Of a stretch of 64,000 nt of DNA, positions 1-64,000 are shown piece after piece; position 1 is the first letter of the stretch, and each line of letters starts with the position of its first letter. Under the pieces are notes generated by a model. The model saw only the letters and a program-made list of their open reading frames with translations. It did not search any database and was not told the origin of the DNA. The stretch comes from an uncultured Chloroflexia bacterium. Its GTDB lineage: Bacteria > Chloroflexota > Chloroflexia > QHBQ01 > JAICKM01. Where the stretch lies: NCBI GenBank assembly GCA_963784695.1, contig CAWARZ010000002.1, forward strand, positions 891,680 to 955,679, written 5' to 3'. Position numbers and translations under genes: made by a program.

Positions 1-350
1 CCATGTTCTCACGGACGACGGCCTCGCTCAGCATCGGCCGCTCCTCGTTGTGGCCCGACGCGTCGCCGACCTGCGCGGTGAGGTCGCCCACGATCAGGAT
101 GGCGCGGTGGCCCAGGCGCTGGAACTCGCGCATCTTGCGCAGTTGGACGGCCCGGCCGATGTGGATGCGCGGGCCCGTGGGGTCGATGCCGAGCTTGACG
201 CGCAATTGGCGTCCCGAGCGCAGCGCGCGCTCCAGGTCGGCCCGCACCTCGATGATTTCGACGCCGCGCTCCAGCACCTCCTGCAACGCGGCCTCGCTCG
301 GCGAAGGCACCGTGGCGGCCGCGGCCGCCGCCTGCTCCTCGACAGTCATG
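1..350 (-). CDS. tyrS: Tyrosyl-tRNA synthetase, type 2 (Thermus-like). N-terminal approx 116 aa only; the gene runs off the window start.
   Basis: Minus-strand translation from ATG at 350..348. It reads MTVEEQ...LQEVLERGVEIIEVRADLERALRSGRQLRVKLGIDPTGPRIHIGRAVQLRKMREFQRLGHRAILIVGDLTAQVGDASGHNEERP, which matches the HIGH-region architecture of T. thermophilus-type TyrRS. RBS AGAGGAGGA 8 nt upstream. The ORF is missing from the track because no stop lies inside the window. Confidence 0.75.
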
Positions 351-408
351 GGTTGGTCCTCCTCTGCTAAAGGCGCGGGTGGTGGGGACGATAGGGTCGC
401 CCAGCGGG

Positions 409-1201
409 TCACCTGCGCGCGGAATTCGCGCGTGATGGGCCGGTCGCGCGGGTCAGGCGCGCCGGCCGGAGGCGCAACGACCAAGTCGGCGGCCAGCGTG
501 GTCGCGTCCAGGCGGAAGAGCGCCAGACTCGCAGGCTGCAGGTCTTGCAGCAGCGCAAACAAATCCTCCGCCGCGGCCAGCACGGCGGCATCGGTGCGGC
601 CGCGGAAGCCGTCGATCGGGAAGACGACCTGCGTTGTCGCCGGGCCGACCCGGCCCACGGCCGCCTGGCGCCAGACCCAGCGGCGCGTGCGGACGGTTGC
701 CGCGTCCATGTAGACCGGCTCGCCCGCGGGCACCGGTTCAAGTGCGCCGTCGTCGCCGGGGAACGGCTCGCCGCCGGATGCGAGGCGCACGGTCAGGTCC
801 CCCTGTTGCACGGCCAGGTCGTGCGCGCCGGCCGGCACGAGATGGCGCAGGGCCACGACGTTGGCCAGGTCGACCAGCGGCCCGATCGCCGGCAGGCGGC
901 CGCCCTTGGCCACGCGCGTCGCCAGCGCCTCCACGCTCGGCGGGTAGCGGTTCGGGTTGATGTCGAACGCGGCAAGCGCGTCACGCCAGACGGCCACGCG
1001 CGGGTCCGCGCGCACGCGCGCGACCGGGCCGCCGGCATGCGGCGGGAGCAGCGTCGGCAGCGCGTCCTGCGCGGCGGCGAGGCGATCCGCCGCCCGGGCG
1101 GCGGCGGTCGCGCCGGGTGGCTCCGCGAAGCGCGCGACCACCAGCGCCACCATGTAGTCGGGCATGCGCGCCAGCAGCGCCTCGTCCAACCGGAACCGCA
1201 T
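409..1201 (-). CDS. B3/4 domain protein (PheT editing-domain homolog, possible trans-editing factor). The 3' end is uncertain: the frame stays open into tyrS, and a +1 frame gives a stop at 409.
   Basis: ATG at 1201..1199, open frame with GC3-rich codons. Motifs PAIGPLVDLANVVALRHLVPAGAHDL are typical of pfam B3_4. There is no stop codon in this frame before the tyrS ATG, while the +1 frame has TGA at 409..411. Confidence 0.55.
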
Positions 1202-1521
1202 CTCCCCGCCTCCCGTCCGGCCGCGCCGGGCATAGCAAAAGACCCTCATCCGCCATGCGCGGACGAGGGCCGATCGGCCTCGTGGTACCACCGGGCTGCG
1301 CCCCGGCGCTCGCGTGCCGGGACCTCTGTGCGTCGGAGACGCGGCGCGGTAACGGGCGCGCCCGTGCCCGCCTACTGCCGGCCGCGGCCGGGTTGGGGGG
1401 GCAAGCTCCGGAGGGTAATTCGCGGCCGGGCGTTGCCGGGCGCTCACACCTGCCGCGCCCTCGCTGTCTGGTTACCGGCCCGCCGCTACTGGGTCTCCAT
1501 CATCGCCGTCGTATGTGCTGT
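1202..1521 (-). promoter_or_regulatory. Putative T-box riboswitch leader, probably Tyr-specific, ending in an intrinsic terminator/antiterminator just upstream of the B3/4-tyrS operon.
   Basis: The minus strand contains GGUGGUACCACGAGG (T-box core AGGGUGGNACCGCG-like; plus 1284..1292 is GGTACCACC). It is followed by the hairpin CCCUCGUCCGC-GCAU-GGCGGAUGAGGG plus UCUUUUGCU (plus approx 1236..1269). GAUGA K-turn-like and ACAUACGA (UAC) segments lie further 5'. Confidence 0.5.
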
Positions 1522-1528
1522 TGGCCTG

Positions 1529-1558
1529 GTTATACCACAACGCCCGGCATCGCGTCAA
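1529..1558 (-). promoter_or_regulatory. Sigma-70-type promoter TTGACG-18-TATAAC driving the T-box leader/B3/4-tyrS operon.
   Basis: Plus 1553..1558 CGTCAA is minus TTGACG; plus 1529..1534 GTTATA is minus TATAAC; the spacer is 18 nt. Confidence 0.5.
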
Positions 1559-1794
1559 TCGGCATCCGGCGGATGGGCGCTCCGCCGGACGGCGGAAGCC
1601 AGGTGGCGCCGCGAACGGGATTCCAGGGAGGCGGGGCACGGCCCTGCCCGCACGCAGGACGGCATGGAAATTGCGCAACCCTTCCCCCGCCGGACCAGTC
1701 CTACCGCGGCGCTGCGCGCCCCTGCCATGCTGGCGACCGGCCCGCCGATGCGCTATACTGGTGCCGGCGAACTCAGCAGAGGAGCAACATACGC

Positions 1795-2202
1795 ATGGGC
1801 ATCCCCACCCACGAAGACGCGAAGGTGCTGTTGGAGCTATTCCGCATGCGCCAGGAGCCCGGCCTGGAAGAGGCCGAGCGCTGGTTCCTGCACCAATATC
1901 AACCCGGCACCTGGGAGGAGATCCAGATCCGCTACCCGGCCGGCTCACCGGACCACGCCCGCATGGAGCGGGTGCTGCGCTACTGGGAGTTCGTCGGCGC
2001 GCTGGTCGACCACGGGCTGCTCAACGAGGATCTGCTGTTCGACGTGCTGCAGGATATGCAGCCGATCTGGCAACGGATTGAGCCGTGGGTGATGCAGGCC
2101 CGCGCCGCGCAGGGCGTCGACACCTGGGAGAACCTGGAGATCCTGGCCGGCTTGCAGCGCCATTGGCAGCAGATGCACCGGCCCAAGTCGCAGCGACTGT
2201 GA
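1795..2202 (+). CDS. Hypothetical protein (135 aa, helical). No confident family assignment.
   Basis: ATG preceded by RBS AGAGGAG and a TATACT -10 box. Codon usage is GC3-rich. The upstream part of ORF 1117..2202 is antisense noise. Confidence 0.6.
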   Translation: MGIPTHEDAKVLLELFRMRQEPGLEEAERWFLHQYQPGTWEEIQIRYPAGSPDHARMERVLRYWEFVGALVDHGLLNEDLLFDVLQDMQPIWQRIEPWVMQARAAQGVDTWENLEILAGLQRHWQQMHRPKSQRL

Positions 2203-2218
2203 GCGGGAGCGGCCGGCT

Positions 2219-2518
2219 ATGAGCGGCGAGCGGGTCATTGGGGAGTTCTCCGACGAGTCGCGCGCCCGGGAGGCGGCCGCGGTGCTCGCCGAGCACGGAT
2301 TTGCCGTCGAAGGCCTCACGGCGCTCGACCCGCCCGACCTTGCACCCAACGAGCCCGAGGCGCCGGCCCCGCTCGGTCGGCCGGGCAACGTCGTCCTCGC
2401 GGTCGCTCCCACCGACCGCCACGAAGAAGCCCGCGCCCTCCTCTGCGCCGCGGGCGCCCTGGAGACCGACTTCAGCCTGACCGGCGACGAAAGGAAACCG
2501 CCGCCGGACAGCCCCTAG
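2219..2518 (+). CDS. Small protein with two YflT/general-stress-17M-like half repeats.
   Basis: ORF from the track. Pattern VIGEF..E.A..AA..L...GF, repeated as VVLAV...EEARALL.AAG. Confidence 0.45.
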   Translation: MSGERVIGEFSDESRAREAAAVLAEHGFAVEGLTALDPPDLAPNEPEAPAPLGRPGNVVLAVAPTDRHEEARALLCAAGALETDFSLTGDERKPPPDSP

Positions 2519-2590
2519 ATTTACGCACCGAAAGGAGGCAATGCCCGCGGCGCCGCGCCAATCCGGCCCGGGTGCCGCGCGCAACAGTCC

Positions 2591-3409
2591 ATGACCCAAT
2601 CCGATCGCCCTACGCCGCCGAGCGGCGCCGCCGGCCCCGCGCCCGCCGCGCCTCCCCTCGAAGTCGTCGGCCCACCGCAGGCGCCCGCCGTCGAAGGCGC
2701 GCCCCCAGGCCCCACGACCGTGCTGCTGGTCGCCGCGCACCCCGACGACCCCGAGTTCAGCTCGGGCGGCACGATCGCCCGCTGGGTGGCCGCGGGGGTC
2801 CACGTGATCTACGTGCTGGTCACGAGCGGCGACAAGGGCACGCCTGACAAGACGATGACCAACGAGCGGCTGGCCGGCATGCGCGAGGAAGAACAGCGCA
2901 AGGCCGCGCTGGAGGCCGGCGTCGAGAACGTCGTCTTCCTGCGCTATCCCGACGGCCTGGTGACGCCCAGCCTGGAGCTCCGCGGCGACATCACGCGCCA
3001 GATCCGGCGCTACCGACCGTACGCGGTCGTGACCCACGACCCGCTCACGCTCTTCCACAACAACCAGTTCATCAATCACCCGGACCACCGCGCCGTCGGC
3101 CAGGCGACGGTCGACGCGATCTACCCCACCGCGCGCGACCCCCTGCAATTCCCCGCGCAAGTCGCCGAGGAAGGCCTGGAGCCGCACAAGGTCAAGGAGA
3201 TCTACCTCTGGGGCTCTGACCAACCGAATGTGGTCAGCGACATCACGACGACGATCGATCAGAAGATCGCGGCGCTCACCCACCACGTCAGCCAGGTCGG
3301 CCCCGCCACGGAGCTTGCAGAGCGCATCCGCCAGCGCGCGGCCGAAGCCGGCGCGCTGGGCGGCGTGCCCTACGGCGAGACCTACCGCCGCGTCGTCATG
3401 CGTAGCTGA
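2591..3409 (+). CDS. PIG-L/LmbE family N-acetylglucosaminyl deacetylase.
   Basis: AHPDDPE motif; HPDH and conserved His/Asp pattern of the LmbE family. The low-complexity N-terminus means the true start may be later. Confidence 0.8.
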   Translation: MTQSDRPTPPSGAAGPAPAAPPLEVVGPPQAPAVEGAPPGPTTVLLVAAHPDDPEFSSGGTIARWVAAGVHVIYVLVTSGDKGTPDKTMTNERLAGMREEEQRKAALEAGVENVVFLRYPDGLVTPSLELRGDITRQIRRYRPYAVVTHDPLTLFHNNQFINHPDHRAVGQATVDAIYPTARDPLQFPAQVAEEGLEPHKVKEIYLWGSDQPNVVSDITTTIDQKIAALTHHVSQVGPATELAERIRQRAAEAGALGGVPYGETYRRVVMRS

Positions 3410-5188
3410 GGCAGCGCCCTGGACGCGGCGCTCCGGGCAGCGATCGTCGCCGATCCGGCGGCCGATGGGCCGCGGCTGGCCGCAGCCGCGGCCCTGACCG
3501 CCGCGGGCGATCCCCTGGGCGCCTATATCGAGGCGGCGGTCGCACTCGCGCGCCTGCCCGCCGCGGCGCCGGACCGCCCGGGCCGGGAGCAGCAGGCTCG
3601 CGACCTGCTCGCGGCCCACGAAGCCGCCTGGCTCGGCCCAGCCGCCGCCTGTCTGCGCGAGCGCACCCTCGACCGCGGCCTCGTATCCGCGCTGCTCCTC
3701 GACCACGGCCCCGTCGACGCGGCTTTGTTCGACTCCCTCGCGACTCGCCCGATCTTCGCCGGCCTCACCGTGCTGCGCATCTCGGGCGTCCGCGGCGGGC
3801 CCGCGGTCGCCGCGGCGCTCGCGGCGAGCCCCCTGCTCGGCCAGTTGGGCGGGCTGGCGCTCGACTGGAGCGAGATCGGTGATGCCGGCGCCACGGCCCT
3901 CGCGGCCACGCCGTACGGCGGGCGACTGCAGTGGCTGGCCCTGCGCACCAACAGCATCGGCGACCCCGGCGCGCTGGCCCTCGCCGCGGCGCCCGCGCTG
4001 GCGGGCCTGCGCCGGCTGGACCTCGGCGGCAATCAGGTCGGAGGCGCCGGGGCCGCCGCGCTGGTCGAATCGCCGCGCCTGCCCCGCCTGGCCGTCCTGA
4101 ACGTGCGCCTCGGGCGCCCGCCCTTCCTCGAATGGGTACCCCGCGCGGATCCCTGTGACGATGTCGCGCCCGGCGGGGCGACCGGACTGGTCTGCTTGAG
4201 CACGGCGGGTGCGCAGATCGGCGACGCCGCACTGGCGCGCATCTTGGCAGCACCGCGCGCCGCGGGCCTGCGTGTGCTCGACCTCTATGCGTCGGAGATC
4301 GGGCCGGACGGCGGCGTGGCCCTCGGCGCTTCACCGCACCTCGGCCACCTGGCGCAACTGGATCTCGGGTCGGGGGAGCGCTACGGCAGCAACCGGCTGG
4401 GCGACGCGGGCGCGGCAGGGCTGGCCGCGTCGCACGCACTGCGCGCGCTGACCATGCTGCGCCTGGGCCGTAATCAGATCGGGCCTACGGGCGCGACTGC
4501 ACTGGCGGGTGCGGCGGCTCTCGGCGCGCTACGGCAACTGGATCTGGCCTACAACCCGATCGGCGACACGGGCGCGGCGGCCCTCGGGCGATCGCCCTAC
4601 CTGCACGGGCTCACGGAGGTCGACCTGCGCTTCGCGGAGATCGGGGATGCGGGGGTGACCACGCTGGCGGCAGGCGGGCTCCTCGGCGAGGCTGCGCGGC
4701 TGCACCTCGACGGCAACCGCATCGGGCTCGCGGGCGCGCGCGCCCTGGCCGGGCTGTCCGCCGGGCGTCTCCTCGCGCTGTGGCTCGGCCGCGACTCCGA
4801 CTGGGACGACGCGGCGAACAACCGCATCGGCGATGACGGCGCCGCCGCACTGGCCGGCAGCCCCGCGCTGGCCGGCGTGGTCGATCTCGACCTGCGCCTG
4901 AACGGCATCGGCGACGCCGGGGTGCGGGCGCTGGCCGCGTCTGCCCACCTGGGCGCCCTGATCGACCTCGACCTGCGGCGCAATCCCCTCTCCATGGCCG
5001 CCGTCGACGCACTCGTCGCCTCGAGCGGCCTGCCGCGGCTGCGGCACCTCGGCCTGAGCAACGCCGTGCCCGATCTCACCCAGGAGGACTTCTACGACTG
5101 GGACGGCTCGCTGGCCTACAGCACCTTCAACCACGATCTGGCCGCGGCCATCGCCACGCGCTTCACCCAACCCGTCGAGGTCTACTGA
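3410..5188 (+). CDS. Leucine-rich-repeat (ribonuclease-inhibitor-like) protein with an N-terminal TIGR02996 repeat-companion domain. No canonical start codon was found.
   Basis: The frame continues straight after the deacetylase TGA (3407..3409): LDAALRAAIVADPAADGPRLAAAAALTAAGDPLGAYIEAAVALARLP...AAHEAAWLGP (TIGR02996-like). Then come more than 15 RNI-type LRRs (IGDAGA.ALA). The track starts it at TTG 3725, which truncates the domain. Confidence 0.7.
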   Translation, partial: GSALDAALRAAIVADPAADGPRLAAAAALTAAGDPLGAYIEAAVALARLPAAAPDRPGREQQARDLLAAHEAAWLGPAAACLRERTLDRGLVSALLLDHGPVDAALFDSLATRPIFAGLTVLRISGVRGGPAVAAALAASPLLGQLGGLALDWSEIGDAGATALAATPYGGRLQWLALRTNSIGDPGALALAAAPALAGLRRLDLGGNQVGGAGAAALVESPRLPRLAVLNVRLGRPPFLEWVPRADPCDDVAPGGATGLVCLSTAGAQIGDAALARILAAPRAAGLRVLDLYASEIGPDGGVALGASPHLGHLAQLDLGSGERYGSNRLGDAGAAGLAASHALRALTMLRLGRNQIGPTGATALAGAAALGALRQLDLAYNPIGDTGAAALGRSPYLHGLTEVDLRFAEIGDAGVTTLAAGGLLGEAARLHLDGNRIGLAGARALAGLSAGRLLALWLGRDSDWDDAANNRIGDDGAAALAGSPALAGVVDLDLRLNGIGDAGVRALAASAHLGALIDLDLRRNPLSMAAVDALVASSGLPRLRHLGLSNAVPDLTQEDFYDWDGSLAYSTFNHDLAAAIATRFTQPVEVY

Positions 5189-5254
5189 TCGGGCCGGAAA
5201 CGCCGAGCCGCCCGGCGGAGGTCCGCCGGGCGGCTGCGTGCAAGCGCACGGGCG

Positions 5255-6067
5255 CTACTTGTTGAGCAGGCTCTTGAGCGCGTAGGCGTTGACCTGCCGG
5301 TTCATCTCGGCGATGCTGTCGGTCAGCGGGATGCCCTTCGGGCAGACGCGCACGCAGTTCTGGTCGTTGCCGCAGTAGGCGATGCCGCCCTCGTCCATAA
5401 GCGCCTCCAGGCGCGGCGCGGCGTTCATCGCGCCGGTCGGGTGGCTGTTGAACAGGCGCACCTGGCTGATCGCGAACGCGCCGATGAACGGCGTGTCGTC
5501 GTTGACGTTCGGGCAAGCTTCCAGGCACGCGCCGCAGGTCATGCAGGTCGAGAGGACGTAGGACTCCTGTCGCTCGTACTCGTTCATCCGTGGGCCGGGG
5601 CCCAGGTCGTAGGTGCCGTCAATGGGCACCCAGGCCTGCACCTTCTTCAGGGTCTCGAACATTTGCTGGCGGTCGACGATCAGGTCGCGGACGACCGGGA
5701 AGGTCTTGCAGGGTGCAAGCGTGATCGGCTGGATCAGGTTCTCGACGAGCGCCGAGCAGGCCTGGCGCACCATGCCGTTGATGAGCATGGTGCAGGCGCC
5801 GCAGACCTCCTCCAGGCAGTTGCTCTCCCAGACGACCGGCGTGGTCGGCTGCCCGGCGGCGTTCACCGGGTTGCGTTGGATCGCCTGCAGGCAGGAGATG
5901 ACGTTCATGCCCTGCCGATAAGGCACGGCAAACTCCTCCCAGTGCTGATTGGCCTGGGCGTGGCCCTTGGGATAGTCCTGGCGCAAGATGCGCAGCCGGA
6001 CGGTCCGCTGAGCGGCGGGAGCCGGGGCGCCGGCGGGGCCGGCGGCCGCGGGGGTGGGGGTAGCCAT
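5255..6067 (-). CDS. sdhB: Succinate dehydrogenase/fumarate reductase iron-sulfur subunit.
   Basis: 2Fe-2S, 4Fe-4S and 3Fe-4S cysteine clusters (CGACTM, CMTCGAC, CVRVCP). RBS GGAGGAG. Confidence 0.9.
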   Translation of the reverse strand: MATPTPAAAGPAGAPAPAAQRTVRLRILRQDYPKGHAQANQHWEEFAVPYRQGMNVISCLQAIQRNPVNAAGQPTTPVVWESNCLEEVCGACTMLINGMVRQACSALVENLIQPITLAPCKTFPVVRDLIVDRQQMFETLKKVQAWVPIDGTYDLGPGPRMNEYERQESYVLSTCMTCGACLEACPNVNDDTPFIGAFAISQVRLFNSHPTGAMNAAPRLEALMDEGGIAYCGNDQNCVRVCPKGIPLTDSIAEMNRQVNAYALKSLLNK

Positions 6068-6071
6068 CGAC

Positions 6072-8010
6072 TTATTTCTCCTCCGTCACGGGGGCGGCCG
6101 CCTCGACGGCGGCGCCGCTGCCGTTCGAGCCCGGGCCATTGCCCTTGCCGCCCGCCACCGCGACCGGCGCCGTCCCCTGGCCGGGAACCGGCACGGGCGC
6201 GACGACGGTGCTGACCGGCGGCGACGGCGCGGCCGCCTCTTGCGCCGGGGCCGGGTGCTTCGCCTTCCCGCTGTAGTCGCGCAGGCGCGGCGGGAGCAGC
6301 GAGACGTCCACCGCCTGATAGCTGAACTCGGGCGGGGCCTCGGGCCCGGCGAAGTGCGCCATGGTTGTCTTCAGCCACTGGGCATCGTTGCGGTCGGGGA
6401 ACTCGGGCTTGTAGTGCGCGCCGCGGCTCTCGTCGCGCTTGAGCGCGCCCAGCGTGATCACGCGGGCGAGGACGAGCATGTTCCACAACTGGCGGCTGAA
6501 GAGCAGCGGCTGGTTGGCCCAGGGGCTCTTGTCGGGCACGCTGATGTTGCGGTAGCGCGCCATGAGCTCCTGGATCTTGACGTCGGTCTCGCGCAGCTTG
6601 TCGTTGTAGCGCACCACGGTCACGTTGTTCGTCATCACGCGGCCGAGCTCGCGGTGGAGCACGTAGGGGTTCTCCTTGCCTGCCGCGCGCTTCAGCCATT
6701 CGTTGTTCTCGCTCTGGCGCTGCACCTCGGCGTCGAACACCGCTCTGCGGCACGGCAGCGGCCGTGCGCGCGGCCTCGCGGGCATACTCGACCGCGTACG
6801 GCCCGGCGACGTAGAGCCCGGCGTAGATGCACGACAGCAGCGAATTGGCCCCGAGGCGGTTCGCCCCGTGGAACTGGTAGTCCACCTCGCCCGCGGCGAA
6901 GAGGCCCGGGATGCTGGTCATGCCGTGCTCGTTGTCGGTCCAGAGCCCGCCCATCGAGTAGTGGACGCCGGGGAAGATGCGCATCGGCACCTTTGCCGGG
7001 TCGTCACCCACGAACTTGCGGTAGATCTCCATGACGCCGCCGAGCTTGATCTCGAGCATATGCGGGTCCAGATGGCTGACGTCGAGGTAGACCTGGTTCT
7101 GGCCGTCGACGCCGAGGCCGAGGTCCACGCAGACGTGGAAGATCTCGCGGGTGGCGATGTCGCGCGGCACCAGGTTGCCGTACTCCGGGTACTTCTCTTC
7201 GAGGAAGTACCAGGGCTTGCCGTCTTTATACGTCCAGATGCGGCCGCCTTCGCCGCGGATCGATTCGGACATCAGGCGCAGCTTGTCCTCGCCGGGGATG
7301 GTCGTCGGGTGCACCTGGACGAACTCGCCGTTGGCGTAGAAGGCGCCCTGCTGATAGACGGAGCCGGCCGCCGTGCCCGTGTTGATCATCGAGTTGGTCG
7401 ACAGCCCGAAGATCAGGCCGGGGCCGCCGGTCGCCAGGATGACGGCATCGGCGGGGAAGGCCCGGATCGCCATGCTCTTCATGTCCTGGGCGACGATGCC
7501 GCGGCAGGCGCCCGAGTCGTCGAGGATGGCGCTGAGGAACTCCCAGTTCTCGTACTTGTGCACCAGGTCGCCCGCTTCCTGGCGGCGCACCTGCTCGTCG
7601 AGCGCGTACAGCAACTGTTGCCCGGTGGTGGCGCCCGCGAAGGCCGTGCGGTGGTGCTTGGTGCCCCCGAAGCGCCGGAAGTCCAAATTCCCCTCGGGCG
7701 TGCGGTTAAACATCACGCCCATGCGGTCGAGCAGGTAGATGATCGAGGGGCCCTTATCGCACATGTCCTTGACGATGGGCTGGTTGGCCAGGAAGTCGCC
7801 GCCGTAAATCGTGTCGTCGAAGTGGATCCAGGGCGTATCGCCCTCGCCCTTCGTATTGACCGCGGCGTTAATGCCGCCCTGGGCGCAGACGGAGTGTGAG
7901 CGGCGGACGGGCACAATCGAGAACAGGTCCACGGGCAGGCCCATCTCGCTGATCTTGATCGTGGAGGCGAGCCCGGCCAGCCCCCCACCCACGACGATAA
8001 TCTTCGGCAT
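6072..8010 (-). CDS. sdhA: Succinate dehydrogenase flavoprotein subunit, split by an apparent +1 frameshift near 6750..6760.
   Basis: N-terminal 5905..8010 frame (GGGLAGL FAD motif ... EYAREAARTAAAVPQS) continues in the 6072..6785 frame (VFDAEVQRQSENNEWLKRA...). A single extra G in CAGAGCGGTGTTC explains the split. Confidence 0.85.
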
Positions 8011-8068
8011 CGTAATACTCCTTTACCGTCCGGCTACCCTGCGGCTACCGTACGGCTACACGGCTACC

Positions 8069-8779
8069 CTACTGCACCGACGACAGGGCGATCGCGGTGA
8101 TGATCGAGACGCCGACCAGGCCCAGGGCCACGGCCACCGCCGTCGACACCCACTGCGAGATGCGCTGGGCGCGCTTGCCCACCGTCACCCCCCAGGTGAT
8201 CAGGAAGGCCCAGAGGCCGTTGCCCAGGTGATAGCTCACGCTGAGGATGCCCGCGACGTAGAAGGCGAAGATGAACGGATTGCGCAGATGGCCCACCATG
8301 TCGGCGAAGGTGGCCGGCCGATCGGCGAACGCCCCGAAGCGCAAGACCAGCACATGATACGTGATGAAGAGCACCAGGATTATGCCGCTGATCCGCTGCC
8401 ACATGAACAGGCGATTACGGGTGTAGCTGTAGTTCGTGGTGTTGTAGCGGCTGTACGAGGCGATAAACAGCCCATACAGCGCGTGGTAGAGCAGGGGCAG
8501 GAAGATCAGGCCGATCTCGATGAAAATGAGCAGTTGCAGGTTGCGCGCGTGCCCGGCCATCTCGTCGTACGCGGCCGGGTTCAGCAGCGCCGTCGCGTTT
8601 TCCCAGAAGTGGTAGATAATAAAGCCGCCTATGGGAACAATCCCGGTGAGGGAATGCAGGCGGCGGAGCCAGAAGTGGTTGCGCTCGATCCACGTGCGGG
8701 GCGCCGTTTGGGCCGACGACCCCGTCGCGATCTCCGCCGGCACCGCGGCGGTGCGCGCCGGCTGTTGAACCGTTGCCAT
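8069..8779 (-). CDS. sdhC: Succinate dehydrogenase cytochrome b558 membrane subunit.
   Basis: Five TM helices, His ligands; directly upstream of sdhA. The start was chosen at MATVQQP with RBS GAGGCA. Confidence 0.75.
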   Translation of the reverse strand: MATVQQPARTAAVPAEIATGSSAQTAPRTWIERNHFWLRRLHSLTGIVPIGGFIIYHFWENATALLNPAAYDEMAGHARNLQLLIFIEIGLIFLPLLYHALYGLFIASYSRYNTTNYSYTRNRLFMWQRISGIILVLFITYHVLVLRFGAFADRPATFADMVGHLRNPFIFAFYVAGILSVSYHLGNGLWAFLITWGVTVGKRAQRISQWVSTAVAVALGLVGVSIITAIALSSVQ

Positions 8780-8978
8780 TCGCATGCCTCCCAGCATGAT
8801 GCCCGGACGGGCCGTGCGCCCGGACGGTCTCACCATCCGGGCACCTGTGGGGACCGACGCTGGTCCATCAGGCCAATCCGGGGCTACCACAGAATAATCT
8901 GCTGTGATTGTACATCCAAGTGCGCAAATCTGTCCATGCAGCGCGAGATCCGGCAGGCAGGGCCCACGCCGTCCCGCG

Positions 8979-9428
8979 TTACCCGCCCGGCGCGTTGGCC
9001 GCCAGGTCGATCAGGTCCAGCCCCAACTCCGCGTCGCGCGTGCGCGCGAGGGTCGTCGGCATCTCGGTCAGCACGACCTCCAGCGTCGGCCGCACGTACC
9101 CCGCCTTGACGTGCCCGCCGCAGGTGCTGCCGTCCGGCCGGCCGACGACAGCGTGGGCGTGGATCTTGGTCCGGCCGTCGGCCTGGCTGACGGTGCCGAT
9201 CAGGCTCAGCACCTCCACCTGGTCGTCGATCGGGATGTCCTGATACTGCTTGGTGTCCCAGTTGAAGTAGGCCAGCGCGGCGCGGCTGAAGGCGCCGATC
9301 GCCGTGAAGCGCCCGGCCGTGACGCCCTGCGCCTGCGCGAACTCGCGCACCCCGGCGATCAACTCGTCACCGCTCTCGAAGATGAGCACAAACATGCGCC
9401 CCGGGTGGGGCACTTCACGGGATTGCAT
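8979..9428 (-). CDS. PPC/DUF296 domain protein (AT-hook-less PCC-type DNA-binding fold).
   Basis: FVLIFESGDELIAGVREFAQAQGVTAGRFTAIGAFS pattern typical of DUF296. Start uncertain. Confidence 0.55.
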   Translation of the reverse strand: MQSREVPHPGRMFVLIFESGDELIAGVREFAQAQGVTAGRFTAIGAFSRAALAYFNWDTKQYQDIPIDDQVEVLSLIGTVSQADGRTKIHAHAVVGRPDGSTCGGHVKAGYVRPTLEVVLTEMPTTLARTRDAELGLDLIDLAANAPGG

Positions 9429-9431
9429 GGG

Positions 9432-12400
9432 TTACCTCCTCGGCCACACGCGCCGCCAGAGCGCGCCGCCGGCCAGCACCGCCGCGGCCAGGGCCGCGCC
9501 CGCGAGCACCCGGCCCGCGGATCCGCCGCCCGCCACGACATCGTCATCCGTCGCATCCGGCGCGCCTGAGCCATCGCGCAGGGCCAGATGCAGCACTTCG
9601 GCCAGGTGCAGCGCGCGCCGGTCGGTCGTCTGCGCGATCTGCTCGCGACAACTGAAGCCGTCGGCGATGATCAGCGCGTCGGGCGCCGCCTGGCGTACGG
9701 CGGGCAGCAGCACCCGCTCGCCCGCCTTGATCGAGACGTCGTAGTGTTCGCCACGCTCGAAGCCGAAGGCGCCGGCCATGCCGCAGCAGCCCGAGTCGAG
9801 CACGCGGTAGTCGAGGCCCATCGCGTCGAGTACGCGGGTCTCGTCGCGCATCGTCATGATCGCCTTGTGGTGGCAGTGGCCGTGAACCACCGCGGCGCGC
9901 GCCAGGTGCGGCGGCGTGTAGCCGTCGAGCCCGGTCAGGAACTCGCTGAGCAGGAACGCCTGGCCGCGGAGCCGCTTCGCGTCCTCGTCGTCAGGGAACA
10001 GGTTGGTGAGCTCGTCGCGGAAGACGGCCACGCAGCTGGGCTCCAGGCCGACGACCGGCGTACCGGCGCGGATCTCGTCGCGCAGCGTGTCGAGCACCTG
10101 GCGCAGCAGCCCGCGCGCCAGGCCGAGCATGCCCCAGTCGTAGAGCGGGCGGCCGCAGCAGAGCGACTGCCGCGGCACGATGACCTCGCAGCCCGCCGCC
10201 TCCAGCACCTCGACGGCCGCCCGGGCGGTCTCCGGGTGGAAGTGGTTGTTGAACGTGTCGGGCCAGAGGATCACCCGGCGGCCGCCTGCGGGCTTGCGGG
10301 GGCGCCGCTGGAACCAGGCCTGGAACGTCTGCGGGGCGAAGACGGGCAACCGACGCTGCGGCGCGATGCCGCCCGCGGCCTTCATCAGGGGGGCCAGCAG
10401 CGGCGCGTGCGTGACGAAGTTGACGACGCCGGGCGCGCGCGCGGCCAGCCGCGCCCACCAGTAGATCAGGCCCATGGTGTAGGCCGTGCGGGGGCGCAGG
10501 CGGCCCGCGTAGTAGTGGGCCAGGAACTCGGACTTGTAGGTCGCCATGTCGACGTCGACCGGGCAGTCGCCCTTGCAGCCTTTGCAGGCCAGACAGAGAT
10601 CGAGCGCCTCGCGCACCGGCTCGCTGCGCCAGCCGTCCGTCAGCGGCCCGCCCTCGAGCATCTCGAACAGGAGGCGGGCGCGGCCGCGCGTCGAGTGCTT
10701 CTCCTCGCGCGTGACCATGAAGCTGGGGCACATCGTCCCGCCGCCGAGCCGCCGGCACTTGCCGACGCCGACGCAGCGCAGCGTGGCGTGGGCGAAGCTG
10801 TGCTCGTCGGCGGGATATTGGAAGAAGGTGGTCACCGGGCGCGGGTTGTAGTCCGGGCCGAGGCGCAGGTTCTCGGTCGGCGCGTAGGGGTGCACGACCT
10901 TGCCCGGGTTCATGTGGTTGTCCGGATCCCAGATGGCCTTGAACTCGCCGAAGGCGCGCACGAGGTCGGGCCCGTACATCTTCGGCAGCAGCGCGCCCCG
11001 CGCCTGGCCGTCGCCGTGCTCGCCCGAGAGCGAGCCGCCGTAGCGCACGACCAGGTCGGCCGCCTCGTCGATGAACGCGGCGTAGTGGGCGATGCCCGCC
11101 GCGGTCACGAAGTCGAAATCGATGCGCAGGTGCACGCAGCCCTGGCCGAAGTGGCCGTAGAAGTCGCCCTCGTAGCCGTAGCGGTCGAGCAGCGCGCGCA
11201 GGTCGCGCAGGTAGGCGCTGAGCTTGGCGGGCGGGACGGCCGAGTCCTCCCAGCCGGGCCACGCATTCGGCTTGCCCGGCACCGCGTCGGTCGCGCCGAG
11301 CGCCGACTCGCGCACCTGCCAGACGCGCTGCTGCTGCGCCGGGTCGGCGTAGAGGCAGACCGCGGGCGCGGGGGCGGCCTGCCGCAGGGCGTCCTGCAGT
11401 GCGCGGGCCTTGCCGTCCGCCTCGTCCCGCGTCGCGCCGCCGAACTCGACCAGCAGCCAGGCCTGCCCGTCGGGCAGCAGCACCAGATCGTCGACGTGGA
11501 GCTGCTTCTTCTGCATGTCCTCGACCAGCCGGTGGTCGAAGCCCTCCAGGCCGATCGGCCCGTGCTCCAGGATCGCCGGCACGGCGTCGCAGGCGGCGTA
11601 GACGTCGGGGTAGCCGAGCACGGCCAGGCTGCGCACGGGCGGGCTGTCGACCAGGCGCAGTGTCGCTTCGAGCACGATCACGCAGGTGCTCTCGGTGCCG
11701 ACGAGGGCGCGGGCCACGTGGAAGCCGGCCTCGGGCAGCAGCTGGTCGAGGTTGTAGCCCGAGACGCGCCGCGGGATGTCGGGGAAGCGGGCGCGGATCT
11801 CGTCCGCGTAGCGGTCGCGCAGGTCGCGCAGGCGGGCGTAGATCGCCGCCGGGCGGCCGCCCGCGCGGATCGCCTGCTGCAAGCCGTCGTCGTCCAGCGC
11901 GCCCACGCGCAGGCGCAGGCCGTCGTAGGTCAAGATCTCCAGCGACTCGACGTTGTCGACCGTCTTGCCCGCCATGACCGAGTGGACGCCGCAGGAGTTG
12001 TTGCCGATCATGCCGCCAAGCGTGCAGTGATCGTGCGTGGCCGGGTCGGGCCCAAAGGTCAGGTGGTGCGCCTCGGCGGCGGCGCGCAGCGTATCGAGGA
12101 TGCAGCCCGGCTCGACGCGGGCGATCTTGCGCGCCGGGTCAATCTCGAGCACACGGTGCATGTACTTCGACATGTCGAGCACGACGGCGGCGTTGCAGCA
12201 CTGCCCGGCGAGGCTGGTGCCGCAGCCGCGGCCCAGGATGGGCGCGCCGAAGCGCCGGCAGACGGCCACCGCGGCCACCACGTCGTCGGCGTCGCGCGGC
12301 ACCACGACGCCGATCGGCACCTGGCGGTAGTTCGAGGCGTCGGTCGCGTAGAGCGCGCGGCTGCCGTCGTCGAAGCGCACCTCGCCGCGCACCCGCGCCC

Positions 12401-12495
12401 GCAGCGCGGCCGCCAGATCGGCCGCGGCCGCGCCGTCGCGCGCTTCCACCTCCGCGGTGGGCATCGCATCGGTCGCTGCACATGTGTTTGCCATG
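9432..12495 (-). CDS. Fused FAD-linked oxidase (GlcD/D-lactate dehydrogenase-like) plus Fe-S/CCG-domain oxidoreductase (GlpC/GlcF-like), with a C-terminal hydrophobic tail.
   Basis: FAD-binding PCMH domain, then 2x4Fe-4S (CPSFMV...CLACKGCKGDCP), then CCG cysteine-rich repeats. Start at MANTCAATDA (ATG approx 12495). The N-terminal 117 aa of the track ORF is not coding. Confidence 0.8.
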
Positions 12496-12928
12496 GTTCG
12501 GGTTCTCCTGCGCGGGACCGGCACGCGGACGCCGGCCCGGGATTGCGCGGGAGCCGCCAGGGCGCAGGATGGCCGCGGCGCCGGGCCGCTCCGCACGCCC
12601 AGCGTCCCGGCAAGATGCGGGCCGCGGGGGAGCAGCGCGGGGGCCGCTATGGGACGCGCACGCCGGATCGAAGTTGCATACTCGCAACGGGATCGGGATG
12701 ACTGGGCGGACACAGCGGCGCCGGGCCGCGGCGCGACCCACAAACCGGCACAGGCGGATGCCTCCGTGCCTGCTCCGCGATTGACGCTGCTCAGCGCGGT
12801 TGCTATACTGGCGGCGGGGGGTGCAAAGGAACGCACCGCCCGCCCCACTGGAAGGAGCAGGAGGAGACCACTCGCCCCGCGCGGCCCCCGCGCGGCTCCC
12901 GTGATACGGAGAAAGGACTCGAAGAACC

Positions 12929-15900
12929 ATGCGGCGCATATCAGTGTGGATCGGCGTCGGCGTCGTGCTGCTTGCGATGCTGGCCCTCGGCTCGTGGGAT
13001 GCCTGGGCGCATCCCGCTTTCGACCCGGCCGTCGCGCCGGCCGCGGTCCCGGCGGCCGCGGCCCCCGTGGCGCGCACAGCCTACCAGCCCCCCGCCGTCG
13101 GCGTCAAGCTGCGCACGGACGCCTGGCAGGTTAACACCTATATTGACGCGGCGACGCATATCGACCGCCGGCTCCTGACCAAGTGGGACCGGGACTCGAC
13201 AGCCGCGCAAGACTTCGTGGTCTACCTGCGCGCGCAGGCCGACACCGGCAACAGCATCGCCGACTGGAACGCCAAGGGCGCCTACGTGCTGCACGCGCTG
13301 GAGACGGTCGCCAACGCCACGCAGCCCGCCGTGATGCAGACGATCCTGGCGCAGAAGGCCGCGGGCCAGGTCACCACGTCGATGCAGTTCACCATCATGA
13401 ACGCCATCTACGTGCACGGCGACCTGGCGGCCGCGCTGGCGCTCGCCGCCCGGCCCGACGTGGCCTACGTCGAGATTGACCACGAGTACACGCCGCTCGC
13501 CGACGGCGCCGCGGCGCCCGTGCTGCGGCTCGGCATCGCCGCCGCGCCCGCCACGATCGAGCTTGGCGTGCAGACGGTACATGCCCCGCAGGCCTGGACG
13601 ATGGGCTACACCGGCCAGGGCATTGTCGTCGGTCACATCGACACCGGCGTGCAGTACGACCACCCCGCGCTGGTCGCCAAGTACCGCGGCAACCTGGGCG
13701 GTGGCAACTTCGACCACAACTACAACTGGTGGGACACCACCTCGGCGCATCAGCCCGTGCCCTACGACGACAACAACCACGGCACGCACACCATCGGCAC
13801 CGTGCTCGGCGACGACGGCGGCACCAACCAGATCGGCGTCGCCCCCGGCGCCAAGTTCATGAGCGCCAAGGTCTTCCCCGGCGGCGGCTCCTCCGGCAAC
13901 GAGGAGATCACCCCGGCCGAGGACTTCATGCTCGCCCCGTGGGACCTGAACGGCCAGAACCGCGACCCGAGCAAGCGCCCGCAGATCGTCACCAACTCCT
14001 GGGGCGACAACGAGTGCTGGAACACCGATAGCTGGCTGATCACCCAGGCCTGGATCGACGCGGGCATCATTCCCGTCTTCGCCAACGGTAACGCCGGCCC
14101 GTCGGTCGGGTCCGTCGGCTCACCCGGCGGCTATCCGTTCAACATCGGCGTCGGGGCCATCAGCGCCAGCACGCTGCAGATCGCCAGCTTCTCCAGCCGC
14201 GGTCCCAGTTGCTGGAACGGCGCACTCAAGCCCGACGTGGTCGCGCCCGGCGTGGCCGTGCGCTCCAGTTTTGCCAACCCGCCCAACAGCTACGGCGTCG
14301 AGAGCGGCACCTCGATGGCGACCCCGCACACTGCGGGCGTGCTCGCGCTGCTGCTCAGCGCCAATCCCTCGCTGACCTACACCGACGCCTTCAGCATCCT
14401 GACCCGCACGACCTACTTCGACGCCTCTTGGGGCACGCAGCCGAACAACAACTACGGCTGGGGCCTCGTCCGGGCCGACAACGCCATCGACATGGCCCTG
14501 CACGCGGCGCGCGTCACCGGCCAGACCACGAGCGGCGCGACGCCGCTGCACGGCGTCGACATCACGGCTGTGCGCACCAGCGACAACGACACGTATCACA
14601 CCGCGTCGGCTGGCGACGGCAATTACCACATGTACCTGCGCGCCGGCACATATGACGTCACCGCCTCGGCGTTCGGCTACCAGACGCAGCAGATCAGCGC
14701 GCAGAGCTTCCTGAGCGATACGACGAGCACGCTGAACATAAACCTGCCGCCGGAGACCACCTACCCGGTCAGCGGCCACTTGCTGCTGGCGGGCGCTTGC
14801 TCGCCGCTCTCGGGCACGGTGCGCATCACGCCGCCGGGCTGGCTCACGGTGACCGCCGACGCCGGCACGGGCATGTACACCACGAGCCTGCCCGCCGGCA
14901 CCTACACCTTCGTCGCCCGGGCGGGTGCCGCCATGCAGCCCGTGACGTCGACCGTCGCGGTCAGCGGGCCGACCACGCAGGACTTCACCTTCGGGCCGGC
15001 CCACGACAATTCCTACGTGGTCGACACCCCGGCTTTCAACTGGATCCCGGGCACCGACCAGTTGACCGTGAGCGACGGCGAGGACGGCTACGGGAGCGTG
15101 GCGCTGCCCTTTGCCTTCAACTACTACGGCACCAGCTACTCCACGCTCAACGTCGCGGTGAACGGCTATGCCTCGTTCGACGCGATCAGCAGCAGCAGCA
15201 TGTGGGCGAACACCAACATCCCGAACCCCGGGCCCACGCCCCGGCCGGGCGATCCGGCCTACCCGAACAATGCGCTCTACCCCTACTGGGATGACCTGGC
15301 GATCGCCCCACGCTTCGGCAGCGGCGCGATCTACACCGGAGTGACCGGATCGGCGCCGAACCGCACGTTCGTGGTCGAGTGGCGCGACGCGGACGGCGCC
15401 GGCGCGCCGATCACGTTCGAGATCCAGCTGGACGAGACGACCAACCAGATCACCTTCGCCTATCAGTCGGTGGCCGCGCCCTACGGCTACGGCTACAGCG
15501 CGACCGAGGGAATCGAGAACGCCACCGGCACCGACGGCATCGAGTTCGGCCTGAATTGGAGGGGCATCGTCGGCAATCAGCAAGCCTATCGCTTCACGCC
15601 GGGCACGGCGCCGGTCATCACGCCGTGCGTTCTGCCCACGGAGACGCCCGTCCCACCAACGGCCACGCCGGTGCCGCCTACGGCCACGCCGATCGCGGCG
15701 ACGAACACTCCGGTGGCGCCCACGGCAACGGTCGTGCTGTCGACCCCGACGCCGCCCGCGGCGACGGAAACCCCCTGCGCCATCAGCTTCAGCGACGTGC
15801 ATACTACTGACTACTTCTATCAGCCGGTCCTCTATCTGGCCTGCCACGGCGTGATCAGCGGCTACGCGGACGGCACGTTCCGGCCGTACGCCAACACGAC

Positions 15901-16426
15901 GCGCGCCCAGATGGTCAAGATCGTCGTTCTCGGCTTCGGCACGCCGATCACCACGCCGCCGTCGGGCGGCTACACCTTCGCCGACGTGCAGCCCAGCTTC
16001 CCGTTCTTCGACGTCATCGAGACGGCGGCGGCGAACAACATCGTCTCGGGCTACAACTGCGGCGGGCCGGGCGAGCCCTGCGACGGGCAGCACCGCCCGT
16101 ACTTCCGCCCCTACAACAACGTGACCCGTGGCCAATTGTCCAAGATCGACGCCGTGGCGGCGGGTTGGACGCTGATCAACCCGACCAACCCGACCTTCGC
16201 CGACGTGCTGCCCAACACCGCCTTCTACACCTTCGTGGAGACGGCGGCCTGTGAAGGCGTCATCTCCGGCTACACCTGCGGCGGCCCGGGCGAGCCCTGC
16301 GATCCCAACAATCGCCCGTACTTCCGCCAGGGCAACAACGCCACCCGCGGCCAGATCGCCAAGATCGTCTATCTGTCGATCACCGGCTCGGGCGTGGCCT
16401 GCAGTCCGCCCGCGAGCGGCAAGTAG
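12929..16426 (+). CDS. Secreted subtilisin-like serine protease (peptidase S8) with I9 propeptide, extra beta-rich domains, a Pro/Thr linker and three C-terminal SLH (S-layer homology) domains.
   Basis: Signal peptide. Catalytic D (HIDTGV), H (NHGTHT), S (GTSMATPH). PTxTP linker. Three SLH repeats (FSDVHTTDYFYQPVLYLACHGVISGY, FADVQPSFPFFDVIETAAANNIVSGY, FADVLPNTAFYTFVETAACEGVISGY). Confidence 0.9.
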   Translation: MRRISVWIGVGVVLLAMLALGSWDAWAHPAFDPAVAPAAVPAAAAPVARTAYQPPAVGVKLRTDAWQVNTYIDAATHIDRRLLTKWDRDSTAAQDFVVYLRAQADTGNSIADWNAKGAYVLHALETVANATQPAVMQTILAQKAAGQVTTSMQFTIMNAIYVHGDLAAALALAARPDVAYVEIDHEYTPLADGAAAPVLRLGIAAAPATIELGVQTVHAPQAWTMGYTGQGIVVGHIDTGVQYDHPALVAKYRGNLGGGNFDHNYNWWDTTSAHQPVPYDDNNHGTHTIGTVLGDDGGTNQIGVAPGAKFMSAKVFPGGGSSGNEEITPAEDFMLAPWDLNGQNRDPSKRPQIVTNSWGDNECWNTDSWLITQAWIDAGIIPVFANGNAGPSVGSVGSPGGYPFNIGVGAISASTLQIASFSSRGPSCWNGALKPDVVAPGVAVRSSFANPPNSYGVESGTSMATPHTAGVLALLLSANPSLTYTDAFSILTRTTYFDASWGTQPNNNYGWGLVRADNAIDMALHAARVTGQTTSGATPLHGVDITAVRTSDNDTYHTASAGDGNYHMYLRAGTYDVTASAFGYQTQQISAQSFLSDTTSTLNINLPPETTYPVSGHLLLAGACSPLSGTVRITPPGWLTVTADAGTGMYTTSLPAGTYTFVARAGAAMQPVTSTVAVSGPTTQDFTFGPAHDNSYVVDTPAFNWIPGTDQLTVSDGEDGYGSVALPFAFNYYGTSYSTLNVAVNGYASFDAISSSSMWANTNIPNPGPTPRPGDPAYPNNALYPYWDDLAIAPRFGSGAIYTGVTGSAPNRTFVVEWRDADGAGAPITFEIQLDETTNQITFAYQSVAAPYGYGYSATEGIENATGTDGIEFGLNWRGIVGNQQAYRFTPGTAPVITPCVLPTETPVPPTATPVPPTATPIAATNTPVAPTATVVLSTPTPPAATETPCAISFSDVHTTDYFYQPVLYLACHGVISGYADGTFRPYANTTRAQMVKIVVLGFGTPITTPPSGGYTFADVQPSFPFFDVIETAAANNIVSGYNCGGPGEPCDGQHRPYFRPYNNVTRGQLSKIDAVAAGWTLINPTNPTFADVLPNTAFYTFVETAACEGVISGYTCGGPGEPCDPNNRPYFRQGNNATRGQIAKIVYLSITGSGVACSPPASGK

Positions 16427-16454
16427 GCGAAGCGCCCGGGCATCCGGGCACCCG

Positions 16455-16492
16455 CGGGAGGGGGCGCGCCGCACGGCGCGCCCCCTTTCCGT
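16455..16492 (+). terminator. Intrinsic terminator after the protease gene.
   Basis: GGGGCGCGCC-GCAC-GGCGCGCCCC followed by CTTTCC. Confidence 0.5.
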
Positions 16493-16538
16493 GCGGCGGC
16501 GCGCCGACCCGACGCGTGCCGTGGGCGCCCGATCGCGG

Positions 16539-16567
16539 TTGACACCCATCCGGGGAATCCGTATAAT
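16539..16567 (+). promoter_or_regulatory. Consensus sigma-70 promoter TTGACA-17-TATAAT for rpmH-rnpA-yidD-yidC.
   Basis: GGTTGACACCCATCCGGGGAATCCGTATAATAGG about 100 nt upstream of the rpmH ATG. Confidence 0.6.
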
Positions 16568-16665
16568 AGGTCAGTGCATCGCGGCCCGGCCGGGGATAGA
16601 TGACGCCCGCATGACCCGCGATCCGCGCCATCATTCTCGACTGGAACAGGAGTACCGAACCGTCC

Positions 16666-16824
16666 ATGAAGCGAACCTATCAGCCAAAGCGCGTGCCGCG
16701 CCTGCGTGAGCACGGATTTATGAAGCGCATGTCCACCCGCGGCGGCCGCCTGGTGCTGGCCGCCCGCCGGATCAAGGGGCGCAAGCGCCTCAGCGTTTCC
16801 GCGTATCAGAAGGGGCCGCGCTAG
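16666..16824 (+). CDS. rpmH: 50S ribosomal protein L34.
   Basis: [52 protein letters not shown] (52 aa). Not in the track because it is under 60 aa. Confidence 0.9.
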
Positions 16825-16829
16825 TCGCG

Positions 16830-17249
16830 ATGCCGCGCCGGCCGGCCGGCTCGGCCCCGTTCGCCTTTCCCCGGTCCCGGCGGTTGGCGCACAGCGCCGA
16901 CATCGACCGAGTCCGGCGGGCCGGGCGCTACTGGGCGGTCGGGCCGGTCGTTCTCTATGCCGCCCCCGGCCCGCAGCCGGACGCGCCGGCCCGCGCGGCC
17001 GTGGTGGCCGGCAAGAAGATCGGCAACGCGGTGGCCCGCAATCGCGCCAAACGGTGGATGCGTGAAGCTTTCCGCCTGGCCGCTCCGTATATACAGCAAG
17101 GCTGGGACCTGGTCTGGATTGCCCGTCCCAGTCTCGCGCGTGCGGATTTCGGGCAGGTCCAGGCAGCGATGACGGAATGTCTCAAGCGAGGGCGCCTCGA
17201 TGAAAACTCTGGCCCTGTGGTCGATCCGGCTGTATCAGAAGACCCTTAG
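16830..17249 (+). CDS. rnpA: Ribonuclease P protein component.
   Basis: Synteny after rpmH; basic RnpA fold motifs (RLAHSADIDRVRRAG, KKIGNAVARNRAKR). Confidence 0.85.
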   Translation: MPRRPAGSAPFAFPRSRRLAHSADIDRVRRAGRYWAVGPVVLYAAPGPQPDAPARAAVVAGKKIGNAVARNRAKRWMREAFRLAAPYIQQGWDLVWIARPSLARADFGQVQAAMTECLKRGRLDENSGPVVDPAVSEDP

Positions 17250-17409
17250 TCAGGCCCTCCCGCCCAGCTGCCGCTTTGTCCCCAGCTGTTCCGAGTACGG
17301 CTATCAGGCGATCGCCAAGTACGGATTCCTGAAAGGGACGGTCATGGCGGTGTGGCGCGTGCTGCGTTGTAACCCCTTCAACGACGGGGGTTTTGATCCC
17401 GTTCCTTAA
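17200..17409 (+). CDS. yidD: Membrane protein insertion efficiency factor YidD.
   Basis: CRFVPSCSEYGYQAIAKYG motif. Overlaps the rnpA 3' end as usual. Confidence 0.85.
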   Translation: MKTLALWSIRLYQKTLSQALPPSCRFVPSCSEYGYQAIAKYGFLKGTVMAVWRVLRCNPFNDGGFDPVP

Positions 17410-17420
17410 GGAGTCTTTTG

Positions 17421-18570
17421 TTGGAAATCCCAGGTTGGATTCAGTTTGTCAACGCGATTGAATGGTCGCTGCAGACAATCAACCAGTGGGTCGGCAACCC
17501 GGGGTTGGCGATCATTATTTTCACCCTCCTGATCAAGCTGCTGACCCTGCCGCTGACGCTCAAGTCGTTCCGCTCGACCAAAGAGATGCAGCGCATCCAG
17601 CCGTTGATCAAGGAGATTAACAAGCGCTACAAGGACGACAAGACCAAGGCGCAAGCCGAGACCATGCGGGTCTATCAAGAGCACGGCGTCAATCCCATGG
17701 GCGGCTGCTTGCCGATGATCGTCCAGCTGCCTATCTTCTTCGCCCTCTACCAGGCGCTCGGCACCCTGATCGGCTTCAGCGGGCATACCGCCATCGACCC
17801 CACCTTCAGCGAAGGCTTCCTCTGGGTGCCCAACCTGGCGCAGGCCGACCCCTGGCACATTTGGCCCGTCCTGTCGGGCGTCTTCCAGTTCGTCACCCAG
17901 CGCATGTCGCAGCCCTACGGCTACAGCAAGACGGTCGACAAGCAGCAAGCCATGATGAACCGCATCATGCAGTTCACGCCGATCTACCTGGTCGTGATTT
18001 ACATGGGCTTCGCCTCCGGGGCGGTCATCTACTGGACCTTCTCGGGCATCTTCACCGCCGTCCAAACCTACGTCATCAACGGCTTCGGCAGCCTGCCCGA
18101 GGTCCCCGGCCTGCAATGGCTGCCGGTGCGGACGCTGGCCCCACCGACGCCGAAGATCCTCGAAGAGATGGCCGAGGTCGACGCCGAGGCCGATGTGGCC
18201 AAGGGCCGCCGCCGCCGCACGACCGCGAGCGTGGGCACAATCCCGAGCCGCAGTCCGGCCACCGCGCCGAGCCTGCCGAGCGGCATCGACCACCGGCCGG
18301 CCGCCTGCCCGCGGCTTCATGGCCAAGATGATCGAGCAGGCGATGGCCGCGCAGGAGGCCCAGCAGGCCGCCAAGGCCCGCCAGGCCGAAGCGAACGGCA
18401 CCACCGATGGCTATGACGACGAGGAAGCACAGGACGAGGTGCCCGAAGCGACGCCCGCCCGCTCCTCGCGCACCTATAGCAGCAGCAGCAGCGCGAACGG
18501 AACGGCCGAGAGTGCCGGCGACGTTCCCACGGGATCGTCGTTGCCCCGCAAGCGCCGGAGCAAACGCTGA
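17421..18570 (+). CDS. yidC: YidC/Oxa1 membrane protein insertase (short form). A probable +1 frameshift near 18300..18320 moves the C-terminal basic tail into the 18193..18570 frame.
   Basis: Five TM helices, conserved Oxa1 core. After approx 18310 the GC3-rich coding signal switches to the +1 frame (…MAKMIEQAMAAQEAQQAAKARQ...RKRRSKR*). RBS AAGGAG. Confidence 0.7.
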
Positions 18571-18705
18571 CCCGGCCCCGCCGATCCCGTTCCCGCAGCC
18601 CTCAGCCCGGCTCGCCCAGCGCTGAGGGCTGGCGGATTCCTGCGACGGGTAAGGCGGCTTGGGCTTAGGGTCAGCCCTCAGTAGGATGGAAGGAACCACA
18701 TAGCA

Positions 18706-19702
18706 ATGGCAATGCGACAGGTGGAGATCCAGGCCCGCAGCGTGGACGAGGCCGTGCGGCTGGCGCTCGAACAGATGGGGCGTACGCGCGACCAGGTCGA
18801 TATCGAGGTGCTCAGCGGCAGCGAGACCGGGAGCGAGGACGACGAGGTGCTCGTGCGCGTCACGGCGCGCGAGCAGCTGTCGGGCGCGCGCGAGCGCGAA
18901 ATGCGCGCGGCGCGCGAGGGCAGCGCCCCGCGCCCGGCCCCGGCGGTCGAGGTGCCCCGCGAGCCGCTCTACGAGCCGGCGCCGCCGCCCGCGCGCCCCG
19001 CGCGGCCCCCGGAGCGAGCGGCCGGATCGCGGCGACCGCGGCGAGCGGTTCGGCCGGGGCCGCGGCGAGCGCCACGAGCGCGGCCCGCGGAGCGACCACG
19101 GCGAGCGTCCCGTCCCGAGCGAGCCGCTGCCGCCCGGGCACGTCGAGCTCGACCCGGCGCTCGAAGCCGGGAACGCCGAGAGCCAGAACTTCGAGAGTCC
19201 GGCCGACGCCGTCGCGCCGACCGCCGCCGAGATCCTCCAGCAGCTGCTCTCCGGCATGCGCTTCGACGCCCACATCGCCCGCCACGACGAGGAAGGCGAA
19301 GCCGCCGTCAACGCGGGGGGCGATGAGCCGGCCGTGGTGCTGAACATCACCGGCCTCAGCGAGCCCGACGAGCACCAGCTGATCGGCCGGCGCGGCGAGC
19401 ACCTGGCCGCCCTGCAGTTCATGGTCAACCTGCTGCTCGGCGCCCGCACCGACCTGTGGGCGCGCGTGGTCGTCGACGTCGACGGCTACCGCATCAAGCG
19501 CAAGCAGGCGCTCACGCTGCTGGCCGAGCGCATGGCGGATCGCGTGGTCGAGCAGGGCCAGCCCTACCCGCTGGAGCCGATGTCGCCCTACGACCGCCGC
19601 ATCGTCCACATGGCGCTGTCCGAGCATCCCCAGGTCATGACCGAGAGCACCGGGGAGGGCGAGGAGCGCCGCGTCGTGATCATGCTGCGGCAGGATCGGT
19701 GA
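18706..19702 (+). CDS. jag: Jag/KhpB (EloR-like) RNA-binding protein with Jag_N, KH and R3H domains. +1 frameshift within the R/E/G-rich linker at approx 19000..19025.
   Basis: N-terminal MAMRQVEIQARSVDEAVRLALEQMG (Jag_N). The C-terminal frame 19256..19702 carries KH/R3H (VVLNITGLSEPDEHQLIGRRGEHLAALQF...RRIVHMAL). Upstream of 19256 the same frame reads the DRGDRGERFGRGRGERHERG linker. Confidence 0.75.
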
Positions 19703-20572
19703 CGGCGCCGGGCTATCTGGTCGTCGGGCACGTCGCGAAAGATCTGCTCGCCGGGGACCGGGTGGCGGCCGGCGGCACGGCCCTCTATGCCGGGCTCACG
19801 GCGCAGTTGCTCGGCGCCGAGGCGGCGATGGTGACCGCGCTCGCGCCCGCCGACGAGGCGCTGCTGCAGACGGCGCACCAGGCCGGCCTGCGCTGCCACG
19901 TCGAACCCTCGTCCGACGACGACGACCTACGCCCTGGACTACAGCGGCGAGGTCCGCCGCCTGCGCCTGGCCGGGCGGGCGACCCGCCTCACCCCGGCCG
20001 ACGTGCCGGCCGCCTGGCGCGAGGCGCCCATCCTGCACCTCGGCCCCGTCGCCGCCGAGATCGATTCGGCCGATGCCTGGGAAGCCTGCTGCCCCGGCGC
20101 GCTAATCGGCGTGACCCCCCAGGGCTGGCTCCGCACCTGGGACACTGCGGGCTGGACGCACCCCGCCCCCTGGCCGGGCGCCGCCGGCCTGCTGGCCCGC
20201 GTCGACGTGCTCGTGATGAGCGCCGAGGACGTGGGCAACGACCAGGAGGCGCTGATGGGCTACGTCCGCCTGGCCCGCATCGCCGTGGTCACCGCGGGCG
20301 CCGACGGCGCCACGATCTACGAGCGCGGGCGCTCGCTGGGCACCGTCCCGTCGTGCCACGCCCGCCCGATCGACTTCACGGGGGCCGGCGACGTCTTCAC
20401 GGCCGCCTTCTTGATCCACTATCACGAAACCGGGGACCTCTGGCGCGCGGCCCAGTTCGCGCACGCCGCCGCCGCCTTCGGCATCGAGGGCCGCGGCACC
20501 ACCGGCATCGCGCCGCGCCCGGCTGTCCTCGCCCGGATGCACGCATGTATGACGACACCATCGCCGCCATAG
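19699..20572 (+). CDS. PfkB-family carbohydrate/nucleoside kinase (ribokinase-like), with a +1 frameshift in a GACGACGACGAC run at approx 19910..19925.
   Basis: N-terminal GHVAKDLL...GG.A.YAG (frame 1). The C-terminal frame has FTGAGDVFTAAFL (PfkB signature 2). Confidence 0.65.
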
Positions 20573-21963
20573 CCACCCCGCCCGGCCTGGGCGGCATCGG
20601 CACGGTCCGGGTCAGCGGTCCGGACGCGCTGCCCGTGCTGCGCGGGCTGTTCGTGCGGCGCTCGGGCCGCCCGCTCGCCCCCGACCGGCCGCCCCCCGCA
20701 CACCATCTCATATACGGCTACATCCAGGACCCGGCAACCGGCGAGCGCGTCGACGAAGTCCTGGCCGCCTACATGCCCGCGCCCCACAGCTACACCTGTG
20801 AGGACGTGGTCGAGATCGACAGCCACGGCGGCCCCGTGCCCCTGCAGCGCATCCTCGGCCTGGCGTTGCGTCAGGGCGCGCGCCTGGCCACGCCCGGCGA
20901 GTTCACGCTGCGCGCCTTCCTGCACGGCCGCATCGACCTGGCCCAGGCCGAGGCCGTGCTCGATGTGATCAACGCGCGCACGGCCGAGGGCTTGCGCGCC
21001 GCCGTCGACCAGTTGGGCGGCCGCCTCTCGGCGCGTGTGCGCGAGTTCCGCGCGCGGCTGCTGCGGGTGCTCGCCCAGTTGGAAGCCGAGATCGACTTCC
21101 CCGAGGACGACGTGCCGCCGCGCGACATCACCCCGCTGCTGGCGCCGCTCGTCACGGAGATCGAGAGTTCTGGCGCGCGAGGCCGACAGTGGCATGCTGA
21201 TCCGCCAGGGGGTGCGTACCGCCCTGCTGGGCCGGCCCAACGCCGGCAAGTCGAGCCTGCTCAACGCGCTGCTGCGCGCCGACCGCGCCATCGTCACCCC
21301 GATCCCCGGCACCACGCGCGACACGCTGGAGGAAACCGCCAACCTGGCCGGCATCCCCTTCGTGCTGACCGACACGGCGGGCATCACCGAGACGGCCGAC
21401 CTGGTGGAACAGCTGGGCGTGGAGCGCAGCAAGGCGGCGGCCGGCCGCGCCGACCTCGTGCTGCTGGTGATCGATCAGGCGCAGGCGCTGACCGCCGCCG
21501 ACCAGGCCGCGCTTGCGGGCGTCTTCGCCGAGGCCGAAGGCGGACCCGGCGGCGCCGGCTGGCGCGACCGCCTGCTCGTGGTGCTCAACAAGCGCGATCT
21601 GCCCGCCCGGACCGCCCCCGCCGACCTGGCCCCGCTGCTGCCGGGCGTGCCCGTCGTGGCCGCCTCGGCGGTCGCTCCCGGCGGCATCGCCGCGCTGGAG
21701 GCCGCCATGGTGGAGCGCGTGCACGCGGGCCGCACAAGCGGCGGCGCGGCCCCGCTCGTCACCAACGTGCGCCACCGCGACGCGCTGCGGCAGGCCGTCG
21801 ACCACCTGACCGCTGCTGCCGGCGCCGCTGCCGCGGGGACGCCCGCCGCCTTCGTCGCCGTCGACATCCACGCAGCGCTGAACGCGCTCGGCACGATCAC
21901 CGGCGAGACGGTCGGCGAGGACCTGCTCGACGCAATCTTCCGCGAGTTCTGTATCGGGAAGTA
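20554..21963 (+). CDS. mnmE: tRNA uridine-5-carboxymethylaminomethyl modification GTPase MnmE, with a +1 frameshift at approx 21160..21170.
   Basis: N-terminal MYDDTIAAIATPPGLGGIGTVRVSG. The G-domain and C-terminus lie in the 21035..21964 frame (GRPNAGKSSLLNALL ... FREFCIGK*). One extra base in GAGATCGAGAGTTCTGG joins the frames. Confidence 0.85.
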
Positions 21964-21970
21964 AGCTGCC

Positions 21971-24262
21971 TCAGGCGGGGCGATCGAGCGGCAGGGTAAA
22001 GCGGAAGGTGCTGCCCTGCCCGGGCACGCTCTCGACGTCGATATCGCCGCCGTGCCACTCGACGATCTGCCGGCTGATGTAGAGGCCAAGGCCCAGGCCC
22101 GCTCGCGTATTCTGCCGCCCGGCGGCCCCCCGGTAGAAGCGCTCGAACAGCCGCGCCGCATCCTCCGGTGCCAGCCCAGGCCCCTGATCTGCGACTTCCA
22201 CGCGCGCCACGCCCGGCGCGGGCACCTGCAGGCGCACCCGCACCGTGCTGCCCTCCGGCGAGTACTTCACGGCATTGCTGATCAGGTTGCTGATCACCTG
22301 CTCGATACGCCGCCGATCGAACGTGCCGGGCACCGGCCCCGGCACGTCCACGAGCAGCCGGTGGCGCGGCCCGGCCGCGCGCGCCGCCTCGACCGCGTCG
22401 CGCACCACCTCCGCCAGGTCCGCCGGGGCGGGCGCGTACTCGAAGCGGCCGCTCTGCAGTCCCGACAGGTCGAGCAGGTCGTCGACGAGCAGGTTGAGGC
22501 GCTCGGCCTGCCCCACGATCATGGCGAGGCGGCGCAGGTCGTGCGCCAGCGCGTCGTCGCCCGGCGGGCGCGCCCCGACGGCGCGGCGCAGCCGGCGCTG
22601 CATGACCTGTGCGGTGCCCTTGATCGTCGTCAGCGGCGTGCGGAGCTCGTGCGAGACCATCGACAGGAACTCGTCCTTGGCCCGCTGCGCCTCGCGCTCG
22701 CTCTGGTACAGTTGGGCGTTGCGGATGGCGACGGCCGCCTGGTTGGCGATCGTGGTGAGCAGGCTGAGGTCGTCGGGCCGGTAGGCGTGCGCGCCGTAGG
22801 ACTGGGTCGACATCGCGCCGAGCACGCGGCCCTCGAAGATGAGCGGCACCATCAGCAGCGATTCGGCAGCGCGCGCGGCCGGGCCGAAGGTCTCGGGCGT
22901 GATCGGGAGCTCGTGCCGGTCGCCCACGACCAGGGGCTGCCGGGTGCGGATCACGTAGCCGGTCAGCCCTTCGCCGAGCGGCCGGCTAAACGGCGGGAAC
23001 TGCTCCCCGGCGTCCCGTAGGAACGCGTAATGGACCTGGCCGGCGGGCTCGTCGTAGAGCGCGACGAGGAACGCCTCGGCCGGCATCACTTTGCGCACCT
23101 GCGCGTAGCACGTCTCGAACAGCTGCTGCGGATCGAGCGCGGCCGAGATGCGCCGCGCGATCTGCGCGACCGTGGCCAGGCGGTCGGCGCGCGCCTGCAT
23201 CTCGTCGAAGAGGCGGGCGCGCTCCACGGCGACCGCGCAGCGGTCGGCCACTTCAGCCAGCAACGCCAGGTCGCGCCCACTGAAAACGTGCTTGCTACTG
23301 CTGTTCACCTGCAGGATGCCGATCACGCGGCCCTCGGCACGCAGCGGGGCGGCCATGTAGGCGCCCATGCGCCGGTTGGTGCCCGTGCGCCGCATGGCAG
23401 GGCGCACGCTGGGCTCGTCGTCGAGGTCGTTGCTCAGGTAGGGCCGGCCGTGCTGCGCCACCCAGCCGGAGATGCCCATACCAACCGGCATGCGCACCCG
23501 GCGCGCCGCCTCGTCCACCTCGCCGTAGGTCGCGCGGATGACCAGGTCGTCCTGCGCCGTGCGCAGGGCAATCGCGCCGCCGTCGAAGGGAATCACCGCG
23601 CGCAGCTGGGCCAGCGTCTGGGTCAGGATCTCTTCGAGGCTGAGGCTGGAGGAGATGACCTCCGAGATCCGATCGAGCAGCCGCACCTCCGCCATGCCGC
23701 GATTGGCCTGGCGCCGCAGCACCGCGAGCTCGAGCGCCTGGCCGCAGAGCCGCGCCAGCACCTCGTAGGCCTGCGTGCCCGTGGGCGAGACCGGCTGGGC
23801 CAGGCTCAGGGCGAGCACCCCGGCCGCGGGCCCGGCCGCAAGCGGCAGCAGCAGCCAGGGGCCGGGCAGCGTCACATCCGCATCCCCTGCCCACTCTAGC
23901 GGCGCCGCACGCCCCGCCGCCTCGGCCAGCAGGGGCGCCGGCAGCGGCGGGCTCGGCGGCTGGGCCGGCAGGATGGCACGCAAGCCCGGCTCCGGCGCCG
24001 ATCCGCGCAGGTCCGACTCCCCGGTCGTATCGCCCCACAGGTAGACGTGAGCCAGGCGCACGTCGGCCACGCCAAGATCACGGGCCAGGCTGACCGTGGC
24101 CTCCAGGGCGGCTTCGAGACTGTGCGGATCGGGTAGGGCGGCGGCCGCACGCGTCAGGGCCCGCAGCGACTCGCCCGCGCCGGGCGATATCCGCTTCTCC
24201 TCGTCCAACACCGTGGGCCTCCTCTCAGGCGTTGCCGCCGATCGATCACGCCAGTATACCAC
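21971..24262 (-). CDS. Multi-GAF sensor histidine kinase (HisKA + HATPase_c).
   Basis: Three GAF-like segments, H-box SHELRTPLTTIKG, N/G boxes of HATPase_c. Confidence 0.85.
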   Translation of the reverse strand: MVYWRDRSAATPERRPTVLDEEKRISPGAGESLRALTRAAAALPDPHSLEAALEATVSLARDLGVADVRLAHVYLWGDTTGESDLRGSAPEPGLRAILPAQPPSPPLPAPLLAEAAGRAAPLEWAGDADVTLPGPWLLLPLAAGPAAGVLALSLAQPVSPTGTQAYEVLARLCGQALELAVLRRQANRGMAEVRLLDRISEVISSSLSLEEILTQTLAQLRAVIPFDGGAIALRTAQDDLVIRATYGEVDEAARRVRMPVGMGISGWVAQHGRPYLSNDLDDEPSVRPAMRRTGTNRRMGAYMAAPLRAEGRVIGILQVNSSSKHVFSGRDLALLAEVADRCAVAVERARLFDEMQARADRLATVAQIARRISAALDPQQLFETCYAQVRKVMPAEAFLVALYDEPAGQVHYAFLRDAGEQFPPFSRPLGEGLTGYVIRTRQPLVVGDRHELPITPETFGPAARAAESLLMVPLIFEGRVLGAMSTQSYGAHAYRPDDLSLLTTIANQAAVAIRNAQLYQSEREAQRAKDEFLSMVSHELRTPLTTIKGTAQVMQRRLRRAVGARPPGDDALAHDLRRLAMIVGQAERLNLLVDDLLDLSGLQSGRFEYAPAPADLAEVVRDAVEAARAAGPRHRLLVDVPGPVPGTFDRRRIEQVISNLISNAVKYSPEGSTVRVRLQVPAPGVARVEVADQGPGLAPEDAARLFERFYRGAAGRQNTRAGLGLGLYISRQIVEWHGGDIDVESVPGQGSTFRFTLPLDRPA

Positions 24263-24476
24263 AGCGGGCCTGCCCGGCGCACGATTTCACGCCCCGGCGT
24301 GGCACTTTTCTTGCGCAGGGGCATGCTGCCGGATATACTGGCGCCGGACCATACCCCGGGCAACCGCTCCTACCCCTGCTCCGTTGACTCAGCATGGCGG
24401 CCTGCGGCGCCCTGGGCCCTGCGTCCCCGCTTAGCGTCACCGCGAACATCGTGACATCTTGAGAGGAGCTTTCTGC

Positions 24477-26321
24477 ATGCACGTAGTGCGTAACCTGGCC
24501 GGATCCCGCGTGGTGGGCCTCATCCTGCTGGCCCTGCTGGTGGTGCCCGTCGCGGGCCTGCCTGCCGCTCCGGCCGCTGCGGCGACCCAGGTGCCCGGCA
24601 ACTGGGAAAAAGGGTTCGTCATGATCGGCTACGCGGCGAACCCCTACAACCCGGCCAACGTCCCCGCCGCGCTCGCCAAGCTACACGACACGGGCGCCAA
24701 CATCGTCGCGCTCGCCCCGATCTGGTTCATGACCGACCCCAACGCCACGACGATGGCCCCCGTGCCCGCGCGCGGCACCCCCTCCGACGACTCGCTGGTC
24801 GCCGCGATCCAGGAGGCGCATCGCCAGGGCCTGCGCGTGATGCTGCGGCCCTATATCGACCTGGTCGACGGGAGCTGGCGTGCCCAGATCACGCCCAGCA
24901 ACCCCAGTGCCTGGTTCGCCAACTACCAGGCCTTCCTCGACCACTACCTTGACATCGCGAATAGCCAGGGGGTCGAGGAGTTCACGGTCGGCGTCGAGCT
25001 GATCAGCATGACCCAGCCGCAGTACGCGAATCAGTGGCGGGCGCTGATCGCCCACGTGCGCAGCCGCTACAACGGCACCCTCACCTACTCGGCCAACTGG
25101 GGCAAGCACACCGACAACGAATATAAGCAGATCACCTGGTGGGACGCGCTCGACTATATCGGTCTGTCGGCCTACTTCCCCCTCTCGCTGAACAACGTGC
25201 CCAGCGCCGACGCGCTCGTGCAGGGCTGGACGCACTACACCGACCAGGTCGGACAGACGTATGACTGGGTGAGCGAGATCAAGGCGACCGCCGACCAGTA
25301 CCACAAACCCGTCGTCTTCACCGAGATCGGCTTCGGCTCCTACGCGAACTCGCCCGCCCGCTGGGACGAGACCGCCGAGACGAATCAGCTGAGCCTGGCC
25401 ACCCAGGAGCACGCCGTGGCAGCCACCTTGCAGGTCTGGAGCCAGCAGCCCTGGTTCCACGGCGTCTTCTGGTGGCACTGGGAGCCCTACGTCGGCGCCG
25501 GAGGCGCGCAAGACCCCACCGACACGCTGAACAACAAGCCCGCCGTGGCCACGATCACGCAGTGGTTTGGCGGGGCGGCTCCTCCGCCCACCGCCGCGCC
25601 CACCCCACCGGCGGGGCCCACTCCGCCGCCGGCCACCCCGCCGCCGGGCCCGCCCCAGCAGCCGCCGTCGCAGCCCGTGCCACCTGGCCCGGTGCACCCG
25701 GCCCCCGCGCCCGGCAGCGCCGGGGTGAACAACGCGGCGTTCGCCGCCATGCCCTCGCCCGGCCCGGATACCGACTCGCAGGTCTACTTCCCGCAGACGG
25801 GCCACATCCTGCGCGCCGAGTTCCTGGCGTACTGGCGCAGCCACGGCGGTCTGGCGCAATTCGGCTATCCGATCTCCGAAGCCTACCAGGAGACGAACCC
25901 GACCGACGGCAAAGTCTACATCGTCCAGTACTTCGAGCGGCAGCGCTTCGAGTACCACCCCGAGCTCCCACCGGCCTTCCACGTGGAGCTCGGGCTGCTG
26001 GGCGTGGCCCTGGTGCACGGGCAGAGCAGCGGGCCGTACGCGACGGTGCCCTCGCCCGGCCCGGACACGGCCGACCGGGTATACTTCTCCCAGACCGGCC
26101 ACACCTTGAGCGGGGCCTTCCTGACCTACTGGCGCGGCCACGGCGGGCTGCCGATGTTCGGCTACCCGCTCAGCGAGCCGTTCTCCGAGGTCTCAAGCAC
26201 CGACCACAAGACGTACACCGTGCAGTATTTCGAGCGCGCGCGCTTCGAACTGCATCCGGAGAACAACCCGCCGTTCAACGTGCTGCTCGGCTTCCTCGGC
26301 CACTGGTACGCCGGCAAGTAG
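24477..26321 (+). CDS. Secreted TIM-barrel glycoside hydrolase (GH5/GH113-like) with a Pro-rich linker and C-terminal tandem LGFP repeats.
   Basis: Signal peptide. Catalytic-like VVFTEIGF. PPPTAAPTPP linker. Two approx 95-aa units, each with ...YW.SHGGLAQFGYPISEAY...DGKVY.VQYFERARFE.HPE (LGFP-type). Promoter TTGCGC-17-TATACT and RBS GAGAGGAG upstream. Confidence 0.75.
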   Translation: MHVVRNLAGSRVVGLILLALLVVPVAGLPAAPAAAATQVPGNWEKGFVMIGYAANPYNPANVPAALAKLHDTGANIVALAPIWFMTDPNATTMAPVPARGTPSDDSLVAAIQEAHRQGLRVMLRPYIDLVDGSWRAQITPSNPSAWFANYQAFLDHYLDIANSQGVEEFTVGVELISMTQPQYANQWRALIAHVRSRYNGTLTYSANWGKHTDNEYKQITWWDALDYIGLSAYFPLSLNNVPSADALVQGWTHYTDQVGQTYDWVSEIKATADQYHKPVVFTEIGFGSYANSPARWDETAETNQLSLATQEHAVAATLQVWSQQPWFHGVFWWHWEPYVGAGGAQDPTDTLNNKPAVATITQWFGGAAPPPTAAPTPPAGPTPPPATPPPGPPQQPPSQPVPPGPVHPAPAPGSAGVNNAAFAAMPSPGPDTDSQVYFPQTGHILRAEFLAYWRSHGGLAQFGYPISEAYQETNPTDGKVYIVQYFERQRFEYHPELPPAFHVELGLLGVALVHGQSSGPYATVPSPGPDTADRVYFSQTGHTLSGAFLTYWRGHGGLPMFGYPLSEPFSEVSSTDHKTYTVQYFERARFELHPENNPPFNVLLGFLGHWYAGK

Positions 26322-26451
26322 CACCCCGATGGGCGCACGGCGTGCGGCACGCCGTGCGCCCGCCGCGCGGCGGCTGAACCGGTGCGGGCCGGATCCGGGG
26401 TCGTCAGTACAACGACACGGCGCGCCGCGCCGGCTAGAGAGAAACGCCACC

Positions 26452-28761
26452 TTGTCTAGAACCTCCGACCGGACGCGGCTGCGTGCCGCGGTCGCCGGCC
26501 TGTTGCTCCTGCTGACCGTCCTGGTGCTTGCCGTGGGCGCGGCCGCCGGCCGGGCAGCCCCGGCCGCCGCCACGGTCGGCCCGAACGTGCGCCTCAACAG
26601 CGCCACGACCGACCAGCAGCAGGAGCCGACGCTGGCCATCGATCCGGCGAACCCGCGGATCATCCTCGCCGCGGCCAAAGACTGGCGTAGCGGCCAGAAA
26701 GAGGTCTGGAACTACCGCTCGACCGACGGCGGCGCCACCTGGGCCGACAGCCACCTGCCCGGCCTGCCGGCCAATCTGCCCAATCAGAGCGACCCAATCG
26801 TCCTCTTCGATGCAACCGGCGTCGCCTACACCGCCATTATCGGCTACAACCAGGCCGACTTCTCGCTCGGCGGCCTCTTCGTCGCGCGCAGCACCGACGG
26901 CGGCGCCACCTGGGGCCGGCCGGTGCAGGCAGCCCAGAACAGCGATCGCATCTTCAACGACAAGCCCTGGCTGACCGTTGACCGCAGCCCCACCGGGACG
27001 CGCGGCACGCTCTACCTGACCTGGACGCGCTTCACCACGATCTCAGCCCAGCAGGAGCGCGCGGACATCGTGGAGGTAAGCTCGACCGACGGCGGCGCCA
27101 CCTGGAGCGCCACGGTGCAGGTCAGCCGGGCGAGCGACCAGACCAACGTGCAGGGCTCCTATCCCGCCGTGGGCCCCGACGGCGCTCTGCACGTCCTCTA
27201 CTTCGACAACACGGCTACGCCCGCGCTCTGGGTCGCCGCGAGCGCCGACCGCGGCGCGACCTTCGCCGCGCCCGCGCGCGTCGCCGACGTCCACCTGCCG
27301 CCCTCCCCCTTGCCCACCAGCAAGTTCCGCATCTTCGTGCTGCCCGTGCTGGCGATCGATCCGACCGACGGCGCCCTCGCTGCCACCTGGAACGACTACC
27401 CCGGCAACAGCGACGTGCTGCTGACCGCCTCCCATGACGGCGGCGGCACCTGGGGTACGCCCGTGCGCGTGAACGAGGACACCACGACGACCGACCAGTT
27501 CTTCCCCACGGCGACCTTCGGCCCCGACGGCCGCCTGCACGTCGCCTGGCTTGACCGCCGCGACGACCCGCACAATCTGACCTTCTCCTGCTACTACGCC
27601 CAGTCCTCAGACGACGGCGCGACCTTCAGCGCGAACGTGCGCCTGGCGACAGCCCAGAGCGACCCCAGCATCGGCTTCCAGGGCACGCTCATCGGCGACT
27701 ACATCGCGGCCGACGCGACCGCGGGCCGCGCCTGGGTCGCCTGGGTCGACACGCGCGGCGGCACGCAGGATATCTACGGTGCGGCGATCACCGGCACCGT
27801 GCCCGCGCCTCCGACGGCCGCGCCGACGCCGCTCCCCACGACACCCGCCGCCACGCCCGCGACGACGCCGGGCGCCACGCCGAGCGCCACCCCGACCGGC
27901 GGCAGCACCTTCGTCGACCCGGCGTTCGCCCGCGTCTGGGCGCGCGCCGACCTGCCGGTGCAGCAGGGCGTCGCCGCCCGGCCCTGGCTCTGGGGCCCCG
28001 CGCCCTTCGCTGCGGGCAACGAGGCCTACCTGCAAGGCGTCAACGGCCACCGGCTGGTGCAGTATTTCGACAAAGCGCGCATGGAGATCAACGACCCGAC
28101 CGCCGATCCGAACAGCCCCTGGTATGTGACCAACGGGCTGCTCGTGGTCGAGATGATGACCGGGCGGGTGCAGATCGGCAACACGGAATACGAGGCGCAG
28201 ACCTACGCGCCGAACGCCGTGCCGGTCGCGGGCGACATCAACAGCCCGGACGCGCCAAGCTATGCCGCGCTGGCCCACCTCGCCTCCCTACACGGCGACA
28301 ATCACCAGGACGACCGCACCGGCCAGGTGGTCGACGGCATCGTCGACGCCACGGGCAGCCTGACGCCTGGCACGCCGCCGATCGCTGCCGCCGCGCAGGT
28401 GCACGACGCGCACTACGACGTGGCCCTGGGCCACAACATCCCGGACATCTTCTGGGCTTTCATGCAGCAGCAGGGCCCGATCGCGGTGAATGGGCAGATT
28501 CAGCAGGGCCAGGTCGTCGACCCGCTGTTCGACTTCGGCCATCCGATCACGGAAGCCTACTGGGCGCGGCTGCGGATCGCCGGTCAGGACCACTGGGCGC
28601 TCATCCAGGCGTTCCAGCGCCGCGTGCTGACCTATGTGCCCGACAATGCGCCACCGTGGCAGGTTGAGATGGCGAACGTCGGCCGGCAGTACTACGACTG
28701 GCGATACGGGGCGCAATCGCCCCTCGCCACGCTGCGCGGCGACATGGACGAGGATCGCTGA
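26452..28761 (+). CDS. Secreted BNR/Asp-box repeat protein (sialidase/exo-alpha-sialidase superfamily beta-propeller) with a C-terminal LGFP-like segment.
   Basis: Signal peptide LLLLLTVLVLAVGAAAG. At least five Asp-boxes (STDGGATW, SHDGGGTW, SSDDGATF). C-terminal HRLVQYFDKARMEINDP. TTG 26452 is the suggested start; the track start 26329 is too far upstream. Confidence 0.7.
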   Translation: MSRTSDRTRLRAAVAGLLLLLTVLVLAVGAAAGRAAPAAATVGPNVRLNSATTDQQQEPTLAIDPANPRIILAAAKDWRSGQKEVWNYRSTDGGATWADSHLPGLPANLPNQSDPIVLFDATGVAYTAIIGYNQADFSLGGLFVARSTDGGATWGRPVQAAQNSDRIFNDKPWLTVDRSPTGTRGTLYLTWTRFTTISAQQERADIVEVSSTDGGATWSATVQVSRASDQTNVQGSYPAVGPDGALHVLYFDNTATPALWVAASADRGATFAAPARVADVHLPPSPLPTSKFRIFVLPVLAIDPTDGALAATWNDYPGNSDVLLTASHDGGGTWGTPVRVNEDTTTTDQFFPTATFGPDGRLHVAWLDRRDDPHNLTFSCYYAQSSDDGATFSANVRLATAQSDPSIGFQGTLIGDYIAADATAGRAWVAWVDTRGGTQDIYGAAITGTVPAPPTAAPTPLPTTPAATPATTPGATPSATPTGGSTFVDPAFARVWARADLPVQQGVAARPWLWGPAPFAAGNEAYLQGVNGHRLVQYFDKARMEINDPTADPNSPWYVTNGLLVVEMMTGRVQIGNTEYEAQTYAPNAVPVAGDINSPDAPSYAALAHLASLHGDNHQDDRTGQVVDGIVDATGSLTPGTPPIAAAAQVHDAHYDVALGHNIPDIFWAFMQQQGPIAVNGQIQQGQVVDPLFDFGHPITEAYWARLRIAGQDHWALIQAFQRRVLTYVPDNAPPWQVEMANVGRQYYDWRYGAQSPLATLRGDMDEDR

Positions 28762-28767
28762 CGCCGC

Positions 28768-29997
28768 TCAGCCGCGGGCGCGCAGCCGGCGGCGGGCGGC
28801 GCCGAGCGCCGTGAGGAAGGCCGCCGCACCGTCGGCCCAGCGGTAAGAAGCCGCCGCCCGCGCGGCCCCGGCCGCGCCCAGGCGGCGCCGGAGGCCGGGG
28901 TCGGCGGCCAGCCGCGCGATCGCCGCGCCCACTCCCTCGGCCGTGGCAGGCACGAGGTAGCCGGTCTCGCCGTCGACCACCGTCGCGGTCGGCCCGCCCT
29001 CGGCCACGGCCACGACCGGCAGACCCAGCGTGGCCGCCTCGATCACCGAGAGGCCAAAGCTCTCCTGGAGGCCCGTGTGCACGTACAGGTCGGCGGCCGC
29101 GTAACAGGCGGGCAACGCTGCCTCAGGCACGAATCCGGCGAAGTGCACCGCGTCCTCCAGGCCCAGGCGCGCCGCCAGCGCGCCCAGCGCCTCCCGCTCG
29201 GGCCCCAGGCCCACCACCACCCCGCCCACGTCCGCCCCGGCGGCCCGCGCCGCGGCCAGTGCCTCCAGGAACAGGTCGATGCGCTTGCGCGGGTGCAGGT
29301 GGTTCACCGTGATCGCCAGCGGGCGGACTCCCAGGCCGAAGCCGCGGCGCGCGGCGGCGATTGCCTCCGGCGCGGGCGACGCGAAGTCGACCCCATGCGG
29401 GATGACGGCCGCGGCGCGGCCATACGCGCGCTCGAGCAGCGACGCGCCGAAGGGGCTGTTGGCCAGCAGCGCGTCAGCCGCGCCCACCAGGCGCCGATCC
29501 ACCCCCCGATACAGCCACACGAGCAGGCGGAGCAGTGGCGCCGCCCGGCCGAGGCGCCGGCTGATCGCCGCCGTGTCGCTGTAGATCACGCGCGGCGGCT
29601 CGAAGCAGAAGTAGAGACAGGGGATGTCGCGGCGCCGCCGCAGGGGCAACAGCACGCGCTTGGTCCACCAGAGCGCGGGCAGGCTGGGCGGGCCGAAGAA
29701 GCAGAAGCCGGCAACCGGCCGCAGGGGCGGCAGCCGGCGCAGCAGCCAGGGGCCGAGCAGGTATTCGAGCGCCGCGTCGACGTAGTGGCGGCCGGTCCAC
29801 TCCAGCCGCCGGCCCGTCTCGACGACGCGCACGCCGGGGCCCACGTCGGGCCGGCAGGCGGGAGCCAGGCGATGCGTCAGCAGCGTGACGCCCACGCCGC
29901 GGGCCTGCACGTAGGTGGCGAGCTTGAGGATCAGGCGCTCGGCGCCCGTCAGCTTCTTGAGTCGCGGATAGAAGAAGACGACGCGGCTATTGGCCAC
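28768..29997 (-). CDS. Glycosyltransferase family 4 (GT-B, retaining).
   Basis: EX7E-type motif [20 protein letters not shown]...[18 protein letters not shown]. Confidence 0.85.
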
Positions 29998-30205
29998 CGC
30001 CCGGGGCCGCCTCCTGATCCGCGGCCGGCTTGGTCATGCGCGCCTCGTCGATCAGCATGACCGGGATGCCGTCGCGCACGGGGTAGGCGCGCCCGCACTC
30101 GGGGCAGATCAGCTCCTGGCCCTCCAGGTGGACCTTCGTATGGTCCACGGGGCACACCAGGATATCCAGGAGATCCTGCGGGATTTCGTCGACATTCGAG
30201 CTCAT
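29987..30205 (-). CDS. Trm112 family zinc-ribbon protein (UPF0434/YcaR).
   Basis: [51 protein letters not shown]. Overlaps the GT4 start. Confidence 0.7.
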
Positions 30206-30327
30206 GGTTCTCCTCCAGGGCAACAGGATCGCCGCCGCGGCCCCGCGGGACCGCCCGGCGGGCCGATCAGGCCGGCCACGGGCATTATACGCCATCCGCG
30301 CGGCGGGGGCCACACGCCGGGCGCCAC

Positions 30328-30933
30328 TCAGCCCTTGCTGCGCTGATAGTGGCGGCGGGCCTTGGCCCGGTTGCCGCAGACCTCCATTGAGCACCAGCGG
30401 CGGCTGTGGTTGCGCGACGTGTCGAGGAACAGCCAGCCGCAGCCCTCGCCCTCACAGGCGCGCACGAGGGAGCGCTGCGACGACGTCAGCAACTGCGCCG
30501 CCGCCTCGGCCACCGGCCACAGCATGGCGGTCAGCGCGCCGCCGGGCGCATCCCACGTCCAGCGCCAGCCGCCCGCGGCCGGCGCCAGGCAACGGTGCGG
30601 CAGGCCCGCGGCCAGTGCCGCGTTCAGCCGCCGCAGGTCGGCCCGCGCGTCCGCATCCTCCGGCGCATCAGTCAGAAAGAGGCGGTAGAGCGCCTCGCGC
30701 AAGCCAAGCGCCACCGCCAGCGCGGCGTCCGCCGCCGCCGGGTCCGCCGCCGCGACCGCGGCAAGCTCCGCGGCGCCCGCCGCGTCCAGCGCGCCCGCCT
30801 CCACACTCCACGCCAGCAGCGCGGCGTAATCCGGCAGGTGCTCGACCGGCTCCGCCCGCTCGCGCCACTCGCGCGTGTTCGCGAAGTCGAGCCCGAGCTC
30901 CGCGGGGTCCGTCCGGTCCTGTTCCCCGTCCAT
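30328..30933 (-). CDS. ABATE/CGNR zinc-finger domain protein (putative stress-responsive RNA/DNA-binding regulator).
   Basis: C-terminal [39 protein letters not shown] (zf-CGNR). Confidence 0.8.
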
Positions 30934-30994
30934 CGTCCTGTCCCTGGTGCTTCGGTCTTTCGACCGATCTTCTTCTCTAACCCACTAGCAGCTA

Positions 30995-31023
30995 TTGACG
31001 GGTTAGCCGATCCGATCTATAAT
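30995..31023 (+). promoter_or_regulatory. Consensus promoter TTGACG-17-TATAAT inside an AT-rich island.
   Basis: GCTATTGACGGGTTAGCCGATCCGATCTATAATCGG. Local GC is about 50% against about 70% in the flanks. Confidence 0.5.
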
Positions 31024-31103
31024 CGGAGTGTAACCCTCTCCTACGATTATAGGGGGTTAGGCAGAGAATGTCAAGGACGACGAATCGTGGTAAGGAGTTT
31101 CTG

Positions 31104-31211
31104 ATGCTCGTGGTTGTGCTCGTGGGCCTGCTGGCCCTGATGGTATTGGATCTGGTCGCCCTGCGCTGGGCGGCGGAGAGTCGTGAGCAGTTCGTCTCGC
31201 TGACGAAGTGA
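31104..31211 (+). CDS. Putative 35-aa hydrophobic single-TM peptide (MLVVVLVGLLALMVLDLVALRWAAESREQFVSLTK).
   Basis: ATG 7 nt after AAGGAG. Its stop overlaps the GTG of the next gene (GTGA). Too short for the ORF track. Confidence 0.4.
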   Translation: MLVVVLVGLLALMVLDLVALRWAAESREQFVSLTK

Positions 31212-31730
31212 CAGACGGGGGACCGAACATGGACACGCCGATGACGAAAGCCCGCTTCCTCGACACCCTTACGCGGGAACGCGCCGCCTGGGACGCCCTG
31301 CTGGCCGAGGTGCCCGCCGATCGGCTCGAAGAACCCGGCCCGGCCGGCGACTGGTCGATCAAGGACATCATCGCCCACGTCACCGCCTACGAGCGCTGGA
31401 CCCTGCGCCGCCTGGAGATCGGCCGGCGTGGCGAGACCTACGAGCGCGCGGCGATCGACACGATCGAGGATGTGGACGCGCGCAACGCCGCTTACTACGC
31501 GCAGGACGCCGGCCGCGCGCTGGCGGACATTCGCGCCGAGTTCGGACCAGGTCTACGCCGGCCTGCGCGCGTTGGTCGAGGCCGCACCCGAGTCGGCCCT
31601 GACCGACCCCGCCTACTTCGGCCTGCGCGCGGATATCGTGCCCTGGGAGCTCATCGCCGGCAACGGCTACGAGCACTACCATGAGCACATCCCCGGCATC
31701 CGCGCCTGGCTCGACGCCGTGCCCGCCTGA
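31208..31730 (+). CDS. ClbS/DfsB (DinB_2-like four-helix-bundle) family protein, with a +1 frameshift at approx 31540..31550.
   Basis: WSIKDIIAHVTAYERWTLRRL ... then the frame 31428..31730 (DQVYAGLRALVEAAPESALTDPAYFG...GNGYEHYHEHIPGIRAWL). Confidence 0.6.
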
Positions 31731-31738
31731 CGCCCGGC

Positions 31739-33332
31739 TCAGGGTGCGGCGTTCGGCTTGTAGACGTAGAGCACGTTGCGCTGGTCGAGGTGATAGGCGG
31801 CGCGCACGGCCGCCTGGATCCCGGGCGACATGCTCCCGGCCGCCTGGTCGGCTGTGCTCAGGTCGATGGGCGGCAGGATGATCAGCGCGAAGTAGTGTGC
31901 CCGGATCGCGGCAAGTAGCGCCGACTCGTCCCAGCGCCGGTACAGCGTGGCGTGCGTCTGCGTGTACGGGTCCGTCGTCCAGAGGCCGAGCTTGTACTTG
32001 TCGGTCACCAGCAACACGCTCAGATCGGTCGAGTAGACCGGCCCGGGCGTGTTGCTCGTGTACTGGGCGATGTTGCCCATCCCGTCGAGGACGGCCCCCG
32101 AGGGCAAGCGGAGCTCGTGGCCGAGCCAGTGCGGCGTGGCGTAGAGCGCGCCCACCTGCGTGCAGAGCACCAGCGCGACCAGCGCCGCCACCAGTTGCCC
32201 GGCGACCTGCCGCTGGCGTCGCACCAGCGCCGCGGCCAGGGCGAAGCCCAGGCAGACGGCGGCGGTCAGGTCGAGCAGGTGGTTGTGGTTGCCCCCCAGC
32301 GTGCCCGTGCCGATGGAGGTGATCAGGCTCATCCCCAGGTAGCCCGCGGCCAGCAGCCCGCCCGCCGGCGCGCCGAGCGTGTCGAGGCGCCCCGCGCGGC
32401 GCAGCAGCGCGCCGCCGCCCCCCGCGGCGCGCGCCAGCCCCCAGCCGTCGCGCAGCAGCCACCCGAGCACGCCGAGCACCCCCGGCACGACGATCAGCCA
32501 GTAGGCGCCCGCCCAGTCCGGTCAAGAAGCCCACGAAGCGGTCGGGCATCCAGGGCAGGTCGTGCAGCGTCGACTCGTGGTACAGATAGCCGCCGGAGGT
32601 CGCCCAGTCGAGCAGCAGCGTGCCGCCGAGCGCGCCGAGCGCGTAGATCCCCGCGAAGACGAGCCCCGGCCGCCAGGCGCGCAGGATCAGCCAGACCGTG
32701 ACGGCGACCCCCCCAGCGATCGCGGTCTGCTTGCTGTAGAAGGCGGCCCAGAACAGCGGGATCGCCGGCCAGACGGCGCTCAGGCGCGTCGACGGCCGGC
32801 CCAGCACCCACCAGAGCCCTCCCAGCCCGCAGGCCACCGCGAGCATGTCGGGTTTGACCAGCGCGCCCCAGAAGCCGACGATGCCCACGGCGCCCCAGGC
32901 CAGCACGCCGAGCGCCGCCGCGACGGCGTCGCGCGTCAGCCGCCAGGCGATCCCGGCGATCAGCGCCGCGACGGCGAGCGTCGCCACCATCGACAGCGCC
33001 CGCCCCGCCTTGAACGTCGCGCCGAGCACATGGATGGCCGGCCAGATCAGCAGGTAGTAGAGCGGCGGGTACGGCGCCGCGATGAACTGCTCCGGCGTGA
33101 GCTGCTTGTAGATGTCGACGCCGCGGTCCAGCAGCAGCGTCTCGGCGACGATCATGCTCTCGGACTCGTCGAACTGGAACGGCCAGGTCAGGAACGCGGC
33201 CATGGTCCGCGCGGTGTCGATCACCTTGAGCCCCAGCAGCACCCCTAGCGCCACCAGCGCGAGCAGCAGCAGCCGGCGCGGCCAGACGGAGGCGACGGCC
33301 GGCGCGGGCGCGACGGCGGTGGGCGTGCTCAT
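31739..33332 (-). CDS. Polytopic membrane protein, probable GT-C-fold glycosyltransferase (DUF2029/ArnT-like), with a +1 frameshift near 32510.
   Basis: At least 10 predicted TM helices. N-terminal frame 31380..33332 through ...DRFVGFLTG, then frame 31739..32488 (WAGAYWLIVVPGVLG... C-terminal soluble domain). Confidence 0.55.
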
Positions 33333-35610
33333 CGCAGCGTCACCGCGGCCACGCGCACCCCCAGAGCCCGCGGGTCGTAGCCGCCCGGCACAAACGGGTT
33401 CACGTCTAGCGTTATGTCAACCGCGTTGGCCCCGGTGGGGAGCCGCGCCAGCGTCGTCTCCTGCCAGGTGTCCCTCGCCGGCAGGCGCACGGTCGTCGCG
33501 ACCGGCGCGCCCGTGCCCGCCCGCACCACGGCCACCACCCGCGCCGCGGGCACACCCGCGGGACGCGCGCCGCTCCAGCGGATCACGACCGTCTGCCCCG
33601 GCGTGCTCGCAGTCAGGTGGATCGTCGCCACCGGCCCGCTCCACCGATAGGTGACCGCATCCGCCCCGCTCCCGGCCTGCTCGCTGGCGTAGAAGCCGTC
33701 GACCGCGCCGAAGTCGAGCCCACTGCCGATCGCCAGCACGGCTCCGATCGGCCGCGGCAGGAAGGTCGCGGCCCAGGACACGGCGTCCGGCCCGGCGACG
33801 TGCACCGGGCGCGCGCCGAACGTGCCGGCGGCCGCCGCCGGGTCGCCCCGGGCGCGCGCGATCGCCCCGCTGAGCAGGTAGGGCTCCATGCGCCCGAGCA
33901 GCGGGCTGTTGGGCGCCAGCGCGATCTCCGGCCGCGCGTCGAGCGCCGCCAGCGCCGCCGGGTCGGGCGCCGGCGCGTGCGTGATCTGCAGCAGCCGCGC
34001 GGCATCGGCGGCGAACTGCGTGGCGGGCAGCGCCTGGTCGGCCTGGGCCAGCAGGTCCAGGGCCCGCCCGGGATCCGTCCGGATCAGCGGCAGCGCGGCC
34101 CGGTAGGGTGCCTGCGCCGCCCAGCGCGCCGCGCCGTCGGCCGTTGGCCCGAAGGGGATGCTCGGCGCGACGACGCCGAGGAACAGCAGCCCCAGCAGCC
34201 CCAGGCCCAGCGGGCGCCACGCGGGACGGCCGAGCCGCGCGGTCGTGCCCCCGCGCGCCATGCGCCGCGCCGCCTGGGCCAGCGCGGCCACGCCGAGGGG
34301 CACCCACGGCAGCAGCAGCGCGATCACCGGGAACCGGAAGCGCGTCACGGCGAAGAAGACGAAGGCCATCGCCATCCACAGCAGCGTCCACAGGCCCAGC
34401 AGCGCCTTGAGCGGGTCCGGCGGGCCGAGCGCGAGCCCCGCGAGCGCACAGAGCGTGATCGCCACGTAGAGCAGGTCCTGGAAGATCAGCAGCGCCCAGA
34501 GGTGCGCCGCGGGCACGCGCCCCTCGGTGAAGCCGCCCACCTGCCGCTCCTCGGAGGTGAAGTTGATCCGCCAGAGGTCCAGGCTCTCCTTCAGCCCCTT
34601 GCCCAGGAAGGCGCCGGGGTCGGCCGCGATCTGGGTGAACGCCTGCGCGTAGGCGTAGCTCTGCCGGGCGCCCGGGTCGGGGATGGCGAGCAGGTCAGCC
34701 GCCAGCCGCTCGCCGTCGCGCACGCCGACGCTCGCCAGCCACAAGTTGTAGCCGCTGCTCGTGTCGCCCAGGATCAGCCGGTGGTACGTGACCGCGTTGT
34801 ACCCCATGAGCGGCACCTGGAACACGGCCACGCCGAGCAGCAGCAGCAGCGGCGCCCGCCACCAGCCGCGCCGCGGCGCCGCCATCCGGCGGTACACGAC
34901 CCAGCCGGCCCAGAGCGCCACGAGCGGCACGAAGGCCAGCGCGGTCGAACGGGTCAGGCCGGCGAGGCCCAGCAGCCCCCCGGCGACGAGCAGCAGCACG
35001 GCCGGCCGCGCGCGCGCCGACCCCGCGTCGGGCAGGTCGACCCAGCGCGCCAGCGCCACGAAGGCGCCGACGATCAACAGCAGGAAGAGCGTCTCGCTGA
35101 GCAGCAGATTGGCGAAGAGGGTAAACGGCAGCCAGACCGCGCCGATCGCCGCGGCGCCTCGCTCGGCGGCACGCCGGGACAGCCCGAGGCCGGGAGCGGC
35201 GCGCCGCCGCCCGCCCCGCCAGCCAGGCCAGCCCCCACAGAGTCACGCGTCGAGAGGACGGCCTGCGCGGCGAAGACGGGCGCCACCGCGCGGCCGGCGA
35301 GCAGGAAGAGGCCCGCCACGAAGAAGACGTAGGCGGGCACGCGCGTCCAGGGAAAGGTGGCGTAGAAGCTGAGGCCGCGCCCGTCGGCCAGCCCCGAGGC
35401 GGCGCCGTAGTACTCCGCCTCGTCGATGACGAAGCCGCTGACCGGCGTGCGCGGCGGCAGCCCGACCAGCGCGGGGTAGGCCAGCCGGATCAGCAGCGCC
35501 GCGGCCAAAATCGCCACGAGCAGCCAATCGACGCGCGTGCGCCAGGTCCCGATCACGCCGCACGCCGCGGGCCGGCCCCGCGCGCCGCCCGGCCGGGCGG
35601 CGATCCCCAC
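33329..35610 (-). CDS. ArnT/PMT-like GT-C glycosyltransferase (family 39/83-like). Two closely spaced +1 frameshifts near 35130..35260.
   Basis: The N-terminal piece 35074..35610 carries TM1 and the loop-1 DEAEYYGAASGL motif. The large piece 33329..35077 carries the remaining TMs and a C-terminal periplasmic domain. Confidence 0.7.
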
Positions 35611-35629
35611 CGCTGTATCGCCGTGCGCC

Positions 35630-37154
35630 TCACGCGAGCCCGCGCAGCTCCAGCGTGCTCACCTGCCCGGCCGGGTCGGTCAGATCCACGGTGCGGATCG
35701 CGTGGTTATTCGTGTCCGCGATGTAGAGGCGATCCGCGGCCACGCTGAGGCCCTCCGGCTCGTTGAAGCGCGCCTCCGCCGCCGGGCCGTCGGCGTCCCC
35801 GCGTGCCTCGCCGCCCAGCCAGGCGCTCACCGCGCGGCTCCGCGGGTCGAGCCGCTTGATCTTGCTGTTGTAAGTGTCGGCCACGTAGACCAGCCCGCCG
35901 TGCAGCGCGACGCCGAACGGGTGCTGGAGCCGCACCGTATCGCCGCGGCCGTCGCGGTCGCCAAAGTCGAACAGCCCCGTGCCGACCAGCGTGCGCAGCA
36001 CGCCGCTGCCGAGGGTCGTGCTGCGGATGGCCTGCGCCTCGCTGCAGGCGATCACGAGCTCCGTGCCGTCGGTTGCCAGGCCGCATGGCTGCGCCAGGTC
36101 GGAGTCGGCGAGCGATCCGTCGCGCAGTGCCTCGCGCCCGGTACCCGCCCAGGGCGCCACCGTGTCCGCCGCCGGGTCGTAGGCCCAGACCTGATGCCGC
36201 CCGGCCATCGCGATATAGAGTGTATCGCCGGTCCAGGCCAGGTCCCAGGGGGAGTTCAGGGGCGTGCGGCGCGCCGTGCCGCCCACCCGGGCGTAGCCCA
36301 GCCGCCCGGTACCCGCCACCGTGCTCACGGTCTGCGCGTCGAGGTCGAGCACACGCAGCAGGTGATTCTCGCTGTCGGCCACGTAGAGCCGGCGTGCCCA
36401 CCAGGGCCAGGCCCTGCGGGCGGTTGAACGTCGCCGCGGCGAAGGCGCCGTCGCCGGCGCCCTGCGCGCCGCTCCCGGCTACCCACGTCACCTCGGCCTG
36501 TGTGCCGTCCCCGCTCAGCCGCGCGCCGACGATGCGATGATGGTCGCTATCGGCGACGAAGAGGCGATCCGGCGCACCGTCCCGCCCGGCCAGCGCCAGC
36601 ACCTTGCCCGGGTAGCGCAGCGGCCGGGCGGGCGCGTCCAGCGCCTCGGGGTGCTCAGGCAGGGGCTGGGGCGCGATCCAGCCCCGCTCGCGGAAGCGCC
36701 CCAGCGCCTCCTCGATCACCGGCGCGAAGTCCTCGAAGGTGATCTCACCTGGCTGGCTGCCCATGTAGTAGCCGCGCGGGTCGACCAGCACGATGGTCGG
36801 CCAGGCGTTGACGGCGTAACCTTTCCAGACGCGGTAGAAGCGGTCGTTGACCACCGGGTGGTCGATCCCCAGGCGCATCACCGCGTCGCGCACGTTCGCG
36901 GTCACGCGCTCGGCCGTGTACTTGCCGGCATGCACGCCGATCACCGCCAGGTCGTCCGGGAAGCGCTGCTCGAGCTGTCGCAACTGCGGCAGAATATGGA
37001 TGCAGTTGATTCAGCCATACGTCCAGAAATCGAGCAGCACCAGCCGGCCGCGCAGGTCGGCCAGCCGGATCGGCTGGTGGTCGACCGTGTTCAGCCAATC
37101 CAGGCCGTCGGGAAAATCGGGCGCGCGGACCACGCTGTCGTACATGTCATGCAT
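35630..37154 (-). CDS. Thioredoxin-like plus NHL-repeat protein (NHLRC2 family). In-frame UGA at the first position of the CxxC motif, so a candidate selenoprotein; also a +1 frameshift near 36385.
   Basis: [47 protein letters not shown]-[TGA at 37011..37013][17 protein letters not shown]... (human NHLRC2 has CCINC here). Thioredoxin fold through EALGRF, then six NHL blades ([26 protein letters not shown]). RBS GAGGAC. Confidence 0.7.
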
Positions 37155-37368
37155 CAGGAAGTCCTCTCACTTCTCCGCATTATAGCAAACCGCGCGCGCG
37201 CGTCACAAGGCCGGGGCGCGCGCCCATCCCGTGACCTTTGGCGACAAGCGGGCGTTGTTCCACTACGAGACGGGCCGCGCCGCAATCCGGTGACTGCGGC
37301 ACCATGTATGCTCGATGAGACTCCCGACATCTCGACCGGCACCTGGACCGGCATCTGGAAAGGAATCA

Positions 37369-38303
37369 CGATGGCGCCTGCCTTTGCACATCGCACACGC
37401 TCTGCGGATCCTCGGCCTGCTGGCGCTCGCGGCGCTCAGCCTGTCGTTCGCCCCGGCCGGACTCGCCCAGGGTACTTCGCACTACTTCCCTGAGACCAAG
37501 CACACCGTCAGCGGCATCTTCTGGCAGTACTGGCAGAGCCACGGCGGCCTGGCCCAGCAGGGCTACCCGATCTCGGACGAGATCCAGGAGAAGTCCGACC
37601 TGGACGGCAAGGTCTACACGGTGCAGTACTTCGAGCGTGCGGTCTTTGAGCGCCACCCCGAGAACGCGGGCACCCCCTTCGAGGTGCTCCTGAGCCAAGC
37701 TCGGCACCACGCGCTACAAGGCCCGCTACCCGCAGGGCGCCCCCGGCCAGCACGCGAGCACCGACCAACCCGCGCTTCTTCCCCGAGACGAAGCACACCG
37801 TCGGCGGCGACTTCCGCACCTACTGGGAGGCGCACGGCGGGCTGGCCCAGCAGGGCTACCCCATCTCCGACGAGTTCCGCGAAGTGAGCCCGACCGACGG
37901 CAAATCCTACACCGTGCAATACTTCGAGCGCGCGGTCTTCGAGCGCCATCCCGAGAACGCCGGCACGCCCTTCGCGGTGCTCCTCTCGCAGCTGGGCACC
38001 TTCCAATACGCCGCGCGCCATCCCGCCGCGAAGCCGAGCCCCACCCCGGCCGCGGGCGTCGTCTTCGTCAAGGAGTTCGACTTCGACTTCGCGCCGAAGG
38101 TGATCACGATCCCGGTGGGCACCAAGGTCATCTGGACCAACGACGGCCCGACTGATCATACCGTCGCGGATCAGGACGTCAACTGGTCCTCCGACATCCT
38201 GCATGCCGGGGATTCCTACAGCCACGTCTTCACGCAGCGCGGCACCATCACCGTCATCTGCACCCTGCATCCCGAGATGGTTATGACGGTGATCGTGCAG
38301 TGA
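37369..38303 (+). CDS. Secreted protein with two LGFP-type repeat units plus a C-terminal cupredoxin (plastocyanin/pseudoazurin-like) domain. About three +1 frameshifts (near 37372, 37700 and 37790).
   Basis: RBS GGAAAGGA. Signal peptide LHIAHALRILGLLALAALSLSFAPAGLA. Repeats YFPETKHTVSGIFWQYWQSHGGLAQQGYPISDE...YTVQYFERAVFERHPEN, twice. Cupredoxin ligands H (PTDHTV), C..H..M (ICTLHPEMVM). Confidence 0.65.
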
Positions 38304-38398
38304 CGGGCGATCTCAGGCGGGACCGCGCTTGACAGGGCCCCGATCCCGTGGTAGAACAGGAGAACCGGTAATGGTGGCTGGAGATCGGATCCCTGCCC

Positions 38399-38992
38399 AT
38401 GAACGACGCGGCCCTGGTTGCAGGCTTACACGCGGGCGACCCCCGTGCGATCGAGCACGTCGTGCAGCACCACGCGCCGGCGCTCTATCGCTATGCCGTC
38501 TACCAGTTACGCGATCCCTGGCTCGCCGAGGACGTCGTGGCTGAGGTCATCGTGCGTATGATCCAGCGCGTCGACCGCTACGTCCTCGACTCGACGCCCT
38601 TCGAGGCCTGGCTCTTCCGCATCGCGCGCAACCTCGTGGCCGATCACTATCGCGCCCGCCAGCGGCGGCCGCAGGTCTCCTACGAGGAGTGGCTGGAGGC
38701 CGAACCCGGGGCGGAGCCGGGCGTGCGCGACGCCCGCATCGACATCCTGCCCGAGCGCGAGGCGCTGCGCGCGGGCCTGGCTGCCCTCACCGCCGAGCAG
38801 CGCGAGGTCATCTTGCTTCACGTCGTCTCCGGCTGGGACCTGCCCCAGGTCGCGCGCATGCTCAGCCGCAGTCTGCCCTCGACCAAGAGCCTCTACTACC
38901 GCGGCATGCAGACGCTGCGCCGCACCCTACCCACCTGGCATGGGAGCGACGTCGCCGTTGCGGGCCGCCGGAACGGGCATACCGATGGCTGA
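38399..38992 (+). CDS. ECF (sigma-70 group 4) RNA polymerase sigma factor.
   Basis: Region 2 (FEAWLFRIARNLVADHYR) and region 4 (LPQVARMLSRSLPSTKSLYYRGMQTLR). Confidence 0.85.
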   Translation: MNDAALVAGLHAGDPRAIEHVVQHHAPALYRYAVYQLRDPWLAEDVVAEVIVRMIQRVDRYVLDSTPFEAWLFRIARNLVADHYRARQRRPQVSYEEWLEAEPGAEPGVRDARIDILPEREALRAGLAALTAEQREVILLHVVSGWDLPQVARMLSRSLPSTKSLYYRGMQTLRRTLPTWHGSDVAVAGRRNGHTDG

Positions 38993-39635
38993 CGACCCCG
39001 AGGCCGGCGCCGAGGCGCTCGCCGCCGCCTGGGACGCGCTCCGTGCCGGCCAGAGCCTCGACGCGGTGCTGGCCGCCCACCCCGCGGCCGCCGCCGAGCT
39101 GGAGCCGCTGCTGCGCCTCGGCCTCGCGCTCCAGGAGACACCCCGCCCGCCCCTCACGCCCGCCGCGCAGGCGCGCATCCTCGACCGCGCGCGGGCGGCG
39201 GGCGCGCACCGGCGGCCGCAGGCAGGCCTGCCCGCCCGCCCCGGGCGCCTGCGCCTTCCGGGCGGACGCCGCTGGCGCGCCCTGCCCCAATTGGGCGCCA
39301 TCGCCACCCTGCTGCTCGTGCTGGCGGCCGTCGCGGTCGTCACGCTGCGCGGCGGGGCCGTTGGACCGCTGAGCCCGGCCACCGCGACCCCGGCGCTCGT
39401 GACCTACGTGGGCACGGTCGAGGCGGTCGGCCAGCGAATCTGGAGCATCAACGACCACGGCGTGCTGGTCGACGCCGCCACCGAAGTGCACGGTTCCCCG
39501 GTCGTCGGCGCCACGGTCCGCTGCCAGGGCGAGCCGACCACCGGCCCCGGCTACGTCTTCCGCGCCACCGCCATCTGGGTGCTACCCGGCACCCCCGCGC
39601 CCTCGCCGCCCGCTCCCGACTACAACTACCCCTGA
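38985..39635 (+). CDS. Putative anti-sigma factor: single TM, extracytoplasmic C-terminal domain.
   Basis: ATGGCTGA overlap with the sigma stop. Cytoplasmic N-terminus, TM helix LGAIATLLLVLAAVAVV, about 90-aa external domain. Confidence 0.6.
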   Translation: MADDPEAGAEALAAAWDALRAGQSLDAVLAAHPAAAAELEPLLRLGLALQETPRPPLTPAAQARILDRARAAGAHRRPQAGLPARPGRLRLPGGRRWRALPQLGAIATLLLVLAAVAVVTLRGGAVGPLSPATATPALVTYVGTVEAVGQRIWSINDHGVLVDAATEVHGSPVVGATVRCQGEPTTGPGYVFRATAIWVLPGTPAPSPPAPDYNYP

Positions 39636-39639
39636 GCCG

Positions 39640-40620
39640 GGGTCCCACCACCGCGCGCACGATCGCACGGCTGCGGGAGCAAGCCCCGCCCCGCAGGCCC
39701 CCACACCTCCCCGCCTGCCAGAAGCCGGGCTCGTCTGTAGGAGGGGGCTCCGCCCCGCGACAACCCTCCCCGCAAGACTCCGCCCGATAAGCATCCCGCC
39801 GCCGGCCCGCCATGCGGGGCGCCGGGATGCGGGCACGGGGCAGCGATTCGGCTGCCGAGGAGCCGCCCGGGCGCGCGTTGCCCGGCGGCTAAAGCCGCGG
39901 GCAACAACGACAAAGCCCCCTGCGGGGGCTGGGACGACGATTCGGCCGGGCGTACGCCGGGCTCGTCTGTAGCAGAGGGCCGCCGCCCCGCGACGCGCCG
40001 CCCCAAGATCGTGCCCTCCGAGCACCGGGATGCCCGTGTAGGGGCGACCCCTGTGGTCGCCCGGCCGCCCCAAGACTCAGCCGGCGACCAGCCGGGATGC
40101 CGGGGCGGCGGGGCGGCGGCCCTCACCCCCGGCCCCTCTCCCGAGTTCGGGAGAGGGGAGCACATGTTGGCCTGAGGTAACCGGGATGCCGGGGCGGGGC
40201 GGGGCCGGGCCCGCCCCCGACCGGCCGGCATCTCCCGTCTTCCCGACAACCACCGCTCCTACGTCGTCACCATCGTCACCATGGCGTGATTCCGGCTAAT
40301 AGCAGGGCAAAGCAGGGTGACGACCCCGGTGTCGCCGTGCGGTCGCGGCGCGTCACCACCCGCGTCACCCGCGCACCGCCACCGGGACGCCGCGTCTGTG
40401 GGAGCCGGCTCAGCCCGGCGAGGCCCCCGCACCGCTCGGCCGAAAGGAAGCCCCGATCGTCTGTAGGAGGGGGCTCCGCCCCGCGAGGATCTCGCCCCAC
40501 CGCGCGGCCTGCGATACGCCGGGATGCAGGCCGGACATGCGGGCATGCGCCGGCGCGGCTCTGCCGCATTCCCGGTGCCCTCTGGGCGCGGCTCGTTCCC
40601 CCACCACCCCGGCCCGCCTC
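39640..40620. repeat. Noncoding block of approx 1 kb, dense in stable hairpins and short dispersed repeats.
   Basis: Three copies of GTCTGTAG[GC]AG[AG]GGGC[TC]CCGCCCCGCGA (approx 39733, 39967, 40459). Five copies of CCGGGATGC[CAG]. Hairpins include TTGCCCGGCGGC-TAAA-GCCGCGGGCAA, AGCCCCC-TGC-GGGGGCT, CCCCTCTCCC-GAGTTC-GGGAGAGGGG and GGGGCGACC-CCTGT-GGTCGCCC. No ORF has coding-like codon usage. Confidence 0.5.
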
Positions 40621-41340
40621 AGGGCGCCTGGGTGGGCACCGGCGAGACGGACGGCACCGGCGAGACGGAGGCGGACGGCACGGGGCTCGGGCCCGGCGTC
40701 ACCCAGGCACGCGTGGCCAGGTCGAACGTGTAGGTGACCGGCGGCGTGTGGTCGACCGTCGTCAGCGTGAACAGCGTCCCGTTGACCGCCGTGATCTGCA
40801 CCGAGCCCACTTTGTCGGGGGTCAGGAGATCCTGGGCGTCGTGGGCATCCTCGGTAAACACCGTCAGAATACCTTGATTCAGATCACCGGCCAGGCCCTG
40901 GCTCCCCGTCCACACGTCGACCAGATGCCCGTTGTACCACCCGACCCAGCAGGTGACCAATAGGGGCGCATAGGCGTTTGTGAGCGCGCAGCCATGAGAT
41001 GCCAAGATGCGGCGTGGGACTGGGGCCCGTATACGGCGGCGGCGGCCCGGGCACGCGGGTGGGAACGCCGGTGAGGGCCGCTTCCGTTCTTATGGCAACC
41101 ACGGTTTCGTCCCAGTGGAGCGAAGCCAATTCCTTGGCGTTCAGCGTGGGAGTGGCCGGCACCGGCGTGACCGAGGCAACCTCGGTCACGGTCGGGCCGA
41201 ACGTGGGTACCCGCTCGGAGACGGCCAGCGGCGATCCTGGACCGCCGCACGCGACCAGGCCAACTCCGCGCCAGGATGCCGGCAACGAGGGCCAGCGCGC
41301 GCGCCCGCTGGCTCGGCAGTTCGCGCATCGAATACATCAC
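40619..41340 (-). CDS. Small putative lipoprotein (Pro/Val/Thr-rich). Two +1 frameshifts.
   Basis: RBS GGAGGA; MYSMRELPSQRARALALVAGILA...ACGG lipobox-like. Pieces in three successive +1 frames (40879.., 40884.., 40619..). Confidence 0.45.
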
Positions 41341-41489
41341 GGGGGTCCTCCAGTGCGCAGAAGCGCGATACAGCCTGTTAGGATCGCTCCCCAGATCAAG
41401 GTTGGCAACCACTTGTACGGGAACCGTTGCTACACTTGCCGCGCCCGCGTCGGCACCCTACCCGTATCTCTGAGCGGCGCGGCACGCCG

Positions 41490-42587
41490 CTACAGGTACT
41501 GGTCGCGCCCCTCGGCCCGCAGCCGCTCGACCACCTGCTTGACCTCCTGATTGCGGGCGCGCGCGCAGACGAGCAGGATGTCGGGCGTATCCACCACGAC
41601 CACGTCGTCCAGCCCGATCGTGGCGATCAGCTTGCCGGGCACGCTCCCATAAATCAGCGAATGCTGCGTGCCGATGCCCAGGTAGGCCCCGACGACCGCA
41701 TTGCCCCCCGCGTCCGACGCCTGTGCCGCCAGCAGCTCGGCCACCACCGCCCAGTCGCCGATGTCGCTCCAGCCGAAATCGGCCGGGATCACCGCCATGC
41801 GGTCCGACTTCTCCGCGATGCCCACGTCGATCGTCTCGGTGCGCAGGTCCGGCCAGACGCGCGCCAGCGTCGCCGCGTAGTCGGCGGTGCCGAGCGTCGC
41901 GCCGATGCTGCGCAGCGCGGCGTAGAGCCCGGGTTGGAGGCGGGCGTACTCGCCCAGGATCGTCCCCAGCTGCCAGATGAACATGCCGCTGTTCCAGCTG
42001 TAGCGGCCGCCGGCCACGTACTCCTCGGCCAGCGCCAGCGGCGGCTTCTCGACGAAGCGCGCCACGCGGTAGGCCGGGCGCGGCCCCAGCGGCGCCAGCG
42101 GCGCGCCGCGCTCGATGTAGCCGTAGCCCGTGTGCGGCCGGTCTGGGGTGATGCCCAGGGTGACGATCAGGCCCTGCTCGGCCACCGCCGCCGCCTCGCG
42201 TACCACCGTGGCGAACTCCGCCGGATCCGTGATCACGTGGTCGGCGTGGAACGAGCCCACCACCGGGTTCGCCTCCCCGGCGGCCGCCGCCAGCCGCTCG
42301 ATGTAGAGCAGCCCGAGGCCGATGGCCGGCGCCGTGCCGCGCGGGGCCGGCTCGACGAGCACGTTCGCGGGCGGCAGGTCGGGCACCTGCGCGGCGACCT
42401 GCGGCGCGTGCGCCTCCCCGGTCACCACCACGATGTGCTCGACCGGCATCAACAGGCGCAGGCGGTCGACGGTTTCTTGCAGCAGCGACCGGTCCGACAG
42501 CAGGGTCAGCAGCTGCTTCGGCGTGTCCCGCCGGCTCCGCGGCCACAGGCGCGATCCGCTACCCCCCGCCAGAACAATGGCATACAT
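41490..42587 (-). CDS. manC: Mannose-1-phosphate guanylyltransferase (GDP-mannose pyrophosphorylase).
   Basis: MYAIVLAGGSGSRLWPRSRRDTPKQ NTP-transferase signature; left-handed beta-helix C-terminus. Confidence 0.85.
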   Translation of the reverse strand: MYAIVLAGGSGSRLWPRSRRDTPKQLLTLLSDRSLLQETVDRLRLLMPVEHIVVVTGEAHAPQVAAQVPDLPPANVLVEPAPRGTAPAIGLGLLYIERLAAAAGEANPVVGSFHADHVITDPAEFATVVREAAAVAEQGLIVTLGITPDRPHTGYGYIERGAPLAPLGPRPAYRVARFVEKPPLALAEEYVAGGRYSWNSGMFIWQLGTILGEYARLQPGLYAALRSIGATLGTADYAATLARVWPDLRTETIDVGIAEKSDRMAVIPADFGWSDIGDWAVVAELLAAQASDAGGNAVVGAYLGIGTQHSLIYGSVPGKLIATIGLDDVVVVDTPDILLVCARARNQEVKQVVERLRAEGRDQYL

Positions 42588-42604
42588 GACGGCGCGTCAT
42601 CCTC

Positions 42605-43277
42605 TCATTGGCCCGCCGTCCGCCCCAGCTCGGCGAGCACGGCGGACAACGGAACGTCGGCTAACGATTCAATGCGGCGGTCGGCCCGGCTCAGGTCCAG
42701 GCGGCCGGTAATCGGATTCGGCACGGCGAGGCACGTGATCCCAGCCGCCCGCGCCGCGTCAATCGCCGTTGGGCGAATCCTCGAGCGCGAGCACCTCGTC
42801 GGGGGCGAGTTCGAGCGCATCCAGGACCGCCAGGTAGAGATCGGGCGCCGGCTTGGCGGCCGCCACGTCGTCGGCGCAGCGGATGCAGTCAAACGCCCCG
42901 GCCAGACCCAGCCGCGCCAGGTGCTCCTGCACCCAGACGCACGGCCCGCTCGACGCGATCGCCAGCCGCAGCCCCAGCGCCCGCCCCTCCGCGATCCAGG
43001 CGGCCACACCCGGCAGCAACGGCAGCGCCGCGGCGAGCGCGGCCTTGCGCGCCTGGCGGACCTGGAGCAGCGACTCGCGGTCCACCGGCCGGCCGAGCTC
43101 CGCCTCCAGCCGCTCGAAGGCGGGGAAGCTGCCGGTCGCCGCGCCCACATAATCGGACCACGTGTCCAGCGTCAGCGTGTGCCCGTGCGCCGTGAAGATC
43201 TCCTGCCAGGCCTGAAACGCCGGGCCCTCCGTGTCGATAATCAGGCCGTCGAAGTCGAAGATCAATCCGCGGATCAC
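42605..43277 (-). CDS. HAD-superfamily hydrolase (beta-phosphoglucomutase-like subfamily IA), with a +1 frameshift near 42770.
   Basis: Motif [14 protein letters not shown]. The C-terminus continues in frame 42605..43150 ([19 protein letters not shown]). Confidence 0.7.
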
Positions 43278-43294
43278 GGCGCCGCCCTCCGTCG

Positions 43295-44762
43295 TCAGCC
43301 GGCCGCGGGCAGGGGCGGCGCCCCGAGCACCAGCCCGCTCCGCGCCGGCAGCGCCACCTCCAGGCCCTCGCCGGTCGCGGTCACGCTCCCCTCGCCCAGC
43401 AGCACCGGCCAGGCACCCTGGCCCTGCCGGTGGGCCGCCAGCGGCAGAGGAACATGGCGCCGCGCCCGCGCCGTATTCAAGAGGACCACCAGGTACTCGT
43501 CGTCCAACCCGCGCCCGAACGCGTAGACCCCGTCCGTTGCGTAGAGCGACTCGTAGCTGCCCGTGCGCAGGGCCGCGTGGCCGCGGCGCAGCGCAATCGC
43601 CTCGCGAAAGAACTGCAGCAGGTCCTGGTTCCACAGCCTGCGGGTCCCAGGGGAACGCGCGCCGCGAATCCGGGTCGCGCCGCCCCTCCAGGCCGATCTC
43701 GTCGCCGTAGTAGATCGACGGCGCGCCCGGGTAGGTCATCTGGAACAGCGTCGCCAGCTTGAGCGCCGTGACGTCGCCGCGCGCCATGGTCAAGAACCGC
43801 GCGGTATCGTGGCTGTCCAGCAGGTTGAGCTGCACCTCGGTCACTTCGCGCGGGTAGAGGTGCAACAGGTATTCAATGCTCGCGGCGAAGTCGGATCCGT
43901 CGAGCGGGTGCGTCGGATCCCAGCCCTGGTTGCGCACCAGCGCGCGCTCCAGGTGACTGCCGACCGTGAAGGCGATAGTACGCTCGGCGAAGAGGTAGTT
44001 CATCACCGCGTCGAACTCGTCGCCCTGCAGCCAGTGGCGCGCGTCGCCCCAGATCTCGCCCACGATATAGGCCTCAGGATTGGCGCCCTTCACGCGCGCC
44101 CGGAACTCCTGCCAGAAGCTGTCGTCGGCGATCTCGCCCGGCACGTCGAGCCGCCAGCCGTCGATGCCCTCGCGCACCCAATACTCGCCGACGCCCAGCA
44201 GGAACTCGCGCACCGCGGGATTGCCGATGTTGAACTTCGGCAGCCCGTGCAGGCCCCACCAGGCCTGGTAGCCCGGCGGCCGGTGCTCGTCGTAGGCGTT
44301 CGCCGGGAACTGCGTGAAGTGAAACCAGTCGACGTAGGGCGACGCCGGGCCGTTCTCCAGCGTGTGATTGAACTGGTAGAAACCGCGGCTGGCGTGATTG
44401 AACACCCCGTCGAGCACCACGCGGATATTCCGCGCGTGGCAGGCGTCGAGCATGGTGCGGAACGCCGGGTTCCCGCCCAGCAGCGGGTCGACCTGCATAT
44501 AATCGTACGTGTGGTAGCGGTGATTCGCGGTCGAGGCGAAGACCGGCGTGAAATAGATCGCCGTGATGCCCAGATCCACGAGGTAGTCGAGGTGCTCGGT
44601 CACGCCGAGCAGGTCGCCGCCCTTGAATCCATATGTGGTGGGCGGCGCGGCCCAGGGTTCCAGGTTTCCGGGTTTCGGCACCGCCGCCGACGAGGCGAAG
44701 CGGTCGGGAAAAATCTGATAGAACACCGCATCACGGACCCATGCGGGCGTGTGAATACTCAA
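43295..44762 (-). CDS. GH13 alpha-amylase-family enzyme (neopullulanase/alpha-glucosidase-like), with a frameshift near 43600..43650.
   Basis: GH13 regions I-IV ([27 protein letters not shown]). The C-terminal beta-domain is in frame 43295..43507. TTG start with RBS GGAGGA. Confidence 0.8.
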
Positions 44763-44929
44763 GCAGAATCCTCCAGCAGATCGAGACTCGGGCGGTCGGG
44801 CCGGACTCCCGGGGACCATGGGCCGGCCGCACTGCGCGATTATACACCGGCCGGCCGGCGCCCGTCATGCGGAAGCCCCGCGGCGCGGGCGCCGCAGGGC
44901 TTCCATGCAATCCGCGGGCCAGTGCGCGC

Positions 44930-47161
44930 TCAGGGCGCGGACGCCGGGCCGGTGCCCACCACGGTGGTGTTGTGCGAGGGCAGATACGTGCCCTGCGCGT
45001 GCCAGTCGTCGATCAGCTTGCCGGTGCTGTCGAAGACCTGGCGGTGGATATCCGAGGTGAAGCCGTCCTGCGCGTGCTCGACGACGACCGAGCGGCCCTT
45101 GGCGATCTTGTCCGACGTCTCCGTGCGCGGGCGGGTATCCGTCCTCACGCGGTTGGTGATGACCGGCTGCGACACCTGCACGCGCCAGCCCGGGTTCGTG
45201 CCCCAGAGCTCCACCCGCAGGTTGCTGCCGTCGCCGTGCGCGCGGATCAGCAGCCAGTTGCCGGTGGTGTTCTTGAACTTGAAGTCCGTATCCGGCGGCG
45301 AGATCGTCGCGTCGAGGCCCTGCATGCCGAGCGGCGGCTGGCCGTAGAGGGCGATCCAGTAGCTGTGGTGATGGCGCTCGACCATCGGCAGCCCCGCCCA
45401 GAAGACCGGGTGGAAGAGCGTCGTCGCGACCTGGCAGATGCCGCCCGCCTCGGCCGGGATAGTTGTGGCGTTGCCCGACTGCACCAGAATCGCCCAGCCC
45501 ATCTTGAAGCCGGCGTCCAGCGTCAGCGGACCGAGCGCGTCGTCCAGGCTGAAGGTCCCGCCCGGCGGGATGTACCAGCCGTCCAGCTTGCTCGCGCCGA
45601 AGGTCACGTTCCAGTTGCGCTCCGGCGAGGAGCCGGCGTAGGAGGTGCTGTCGGCCTGCAGCCTCTGCGGGGCCTTGATCGTGGCGGCGGCGTTCGTGTC
45701 GGCGAAGACCGGCGCGACGGTCTTCAGCGTCAGCGTGGCGGTCGGCACGCCGGTCAGCAGCGCCTGCTTCACGGCCGCGCCCGTCGCCGCCTGGTCCACC
45801 TGCCGGCCGTTCTTCGGCTCCTTCACGAGCGTGATGTTGTTCGAGACGAGGCGGTACGTCGCGTCGATGGCCGGTTCGTCCAGCGCGGTCGCCACCCGGC
45901 TCGTCAGACGCGCCAGGTCGGTGTCGTTGACCGTGAGCTGATAGGGGATGGCCGCGCCGGCCGGCGCCGCGTTCAGGTAGAGCGTCAGCGCCACCTGCGA
46001 GCCCGGCACGCGGTAGGTCACGCCGTCGCCCACGAGCACCAGCCCGTCGCGCATCGCCGTGTCCATCTGTGTCTTGAGCGGCTGTAACGCGGCCACGTCG
46101 ACCTTCGCGGGCACCGGATCGACCACCAGCGCGGCCTGGCGTGCGGCGCCGCTCGCGTGCGCCGCGGCCTGCATGGCGGTCACCGAGGCGGCCAGGTTGA
46201 GCTGCTGGCCCGGCACGTCCGGCGTGATGTCGACCGCGGTGGCGTAATTCGGCAACGCCATCGTGGCATCCTTGGCTGCACGGTCGAGCTCGGGCTCCAC
46301 GCCCTGCAGGTACGTGCGCACCTGATCGGCGACCAGGTCGGCGGCGACGGTCGGACCGGTGGTCCCGGTGCCGACGGCCAGCCACGAGCGCAGTTGCGTC
46401 GGGGTCAGCGTCCAGCTGCGGTCCTTGCCGGTCGAGTTGGTCGCCGTGATGGTCAGCGGCGCGTCGGTCAGCTGGTGCGCCGCGGCCAGGGCCGCCGCGA
46501 TGTCCGAATCGGCGATCCGGGGCGCCACGGAGGCCGGCTGCACGGCCACGTCGCGGAACGGAAATGTGGCCGTCGCGGCGACGATCGCCTGCCAGGTCGC
46601 GTCGGCGTCGAGGCGCCGGCCGGCTTGCGCCGCGACCACCTTGATCCCGTCCGCGGTGACGGTGAAGTCGGCGTCCGTGGGCGCCACCGCCATGTCGGCG
46701 GCTACCGTCTGCAGCGCCGCGTCGGCGACCGTGCGGTCGCGCGTGAGCACGAGCGGCACGTCCGTGCCCGTCGTGACGTCGCGGCCGGTGTTATGCGCTT
46801 CCTGCGCCGTGGCGGTCGCGTCCAGGGCGATGCCGAGGTCACGCGCCGTGAACGTCCAGACCTGATCCTGATAGCGGAGCAAGATCTGGCTGTCGGGCAG
46901 GGCGGCGAAGTGCTGCTGGACCGCATCCGCCGCCTCGGGCACGGTCAGCCCGCCGACGGCGACACCGGAGACCGCCACCGCCGGGGGCACACGGCGCAGC
47001 GCGTCCTCGTGTTGCTGATAGAGGTAGAAGGCACCCCCGCCCAACAGCAAGAGCAGCACCGCGGCCAGCGCGGCGACGAGCGGTGCCGGGCGCAGGCCCG
47101 CCCGGGGGCCAGGGGTTTGCGGTGCGCCGGGGCGGTCTGAGATGAACGGCTTGGTGGCCAT
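44930..47161 (-). CDS. VanW-family protein (YoaR-like), membrane-anchored. Appears intact.
   Basis: N-terminal TM. PG-binding-like domains. C-terminal VanW domain (GGICQVATTLFHPVFWAGLPMVERHHH). RBS GGAGGAAGG. Confidence 0.8.
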   Translation of the reverse strand: MATKPFISDRPGAPQTPGPRAGLRPAPLVAALAAVLLLLLGGGAFYLYQQHEDALRRVPPAVAVSGVAVGGLTVPEAADAVQQHFAALPDSQILLRYQDQVWTFTARDLGIALDATATAQEAHNTGRDVTTGTDVPLVLTRDRTVADAALQTVAADMAVAPTDADFTVTADGIKVVAAQAGRRLDADATWQAIVAATATFPFRDVAVQPASVAPRIADSDIAAALAAAHQLTDAPLTITATNSTGKDRSWTLTPTQLRSWLAVGTGTTGPTVAADLVADQVRTYLQGVEPELDRAAKDATMALPNYATAVDITPDVPGQQLNLAASVTAMQAAAHASGAARQAALVVDPVPAKVDVAALQPLKTQMDTAMRDGLVLVGDGVTYRVPGSQVALTLYLNAAPAGAAIPYQLTVNDTDLARLTSRVATALDEPAIDATYRLVSNNITLVKEPKNGRQVDQAATGAAVKQALLTGVPTATLTLKTVAPVFADTNAAATIKAPQRLQADSTSYAGSSPERNWNVTFGASKLDGWYIPPGGTFSLDDALGPLTLDAGFKMGWAILVQSGNATTIPAEAGGICQVATTLFHPVFWAGLPMVERHHHSYWIALYGQPPLGMQGLDATISPPDTDFKFKNTTGNWLLIRAHGDGSNLRVELWGTNPGWRVQVSQPVITNRVRTDTRPRTETSDKIAKGRSVVVEHAQDGFTSDIHRQVFDSTGKLIDDWHAQGTYLPSHNTTVVGTGPASAP

Positions 47162-47420
47162 GCGCCTTACCTTCCTCCATGGCTGTCCCGTGCCACCTCG
47201 CGCGCGCACCCAGGGCCGGCGAGGGCATCACACGGCAAGCGAACAGCGGACGGAACTGGAATAATCCCGATCACTATACTGTAAACTGCACTCGTGAGTC
47301 AAACGTAGGGCCTGCCGCCGCGGTTCCCCGCGACCGGCCTGATCCGGCGGGCGAAAGGGGAGAGAGGAGCCAATTTAGCGGCTCCTCTCTCCACGGGACG
47401 TCATACGGGCGGCCTAATCC

Positions 47421-48233
47421 TCAGGGCGCCTTCGTCGGCACCGCCTGCGGAGCGAGCTGGATCGGCGTGCCGGCCGTCTGGTCCGACGAGCCGGGAGCCG
47501 TGGTCGGCGCCCCCGCGGCCGGCGTCGTCACCGCCACGGGATAGCCCGCGTCTTGCCAGGCATGCCACCCACCGAGCAGCACCTTCAGATTATCGTAGCT
47601 GAAGCCGTAGGTGTCGTGAAGCTTTTGCGCCACACGGGCGCTTTCATTTTCGGCCGGTCATTGGCAGTAGGCGACGATCAGCCGGTTCTTCGGAAGCTCG
47701 TTGATGCGTGCGTCCACGTCGGCTTCCGGGAAGCTGATCGCGCCGGGGATATGGCCCTGATCAAAGGCATCGACTGCCCGCACGTCGAGAATCAGCGGCC
47801 GCTTGGCGGGGTCGTCGTAGAGGGCCTTGAAGTCCGCCAGCGGCATGCGCGGCGGATCGCTGGCACTGGCGGTCGGCGCGTTCGCCACCACGGTGACCAC
47901 GCCCGCGGGGGCCGCGGCCGTCGGGTTCGTCCCCGCCTGCGCGTTCGTCGACGGCGTGCCGCTGTTGTTCCCGTTCAGGCCGAGGAACACGACCATCAGG
48001 CCGAGCAGCAACACCACCACGACCACGCTCACCGCGATCGGGAACGTGTCACGGCGCGGGGCGCGGCCCCGTGCGGCGGCACGGCGCGAGGCCGCGGTCG
48101 TCGTCCCGCGCGGCGCCGAACGGGCCGCGGGCGGCGGGCGGCGCGCCGGACGCTGGGCCTGGCTGGAGCGCCGGGGAGGCGGCAGAGGTGCCTCCTCCTC
48201 GTACTCCTCGCCTTCAGGCCATTCATCACCCAT
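47421..48233 (-). CDS. Membrane-anchored rhodanese-domain sulfurtransferase, interrupted by an in-frame TGA (47658..47660) in the active-site loop.
   Basis: Acidic N-terminus, TM (IAVSVVVVVLLLGLMVVFLGL), Pro/Ala linker, then rhodanese LILDVRAVDAFDQGHIPGAISFP...LIVAYCQ-[TGA]-PAENESARVAQKLHDTYGF..LLGGWHAWQDAGYPV. Confidence 0.6.
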
Positions 48234-48478
48234 GGCTCTCTCTCTCCTCTGGTGGCACGGGCAAGGGGCCGTCCACGGTAGCTTGCTGGCCGCTCGCTGA
48301 ATCCTTGCGTAGCTGGGTGTAGCCGGGCCAGTGGTTGAACTCCTCCACATTATAAGGGCTGATCCGCCGCATGTCAAAACGATTGGCAGCCGGAACACGT
48401 GCCTGTGGTCCGGACCCGGCCGCGCCGCGGCGCCGCGCGCGGTTGCGAGCCGCCCGCGCCTCGCGTATAATCAGGCCC

Positions 48479-49141
48479 GTGACCGATTCGTCCTCCCGGC
48501 CGGGCCCCATCCGCGCCGTGCTGTTTGATTGGGGCGGCGTCCTCGAGGTGCTGCCCGCGCCTGCCGACTTCGCCGTCTGGGAGCCCCGGCTGGGCCTGCG
48601 CCCGGGCAGCCTGCAGGACATACTGTGGGGCGAGACCTGGAGCCGGGTCGAGGCCGGTGCGGTCGGCCGCGACGTCTACGAGGCCGAGATCTGCGCACGC
48701 TGCGGCTTCCCCGACCAGGCGGCCCTCTACGCGTTCTACGAGGCCTTCTATCCGCGCCGCCTGCAGCCCGCCCTGTTCGCGGCCGTCGCCGCCCTGCGCC
48801 CGCGCTATCGCGTCGCTCTGGTGACCAACGCCTGGACCGGCCAGCGCCGGCACATCGCGGAGCTCACCGGCCGGCCGGTCGAGTCCCTCTTCGACGTGTA
48901 TGTCAACTCGGCGGAGGTCGGGGCGCGCAAGCCGACCCCCGCGATCTTCCACGTCGCCCTCGAGCGCCTCGGCGTCCAGCCGGCCGAGGCGATCTTCCTC
49001 GACGACTTGCCGGTCAACGTGGCGGCCGCCAGCGCCCTCGGCATCCACGCGATCTTGGTCGAGACGCCCGAGGCGGCTCTCAGCGCCCTCGCGGCCGCGC
49101 TGGGCCACCCGCTGGCTCCCGCCACGCCGCGGACCGGCTGA
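48479..49141 (+). CDS. HAD-superfamily hydrolase (subfamily IA).
   Basis: Motif I VLFDWGGVL; motif III/IV ...ARKP...FLDDL. GTG start. Confidence 0.75.
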   Translation: MTDSSSRPGPIRAVLFDWGGVLEVLPAPADFAVWEPRLGLRPGSLQDILWGETWSRVEAGAVGRDVYEAEICARCGFPDQAALYAFYEAFYPRRLQPALFAAVAALRPRYRVALVTNAWTGQRRHIAELTGRPVESLFDVYVNSAEVGARKPTPAIFHVALERLGVQPAEAIFLDDLPVNVAAASALGIHAILVETPEAALSALAAALGHPLAPATPRTG

Positions 49142-49212
49142 GCGGCGCGATCCCCGGACGCAAAACGAGCCCCGGCAACCCTGCCGGGGCTCTCTTGTAT
49201 GCGCGGTTCGGG

Positions 49213-49941
49213 CTAGACCACCGCTGTCGTCGACGCCGCGGCGAGCGTCGGCGCGACGTCGAGCGGGATGCCCGGGCCCATCGTACTGGTCAGCGTGATG
49301 CTGCGCACGTAGGAGCCCTTCGCGCCCGACGGCTTGGCCCGGATGATCGCGTCGACAAGGGCGAGCAGGTTCTCGCGGATCTGCTCCTCGCTGAAGCTGC
49401 CCTTACCCACGCCCACGTGGATCAGCCCGGTCTTGTCGTTGCGGAACTCGACCTTGCCCCGGCGCACGTCGGCGATCACGCGCGGCAGGTCCTGCGGGTT
49501 CGCGATGGTGCCGCTCTTCGGGTTGGGCATCAGCCCCCGCCGCCCCAGGATTTTACCCAGCTTGCCGACTTTGCCCATCTGGTCGGGCGTGGAGATCGCC
49601 ACGTCGAAGTCGAGCCAGCCGCCCTCGATCTGCTTGATCAGCTCGTCGCTGCCCACATAGTCCGCGCCGGCTTCCTGGGCGATGTGCTCCGCTTCGCCGG
49701 CCGCGAAGACCAGGATGCGGATCTTCTTACCCGTGCCGTGCGGCAGGATCGCCGTGCCGCGCACGATCTGGTCGGCATGGCGCGGGTCGATGCCGAGGCG
49801 CATGTGGACCTCGATCGTCGGATCGAACTTCACGTAGCTCGTCTGCTTGACGAGGTCGGCGGCCTGGTCCGGCGCATAGAGCTGCCCCGGCTGGATCAGC
49901 GCGGCCGCGCGATCGTAGTTCTTGCCGTGTTTCTGTGCCAT
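49213..49941 (-). CDS. rplA: 50S ribosomal protein L1.
   Basis: Strong full-length homology. Confidence 0.95.
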
Positions 49942-49942
49942 C

Positions 49943-50368
49943 TTAGTCCACCACCTCGATGCCCATGCTGCGTGCGCTGCCCTCGATCATGCGGACCGCG
50001 GCGTCGACGTCATAGGCATTCAGATCCGCGAGCTTCGTCTCCGCAATCTGGCGCACCTGATCCCGGGTCACCTGGCCCACCTTCTGCTTGTCGGGCACGC
50101 CCGATCCCTTCGGCACCCCGGCCGCCTTGCGCAACATGTCGGCGGCGGGCGGGGTCTTGAGGACGAAGGTGAAGGTCCGGTCCTCGAAGATCGTCACCTC
50201 GACCGGGATGATCTGCCCGGCCATGGGGGCGGTGCGCTCGTTGTAGTCCTTGATAAACCCCATCATATTGATCTGATGGGCGCCCAGCGCGGGGCCGACC
50301 GGGGGGGCAGGCGTAGCCTTGCCGGCAGGCAGCTGCAGCTTCACGAGCGCGCGTACTTTCTTAGCCAC
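49943..50368 (-). CDS. rplK: 50S ribosomal protein L11.
   Basis: [29 protein letters not shown]... Confidence 0.95.
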
Positions 50369-50592
50369 AGTGGCTCCTTCTTGCTAAGGACGGCGTTCAG
50401 GGGAACCCGCCCTGGTACGAACGGGCGACATAGGTCGCCCTCCCAATCAAGAGACCGGCGGTTAGCGCCCACCGATCCGGCCCCGCGACCGCGCGGCCGC
50501 AGCCACGCGCCGGGGCGTCTCGCAGCAAAGCGGGCGGGGCCTGGCGGCCGCGCCCGGTCATGCGTGCTCTTCTGGCGGCAGGCCGATCCGGG

Positions 50593-51202
50593 CTAAACCG
50601 CCCGCTCGACCTGCAGGAAATCGAGCTCGACAGGAGTTCTCGCGCCCAAAGATGGACACCAGGACGCGGACCTTGCCTTTCTCGTGGTTGACGTTGTCGA
50701 CGCGGCCCTCGAAATCGGCAAACGGCCCGTCGACGATCTTGACGGCTTGCCCGGGGCTGAAGGTGACCTTTACCTTCGGCGCCTCGGCCTCCATCTGGTG
50801 CAGGATGGTGTTCGCCTCGGCCTGCTCCAACGGTGTGGGCTTGTTACCCATGCCTACGAAGCCGGTCACGCCAGGCGTGTTGCGCACGAGGTACCAGGCG
50901 TCGTCCGACATGATCATCTCGACGAGGACGTAGCCCGGGTAGACCTTGCGCTGCACCGTGCGACGCTGCCCATCGCGGATCTCGATCTCTTCCTCGGTCG
51001 GCACGACCACGCGGAAGATCTTATCGCCGAGATCGTTGCTCGCGATGCGCCACTCCAGGTTCTTCTTGACTTTGTTCTCGTAGCCCGAGTAGGTGTGGAT
51101 GACGTACCACTGGCGGCCGTCGTCAGGCGGTGCCTCTTCCGTGGGCACAGGGGCCGCCGCGGTTGCGGCATCCAGCTCGGTCTGTTCGGGTGTCGTATCC
51201 AT
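50593..51202 (-). CDS. nusG: Transcription termination/antitermination factor NusG, with a +1 frameshift in the last approx 15 codons (near 50640).
   Basis: NGN plus KOW domains. The true C-terminus IFGRETPVELDFLQVERAV* is in the +1 frame. Confidence 0.9.
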
Positions 51203-51227
51203 ACGTCCTAACTGCCTGGCCCGCGGC

Positions 51228-51539
51228 CTAAAGGCCTCCGGTCCCGGTGAGCATGCGCACCAGGCCCACGAGGATCAGGTCCACGAGGCCGAGCAAGCCG
51301 CCGACGAGGACCGAGATACCGATGACCACGATGGTCAGATTGCGGGTTTCGAGGCGGCTCGGCCAGGTGATCTTCTTGATCTCGGCGACCTCTTCGCCCC
51401 ACATGTTTTGCAGCCGGCCGGGCAGACCCGTGCGGGCACCGCCGCCGCTCCCCGCCACCCGAGGTGCCGGGCGGGGGGCTGCTGTTTCTGGGTCGCGCTC
51501 TCTGATGCTCACGCTGCTCTCCTTGGTCAGGGTCGCCAA
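51228..51539 (-). CDS. secE: Preprotein translocase subunit SecE.
   Basis: WPSRLETRNLTIVVIGISVLVGGLLGLVDLIL TM segment. Synteny: tRNA-Trp-secE-nusG. Confidence 0.8.
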   Translation of the reverse strand: MATLTKESSVSIRERDPETAAPRPAPRVAGSGGGARTGLPGRLQNMWGEEVAEIKKITWPSRLETRNLTIVVIGISVLVGGLLGLVDLILVGLVRMLTGTGGL

Positions 51540-51634
51540 ATGCTAGCTCCTCAGATCGATATCGGTAACGTTACGTCCCTGACCGGCGCCGATGCGGGGC
51601 GAAGGCGCAGGGGGCTTGGGAAATGGGCAAAAAC

Positions 51635-51710
<76 letters not shown>

Positions 51711-51833
51711 GTGTGGACCTGTCGCGATACACCTAATTGGTGCATTTCATTATACGGCACCGCCACAGGTGTGTCAAGCGATCGGAGGCACCGGCCCGGC
51801 CCCCGCGGGGGCGCCGGGCGGGCCTCCCGCCGC

Positions 51834-51998
51834 CTACTTGGTCTCGCGATGCAAACGGTGTTCGCGGCAGCGCGGGCAGAACTTCTGCAGCTCCATGCGC
51901 GCCGGGTCGTTCCGTTTGTTCTTCGTGCTGGTGTAGTTGCGCTCCTTGCATTCGCTGCAGGCCAGCGTAATCAAGATGCGATCGGCTTTCTTGGCCAT
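51834..51998 (-). CDS. rpmG: 50S ribosomal protein L33.
   Basis: [54 protein letters not shown] (54 aa). Confidence 0.9.
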
Positions 51999-52068
51999 CT
52001 TTCGTTTACCTCGTTACTGCGGAGCCGGAGGCCGCGGCGATCGCTACGGTCCCCGGCGCCAGTCCATG

Positions 52069-53268
<1,200 letters not shown>

Positions 53269-53395
53269 GCTGCTTGCTCTCCTTTGATACTGGCATCCAA
53301 CGGCGGCCGGCGGGTGGTGAGGCCGCGGCCAGGCCGGGTACGAAGCAAAGCCCCGAGCTATCAGGAGATAGCTGGGGCCTGCTAGCTTGCGACGG

Positions 53396-53468
53396 AGCCC
53401 ACGACCAGACTTGAACTGGTGACCCCGTTCTTACCAAGAACGTGCTCTACCAACTGAGCTACGTGGGC
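53396..53468 (-). tRNA. tRNA-Thr (anticodon GGT).
   Basis: GCCCACG acceptor, anticodon loop TTGGTAA. Confidence 0.9.
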
Positions 53469-53473
53469 CCGGG

Positions 53474-53557
53474 TGGGCAGGGAAGGATTCGAACCTCCGT
53501 AGGCATTACGCCGACTGGTTTACAGCCAGTTCCGATTGGCCACTCCGGCACCTGCCC
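53474..53557 (-). tRNA. tRNA-Tyr (anticodon GTA), long variable arm.
   Basis: GGGCAGG acceptor, anticodon loop CTGTAAA, extended V-arm. Confidence 0.9.
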
Positions 53558-53572
53558 GAGCTATGACGAGGG

Positions 53573-53645
53573 AGCCGACGGTGGGACTCGAACCCGCAAC
53601 CACCTGTTTACAAAACAGGAGCTCTGCCAATTGAGCTACGTCGGC
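53573..53645 (-). tRNA. tRNA-Thr (anticodon TGT).
   Basis: GCCGACG acceptor, anticodon loop TTTGTAA. Confidence 0.9.
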
Positions 53646-53708
53646 ACGAGTGCCTGGTAGGGTCCGTAACCCGCTGCTTTCCCCGCACACCTTTGTGGCG
53701 TGCACCGG

Positions 53709-53737
53709 ATTATACTATATCGCCCTACCAATGTCAA
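53709..53737 (-). promoter_or_regulatory. Consensus promoter TTGACA-17-TATAAT for the tRNA(Thr-Tyr-Thr)-tuf operon.
   Basis: Minus strand: GCTTGACATTGGTAGGGCGATATAGTATAATCCGG. Confidence 0.6.
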
Positions 53738-53867
53738 GCGCTTTTCCGCCTGTATTGGGGCGCCTGGCGCCCGGCCCGCGGGCTGCCGGATTGCCCCCGT
53801 CACCCCCGCGTTGCGCATCGCCCTGCGCGGCCCGTCGCGTCGCTCGGCCGGCACGCGGGCGGCCGGC

Positions 53868-55258
53868 TCAGCCGTGCCGCTGTCGATAAGCGTAGGCGCG
53901 GCGAAAGTGCGCGCTCGCGGCTGCGGGCTCGCCCCAGGTCAGCAAGAGCTCGCCGTAATCGAACTCGATCTCGGCCTGTGTCTCGGCATACTCCGCGTGC
54001 CTGAGCACGTCCAGCGCCTGATCGAGCAGCGCCGTGGCGTCCGCCCGCCGGCCGCCCGCCGCCGCCACCAGGCCGGCCGTGCGCAGCGCGCGCCCGAACG
54101 TGCGGACCGCGTGCGCCTGCCCCTGCCGGTCGCCCGGATCCTGCCCGGCATAGCCCGCGGCGCCCTCCGTAAGGCAGCGGTTCGCGTGGGCCACCGCCGC
54201 GGCGAGCCGGCCGCGCTTCAGCTCCAGGCGGGCGTAGTGCTCATACAGGACGCTGCACGCCAAGGCGTCGCCCGCGGCCTCCAGCGTCTCGGCCGCCGGC
54301 ATCCAGCAGCCCGGCCGCGGCCTCATAGGAGCCGCGCAGGGTCTCGATCTCGGCCAGGTTGACCCGCATCTGCGCCACCGCCCGAGCGTCTCCGGTCGCC
54401 TCCAGCGCCTCCAGGGCCTGCCGGCCATACAGCACGGCGCGCACCAGATCCTCCTTGGCCTTGTGGGCCAGGCTCAATCCCCAGTAGATCCCGGCGCGAC
54501 GCTCGCTGTTCGTGGTGTCCTGCAGCAGATCGAGCGACTCCTGGTAGAGCGCGATCGCTTGATCCAGGTCGCCCAGGGCCCAGCAATCGTTGGCCAGATT
54601 GGTGTAGATAATCAGCTTCAGATTCAGGCGCTTGACGACCCCGCGCCGGATCGCATGCGAGACACGCCTGGTGCTGCTCCAGTGCCTGCCGGGCCATATC
54701 CTGCTCATAGTAGGCCAGCCCGATCAGGTTGCGCACCCGCTCCACGTCTTCCGCTCCGTCGTCCAGCTGCCCCGCCAGCGTCAGCGCCTCCGCCAGATCG
54801 GCCTGGGCCGCCGCGGGCGCGCCCGTCCGCATGGCCGCGGCCGCCCGGACATAGTGGAAGCGATAGCGCGTGCGCGGACCGAGCGCCGCCAGATGCGCAC
54901 CGGCCCCCGCCTGAATCGCGTCGATCAGCTGCGCCGCCTCGGCGGGCCGCCCCGCGTCGACGCGCGCCTTGGCGTGGTCCAGCTGATATGCCACGTCTTC
55001 GTCCAGGGCGGCGAGATCCGGGGGACGGTCGAGCGGCGCGGCAGGCGGCGCCAGGGCGGCGGGCGGGATGGCCAGCCGTTCGGCCAGCAGATCAAGCACC
55101 AGGCGGGAGGGGATGAGAGCGCCTGCCTCGACCGCCTCCACGTAACGGGCGGACAGCCAGGGCCGGCCCAGGTCCGCGGCCGCGATGCCCCGTTGCCGGC
55201 GCAGCGCCTGCACCTGCGCGCCGAGCGCCTGCGCCGCCGCGTGGTCGCCACTGTCCAT
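53868..55258 (-). CDS. XRE-type HTH plus TPR-repeat transcriptional regulator. Two +1 frameshifts (approx 54330..54440 and approx 54700).
   Basis: N-terminal HTH (LRRQRGIAAADLGRPWLSARYVEAVE); TPR-like helices spread over three successive frames. Confidence 0.65.
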
Positions 55259-55299
55259 ACGTCTGTACTCCTGCGCGACAGAGCCCGAAAGCAGTCGTC

Positions 55300-55450
55300 C
55301 GGGGCGCTCCCGGCGCGCGGCATCCTCAGCCCGCGGCCGCCGCCCGCTGGCGCAATACCCTGTACAGCACCGCCGATCCCGCCACCGAGGCGTTTAGCGA
55401 CTCGATCTGCCCGTGCATCGGCAGCGCCGGCGCGCCGTCGCACCGCGCCC
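55300..55450 (-). repeat. Duplicated fragment of the rlmB 3' end (approx 150 bp, approx 90% identical to 56222..56370).
   Basis: Encodes ...CDGAPALPMHGQIESLNASVAGSAVLYRVLRQRAAAAG* with nothing rlmB-like upstream. Confidence 0.6.
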
Positions 55451-55541
55451 GTCCAGCCGCGAGCCCGGTCCGTGCGGTATAATCAGCACGGGACCCCATC
55501 GAGCCGCGCCGCGGCAACGCGGCGGTGCACGGAAGGAGCGC

Positions 55542-55772
55542 GCAATGCCTACCCGACCGATTACCATCCAGGTGGACTCCGCAGCCGCCGATGCCTTCGA
55601 CGCGGCGTCTGCCGATCAACGGCGGAAGCTGGAGGTCTTGCTCAGCTTGCGCCTGACAGAGATTACGCAGACGCAGGAGTCCTTGGCGCAGGTCATGGAC
55701 GAGATCGGCCGTACTGCCCATGACCGCGGGATGACGCCTGAGCTATTGCAGACGCTCCTCGATGAGTCCTAA
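55542..55772 (+). CDS. Putative type II antitoxin (small acidic helical protein).
   Basis: MPTRPITIQVDSAAADAFDAASADQRRKLEVLLSLRL...; overlaps the toxin by 11 bp. A TATAAT box within an inverted repeat lies upstream. Confidence 0.55.
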   Translation, partial: AMPTRPITIQVDSAAADAFDAASADQRRKLEVLLSLRLTEITQTQESLAQVMDEIGRTAHDRGMTPELLQTLLDES

Positions 55773-56190
55773 CAGGCCGGCCTATGTCGTCGACACGAAC
55801 GTTATCGTAAGCGCGCTCTTGTTACCGGGCGGAATTCCCCGCCAAGCGTTGGATGCCGCGCGGGCTGACGGCGACCTTCTGGTCTCGCGAGCCTTGCTTT
55901 TGGAGCTAGACGCGGTGCTGCGCCGGCCCAAGTTCGACCGCTATCTGCTGCCCCAGGAGCGGTCGCGCTTCTTCATTGCGCTTGTGCGCGAGTCACGGCT
56001 GGTCGAGGTCACCGCTCACGTCGATGCATGCCGCGATCCAAAGGACAACGCGATCCTGGAGCTGGCCGCCGATGGAGGAGCGACTCACATTATTACCGGC
56101 GACTCCGATCTGCTGACGCTCGGTAGCTTCCAGGGCACGGCAATTCTGACCCCGGAGCGTTTCCTGCACTACCGCGCCCACCTCACGTAG
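55762..56190 (+). CDS. vapC: PIN-domain ribonuclease toxin (VapC-like).
   Basis: AYVVDTNVIVSALL (Asp1), ...ELAADGGATHIITGDSDLL (conserved acidic residues). Confidence 0.8.
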   Translation: MSPNRPAYVVDTNVIVSALLLPGGIPRQALDAARADGDLLVSRALLLELDAVLRRPKFDRYLLPQERSRFFIALVRESRLVEVTAHVDACRDPKDNAILELAADGGATHIITGDSDLLTLGSFQGTAILTPERFLHYRAHLT

Positions 56191-56247
56191 CGGCAAGGCA
56201 TGCACGATCGGCAACGGCCCGTGGGGCGCTCCCGGCGCGCGGCATCC

Positions 56248-57147
56248 TCAGCCCGCGGCCGCCTCCCGCTGGCGCAACACCTCGTACAGCACCACCGATC
56301 CCGCGACCGAGGCGTTTAGCGACTCGATCTGCCCGTGCATTGGCAAGGCCAGCGCGCCGTCGCAGCGCTTGCGCACCAGCGCGCTCACCCCCTTGCCCTC
56401 CGACCCGACCACGAGGCCGAGCGGCCCGCGCAGGTCAGCCTGCCCGATCGGCGTCGCCTCGGCGTCGCCCGCCAGCGCGTAGACCCATAGCCCCGTCTCG
56501 CGCTTCAGCTGTTCGACCGCACGCGCGATGTTCGCCACGTGGGCGACGCGCAGGTACTCCACCGCGCCCGACGACGCGTTCGCCACGGCCGGCGTGACCC
56601 CCACGGCGTGGTGCTCAGGCAGCACGACCCCGGTGACGCCGACGGCTTCCGCTGTGCGCAGCAGCGTGCCGAAGTTCTGCGGGTCCTGCAGGCTGTCGAG
56701 GATCAACAGCAACGCGCGCGGACCCGCCGCGTTCACCCGCTCCACCAGGACGGTCCAATCCGTATAGTGGAAGTCGGCGACCAGTGCGGCGACGCCCTGG
56801 TGGTTGGCGCCGTTCGTCAGCTTGTCGAGCCGCTCGCCCTGCACCTCGTCGATCGGGATGCCGCGCTGCCGCGCCAGCTGCACGAGGCTCTCCAGCGGCG
56901 CGCGCCCGGCCAGGTGGACCGTACGCCGCTCGGCGCGCGTCGGTTCGGCAGGCAGCGCCCGCCCGCGCCCGCTCGCCGCGCCCGGGCGTCCCCCTTTGGC
57001 CGGCGGCGCATTGCCGCGACGGCCCCGTGGGGGGCCGGAGGGCGCGGGCTTCGGCGCGGCAGGCTGCGCCACGTAGAGACGCATCATTTTGCGGCCGGCG
57101 CGCAGCGCCTCGCGCACCGCGTTCCGCCCGTAGAGGAGGTCGGTCAT
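56248..57147 (-). CDS. rlmB: 23S rRNA (guanosine-2'-O)-methyltransferase RlmB (SpoU/TrmH family), with a low-complexity N-terminal insert.
   Basis: SpoU_sub_bind plus SpoU methylase motifs (LLILDSLQDPQNFGTLLRTAEA, LVVGSEGKGVS, MHGQIESLNASVAGSVVLYE). Confidence 0.85.
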   Translation of the reverse strand: MTDLLYGRNAVREALRAGRKMMRLYVAQPAAPKPAPSGPPRGRRGNAPPAKGGRPGAASGRGRALPAEPTRAERRTVHLAGRAPLESLVQLARQRGIPIDEVQGERLDKLTNGANHQGVAALVADFHYTDWTVLVERVNAAGPRALLLILDSLQDPQNFGTLLRTAEAVGVTGVVLPEHHAVGVTPAVANASSGAVEYLRVAHVANIARAVEQLKRETGLWVYALAGDAEATPIGQADLRGPLGLVVGSEGKGVSALVRKRCDGALALPMHGQIESLNASVAGSVVLYEVLRQREAAAG

Positions 57148-57171
57148 CGCCCGCTCCGGCGCCGCGCCGCG

Positions 57172-57489
57172 CTAGCCATCGCCGCCCGCCTTCGTCGGCG
57201 TGGCCGGCGCGCTGCCGCCGCCGTCCGAGGCCGCGGGCTCCTTCTTCGGCTCCGCGCTCGGCTTCGGCTCCGTGGAGTGCTCCCCCCCGGCGGGCTTGCT
57301 CTCGCTCGGCCGCTTCCGGCTGTCGTTGATGTACCAGCCCGAGCCCTTGAAGATCACCCCGACCGGCTGAAAGACGCGCCGCGTCTCCCCCCCGCACGCC
57401 GGGCAGACGCGGATTGGCTCGTCGCGAAACGACTGGATCCGCTCGAACCGCTCACCACAGGCCCGGCACTCATACTCATAGGTCGGCAT
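57172..57489 (-). CDS. FmdB-family zinc-ribbon regulatory protein.
   Basis: MPTYEYECRACGERFERIQSFRDEPIRVCPACGG. Confidence 0.8.
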   Translation of the reverse strand: MPTYEYECRACGERFERIQSFRDEPIRVCPACGGETRRVFQPVGVIFKGSGWYINDSRKRPSESKPAGGEHSTEPKPSAEPKKEPAASDGGGSAPATPTKAGGDG

Positions 57490-57585
57490 ACACAGACTCT
57501 CCTTTGACCGTGGAAACCCAGCCGTGCAATTTGGGGACCACCGTGCGCGGCCGCGCGGCAACCTCCGGCGCGGGCCCGCGGCGGC

Positions 57586-58740
57586 TCAGGGTGTGCCTAA
57601 CAAATACTGCTGCAGCGCGTCGGCGTAGGCCAGCGCGATGGCCTGGCGCACCGAATCCAGCTTCAGCTCGGCGGCCTCCTCCGGCGACGTCACGTAGAGC
57701 AATTCGGCGATCACTCCCGGCATCTGCGTGGCCCGCGGGTGGTTCGGCGGGTTGGCCGGCCCCAGCATGAACAGGTGCCCCGGTGCTTCCCCGGGCACGT
57801 CCGACCACGTGTCGTCGCGCAGCTCGCTGCGCGCGACCGGGTAGCCGATCGCGGCCAGTTTGTCCCTCAATTGGCTGAGCACGAGCGCACCGAGGTGCTT
57901 GCTCTGCGCCGGGAAGAGACAGTCAGAGCTTGCGCAGTAGAGCGCCTGGACGCCCTGGCGCTTGGCTGGGTCCGCGCTGCTGTTGGCGTGCATGCTCAGG
58001 AAGACCTCGGCGCCGAAGTTGTTCAGGATGTCGATGCGCTCCTGCAGGTCGTCGGCCTCGCCGTTCTTGATCCCGTCGCCGTTGGTGTCGGGCGGCCACG
58101 GCGCGGTGAACGAATCCTTGGTCTCCCGGGTCATGACAACCGCGGCGCCGCGCGCGCGCAGCAGCGCCGCCGTGCGCAGGCCCACGTCGAGATTGAGCTC
58201 GTCCTCCGCCAGCACCAGCTTGCCCGTGGCCGGGTCGACCAGCACCGCGCCCAGGTCTCCGCGCGGGCCGTGGCCCGGGTCGAGGCCGATGCGCCGGCCC
58301 TTCAGCGGCAGCGCCGCGTCGGGCGTCGCCGTCGGCGGCGGCACCGTCGCGGTCGGCGACGGCACCGGCGTCGCGGTGGCCGGCACCGGCGTCGGGCTCG
58401 GGGGCAGCGGCGTCGCACTCGGCGGGACGAGCGTCGCGCTCGGCGCCACGGCCGCGACAGGTGGCGAGGCCGGCGCCTGGCTCGGCGTCGGCGCGGCGGC
58501 CGCCCCGCCCGCGACCGGCGCCGTCGGCGTCGTCAGGCTGCCCGCCGGGGTCGACCGCACGCTCGACAGGCTGCCCCACAGCAGCACCGCGATGAGCACG
58601 ACGAACGCCACGCCGGGAATGACCAGCCCGCGGATCTGCGCCGCCGTCCACCGGGGGGCACTCGGCGGCGGCGCGTCTGTCGCCTCACGTGCCGGTTGGC
58701 CGCCGACGAAGTCGTCCGCGCGCCCTTGTTCTCGATCCAT
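57586..58740 (-). CDS. N-acetylmuramoyl-L-alanine amidase (Amidase_3, CwlD/AmiC-like) with N-terminal TM and a Pro/Thr/Ala linker.
   Basis: GLDPGHG...LSMHANS...amidase_3 zinc-ligand pattern. Confidence 0.85.
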   Translation of the reverse strand: MDREQGRADDFVGGQPAREATDAPPPSAPRWTAAQIRGLVIPGVAFVVLIAVLLWGSLSSVRSTPAGSLTTPTAPVAGGAAAAPTPSQAPASPPVAAVAPSATLVPPSATPLPPSPTPVPATATPVPSPTATVPPPTATPDAALPLKGRRIGLDPGHGPRGDLGAVLVDPATGKLVLAEDELNLDVGLRTAALLRARGAAVVMTRETKDSFTAPWPPDTNGDGIKNGEADDLQERIDILNNFGAEVFLSMHANSSADPAKRQGVQALYCASSDCLFPAQSKHLGALVLSQLRDKLAAIGYPVARSELRDDTWSDVPGEAPGHLFMLGPANPPNHPRATQMPGVIAELLYVTSPEEAAELKLDSVRQAIALAYADALQQYLLGTP

Positions 58741-58972
58741 ATATCCTCACTAGCCGCGTTGGGAGTCGCTCCGCGCCGCCGGCTGGGCGGCCGCCGCGCC
58801 GAACGCCCTCGCAGTATAGGCAAGGCGGCGCGGCCGCGTCAAGCCGGACGAGGCGCGGGCGGCGTTTGTGGTATAATTGTGCGGCGTGCGCACCGCAGAT
58901 CGCGCGCCGCCGTGCCGGCTCGTGCACCTACTGGATTGCCGGATGGATTAGGAAGGACTTTCGCACTCAGGT

Positions 58973-61219
58973 ATGCCTGATTCCCTCGCTCAGCTGCTCG
59001 ACGCCCGCCTGTCCGTGCTCGCCGCGCGTTGGCCGCCCGTCGCGGGCGCCGAGGGCGACGCGCTCCGCAACCCCCTGGCGGCGCCCTTCGGGCCGCTCCA
59101 CTATTCCCAGATCCTGGAAGCGGTCCACACGACCGACCGCAGCGCCTGGCTCACCCAGGTGCGCCGGGCGGGCGCGGCGCGCGCCGCGGCCGGCACCGCC
59201 ATCCCCATCCTGGTCACCGAGGCGCTCAGCTGCCTGCACACGGTGCGCCACGTCGTCCTCGGCCCCCCACGCGACGGCGACGAGGCGCCCGCCGCCGTCT
59301 CCCAACAGCTGGATACGCTGGAGACGGAGATCCTGTCCGCGCTGCTCAACGGCTACGTCGAAGGCCAGGAGCGCCGCGCCGACGAACAGCGGCTGGCGCT
59401 GGAGGAAGTCGGCGCGCTCTTCAAGATTAACTCGGCCGCCAACTCCACGCTCGACTTCGACCAGGTGCTCGACCGCGTCGTCGAGCACGTCGCCGACGCC
59501 ATGCTCACCGATATCTGCTCCCTCTTCATCTACGAGCAGGAGATCGATCAGCTGGTGCTGCGCGCCACGCGCGGCCTGGCCCCCGAGATGGTGGGCCGCG
59601 TGCGCCTGCGCCTGGGCGAGGGCATCACCGGCTGGGCCGCCCGCGCCGGCAAGCCCCTGGCCCTCAGCGACGGCTGGAGGGACGAGCGCTTCCTGCACGT
59701 GCCCGGCGTCGGCGAGGAAGGCACCCGGGCCATCCTGGCCGTGCCCATCGTGCTCTACACCAAGCTCAAGCTGGTCGGCGTCATCACGATCCAGAGCTAC
59801 GACGCGCGCCATTTCACCGAGCGCGACATCCGCTTCCTCGAGACGGTGGCCGGCGAGGTCGCCATCGCCATCGAGAACGCGCGTCTGCACCGCGACACCG
59901 ACGACCGCCTGCGCCAGAAGGTGGGCGAGATGACGATCCTGCAGGGCGTCTCGGCCAGCATCGCCGCGACACTCGACCTGCACGACGTGGCCCGCCTCAT
60001 CGCCAGCGAGGCGGTGCACCTCATGAGCGCCGATGCCTCCCTGCTCTACGAGTTCCGGGGCCAGCAGCTAACGCCGACCGCCACGTTCGGCCTGCTGGCC
60101 GAGGAGGGCCACCGCGGCGAGCCGCCGCAGCCGCCGGCCGCCACCGCGCCGCTACCCACGCTCGATCCCGAGACGAGCGTGATCGCCCGCGCCGTGCTCG
60201 CCGGCCGGCCGGTGATCGTGGACCTCCACGCCGGCAACAGCCCCGAATCCGGCCAGCTGCTCCACAAGATCGCCGACGACCCCAGCCTCAGCTTGCCGGG
60301 CATCGGCATGGACAGCGTCACCCCCATCCGCATCGGCGCCGATCCCGGCGGCCTGCCCTTCGCCACCCAGTTGTGCGTGCCACTGCTCGCACCCCGCAGT
60401 ATTGTCGGCGGCATCTGCATCTACAGCCGCACCCCGCGCGGCTTCAGCGAGGAGCAGATCAGCCTGTTGCTGGCCTTCGCCCGCGAGGGCGCCATCGCCA
60501 TCGAGAACGCGCACCTGTACGAGGAGGCGCGGCACGGCATGGAGATGCAGGCGCTGCTGCTGCGCGAGATGCACCATCGCGTGCGCAACAACCTCCAGCG
60601 CACGGCCTCCCTGCTGCGCATGCAGGCCCACCGCCTGCCCGAGGACAACCCCGCCCGCCGCGCCCTGCAGGAGAGCGTGATCCGCGTGCAATCGATCGCC
60701 CGCGTGCACGACCTGCTCTCGCGCGGCGAGGTCGGCCTGACCGAGGTCGGAGCCGTCGCTAACCTCGCCTGTGAGGTGGTGAACAACACGCTCGGCCGGC
60801 CCGACCTGCGCGTCCGCTGGCACGTCGAGCCCGCGCGCCTGACGCTCTCCTCGCGCGAGGCCTTCCCGCTCACCCTGCTGCTCACCGAGTTGCTCTCGAA
60901 CTCCGTACTGCACGGCTTCGCCGGGCGCGACGAGGGCCAGGTGCGCATCCAGGCCACACGCGCGCGCGACGAGCTCGTGCTGACCATCCGCGACAATGGC
61001 CAGGGCGTGCCGTCCGACTTCGACAGCAACCGCGATGCCCACCTCGGCCTCGAGGTCGTCCGCCGCCTCGGCGAGCAAGAGCTCGGCGGCTCCGTCTCGA
61101 TCGGCCCGAACCCGGAGGGCGCCGGCACGCAGACTGTGCTGCGCTTCCCCTATCAGCCGCCGGCCGAGCCCGATCCCGCCGACGTGCTCGACCAGCCGGT
61201 CGCCTGGATCGCGACGTGA
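58973..61219 (+). CDS. Cytoplasmic GAF-GAF sensor histidine kinase of the HisKA_2 (HWE-like) type.
   Basis: Two GAF domains, H-box MHHRVRNNLQ, HATPase_c. Confidence 0.85.
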   Translation: MPDSLAQLLDARLSVLAARWPPVAGAEGDALRNPLAAPFGPLHYSQILEAVHTTDRSAWLTQVRRAGAARAAAGTAIPILVTEALSCLHTVRHVVLGPPRDGDEAPAAVSQQLDTLETEILSALLNGYVEGQERRADEQRLALEEVGALFKINSAANSTLDFDQVLDRVVEHVADAMLTDICSLFIYEQEIDQLVLRATRGLAPEMVGRVRLRLGEGITGWAARAGKPLALSDGWRDERFLHVPGVGEEGTRAILAVPIVLYTKLKLVGVITIQSYDARHFTERDIRFLETVAGEVAIAIENARLHRDTDDRLRQKVGEMTILQGVSASIAATLDLHDVARLIASEAVHLMSADASLLYEFRGQQLTPTATFGLLAEEGHRGEPPQPPAATAPLPTLDPETSVIARAVLAGRPVIVDLHAGNSPESGQLLHKIADDPSLSLPGIGMDSVTPIRIGADPGGLPFATQLCVPLLAPRSIVGGICIYSRTPRGFSEEQISLLLAFAREGAIAIENAHLYEEARHGMEMQALLLREMHHRVRNNLQRTASLLRMQAHRLPEDNPARRALQESVIRVQSIARVHDLLSRGEVGLTEVGAVANLACEVVNNTLGRPDLRVRWHVEPARLTLSSREAFPLTLLLTELLSNSVLHGFAGRDEGQVRIQATRARDELVLTIRDNGQGVPSDFDSNRDAHLGLEVVRRLGEQELGGSVSIGPNPEGAGTQTVLRFPYQPPAEPDPADVLDQPVAWIAT

Positions 61220-62173
61220 GCACCCCTACCGCGATCGTCAGCCGCGACCTGACCCGCAGCTTCGACGGCCGCGTGGCCGTGGAAGACCTCAACCTCGACG
61301 TGCCCGCCGGGGAGGTCTTCGGCTTCCTCGGCCCGAACGGCGCCGGCAAAACCACGACCATCCGCATGCTCACCGCGCTGATCGCGCCGACGCGCGGCGA
61401 CGCCTGGGTCGCCGGCCGCACGCTCGGGCCCGAGAACCAGGCCATCCGCCAGACCGTCGGCCTCCTGACCGAGACGCCCGGCCTCTACGACGGCCTCACC
61501 GCCGAGCAGAATCTGGCCTTCTTCGCCGACCTGTACGGCATGGAGCCCGCCGACGCCGCGCGGCAGATCGAGCTATACCTGCGGCGCTTCGAGCTGTGGG
61601 ACCGGCGCGCCGACCGCGTGGCCGGCTTCTCGAAGGGTATGAAGCAGAAGATCGCGCTCACCCGCGCACTGCTTGCATCGCCCGGCCATCGTCTTCCTCG
61701 ACGAGCCGACGGCGGGCCTCGACCCCGAGAGCGCGCGCGTGGTCCACGAGTTCATCGCCGAGATCCGCGGCGAGGGCCGCACGATCTTCCTGAGCACGCA
61801 CAATCTGGACGAGGCCCAGCGCATTTGCGACCGCGTGGCCATCTTCCGGCGCACCATCATCCGCATGGGCACGCCGACCGAGCTCCGGCGCGGCCTCTAC
61901 GGCCGGCAGGTGGAGGTGCGGCTGGCCCCGGGCGCCGACGCCGAGCGCCTCGCCGCCGTCGTCCGCGCCCTGCCGATTGCCGGCACGGTCGAGAACGGCA
62001 GCGCCGACCGCCTCGTCGTGAGCCTGCACGATACCGACACGCAGGTCCCGGCGCTGGTCACCGCGCTCGTCGGCGCGGGCGCCCAGATCTACCGCGTGGC
62101 CGAGGTCGAGCACTCGCTCGAGGCGGCCTACTTCGACCTGATTGGCGAGCAAGCGCCGGAGGCCGCCGCATGA
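61216..62173 (+). CDS. ABC transporter ATP-binding protein (ABC-2 type), with a +1 frameshift near 61680.
   Basis: Walker A GPNGAGKTT, signature FSKGMKQK, then frame 61673..62173 with Walker B IVFLDEPTAGLD and the H-loop. Confidence 0.8.
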
Positions 62174-63027
62174 GCACCGTCGCCCATCCCGTGCCCAGCC
62201 CACCGCTGTCCTGGCGCCGCATTTGGACGGTCGTCCGCAAAGAGCTCCGGCTGGGCTTCCAGAACCGGATGACCCAGTTGACGGTCGGCATCGTCACCCT
62301 GATCTTCATCCTCATGCCGCTGGCCATGGCCTACGGCATGGGCGACAACGGTCTGCTGCAGCAGATGAGCGCCGGCCAGCCCATCGATCCGCAGCAGGTG
62401 GCGATTGTCCGGCAGGTCTTCCCGCAGCTGGCCGATCTCTCGCCCGACACGCTGATCCAGGCGCTGCTGCTCTCCAGCATGCAGGCACTCTTCCTGATCA
62501 TCCCGCTTATGATCCCGCTGATTATCGCGGTCTACAGCGTGATCGGGGAGAAACAGACGCGCAGCCTGGAGGCGGTGCTGGCCACCCCGATCGAGACCCG
62601 CGAGCTATTGCTTGCCAAGTGCCTCGCGGCGGCCGCGCCCGGCGTGCTGTCCGGCTGGGTGAGCTACCTGATCTTCGCGCTGCTCGCCATCCCCGCCCTG
62701 CCCGCGCCGGTCCTCCGCGCGGTGGTCTTCAATCCGGCCTGGCTGCTGGCGCTGCTGCTGATTGCGCCCGCGGCGTCATTCCTGGCCGTGATCGTCGGCC
62801 TGATGGTCTCGTCGCGCGCCACCGACCCGCAGTCGGCGCAGCAGGTCGCCGGCATCATCGTGCTGCCGGTCGTGGTGCTCGTCATCGGCCAGATCGCGGG
62901 CCTGGTGCAATTGAGCATCCTGCTGGTGCTTGGCGCGACCGTCGTCCTGGCGGCCGTCGACATCGGCCTGCTGGCCGCCGCCGTCCGGCTGTTCCAGCGT
63001 GAGACCATCCTGACCCGCTGGAAGTGA
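62170..63027 (+). CDS. ABC-2 family transporter permease (six TM).
   Basis: ATGA overlap with the ATPase stop; hydrophobic throughout. Confidence 0.75.
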   Translation: MSTVAHPVPSPPLSWRRIWTVVRKELRLGFQNRMTQLTVGIVTLIFILMPLAMAYGMGDNGLLQQMSAGQPIDPQQVAIVRQVFPQLADLSPDTLIQALLLSSMQALFLIIPLMIPLIIAVYSVIGEKQTRSLEAVLATPIETRELLLAKCLAAAAPGVLSGWVSYLIFALLAIPALPAPVLRAVVFNPAWLLALLLIAPAASFLAVIVGLMVSSRATDPQSAQQVAGIIVLPVVVLVIGQIAGLVQLSILLVLGATVVLAAVDIGLLAAAVRLFQRETILTRWK

Positions 63028-63135
63028 GCAACATCCCCGAGTCAGGCGACAACCCATCGACACGCGGCCGGCACCCCGGCCGCCCCGGCAACCACCGGCC
63101 CGGCTGAGCGGGCCTACCAAGGAGAGCCTTTCCGC

Positions 63136-63972
63136 ATGAGCACCAAGAGTCCCTCGAACCGCGACCCGAAGCCCGCCGCCCCCGGCGCCCCCCGCCCGGC
63201 CTCCCGGCCCACCGGCACGGGCGGCAGCCGCCCGGCGGGCAGCGGCACGCGCCCGGCCGGCACCCCGAGCGCCCGTCCGTCCGGCCGCCCCGCGCCCGGC
63301 ACCCCGAGCGCCCGCCCAGCCGGCCGCCCCGTGCCCGCCGGGCAGGCGCGGTCAGCACGCCCCCAGGGCCGCCCCGTGCCGGGCGCGGCGCCCAACCGCA
63401 CCACGCCCTACCTCATCGGCGGCGCGGCCCTGCTGATCATTATCATCCTGGCCGGCGCAATCTACCTGAGCCTGAACGGGAATAGCGGCGGCGGCGCGAA
63501 CGGCGGCGCGGCGACCGCGGCCTGCGGCGGCACGGCCGACCCGAACGGCAGCACCGCCTGCGTCGAGACGACCAAGGGCGTCTTCAAGATCCACCTCTAC
63601 ACCGACGATGCCTCCGTCAAGAACACCGTGAAGAACTTCCGCGACAAGGTGAACAGCGGCTTCTACAACGGCAAGACCTTCCATCGCGTCGAGGACTGGG
63701 TCATCCAGGGCGGCGATCCGTTGGGCAACGGCACCGGCGGCGGCACGATGCCCGCCGAGTACAACGCCCGCTCCTTCGTGCGCGGCGCCGTGGGCGTGGC
63801 GCGCGGCAACGACAAGACGATCAACAACGACAGCCAGTGGTTCGTCGTCAAGACCGATGCCACCTATCTGGACAACAACTATACCAACTTCGGCCAGGTC
63901 ACCGCGGGCATGGACGTGGTCGACAAGATCGTCGTCGGCGACACGATGACCAAGATCACCATGCTGCCCTAA
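63136..63972 (+). CDS. Cyclophilin-type peptidyl-prolyl cis-trans isomerase, membrane-anchored with an N-terminal Pro/Arg-rich region.
   Basis: FHRVEDWVIQGGDPLGNGTGG...GVARGNDKTINNDSQWFV. Confidence 0.85.
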   Translation: MSTKSPSNRDPKPAAPGAPRPASRPTGTGGSRPAGSGTRPAGTPSARPSGRPAPGTPSARPAGRPVPAGQARSARPQGRPVPGAAPNRTTPYLIGGAALLIIIILAGAIYLSLNGNSGGGANGGAATAACGGTADPNGSTACVETTKGVFKIHLYTDDASVKNTVKNFRDKVNSGFYNGKTFHRVEDWVIQGGDPLGNGTGGGTMPAEYNARSFVRGAVGVARGNDKTINNDSQWFVVKTDATYLDNNYTNFGQVTAGMDVVDKIVVGDTMTKITMLP

Positions 63973-64000
63973 GCCGATGGACCCCACTTCCCCCGGCCTG

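What the first reader, a model, noticed from the sequence alone, without database searches (positions are those of the whole stretch)
35630..37154. In-frame UGA at the first position of the thioredoxin CxxC motif: candidate NHLRC2-like selenoprotein
The minus-strand gene encodes a thioredoxin fold followed by six NHL repeats. At complement(37011..37013) the frame reads ...[23 protein letters not shown]..., so the stop sits exactly where the nucleophilic Cys of the C-x-x-C redox motif is expected; the eukaryotic homolog has CCINC. Upstream and downstream codon usage is equally coding-like, and a good RBS/ATG precedes it. Errors elsewhere in this contig are +1 insertions, not substitutions, so a Cys-to-stop miscall is less likely than genuine Sec recoding (U-x-x-C).
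Basis: partly seen in the sequence, partly recalled or inferred. Interest (0 to 1): 0.7.

Follow-up and report, generated by a model that had tools for sequence, protein, structure and literature searches.

The report
Unannotated thioredoxin–NHL selenoprotein gene
The in-frame UGA is real and almost certainly encodes selenocysteine at the active site of a bacterial relative of human NHLRC2 and plant SOQ1, a selenoprotein family that public gene calls consistently cut in two.

Summary
TGA lies at complement(37011..37013), at the second Cys of the CCINC motif of a Trx-like + NHL protein homologous to SOQ1 (E=1e-106) and NHLRC2 (E=1e-100). It is not a base-call error. The same TGA is found in 5 other Chloroflexia-clade sequences (4 independent) and in 34 of 80 species-representative genomes; 45 have TGC or TGT. 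Both sides of the codon are under purifying selection (dN/dS 0.05-0.34). A 7-bp hairpin with an invariant AGUU loop lies 18 nt after the UGA in the Sec forms only. It is 97.9% paired with 4 covarying pairs, against 37.5% in the Cys forms, and it meets the published bacterial SECIS geometry. Synonymous variation collapses at exactly those codons. UGA is the normal stop in this window (9 of 9 genes checked).

Caveats: the window copy has a +1 frameshift near 36391, probably an assembly artefact because at least 5 syntenic genes are frameshifted. Its hairpin has one C.A mismatch (-5.9 kcal/mol). selA/B/C/D could not be searched genome-wide. One carrier, Dehalococcoidia UBA1141, is a published selenoprotein-rich organism.

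All 134 closest database proteins are truncated at the Sec codon, and I found no paper naming an NHL-domain selenoprotein. The kind is known; the family appears undescribed.

The parts
37179..37208 (-). Promoter-like site: TTGTGA, 18-nt spacer, TATAAT with an extended TG
   Evidence: 10 of 12 matches; 0.1 sites expected by chance in this 71% GC region. It lies 25 nt upstream of the ATG. This is a consensus match only.
37162..37168 (-). Shine-Dalgarno-like GAGAGGA, 7 nt before the ATG
   Evidence: Read directly from the sequence.
37014..37154 (-). CDS part 1: 47 codons from the ATG to the codon before Sec (N-terminal part of the Trx-like domain, ending ...LLDFWTYG)
   Evidence: Gene callers report the same 47-aa ORF upstream in L001-L005. 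dN/dS is 0.05-0.32 against relatives.
37011..37013 (-). In-frame UGA, inferred selenocysteine codon, first position of U-I-N-C (second Cys of CCINC in SOQ1/NHLRC2)
   Evidence: position; conserved TGA versus TGC/TGT in homologues; alignment to SOQ1.
36975..36992 (-). Candidate bacterial SECIS hairpin CUGCCGC-AGUU-GCGACAG (loop at 36982..36985). The window copy has a C.A mismatch, with A at 36978 where relatives have G
   Evidence: 97.9% paired, 4 covarying pairs, RNAalifold predicts the same structure; Cys forms 37.5% paired; synonymous entropy collapses at codons +7..+11; -5.9 kcal/mol here against -12.6 to -13.6 in the four closest relatives; published bSECIS criteria.
35630..37010 (-). CDS part 2: rest of the Trx-like domain, linker and NHL beta-propeller, ending at the genuine TGA stop at 35630..35632. 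Read in two frames because of the indel below
36389..36392 (-). +1 insertion (one extra C or G in ACGCCGGC) that shifts the frame. Probably an assembly error
   Evidence: removing one base restores [12 protein letters not shown], matching relatives' G[DT][TV]LYVAD; frame -3 to -1 here, with similar frame changes in at least 4 other syntenic genes.

Best explanation
The gene at complement(35630..37154) encodes a cytoplasmic-type, short (about 507 aa) member of the SOQ1/NHLRC2 family. It has a TlpA/DipZ-like thioredoxin domain followed by an NHL beta-propeller. The first redox residue of its C-x-x-C centre is selenocysteine (G-U-I-N-C). Translation starts at the ATG at 37154. At the UGA 47 codons later, a SelB.GTP.Sec-tRNA(Sec) complex is recruited by a 7-bp hairpin with an AGUU loop that begins 18 nt downstream (loop 25 nt after the UGA), inside the codons for L-P-Q-L-R-Q. 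Sec is inserted and translation continues to the genuine TGA stop at 35630. The selenolate then acts as the attacking nucleophile of a selenenylsulfide/dithiol-type redox centre, which lies in the cleft between the Trx domain and the propeller. Shown here: the conserved UGA/Cys pairing, coding constraint on both sides, and the covarying hairpin specific to the UGA forms. Inferred: SelB/tRNA-Sec dependence, actual Se incorporation, and the chemistry and substrate. The mid-gene frameshift in this copy is most likely a sequencing or assembly artefact.
For: UGA is conserved at the same codon in 5 other Chloroflexia-clade sequences, 4 of them independent, and in 34 of 80 species-representative loci from Chloroflexia, Dehalococcoidia, Ardenticatenia, Thermomicrobia, Dormibacterota, Ca. 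Fervidibacter and NC10. 45 loci have TGC/TGT. dN/dS is 0.05-0.32 upstream and 0.14-0.34 downstream of the UGA. Gene callers choose many different start codons after the UGA, so there is no conserved internal start. The hairpin at alignment columns 22-28/33-39 is 97.9% paired, has 4 pairs with double changes, and no shuffle (0 of 500) reached the observed values; slid registers give 31-74%. RNAalifold predicts the same structure on its own. The same columns in the 45 Cys forms are 37.5% paired, which is chance level. Synonymous entropy at codons +7..+11 is 0.28/0.19/0/0/0.51 in Sec forms against 1.24/1.38/1.00/2.03/0.98 in Cys forms, and similar elsewhere. The geometry fits the published bSECIS model: 4-nt loop, G then U in loop positions 2-3, 7-bp stem, 25-nt spacing, and -9.3 to -14.0 kcal/mol in most members folded. 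L061 keeps the stem through CCG>CCC plus CGG>GGG even though the latter costs an Arg>Gly change. UGA is the ordinary stop here: 9 of 9 genes checked, including this gene and EF-Tu. One carrier of the TGA form, Dehalococcoidia bacterium UBA1141 (L049), is listed with 49 selenoprotein genes in BSepDB (PMC13326102). A promoter-like site and an RBS-like motif lie before the upstream ATG.
Against: No selA, selD, true selB or tRNA-Sec is present in the window or in any +-10 kb flank, and the rest of the genome could not be searched. The window's own hairpin has a C.A mismatch and folds at only -5.9 kcal/mol, above the -7.5 cut-off of the published model. L038 (-5.7) and L073 (-6.5) are similarly weak. 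This copy also carries a frameshift. There is no proteomic or 75Se evidence. The sequences in the covariation test are related, so the shuffle control is not a probability; the argument rests more on the Cys-form control and on synonymous sites.
Confidence: 0.85

Rival explanations
1. The family is a genuine selenoprotein, but this particular copy is a decaying pseudogene: the frameshift near 36391 and the G>A change in the hairpin are both real.
For: Frameshift inside the gene. Hairpin weakened to -5.9 kcal/mol by a change not seen in the four closest relatives.
Against: At least four other syntenic genes in the same window (amylase, cupredoxin-like gene, 729-aa gene, PMT_2) are also frameshifted, which points to assembly error, not decay of this gene. 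Apart from the single indel the sequence shows the same low dN/dS as its relatives. CGA is a synonymous Arg codon, and two other family members have similarly weak hairpins.
Confidence: 0.1
2. The UGA is read through without selenium. The hairpin stimulates near-cognate insertion (Trp or Cys), or UGA has been reassigned in these lineages.
For: Downstream hairpins can promote read-through. Se incorporation was not measured, and the Sec machinery was not located in this genome.
Against: UGA terminates 9 of 9 genes checked in the window, and 13 of 39 of the family's own genes, so there is no reassignment. The UGA sits precisely on the catalytic Cys of a CxxC centre and alternates only with Cys codons in homologues, the signature of Sec/Cys pairs. 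The hairpin matches the SelB-type bSECIS consensus, including G-U in the loop. One carrier is a documented Sec user.
Confidence: 0.03
3. It is a split gene: a 47-aa peptide and a separately initiated ~460-aa protein, or simply a truncated protein that lacks the first part of the Trx fold, as public annotations imply.
For: All 134 closest database entries are annotated this way.
Against: The annotated starts are inconsistent (TTG, ATG or GTG at 1-15 or more residues after the UGA). The split would separate U from x-x-C and remove beta1 and the active-site loop of the Trx fold. Both pieces stay in one frame with an invariant TGA and similar dN/dS across lineages whose synonymous sites are near saturation. 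Cys-form homologues are single polypeptides.
Confidence: 0.02
4. The TGA is a sequencing error for TGC or TGT in this contig.
For: The contig is error-prone.
Against: The same TGA is present in 39 other loci held here (35 distinct sequences) from many laboratories and technologies. The contig's visible errors are indels, not substitutions.
Confidence: 0.005

Closest known systems
Plant SOQ1 lumenal Trx-like/NHL region (PDB 7DJJ) and human NHLRC2 (PDB 6GC1)
   Same: Full-length homology (E=1e-106 and 1e-100). Same order of TlpA/DipZ-like Trx domain then NHL propeller. Same active-site context, DFWTY-C-C-I-N-C-x-H. In NHLRC2 the motif lies at the N-terminus of helix alpha1, in the cleft facing the propeller (PMC6107167).
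   Different: The second Cys of CCINC is UGA (Sec) here, and the first is Gly in this clade (G-U-I-N-C). The protein has no transmembrane or HAD part and no C-terminal domain. The SOQ1 CTD carries the Cys pair that receives electrons from the Trx domain and is tied to the reported Msr activity (bioRxiv 10.1101/2024.11.01.621559). 39 of 40 Sec forms lack it.
[quoted passage not shown]
   Same: Sec replaces the N-terminal Cys of CxxC in a thioredoxin fold. Cys homologues are abundant. The SECIS hairpin lies just downstream within the coding sequence.
   Different: None of the listed families is described with an NHL propeller, and the word NHL does not occur in that review or in five other selenoproteome papers.
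E. coli fdhF-type bacterial SECIS / published bSECIS consensus
   Same: A hairpin inside the ORF shortly after the UGA, a small apical loop with G followed by U, and spacing within 16-37 nt.
   Different: The loop is a tetraloop, AGUU, invariant across the main Sec clade. No bulged U except in L060. Rfam has no matching model. The independently derived NC10 form uses a different hairpin, CCAGAGC-UGGAC-GCUCUGG.
M. tuberculosis DipZ C-terminal Trx domain (PDB 2HYX), ResA and TlpA
   Same: Closest stand-alone Trx-domain relatives (E=3e-27 for DipZ, about 1e-7 for ResA/TlpA). DipZ has S-C-I-N-C.
   Different: Those are extracytoplasmic reductants with Cys and no propeller. This protein has no signal peptide (read from the sequence) and carries Sec.

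Membership tests
Bacterial selenoprotein (UGA decoded as Sec through a bSECIS) | In-frame UGA conserved among orthologues and aligned with Cys in other homologues | tested here: met
   TGA in 40 loci held here (35-36 distinct sequences), TGC/TGT in 45, all at the same column.
Bacterial selenoprotein (UGA decoded as Sec through a bSECIS) | Protein-coding constraint on both sides of the UGA in one frame | tested here: met
   dN/dS 0.05-0.32 upstream and 0.14-0.34 downstream; both sides align to one domain of SOQ1/NHLRC2.
Bacterial selenoprotein (UGA decoded as Sec through a bSECIS) | bSECIS geometry: 3-9 nt apical loop, 4-16 bp upper stem, G in the first two loop positions, 16-37 nt between UGA and loop (PMC13188914) | tested here: met
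   7-bp stem, loop AGUU, 25 nt between UGA and loop; covarying; absent from Cys forms.
Bacterial selenoprotein (UGA decoded as Sec through a bSECIS) | bSECIS minimum free energy <= -7.5 kcal/mol | tested here: inconclusive
   11 of 14 family members folded reach -9.3 to -14.0. The window copy reaches only -5.9 (C.A mismatch); L038 (-5.7) and L073 (-6.5) are also above the cut-off.
Bacterial selenoprotein (UGA decoded as Sec through a bSECIS) | selA, selB, selD and tRNA-Sec in the same genome | not testable with these tools
Indirect: the L049 carrier UBA1141 is listed as a Sec user with 49 selenoprotein genes (PMC13326102).
Bacterial selenoprotein (UGA decoded as Sec through a bSECIS) | Selenium demonstrated in the protein | not testable with these tools
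   Needs 75Se labelling or mass spectrometry.
SOQ1/NHLRC2 family | N-terminal TlpA/DipZ-like Trx domain followed by an NHL beta-propeller, homologous over the full length | tested here: met
   Thioredoxin_8, NHL; 7DJJ residues 5-514, 6GC1 residues 56-570.
SOQ1/NHLRC2 family | C-C-(I/V)-N-C motif at the CxxC position | tested here: met
   G-U-I-N-C here and C-U-(I/V/M)-N-C in most Sec forms; Sec takes the place of the second Cys.
SOQ1/NHLRC2 family | C-terminal beta-stranded domain with a conserved Cys pair (present in SOQ1, NHLRC2 and most bacterial Cys forms) | tested here: not met
   459 residues after Sec here, and 444-477 in 39 of 40 Sec forms. 41 of 45 Cys forms have 573-635 residues, including a Cys pair. 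Short bacterial forms are acknowledged as the common bacterial architecture in PMC6107167.
NCBIfam NF041054 ResA-like WAxxUGC selenoprotein | Score above the curated cut-off and a WAxxUGC motif | tested here: not met
   19.2 bits against a cut-off of 300; the motif here is WTYGUINC.
Peroxiredoxin / 'alkyl hydroperoxide reductase' (the name given by database sources) | PxxxTxxC peroxidatic motif and closest relatives that are peroxiredoxins | tested here: not met
   There is no Pro at -7 (L-D-F-W-T-Y-G-U). The PDB relatives are DipZ, ResA, TlpA and StoA, with no peroxiredoxin among 41 hits. The AhpC-TSA Pfam hit (35 bits) is a fold-level match.
[quoted passage not shown] | Homology to the representative sequences MGB1650493.1 and HEU0032618.1 | not testable with these tools
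   The representative sequences cannot be fetched. The Pfam Redoxin hit is below its cut-off (20.0 against 26.6 bits).

The most novel reading that the evidence does not exclude
This is a selenoprotein family that has not been recognised as such: Sec forms of SOQ1/NHLRC2. Sec arose at least twice, at the second Cys of CCINC, and both times in lineages that lack the C-terminal redox domain. This suggests that the selenolate in the Trx-propeller cleft has taken over direct catalysis (for example methionine-sulfoxide or peroxide reduction) that long Cys forms delegate to the CTD. It would also mark the equivalent Cys (Cys90 of human NHLRC2) as the catalytic nucleophile of a protein whose biochemical function is still unknown.
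Probability: 0.25. Interest if true: 0.65.

Novelty: new member of a known kind. Interest (0 to 1): 0.5.

Why it matters
First, annotation. Every one of the 134 closest database proteins is cut at the Sec codon and named 'alkyl hydroperoxide reductase', 'YncE', 'YvrE' or 'hypothetical'. NCBIfam has no model for the family, so a widespread Chloroflexota/SAR202 selenoprotein is being missed.

Second, function. Sec/Cys pairs are an established marker of catalytic redox cysteines (general knowledge of the field). [quoted passage not shown] A 2024 preprint finds SOQ1's Trx domain to be redox-active (10.1101/2024.11.01.621559). A natural Sec at the second Cys of CCINC is independent evolutionary evidence that this centre is catalytic, and it says which residue attacks. 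This is directly testable with recombinant Sec and Cys variants and bears on FINCA disease biology.

Third, the family offers a clean natural experiment for bSECIS evolution: a hairpin written into the codons L/F-P-Q-L-R-K/Q, an independent second solution in NC10, and matched Cys controls.

Tried and rejected
(1) The MFE fold of the 77 nt after the UGA gave a stem CAACUGC/GCAGUUG with a z-score near 0. On the alignment it is 98.7% paired but shows no covariation, and its 5' arm is the N-C codons, which are equally conserved in the Cys forms. I rejected it in favour of the 22-28/33-39 hairpin.

(2) Rfam at gathering threshold on the whole window, and at E<=10 on 36900-37060, found only tRNAs and noise. 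Rfam has no suitable bacterial SECIS model.

(3) ARAGORN, and tblastn with E. coli SelA/SelB/SelD, on the window and all loci: the only hits were EF-Tu in the window and one weak SelB-like hit in L063, and no tRNA-Sec was found.

(4) An exact look-up of the window's EF-Tu, to identify the genome, found nothing on record.

(5) A look-up of full-length U-containing products, to see whether NCBI annotates any: the tool refuses U.

(6) The NCBIfam scan gave no family-specific model.

(7) Literature searches for NHL, NHLRC2 or SOQ1 together with selenoprotein or selenocysteine found nothing relevant. The BSepDB supplements are not held.

(8) Global UGA reassignment is rejected.

(9) I did not run structure prediction, because sequence homology to solved structures is already decisive.

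Full report
THE OBSERVATION. The minus-strand frame that opens with the ATG at window 37154 reads [47 protein letters not shown], then TGA at 37013..37011, then [17 protein letters not shown].... With Cys placed at the stop and one base removed (see below), the 507-aa product matches Pfam Thioredoxin_8 (residues 36-129), AhpC-TSA and NHL repeats. It aligns end to end with the lumenal Trx-like/NHL region of Arabidopsis SOQ1 (7DJJ, E=1.4e-106) and with human NHLRC2 (6GC1, E=1.3e-100). Its Trx domain alone matches M. tuberculosis DipZ (2HYX, 2.8e-27) and, more weakly, ResA and TlpA. In the SOQ1 alignment, [15 protein letters not shown] lies over ldfwtyCCincmhvlP, so the stop falls on the second Cys of CCINC, the first residue of the CxxC centre. 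A promoter-like site (TTGTGA-18-TATAAT, 10 of 12 matches, 0.1 sites expected by chance) and a GAGAGGA 7 nt before the ATG precede the upstream piece.

NOT AN ERROR AND NOT A NONSENSE MUTATION. The 14 closest database proteins (66-72% identity) all cover only 77-90% of the query and begin just after the stop position, at differing start codons. The DNA of five such contigs, four of them independent, shows a 47-codon ORF, then TGA at the identical codon, then the rest of the gene in the same frame. Flanking synonymous sites differ between the contigs. In one genome per species (GTDB representatives), 34 of the 80 best loci carry TGA at this column, 45 carry TGC or TGT, and one lacked the motif. 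The TGA carriers are labelled Chloroflexia, Dehalococcoidia (many complete chromosomes), Ardenticatenia, Thermomicrobia, Dormibacterota, Ca. Fervidibacter and NC10. Among the window and its four closest distinct relatives, dN/dS is 0.05-0.32 for the 47 upstream codons and 0.14-0.34 for the 130 codons downstream, with dS of roughly 0.5-1.3. Both pieces are therefore maintained as coding sequence. UGA has not been reassigned: all nine genes checked in the window, including EF-Tu and this gene itself, end in TGA (GC 71%).

THE RECODING SIGNAL. The single-sequence fold was uninformative (z-score near 0), and the stem it proposed shows no covariation. The alignment of 34 distinct TGA forms shows something else. 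Columns 22-28 pair with columns 33-39 around an invariant AGUU loop. 97.9% of cells are paired and four of seven pairs show changes on both sides: U-A/C-G/U-G at 22-39, U-A/G-C/C-G at 24-37, C-G/G-U at 25-36, and G-C/C-G at 27-34. No shuffle (0 of 500) reached the observed values, and slid registers give 31-74% pairing. RNAalifold predicts the same helix independently. The same columns in the 45 Cys forms are 37.5% paired, indistinguishable from their shuffles.

At the codon level, the Sec forms fix CCG-CAG-TTG-CGG (P-Q-L-R). Synonymous entropy is 0.19, 0, 0 and 0.51 there, while other Leu, Pro and Arg codons in the same genes, and the homologous codons of the Cys forms (which read P-D-L-K), vary freely at 1.0-2.0. 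In L061 the stem is kept by CCG>CCC together with CGG>GGG, although the second change costs an Arg>Gly replacement.

The element fits the published bacterial SECIS model: a loop of 3-9 nt, a stem of 4-16 bp, G in the first two loop positions usually followed by G or U, 16-37 nt between UGA and loop, and MFE <= -7.5 kcal/mol (PMC13188914). Here the loop is A-G-U-U, the stem has 7 bp, the spacing is 25 nt, and 11 of the 14 members folded reach -9.3 to -14.0 kcal/mol. Because the aligned sequences are related, the shuffle control is not a probability. The weight of the argument lies in the Cys-form control, the localised loss of synonymous variation, and the independent prediction.

TWO ORIGINS. 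A neighbour-joining tree of the region after the Sec/Cys codon puts all TGA forms in one clade, with one exception. L017 (NC10) nests among the Cys forms and has a different hairpin at nearly the same distance, CCAGAGC-UGGAC-GCUCUGG at -12.6 kcal/mol. That is what an independent Cys-to-Sec conversion would look like. The tree is a quick NJ tree without support values, so this point is suggestive only.

SEC MACHINERY. No tRNA-Sec, SelA, SelD or true SelB is encoded in the window or in any flank; the only SelB-like hits are EF-Tu at 52069-53268 in the window and one weak match in L063. This says nothing about the rest of the genome, which I could not search. Indirectly, locus L049 is from Dehalococcoidia bacterium UBA1141, which BSepDB lists among the ten most selenoprotein-rich bacteria, with 49 selenoprotein genes (PMC13326102). 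An invariant UGA, a SECIS-type hairpin and an intact frame persisting across lineages with near-saturated synonymous sites are hard to explain without Sec decoding.

THE WINDOW'S OWN COPY. The window is syntenic with the Chloroflexia MAG locus L001. The shared order is ECF sigma factor, cupredoxin, Trx-NHL, a 729-aa protein with no Pfam match, and a PMT_2 glycosyltransferase. At least five of about twelve shared genes change frame mid-gene in the window, so the contig is indel-prone. Removing one C or G at 36389-36392 restores ...[14 protein letters not shown]..., which matches relatives' G[DT][TV]LYVAD. The frameshift is therefore most likely an artefact. Separately, the hairpin reads CUGCCGC-AGUU-GCGACAG. 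The A at 36978 (a synonymous CGA where relatives have CGG) makes a C.A mismatch and lowers stability to -5.9 kcal/mol, against -12.6 to -13.6 in the four closest relatives. L038 and L073 are similarly weak. I put about 10% on this copy being a real pseudogene.

MECHANISM AND FUNCTION. Shown: the Sec/Cys pairing at the first position of U-x-x-C in a TlpA/DipZ-like Trx fold. In NHLRC2 this motif lies at the N-terminus of helix alpha1, in the cleft against the propeller (PMC6107167). Inferred: SelB-dependent Sec insertion, and a selenolate nucleophile that forms a selenenylsulfide with the Cys three residues on. The substrate is unknown.

Two published facts frame the question. [quoted passage not shown] SOQ1's Trx-like domain has since been reported to be redox-active, passing electrons to its C-terminal domain, with the lumenal region showing methionine sulfoxide reductase activity (bioRxiv 10.1101/2024.11.01.621559).

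In my data, 39 of 40 Sec forms, including the independently derived L017, lack that C-terminal domain, whereas 41 of 45 Cys forms have it with a conserved Cys pair. This amounts to only about two independent events, so it is weak statistically. It does suggest that in the short forms the Sec centre acts directly on whatever binds in the cleft.

COMPARISON WITH WHAT IS KNOWN. The kind is well known: a bacterial Trx-fold U-x-x-C selenoprotein with Cys homologues and an intragenic SECIS. The specific family does not appear to be described. 'NHL' does not occur in the 2006, 2008 and 2016 comparative papers, the 2005 Sargasso Sea paper, the deep-Sep paper, the BSepDB paper, or the 2026 inventory of 119 families. 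No paper in the library combines NHLRC2 or SOQ1 with selenocysteine. NCBIfam has no model for the family. All 134 nearest database proteins (14 and 120) are truncated at the Sec codon, none has U or X, and their names include 'alkyl hydroperoxide reductase' and 'YncE'. [quoted passage not shown] I could not fetch their representative sequences, so I rate the novelty as a new member of a known kind and not more.

VERDICT. Confidence is 0.85 that this gene encodes a Sec-containing SOQ1/NHLRC2-type protein decoded through the hairpin at 36975-36992. Interest is 0.5. This is unsurprising to selenoproteome specialists. It is still a systematic annotation gap, and it gives a useful evolutionary pointer to the catalytic residue of a disease-linked protein family whose biochemistry is unresolved.

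Noticed in passing
window ~43635-43696, ~37743-37791, ~36389-36392, ~35197-35236, ~32535-32560: At least five genes syntenic with the Chloroflexia MAG locus L001 change reading frame mid-gene: alpha-amylase, cupredoxin-like protein, Trx-NHL, the 729-aa protein and the PMT_2 glycosyltransferase. The contig looks indel-prone, so any ORF-based reading of this window needs frameshift-aware tools.
   Followed up: partly
L017:10142 (NC10 bacterium CSP1-5, LDXR01000013.1): This TGA form nests among Cys forms in the tree. It uses a different hairpin (CCAGAGC-UGGAC-GCUCUGG, -12.6 kcal/mol) at nearly the same distance from the UGA, which looks like an independent Cys-to-Sec conversion in the same family.
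   Followed up: partly
all loci L001-L085: 39 of 40 Sec forms lack the ~130-aa C-terminal domain, while 41 of 45 Cys forms carry it with a conserved Cys pair. The one long Sec form is L010 (Ardenticatenia). The short Cys forms are L009, L022, L071 and L084.
   Followed up: partly
window 37315-38303 (+) and 38399-38992 (+); also 25740-26300 (+): A cupredoxin/plastocyanin-type copper protein (frameshifted in the window) and an ECF sigma factor are transcribed divergently from the selenoprotein gene. The same arrangement is seen in L001 and L002. A second cupredoxin-like copy lies near 25.7-26.3 kb. TlpA-type thioredoxins are known to serve copper-protein maturation, but no link was tested here.
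   Followed up: no
window 33329-35610 (-); L001:11355-13544: In four independent relatives, the gene immediately downstream of the selenoprotein gene encodes a ~730-750-aa protein with no Pfam match. It overlaps the Trx-NHL gene by 14-47 nt in three of them and lies 4 nt downstream in the fourth (L004). A PMT_2-type glycosyltransferase follows it in L001 and the window. This is possibly an operon; the function is unknown.
   Followed up: partly
L020:~9940-10115 and L050 (Ca. Fervidibacter): The open frame upstream of the Sec codon is longer in these loci (about 134 codons) and includes a hydrophobic stretch (…AIITMILISVGMML…). This is a possible membrane anchor, unlike the window's protein, which starts 47 codons before Sec with no hydrophobic leader.
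   Followed up: no
window 51635-53645 (-): The classic tRNA-Thr / tRNA-Tyr / tRNA-Thr - tuf (EF-Tu, 52069-53268) - tRNA-Trp cluster is present. This EF-Tu protein has no exact match in the public gene-position index, so the source genome is apparently not in that collection.
   Followed up: partly
database proteins P0001-P0014 and P0121-P0240: All 134 nearest public protein records for the Sec clade, including SAR202 and other Dehalococcoidia on multi-Mb contigs, are N-terminally truncated at or just after the Sec codon. They are named alkyl hydroperoxide reductase, YncE, YvrE or hypothetical protein.
   Followed up: yes

Follow-up and report, generated by a model that had tools for sequence, protein, structure and literature searches.

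A two-gene PIN_3 toxin–antitoxin cassette bracketed by a direct duplication of the rlmB 3′ end

How did a two-gene toxin–antitoxin (TA) cassette come to lie between two copies of the 3′ end of rlmB, with rlmB itself left whole? An earlier note on the 64,000-nt stretch of DNA analysed here (the window) had described a vapBC-like gene pair bracketed by a direct duplication of about 150 bp and about 90% identity, and had offered two readings, insertion of a mobile module with duplication of its target or recombinational capture. Pairwise alignment of the two copies, 55301-55446 and 56223-56368, bore out the duplication as significant and rlmB-derived, with a length of 146 nt, 92% identity and a spacing of 922 nt (Table 1). 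Past 55446 and 56368, weak similarity may run 3-15 nt further. The window contains exactly two occurrences of a 32-mer from the repeat core, with 0 expected (100 shuffles), and no further copy of the repeat or of a related element was found in those 64 kb.

Each copy comprises the last 40 codons of rlmB with the stop (121 nt) and 25 nt of downstream sequence, in agreement with the description of both as encoding the last 40 or so residues of RlmB, and the RlmB C-termini of 12 relatives align with the repeat. Copy B is part of the full-length gene, as had been described; the 299-aa product matched TIGR00186 (E=3e-62, 210 bits, cut-off 160, residues 86-294) and SpoU_methylase (E=4e-38, above cut-off). 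Copy A had been called an orphan fragment, and the methyltransferase body is indeed absent from it; its match to the C-terminal part of SpoU_methylase was weak, and by tblastn it corresponds to RlmB residues 259-293 with 89% identity. Its translation ends in RARCDGAPALPMHGQIESLNASVAGSAVLYRVLRQRAAAAG before the stop, and its counterpart in copy B in RKRCDGALALPMHGQIESLNASVAGSVVLYEVLRQREAAAG. The stop-proximal end of the repeat is perfectly conserved over 41 nt, and a terminator or conserved RNA structure, sought there as a reason for this conservation, was not found.

Table 1. Coordinates of the features at the rlmB locus, in window positions.
Feature	Position	Strand	Remarks
tRNA-Thr(tgt)/Tyr/Thr(ggt) operon	53394..53737	-	consensus TTGACA-17-TATAAT promoter
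HTH(XRE-type)-TPR regulator gene, two frameshifts	53868..55258	-	TPR matches in three reading frames
Copy A, orphan duplicate of the rlmB 3′ end	55301..55446	-	codons and stop 55326-55446; downstream part 55301-55325
Cassette 5′ region	55447..55544	+	TATAAT 55478-55483, palindrome, third half-site, Shine-Dalgarno
Antitoxin gene, 75 aa, uncharacterised conserved family	55545..55772	+	adjoins the PIN gene upstream
Toxin gene, 142-aa PIN_3 (VapC-group) PIN-domain protein	55762..56190	+	PF13470, TIGR00305
Spacer from PIN stop to copy B, 32 nt	56191..56222		ends in GCCCGT
Copy B, functional rlmB 3′ end with 25 nt downstream	56223..56368	-	C-terminus like that of relatives
Intact rlmB, 23S rRNA (guanosine-2′-O)-methyltransferase, 299 aa	56248..57147	-	TIGR00186, SpoU_sub_bind and SpoU_methylase

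The only ORFs inside the 776-nt insert are the two TA genes, which are co-oriented and overlap by 11 nt. The toxin matched the PIN families PF13470 (E=2.5e-17, 64 bits, cut-off 27) and TIGR00305 (E=4.9e-23, 82 bits, cut-off 29), and among 25 homologues its acidic residues D11, D92, D95 and D114 were invariant and E48 and D116 nearly so. The vapBC-like identity proposed for the pair is thus upheld by a toxin of the VapC group and a small, overlapping upstream partner that is kept with it. The toxin coordinates and the overlap were also correct as first given, and for the antitoxin the end at 55772 was right, the start being the ATG at 55545 instead of 55542. In the profile searches the antitoxin matched no Pfam, NCBIfam or PADLOC family; nor did it match any of the described VapB families (AbrB, RHH_6, Phd/YefM, HTH) at E<=0.1. 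The PADLOC defence-system models gave no match either. The antitoxin may be a small DNA-binding protein; its AlphaFold2 model (pLDDT 80) showed an extended N-terminus and helices at residues 12-20, 23-42 (ribbon-helix-helix-like), 47-60 and 65-74. It had no match in the PDB by fold or sequence, and for neither protein was a relative of solved structure found.

The partner gene recurs with the toxin. We searched metagenome contigs for homologous cassettes with an alignment of the PIN protein, and in at least 45 of the 81 loci obtained the partner stood next to the PIN homologue. Its homologues (n=34) are 74-92 aa long, mostly 75-76, with 47-62% identity; a partner of 75-76 aa precedes the PIN gene in L163-L165 and in the closest homologous cassette, L082, which keeps the same overlap. 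In the 5′ region, the inverted repeat that had been noticed after the upstream copy was recovered as the palindrome CCGTGC-GGTATAATCA-GCACGG at 55470-55491, with imperfect extended arms at 55467-55495 and the TATAAT −10 box inside it. A third GCACGG half-site (55527-55532) is followed by the Shine-Dalgarno sequence AAGGAG (55533-55538), and the distance from TATAAT to the ATG is 67 nt here and 68 nt in L082. A strict sigma-70 scan of this region found no −35/−10 pair. The cassette apparently has its own promoter, with the palindrome over the −10 box as a putative autoregulation operator, although the hexamer GCACGG is frequent, the window having 138 of them. Between the convergent PIN and rlmB genes, no terminator or significant RNA structure was found.

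In these respects the cassette resembles the PIN_3/COG1569 group of VapBC systems, with the antitoxin gene first, co-oriented genes overlapping by 11 nt, a PF13470/TIGR00305 toxin with conserved acidic residues and a palindrome placed as antitoxin autoregulation would lead one to expect. It differs in its antitoxin, which lies outside the described VapB families. By this likeness, the toxin is predicted to act as an RNase that the antitoxin neutralises.

The insert looks foreign to its surroundings. Its GC content is 64.7%, compared with 71.1% for the window; among stretches of 776 bp this is the 4th percentile. GC3 is 0.76-0.78 in the TA genes, compared with 0.91-0.94 in rlmB, tuf, the amidase gene and the GAF histidine-kinase gene. 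The HTH-TPR gene stands on the other side of copy A, with 42 nt between its start codon and the repeat. Its two frameshifts lie near 54655 and at about 54330-54420. Homologues of this regulator have some 465 aa, and none aligns with the 311-aa ORF much past residue 200. Intact long genes also adjoin the locus, namely tuf, rlmB and the gene for a 748-aa GAF histidine kinase (58973-61219).

To see what stood behind rlmB beforehand, we turned to related genomes, in which the FmdB-rlmB synteny is kept. In two loci with conserved synteny (L002 and L004), the tRNA-Thr/Tyr/Thr operon with the same promoter comes directly after rlmB, beginning about 150-200 nt past the rlmB stop, and neither the cassette nor the HTH-TPR gene is present. 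By gene order, the tRNA operon is the ancestral neighbour of rlmB. No cassette stood behind rlmB in any of 80 related loci, and the HTH-TPR gene had no match in them; conversely, none of 84 loci showed the cassette in association with rlmB elsewhere. What lies downstream of rlmB varies among relatives, which marks the site as a variable hotspot. The empty-site comparison suggested earlier gave a partial answer: cassette-free rlmB-tRNA arrangements were found, and no close relative offered an empty site in the strict sense, since RlmB identity in the relatives compared was only 66-79%. No RlmB of more than 79% identity was found among 5.8 billion proteins or the GTDB representatives, and a degenerate 38-mer of the repeat had 0 matches in metagenome contigs. 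The PIN and RlmB sequences of the window, looked up as exact matches, gave no result either. The pre-insertion state would thus be the one deduced from distant genomes, with a best RlmB identity of 79%.

The differences between the two copies carry information on their history. At the protein level they are L->P, V->A, E->R and E->A, plus K->A at the edge, and polarisation against six outgroups placed all of them as derived in copy A; four of them each strike a residue that is conserved in relatives. The lineage of copy A has gathered about 12 changes (some 9.5% per site) and that of copy B 2, both synonymous (about 6% per synonymous site). Judged from its sequence, copy A is derived from rlmB and is decaying. 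Synonymous and non-synonymous differences stood at 6:5, a synonymous share slightly above the expectation of pure neutral decay (p about 0.03 under strict neutrality, rising to about 0.25 when copy B is taken to be constrained). This excess could mean that the difference between the copies stems from a diverged donor allele. The divergence pattern fits copies that were identical at their origin, after which copy A drifted neutrally, and the split together with the polarisation is suggestive of duplication in situ instead of an imported allele.

We consider that a horizontally acquired TA cassette was probably inserted by additive recombination, not by transposition, at the variable spot between rlmB and the tRNA operon. 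A foreign two-gene type II TA cassette would have been added there in such a way that 121 nt of the rlmB end and 25 nt downstream came to flank the 776-nt insert on both sides, with rlmB kept whole through copy B and the redundant copy A left beside the old downstream gene. We infer three possible routes: a Campbell-type single crossover with a circularised fragment that carried a short piece of rlmB homology, homology-facilitated illegitimate recombination, or a template switch during replication. Afterwards, copy A would have drifted neutrally and the HTH-TPR gene would have gained its two frameshifts, with the TA genes staying intact; post-segregational killing may have worked against any recombination of the two repeats that would delete the cassette. 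Of the two readings that had been offered, recombinational capture or insertion is the favoured one, and duplication of the transposon type is unsupported.

Homologous cassettes show comparable duplications of neighbouring genes. Direct repeats flanked 6 of 33 PIN_3 cassette loci and 3 of 209 control positions drawn from different taxa and loci (Fisher p=2.6e-4); among the six, L087 and L113 have hairpin-type repeats between cassettes and not gene-end duplications. In L156, a PIN_3 TA pair and ParDE stand in tandem with orphan pieces of both flanking genes between them; the duplicated stretch of the ntrC-like gene measures 128 nt and that of ada about 340 nt. In L140 the duplicated piece is 37 nt long and comes from a Type ISP restriction-modification gene, and a second TA pair follows the orphan fragment; L106 has a neighbour-gene duplication of about 100 nt, and L134 a 44-nt repeat in two RTX-like gene fragments. 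The duplicated gene ends around these homologous cassettes differ in length and orientation, and the closer PIN homologues on long contigs (L163-L165) showed no flanking repeats. Homology-facilitated illegitimate recombination, Campbell-type insertion and the formation of merodiploids by transformation all leave anchor duplicates of arbitrary length that bracket or stack with the insert, and seams of 37, 128 and 146 nt match that expectation. For the present locus, neither a donor nor a circular intermediate nor a signature of microhomology could be shown, the sole hint being GCCCGT at both ends of the insert, where the sequence at the end of the spacer recurs after copy A at 55448-55453.

Several mobile elements could be thought to leave a similar picture. 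Tn3-family transposons carry PIN_3-RHH_6 TA modules (Lima-Mendez et al. 2020, PMC7157771), which share with this cassette the toxin family, the upstream antitoxin and the nature of a compact mobile passenger. The cassette differs from them in the absence of a transposase, a resolvase, a res site and terminal inverted repeats, in an antitoxin that is not RHH_6 by Pfam, and in a flank that is 146 nt of host gene instead of the 5-bp target duplication of the transposon. We rejected a transposon or IS element, given no transposase ORF, no pair of terminal inverted repeats at the insert ends and a duplication that is too long (146 nt here, 37-128 nt at homologues). An integron cassette was rejected as well. 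CALINs are clusters of attC sites without an integron integrase, and the ~1-kb unit arrays of L113 and L087, separated by conserved repeats of 46-105 nt that form hairpins in L087, resemble TA arrays of integrons and CALINs, so that the integron-cassette reading is plausible for those two distant loci. At the rlmB locus there is no array, and the repeat is rlmB coding sequence without an attC-like palindromic structure; the spacer with the rlmB end had no significant structure (z=+1.4 to +2.0), and no integrase, recombinase or attC site was found between the repeats.

A remnant or non-autonomous site-specific integrative element at the rlmB 3′ end would account for the repeats as attL and attR, copy B being element-derived and copy A the displaced original; all but the addiction module would have been deleted, or the cassette would have been mobilised in trans in the manner of a CIME (att-flanked, without an integrase of its own). 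In decaying islands, TA modules are typically the last survivors, which counts for this possibility, as do the reconstituted rlmB and the 8% difference between the repeats, such as attP and attB arms can show. The direct repeats hold the 3′ end of the target gene, and prophage e14, inserted in icd of E. coli K-12, leaves a pseudo-icd′ of similar size, 163 bp (PMC6379469). There too the insertion is at the 3′ end of a housekeeping gene and the duplicate end keeps the gene whole; e14, in contrast, is 15 kb long with its own integrase, whereas the insert here is 776 nt with a TA pair only. Such an insert has room for two ORFs and no integrase or recombinase, neat deletions would be needed on both sides of the pair, and there is no second copy in the 64-kb window. 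Comparable seams moreover differ in target gene, length (37-146 nt) and orientation, with no recombinase nearby, and the substitutions lie mostly on copy A at per-site rates that fit copies identical at their origin. We therefore regard a site-specific element as unlikely.

The order of events could also be reversed, the TA pair having been first beside rlmB, and the 146-nt rlmB end, the 25 nt and the HTH-TPR gene having arrived later from a related donor with the HTH-TPR gene behind its rlmB. A homologous crossover within the highly conserved tRNA/tuf region would have served at one end and an illegitimate join shortly before the TA promoter at the other, with the addiction effect disfavouring plain replacement. 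Exactly such stacking of alleles is seen in the tandem of L156, and L140 with its second TA pair points the same way; the HTH-TPR gene is also missing in relatives and, with a GC3 of 0.87, falls slightly short of native genes, and the synonymous excess over strict neutrality counts for this order too. Against this, the TA cassette is by composition (GC3 0.76-0.78) the more foreign part, the changes in copy A strike invariant residues, so that substantial decay after the event is needed anyway, and adjacency of rlmB to either an HTH-TPR or a TA gene was found in no other genome or metagenome contig. This order is rather improbable in our judgement. That the tandem is false and results from concatenation of two strain variants of a polymorphic locus is very improbable: the source is a MAG-type contig (2.6 Mb) and the two HTH-TPR frameshifts could be indel errors, but identity between the repeats is no higher than 92%, the decay pattern belongs to one of them, the sequence at the junctions is unique, the neighbouring long genes are intact, and similar structures occur in the independent assemblies of L140 and L156.

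For additive recombination at the rlmB end, the orphan copy A serves as a built-in clock, with about 6-10% neutral divergence, and over that time the TA genes stayed intact and the adjoining regulator gene decayed. A broader reading is that small TA cassettes pile up behind conserved genes by recombinase-independent additive recombination and leave seams of anchor-gene 3′ ends, since replacement or deletion of a resident TA pair would be lethal by post-segregational killing, so that nothing but additive events, with their repeats undeleted, would persist. We hold this generalisation to be doubtful at present; if true, the window, L156, L140 and L106 would be four instances of a general mode of TA spread and retention, and the age and number of TA acquisitions could be read from such seams. 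The cassette itself is a clear and fairly ordinary footprint of the entry of a selfish cassette, and the current understanding of TA systems is not overturned by it. Its antitoxin family of about 75 aa, which has no Pfam model, structure or annotation, is a candidate addition to TA catalogues. We believe that the locus provides a clean natural case of a selfish TA module entering the end of a gene of essential function without damage to it, and a survey of recurring gene-end seams could test if addiction shapes the outcome of recombination at hotspots.

The 146 nt at 55301-55446 (copy A) recur as a direct repeat at 56223-56368 (copy B) with 92% identity and starts 922 nt apart, and a 32-mer from the repeat core occurred exactly twice in the window, compared with no occurrences in 100 shuffles. 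Read on the minus strand, it comprises the final 40 codons of rlmB together with the stop codon and the 25 nt that follow. The earlier note had described a duplication of about 150 bp and about 90% identity, with the last 40 or so RlmB residues encoded in both copies, the downstream one within an intact rlmB and the upstream one an orphan. All of this was borne out: RlmB scored 210 bits against TIGR00186 (cut-off 160), copy A has no gene body, and the feature is real and was correctly read. The two copies differ at 11 positions, 6 of them synonymous and 5 non-synonymous. As a separate observation, the stop-proximal 41 nt (56223-56263 and 55301-55341), made up of the final 4-5 codons of rlmB, its stop codon and the 25 nt beyond it, are 100% identical, and the remainder differs by about 10%. 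The expectation for this stretch is about 3 differences (P ~0.04), and no RNA structure or terminator accounting for the identity was found.

Two other sets of repeats were observed in the window. A 66-nt direct repeat (39695-39760 and 40421-40486, 82% identity, spacing 726 nt), each copy of which ends in CGTCTGTAGGAGGGGGCTCCGCCCCGCGA, was seen in very GC-rich DNA that appears to be non-coding. A 181-nt unit is present in four copies with 69-71% identity at 25784-26261 and 37482-37955, arranged as two pairs (about 295 nt apart within a pair, 11.4 kb between pairs); repeated domains encoded by paralogous genes are the probable explanation.

Features of the rlmB locus in the window, and genes following rlmB in related loci
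Feature	Position or locus	Strand	Description
HTH(XRE)-TPR regulator gene	53868..55258	-	split over three reading frames
Antitoxin ORF	55545..55772	+	75 aa, overlaps PIN ORF by 11 nt
PIN toxin ORF	55762..56190	+	142 aa, PIN_3 / TIGR00305
rlmB (copy B at its end)	56248..57147	-	299 aa, intact; TIGR00186 + SpoU_sub_bind + SpoU_methylase
Gene following rlmB	L001		PepSY-like gene
Gene following rlmB	L003		ABM-like gene
Gene following rlmB	L081		GNAT gene
Following rlmB directly (~150-200 nt)	L002, L004		tRNA-Thr(tgt)/Tyr/Thr(ggt) operon

Only a toxin-antitoxin (TA) pair lies between the copies. The proposed PIN toxin was confirmed in its coordinates, and its product exceeds both curated cut-offs for PIN_3 and TIGR00305 ('putative toxin-antitoxin system toxin component, PIN family'), with acidic residues D11, D92, D95 and D114 invariant and E48 and D116 nearly invariant in an alignment with 24 homologues. 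PIN_3 is assigned to the VapC group of the PIN-like superfamily, typically TA toxins (PMC5499597), and Tn3-family transposons are known to carry PIN_3 together with an RHH_6 antitoxin as passengers (PMC7157771). For the antitoxin, the end proposed earlier was right, but its ATG is at 55545, not 55542; the 11-bp overlap with the toxin stood. The antitoxin matched no family in Pfam, NCBIfam or PADLOC, and no PDB entry by fold or by sequence, and had 34 homologues of 74-92 aa (most 75-76) with 47-62% identity, sharing the pattern ITIQVD..AA.AF...RRKLE.LLSLRL...VMDEIG..A..RGMTPE.L. Such a homologue directly precedes the PIN homologue in L082, a cassette locus elsewhere, with the same overlap as here; it also lies upstream in L163-L165 and is detectable upstream of the PIN gene in at least 45 of 81 metagenome loci. 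An AlphaFold2 model (pLDDT 80) has an extended N-terminus, helices at 12-20 and 23-42 and then two more helices, and would fit a DNA-binding head of the ribbon-helix-helix type followed by a tail that binds the toxin. Since a PIN_3 toxin is preceded by a conserved, overlapping small partner, the two genes form a VapBC-like type II TA module, its antitoxin belonging to an undescribed family.

The organism belongs to an uncultured lineage of Chloroflexia. Its best RlmB relatives showed 66-68% identity among GTDB representatives and at most 79% among 5.8 billion proteins. The upstream synteny fmdB-rlmB is kept in most of them, and the sequence downstream of rlmB is not conserved. Compared with L002 and L004, whose tRNA operon has the same promoter (TTGACA-17-TATAAT) as the window at 53737-53709, the window has about 2.4 kb extra, namely the TA cassette, copy A and the HTH-TPR gene. 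An empty rlmB site, raised in the earlier note, was found to the extent that rlmB runs directly into the tRNA operon in these two loci; a strict empty site in a close relative was not found, the relatives reaching only 79% RlmB identity or less. Neither the 80 related rlmB loci nor the 84 loci with cassette homologues contained any example of rlmB combined with this TA, and the cassette is therefore lineage-specific, as judged against relatives with RlmB at most 79% identical. Two side observations concern the same region. The perfect-consensus promoter upstream of the tRNA-Thr/Tyr/Thr operon (53709-53737, minus strand) is conserved in sequence and position in L002 and L004, with RlmB only 66-68% identical. 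In RlmB of this clade, a variable low-complexity Pro/Gly/Arg/Ala-rich insertion (residues ~27-80) separates the SpoU substrate-binding domain from the N-terminal segment, and its length varies among relatives (proteins of 299 to 386 aa).

At 64.7%, the GC content of the 776-nt insert is below the 71.1% of the window and falls at the 4th percentile of stretches of equal size. GC3 values of the antitoxin gene (0.78), the PIN gene (0.76) and the HTH-TPR gene (0.87) compare with 0.91-0.94 for rlmB, tuf, an amidase gene and a GAF histidine-kinase gene (58973-61219). Composition thus favours the TA pair over the HTH-TPR gene as the newcomer. With six outgroups, all amino-acid differences (K to A, L to P, V to A, E to R, E to A) are derived in copy A, four of them at sites that relatives conserve. 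Of the synonymous changes, five are derived in copy A and two in copy B, the latter leading to the rare codons TTG and CCA. Rates of about 9.5% per site on unconstrained copy A and about 6% per synonymous site on functional copy B are as expected if the copies were identical at first and a long time has passed since, although the divergence could alternatively stem from a diverged donor allele. The HTH-TPR gene breaks near 54655 and at ~54330-54420, and alignments with its homologues (~465 aa) all end near residue 200 of a 311-aa ORF; it is either a pseudogene or carries two indel errors. As the repeat copies diverged, the TA ORFs remained intact, and the HTH-TPR gene lying behind copy A appears to have gained two frameshifts.

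As for the route of insertion, no transposase, integrase, terminal inverted repeat or attC-like structure was found in the insert. Target duplication by a transposon was rejected, because 146 nt greatly exceeds any such duplication and neither transposase nor terminal inverted repeats are present. The main rival, though an unlikely one, is a site-specific element of the e14/icd type inserted at the end of rlmB: such elements give the same picture, e14 leaving an orphan gene end in icd (163-bp pseudo-icd'; PMC6379469), but they require an integrase, which is absent here, and a neat trimming of everything except the TA pair. Across the window and the related cassettes described below, seam length, target gene and orientation vary, and this argues for general recombination and against a dedicated recombinase. 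Possible routes are Campbell-type insertion of a circularised fragment, a template switch and homology-facilitated illegitimate recombination. The insert has the hexamer GCCCGT at each of its inner edges (55448-55453, after copy A; 56217-56222, before copy B), which could be a microhomology or junction signature, or chance in 71%-GC DNA.

Related PIN_3 cassettes elsewhere also carry flanking repeats, and those of L156, L140 and L106 show a scar like that in the window. When all loci were screened alike (flanks of 1 kb or more, E<1e-8 for direct hits), flanking direct repeats turned up at 6 of 33 cassette loci, compared with 3 of 209 control positions in rlmB loci drawn from other taxa (Fisher p=2.6e-4), and two of the six (L087 and L113) are arrays with inter-cassette repeats, not gene-end duplications. 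L156 (3471-6660) has two tandem TA cassettes, in the order sigma-54 response-regulator gene, Phd/YefM+PIN_3, orphan ada 3' piece (~340 nt, 94%, retaining a whole MGMT-domain ORF), orphan regulator 3' piece (128 nt, 98%), parDE and intact ada. In L140, the 3' end of a Type ISP restriction-modification gene is duplicated over 37 nt (2042-2078 and 2710-2746); the duplicate follows the cassette and is fused to the PIN C-terminus, supplying the last 13 codons of the PIN ORF, and a second TA pair lies immediately downstream. Nested duplications of a neighbour gene and an antitoxin start bracket two PIN cassettes in L106, and L134 has a 44-nt repeat within two RTX-like gene fragments. The closer homologues in L163-L165 had no flanking repeats. 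Separately, the cassettes of L113 (1111-4256) and L087 (3105-3150 and 4395-4440) lie within arrays of ~1-kb units holding diverse small genes, several TA-like, and separated by conserved 46-105-nt repeats, that of L087 containing a perfect 15-nt hairpin. The arrays may be integron-like or of the CALIN type, and no integrase was seen in the fetched DNA.

Ahead of the antitoxin, where an inverted repeat containing TATAAT had been claimed, the palindrome CCGTGC-GGTATAATCA-GCACGG was found at 55470-55491. TATAAT lies 67 nt from the antitoxin ATG (68 nt in L082), AAGGAG lies 6 nt ahead of that ATG, and a third GCACGG half-site is present at 55527-55532, a hexamer common in this genome. We infer promoter and operator roles for this region. 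Judging by what is known of the family, the antitoxin, either by itself or together with the toxin, would bind the palindrome over the -10 box and repress the operon, and the labile antitoxin would neutralise the PIN RNase. The cassette is convergent with rlmB, and since the stop codons are 57 nt apart with no terminator-like structure between them, antisense read-through is possible. If the cassette were lost, for instance through crossing-over of the two 146-nt repeats, the toxin would be set free, which would help explain why a deletable structure persisted until its repeats were 8% diverged. The feature is of a kind already known, a VapBC-like cassette in the chromosome whose insertion went along with duplication of a gene end; its modest novelty lies in the undescribed antitoxin family and in the variable-length gene-end seams that recur around related cassettes.
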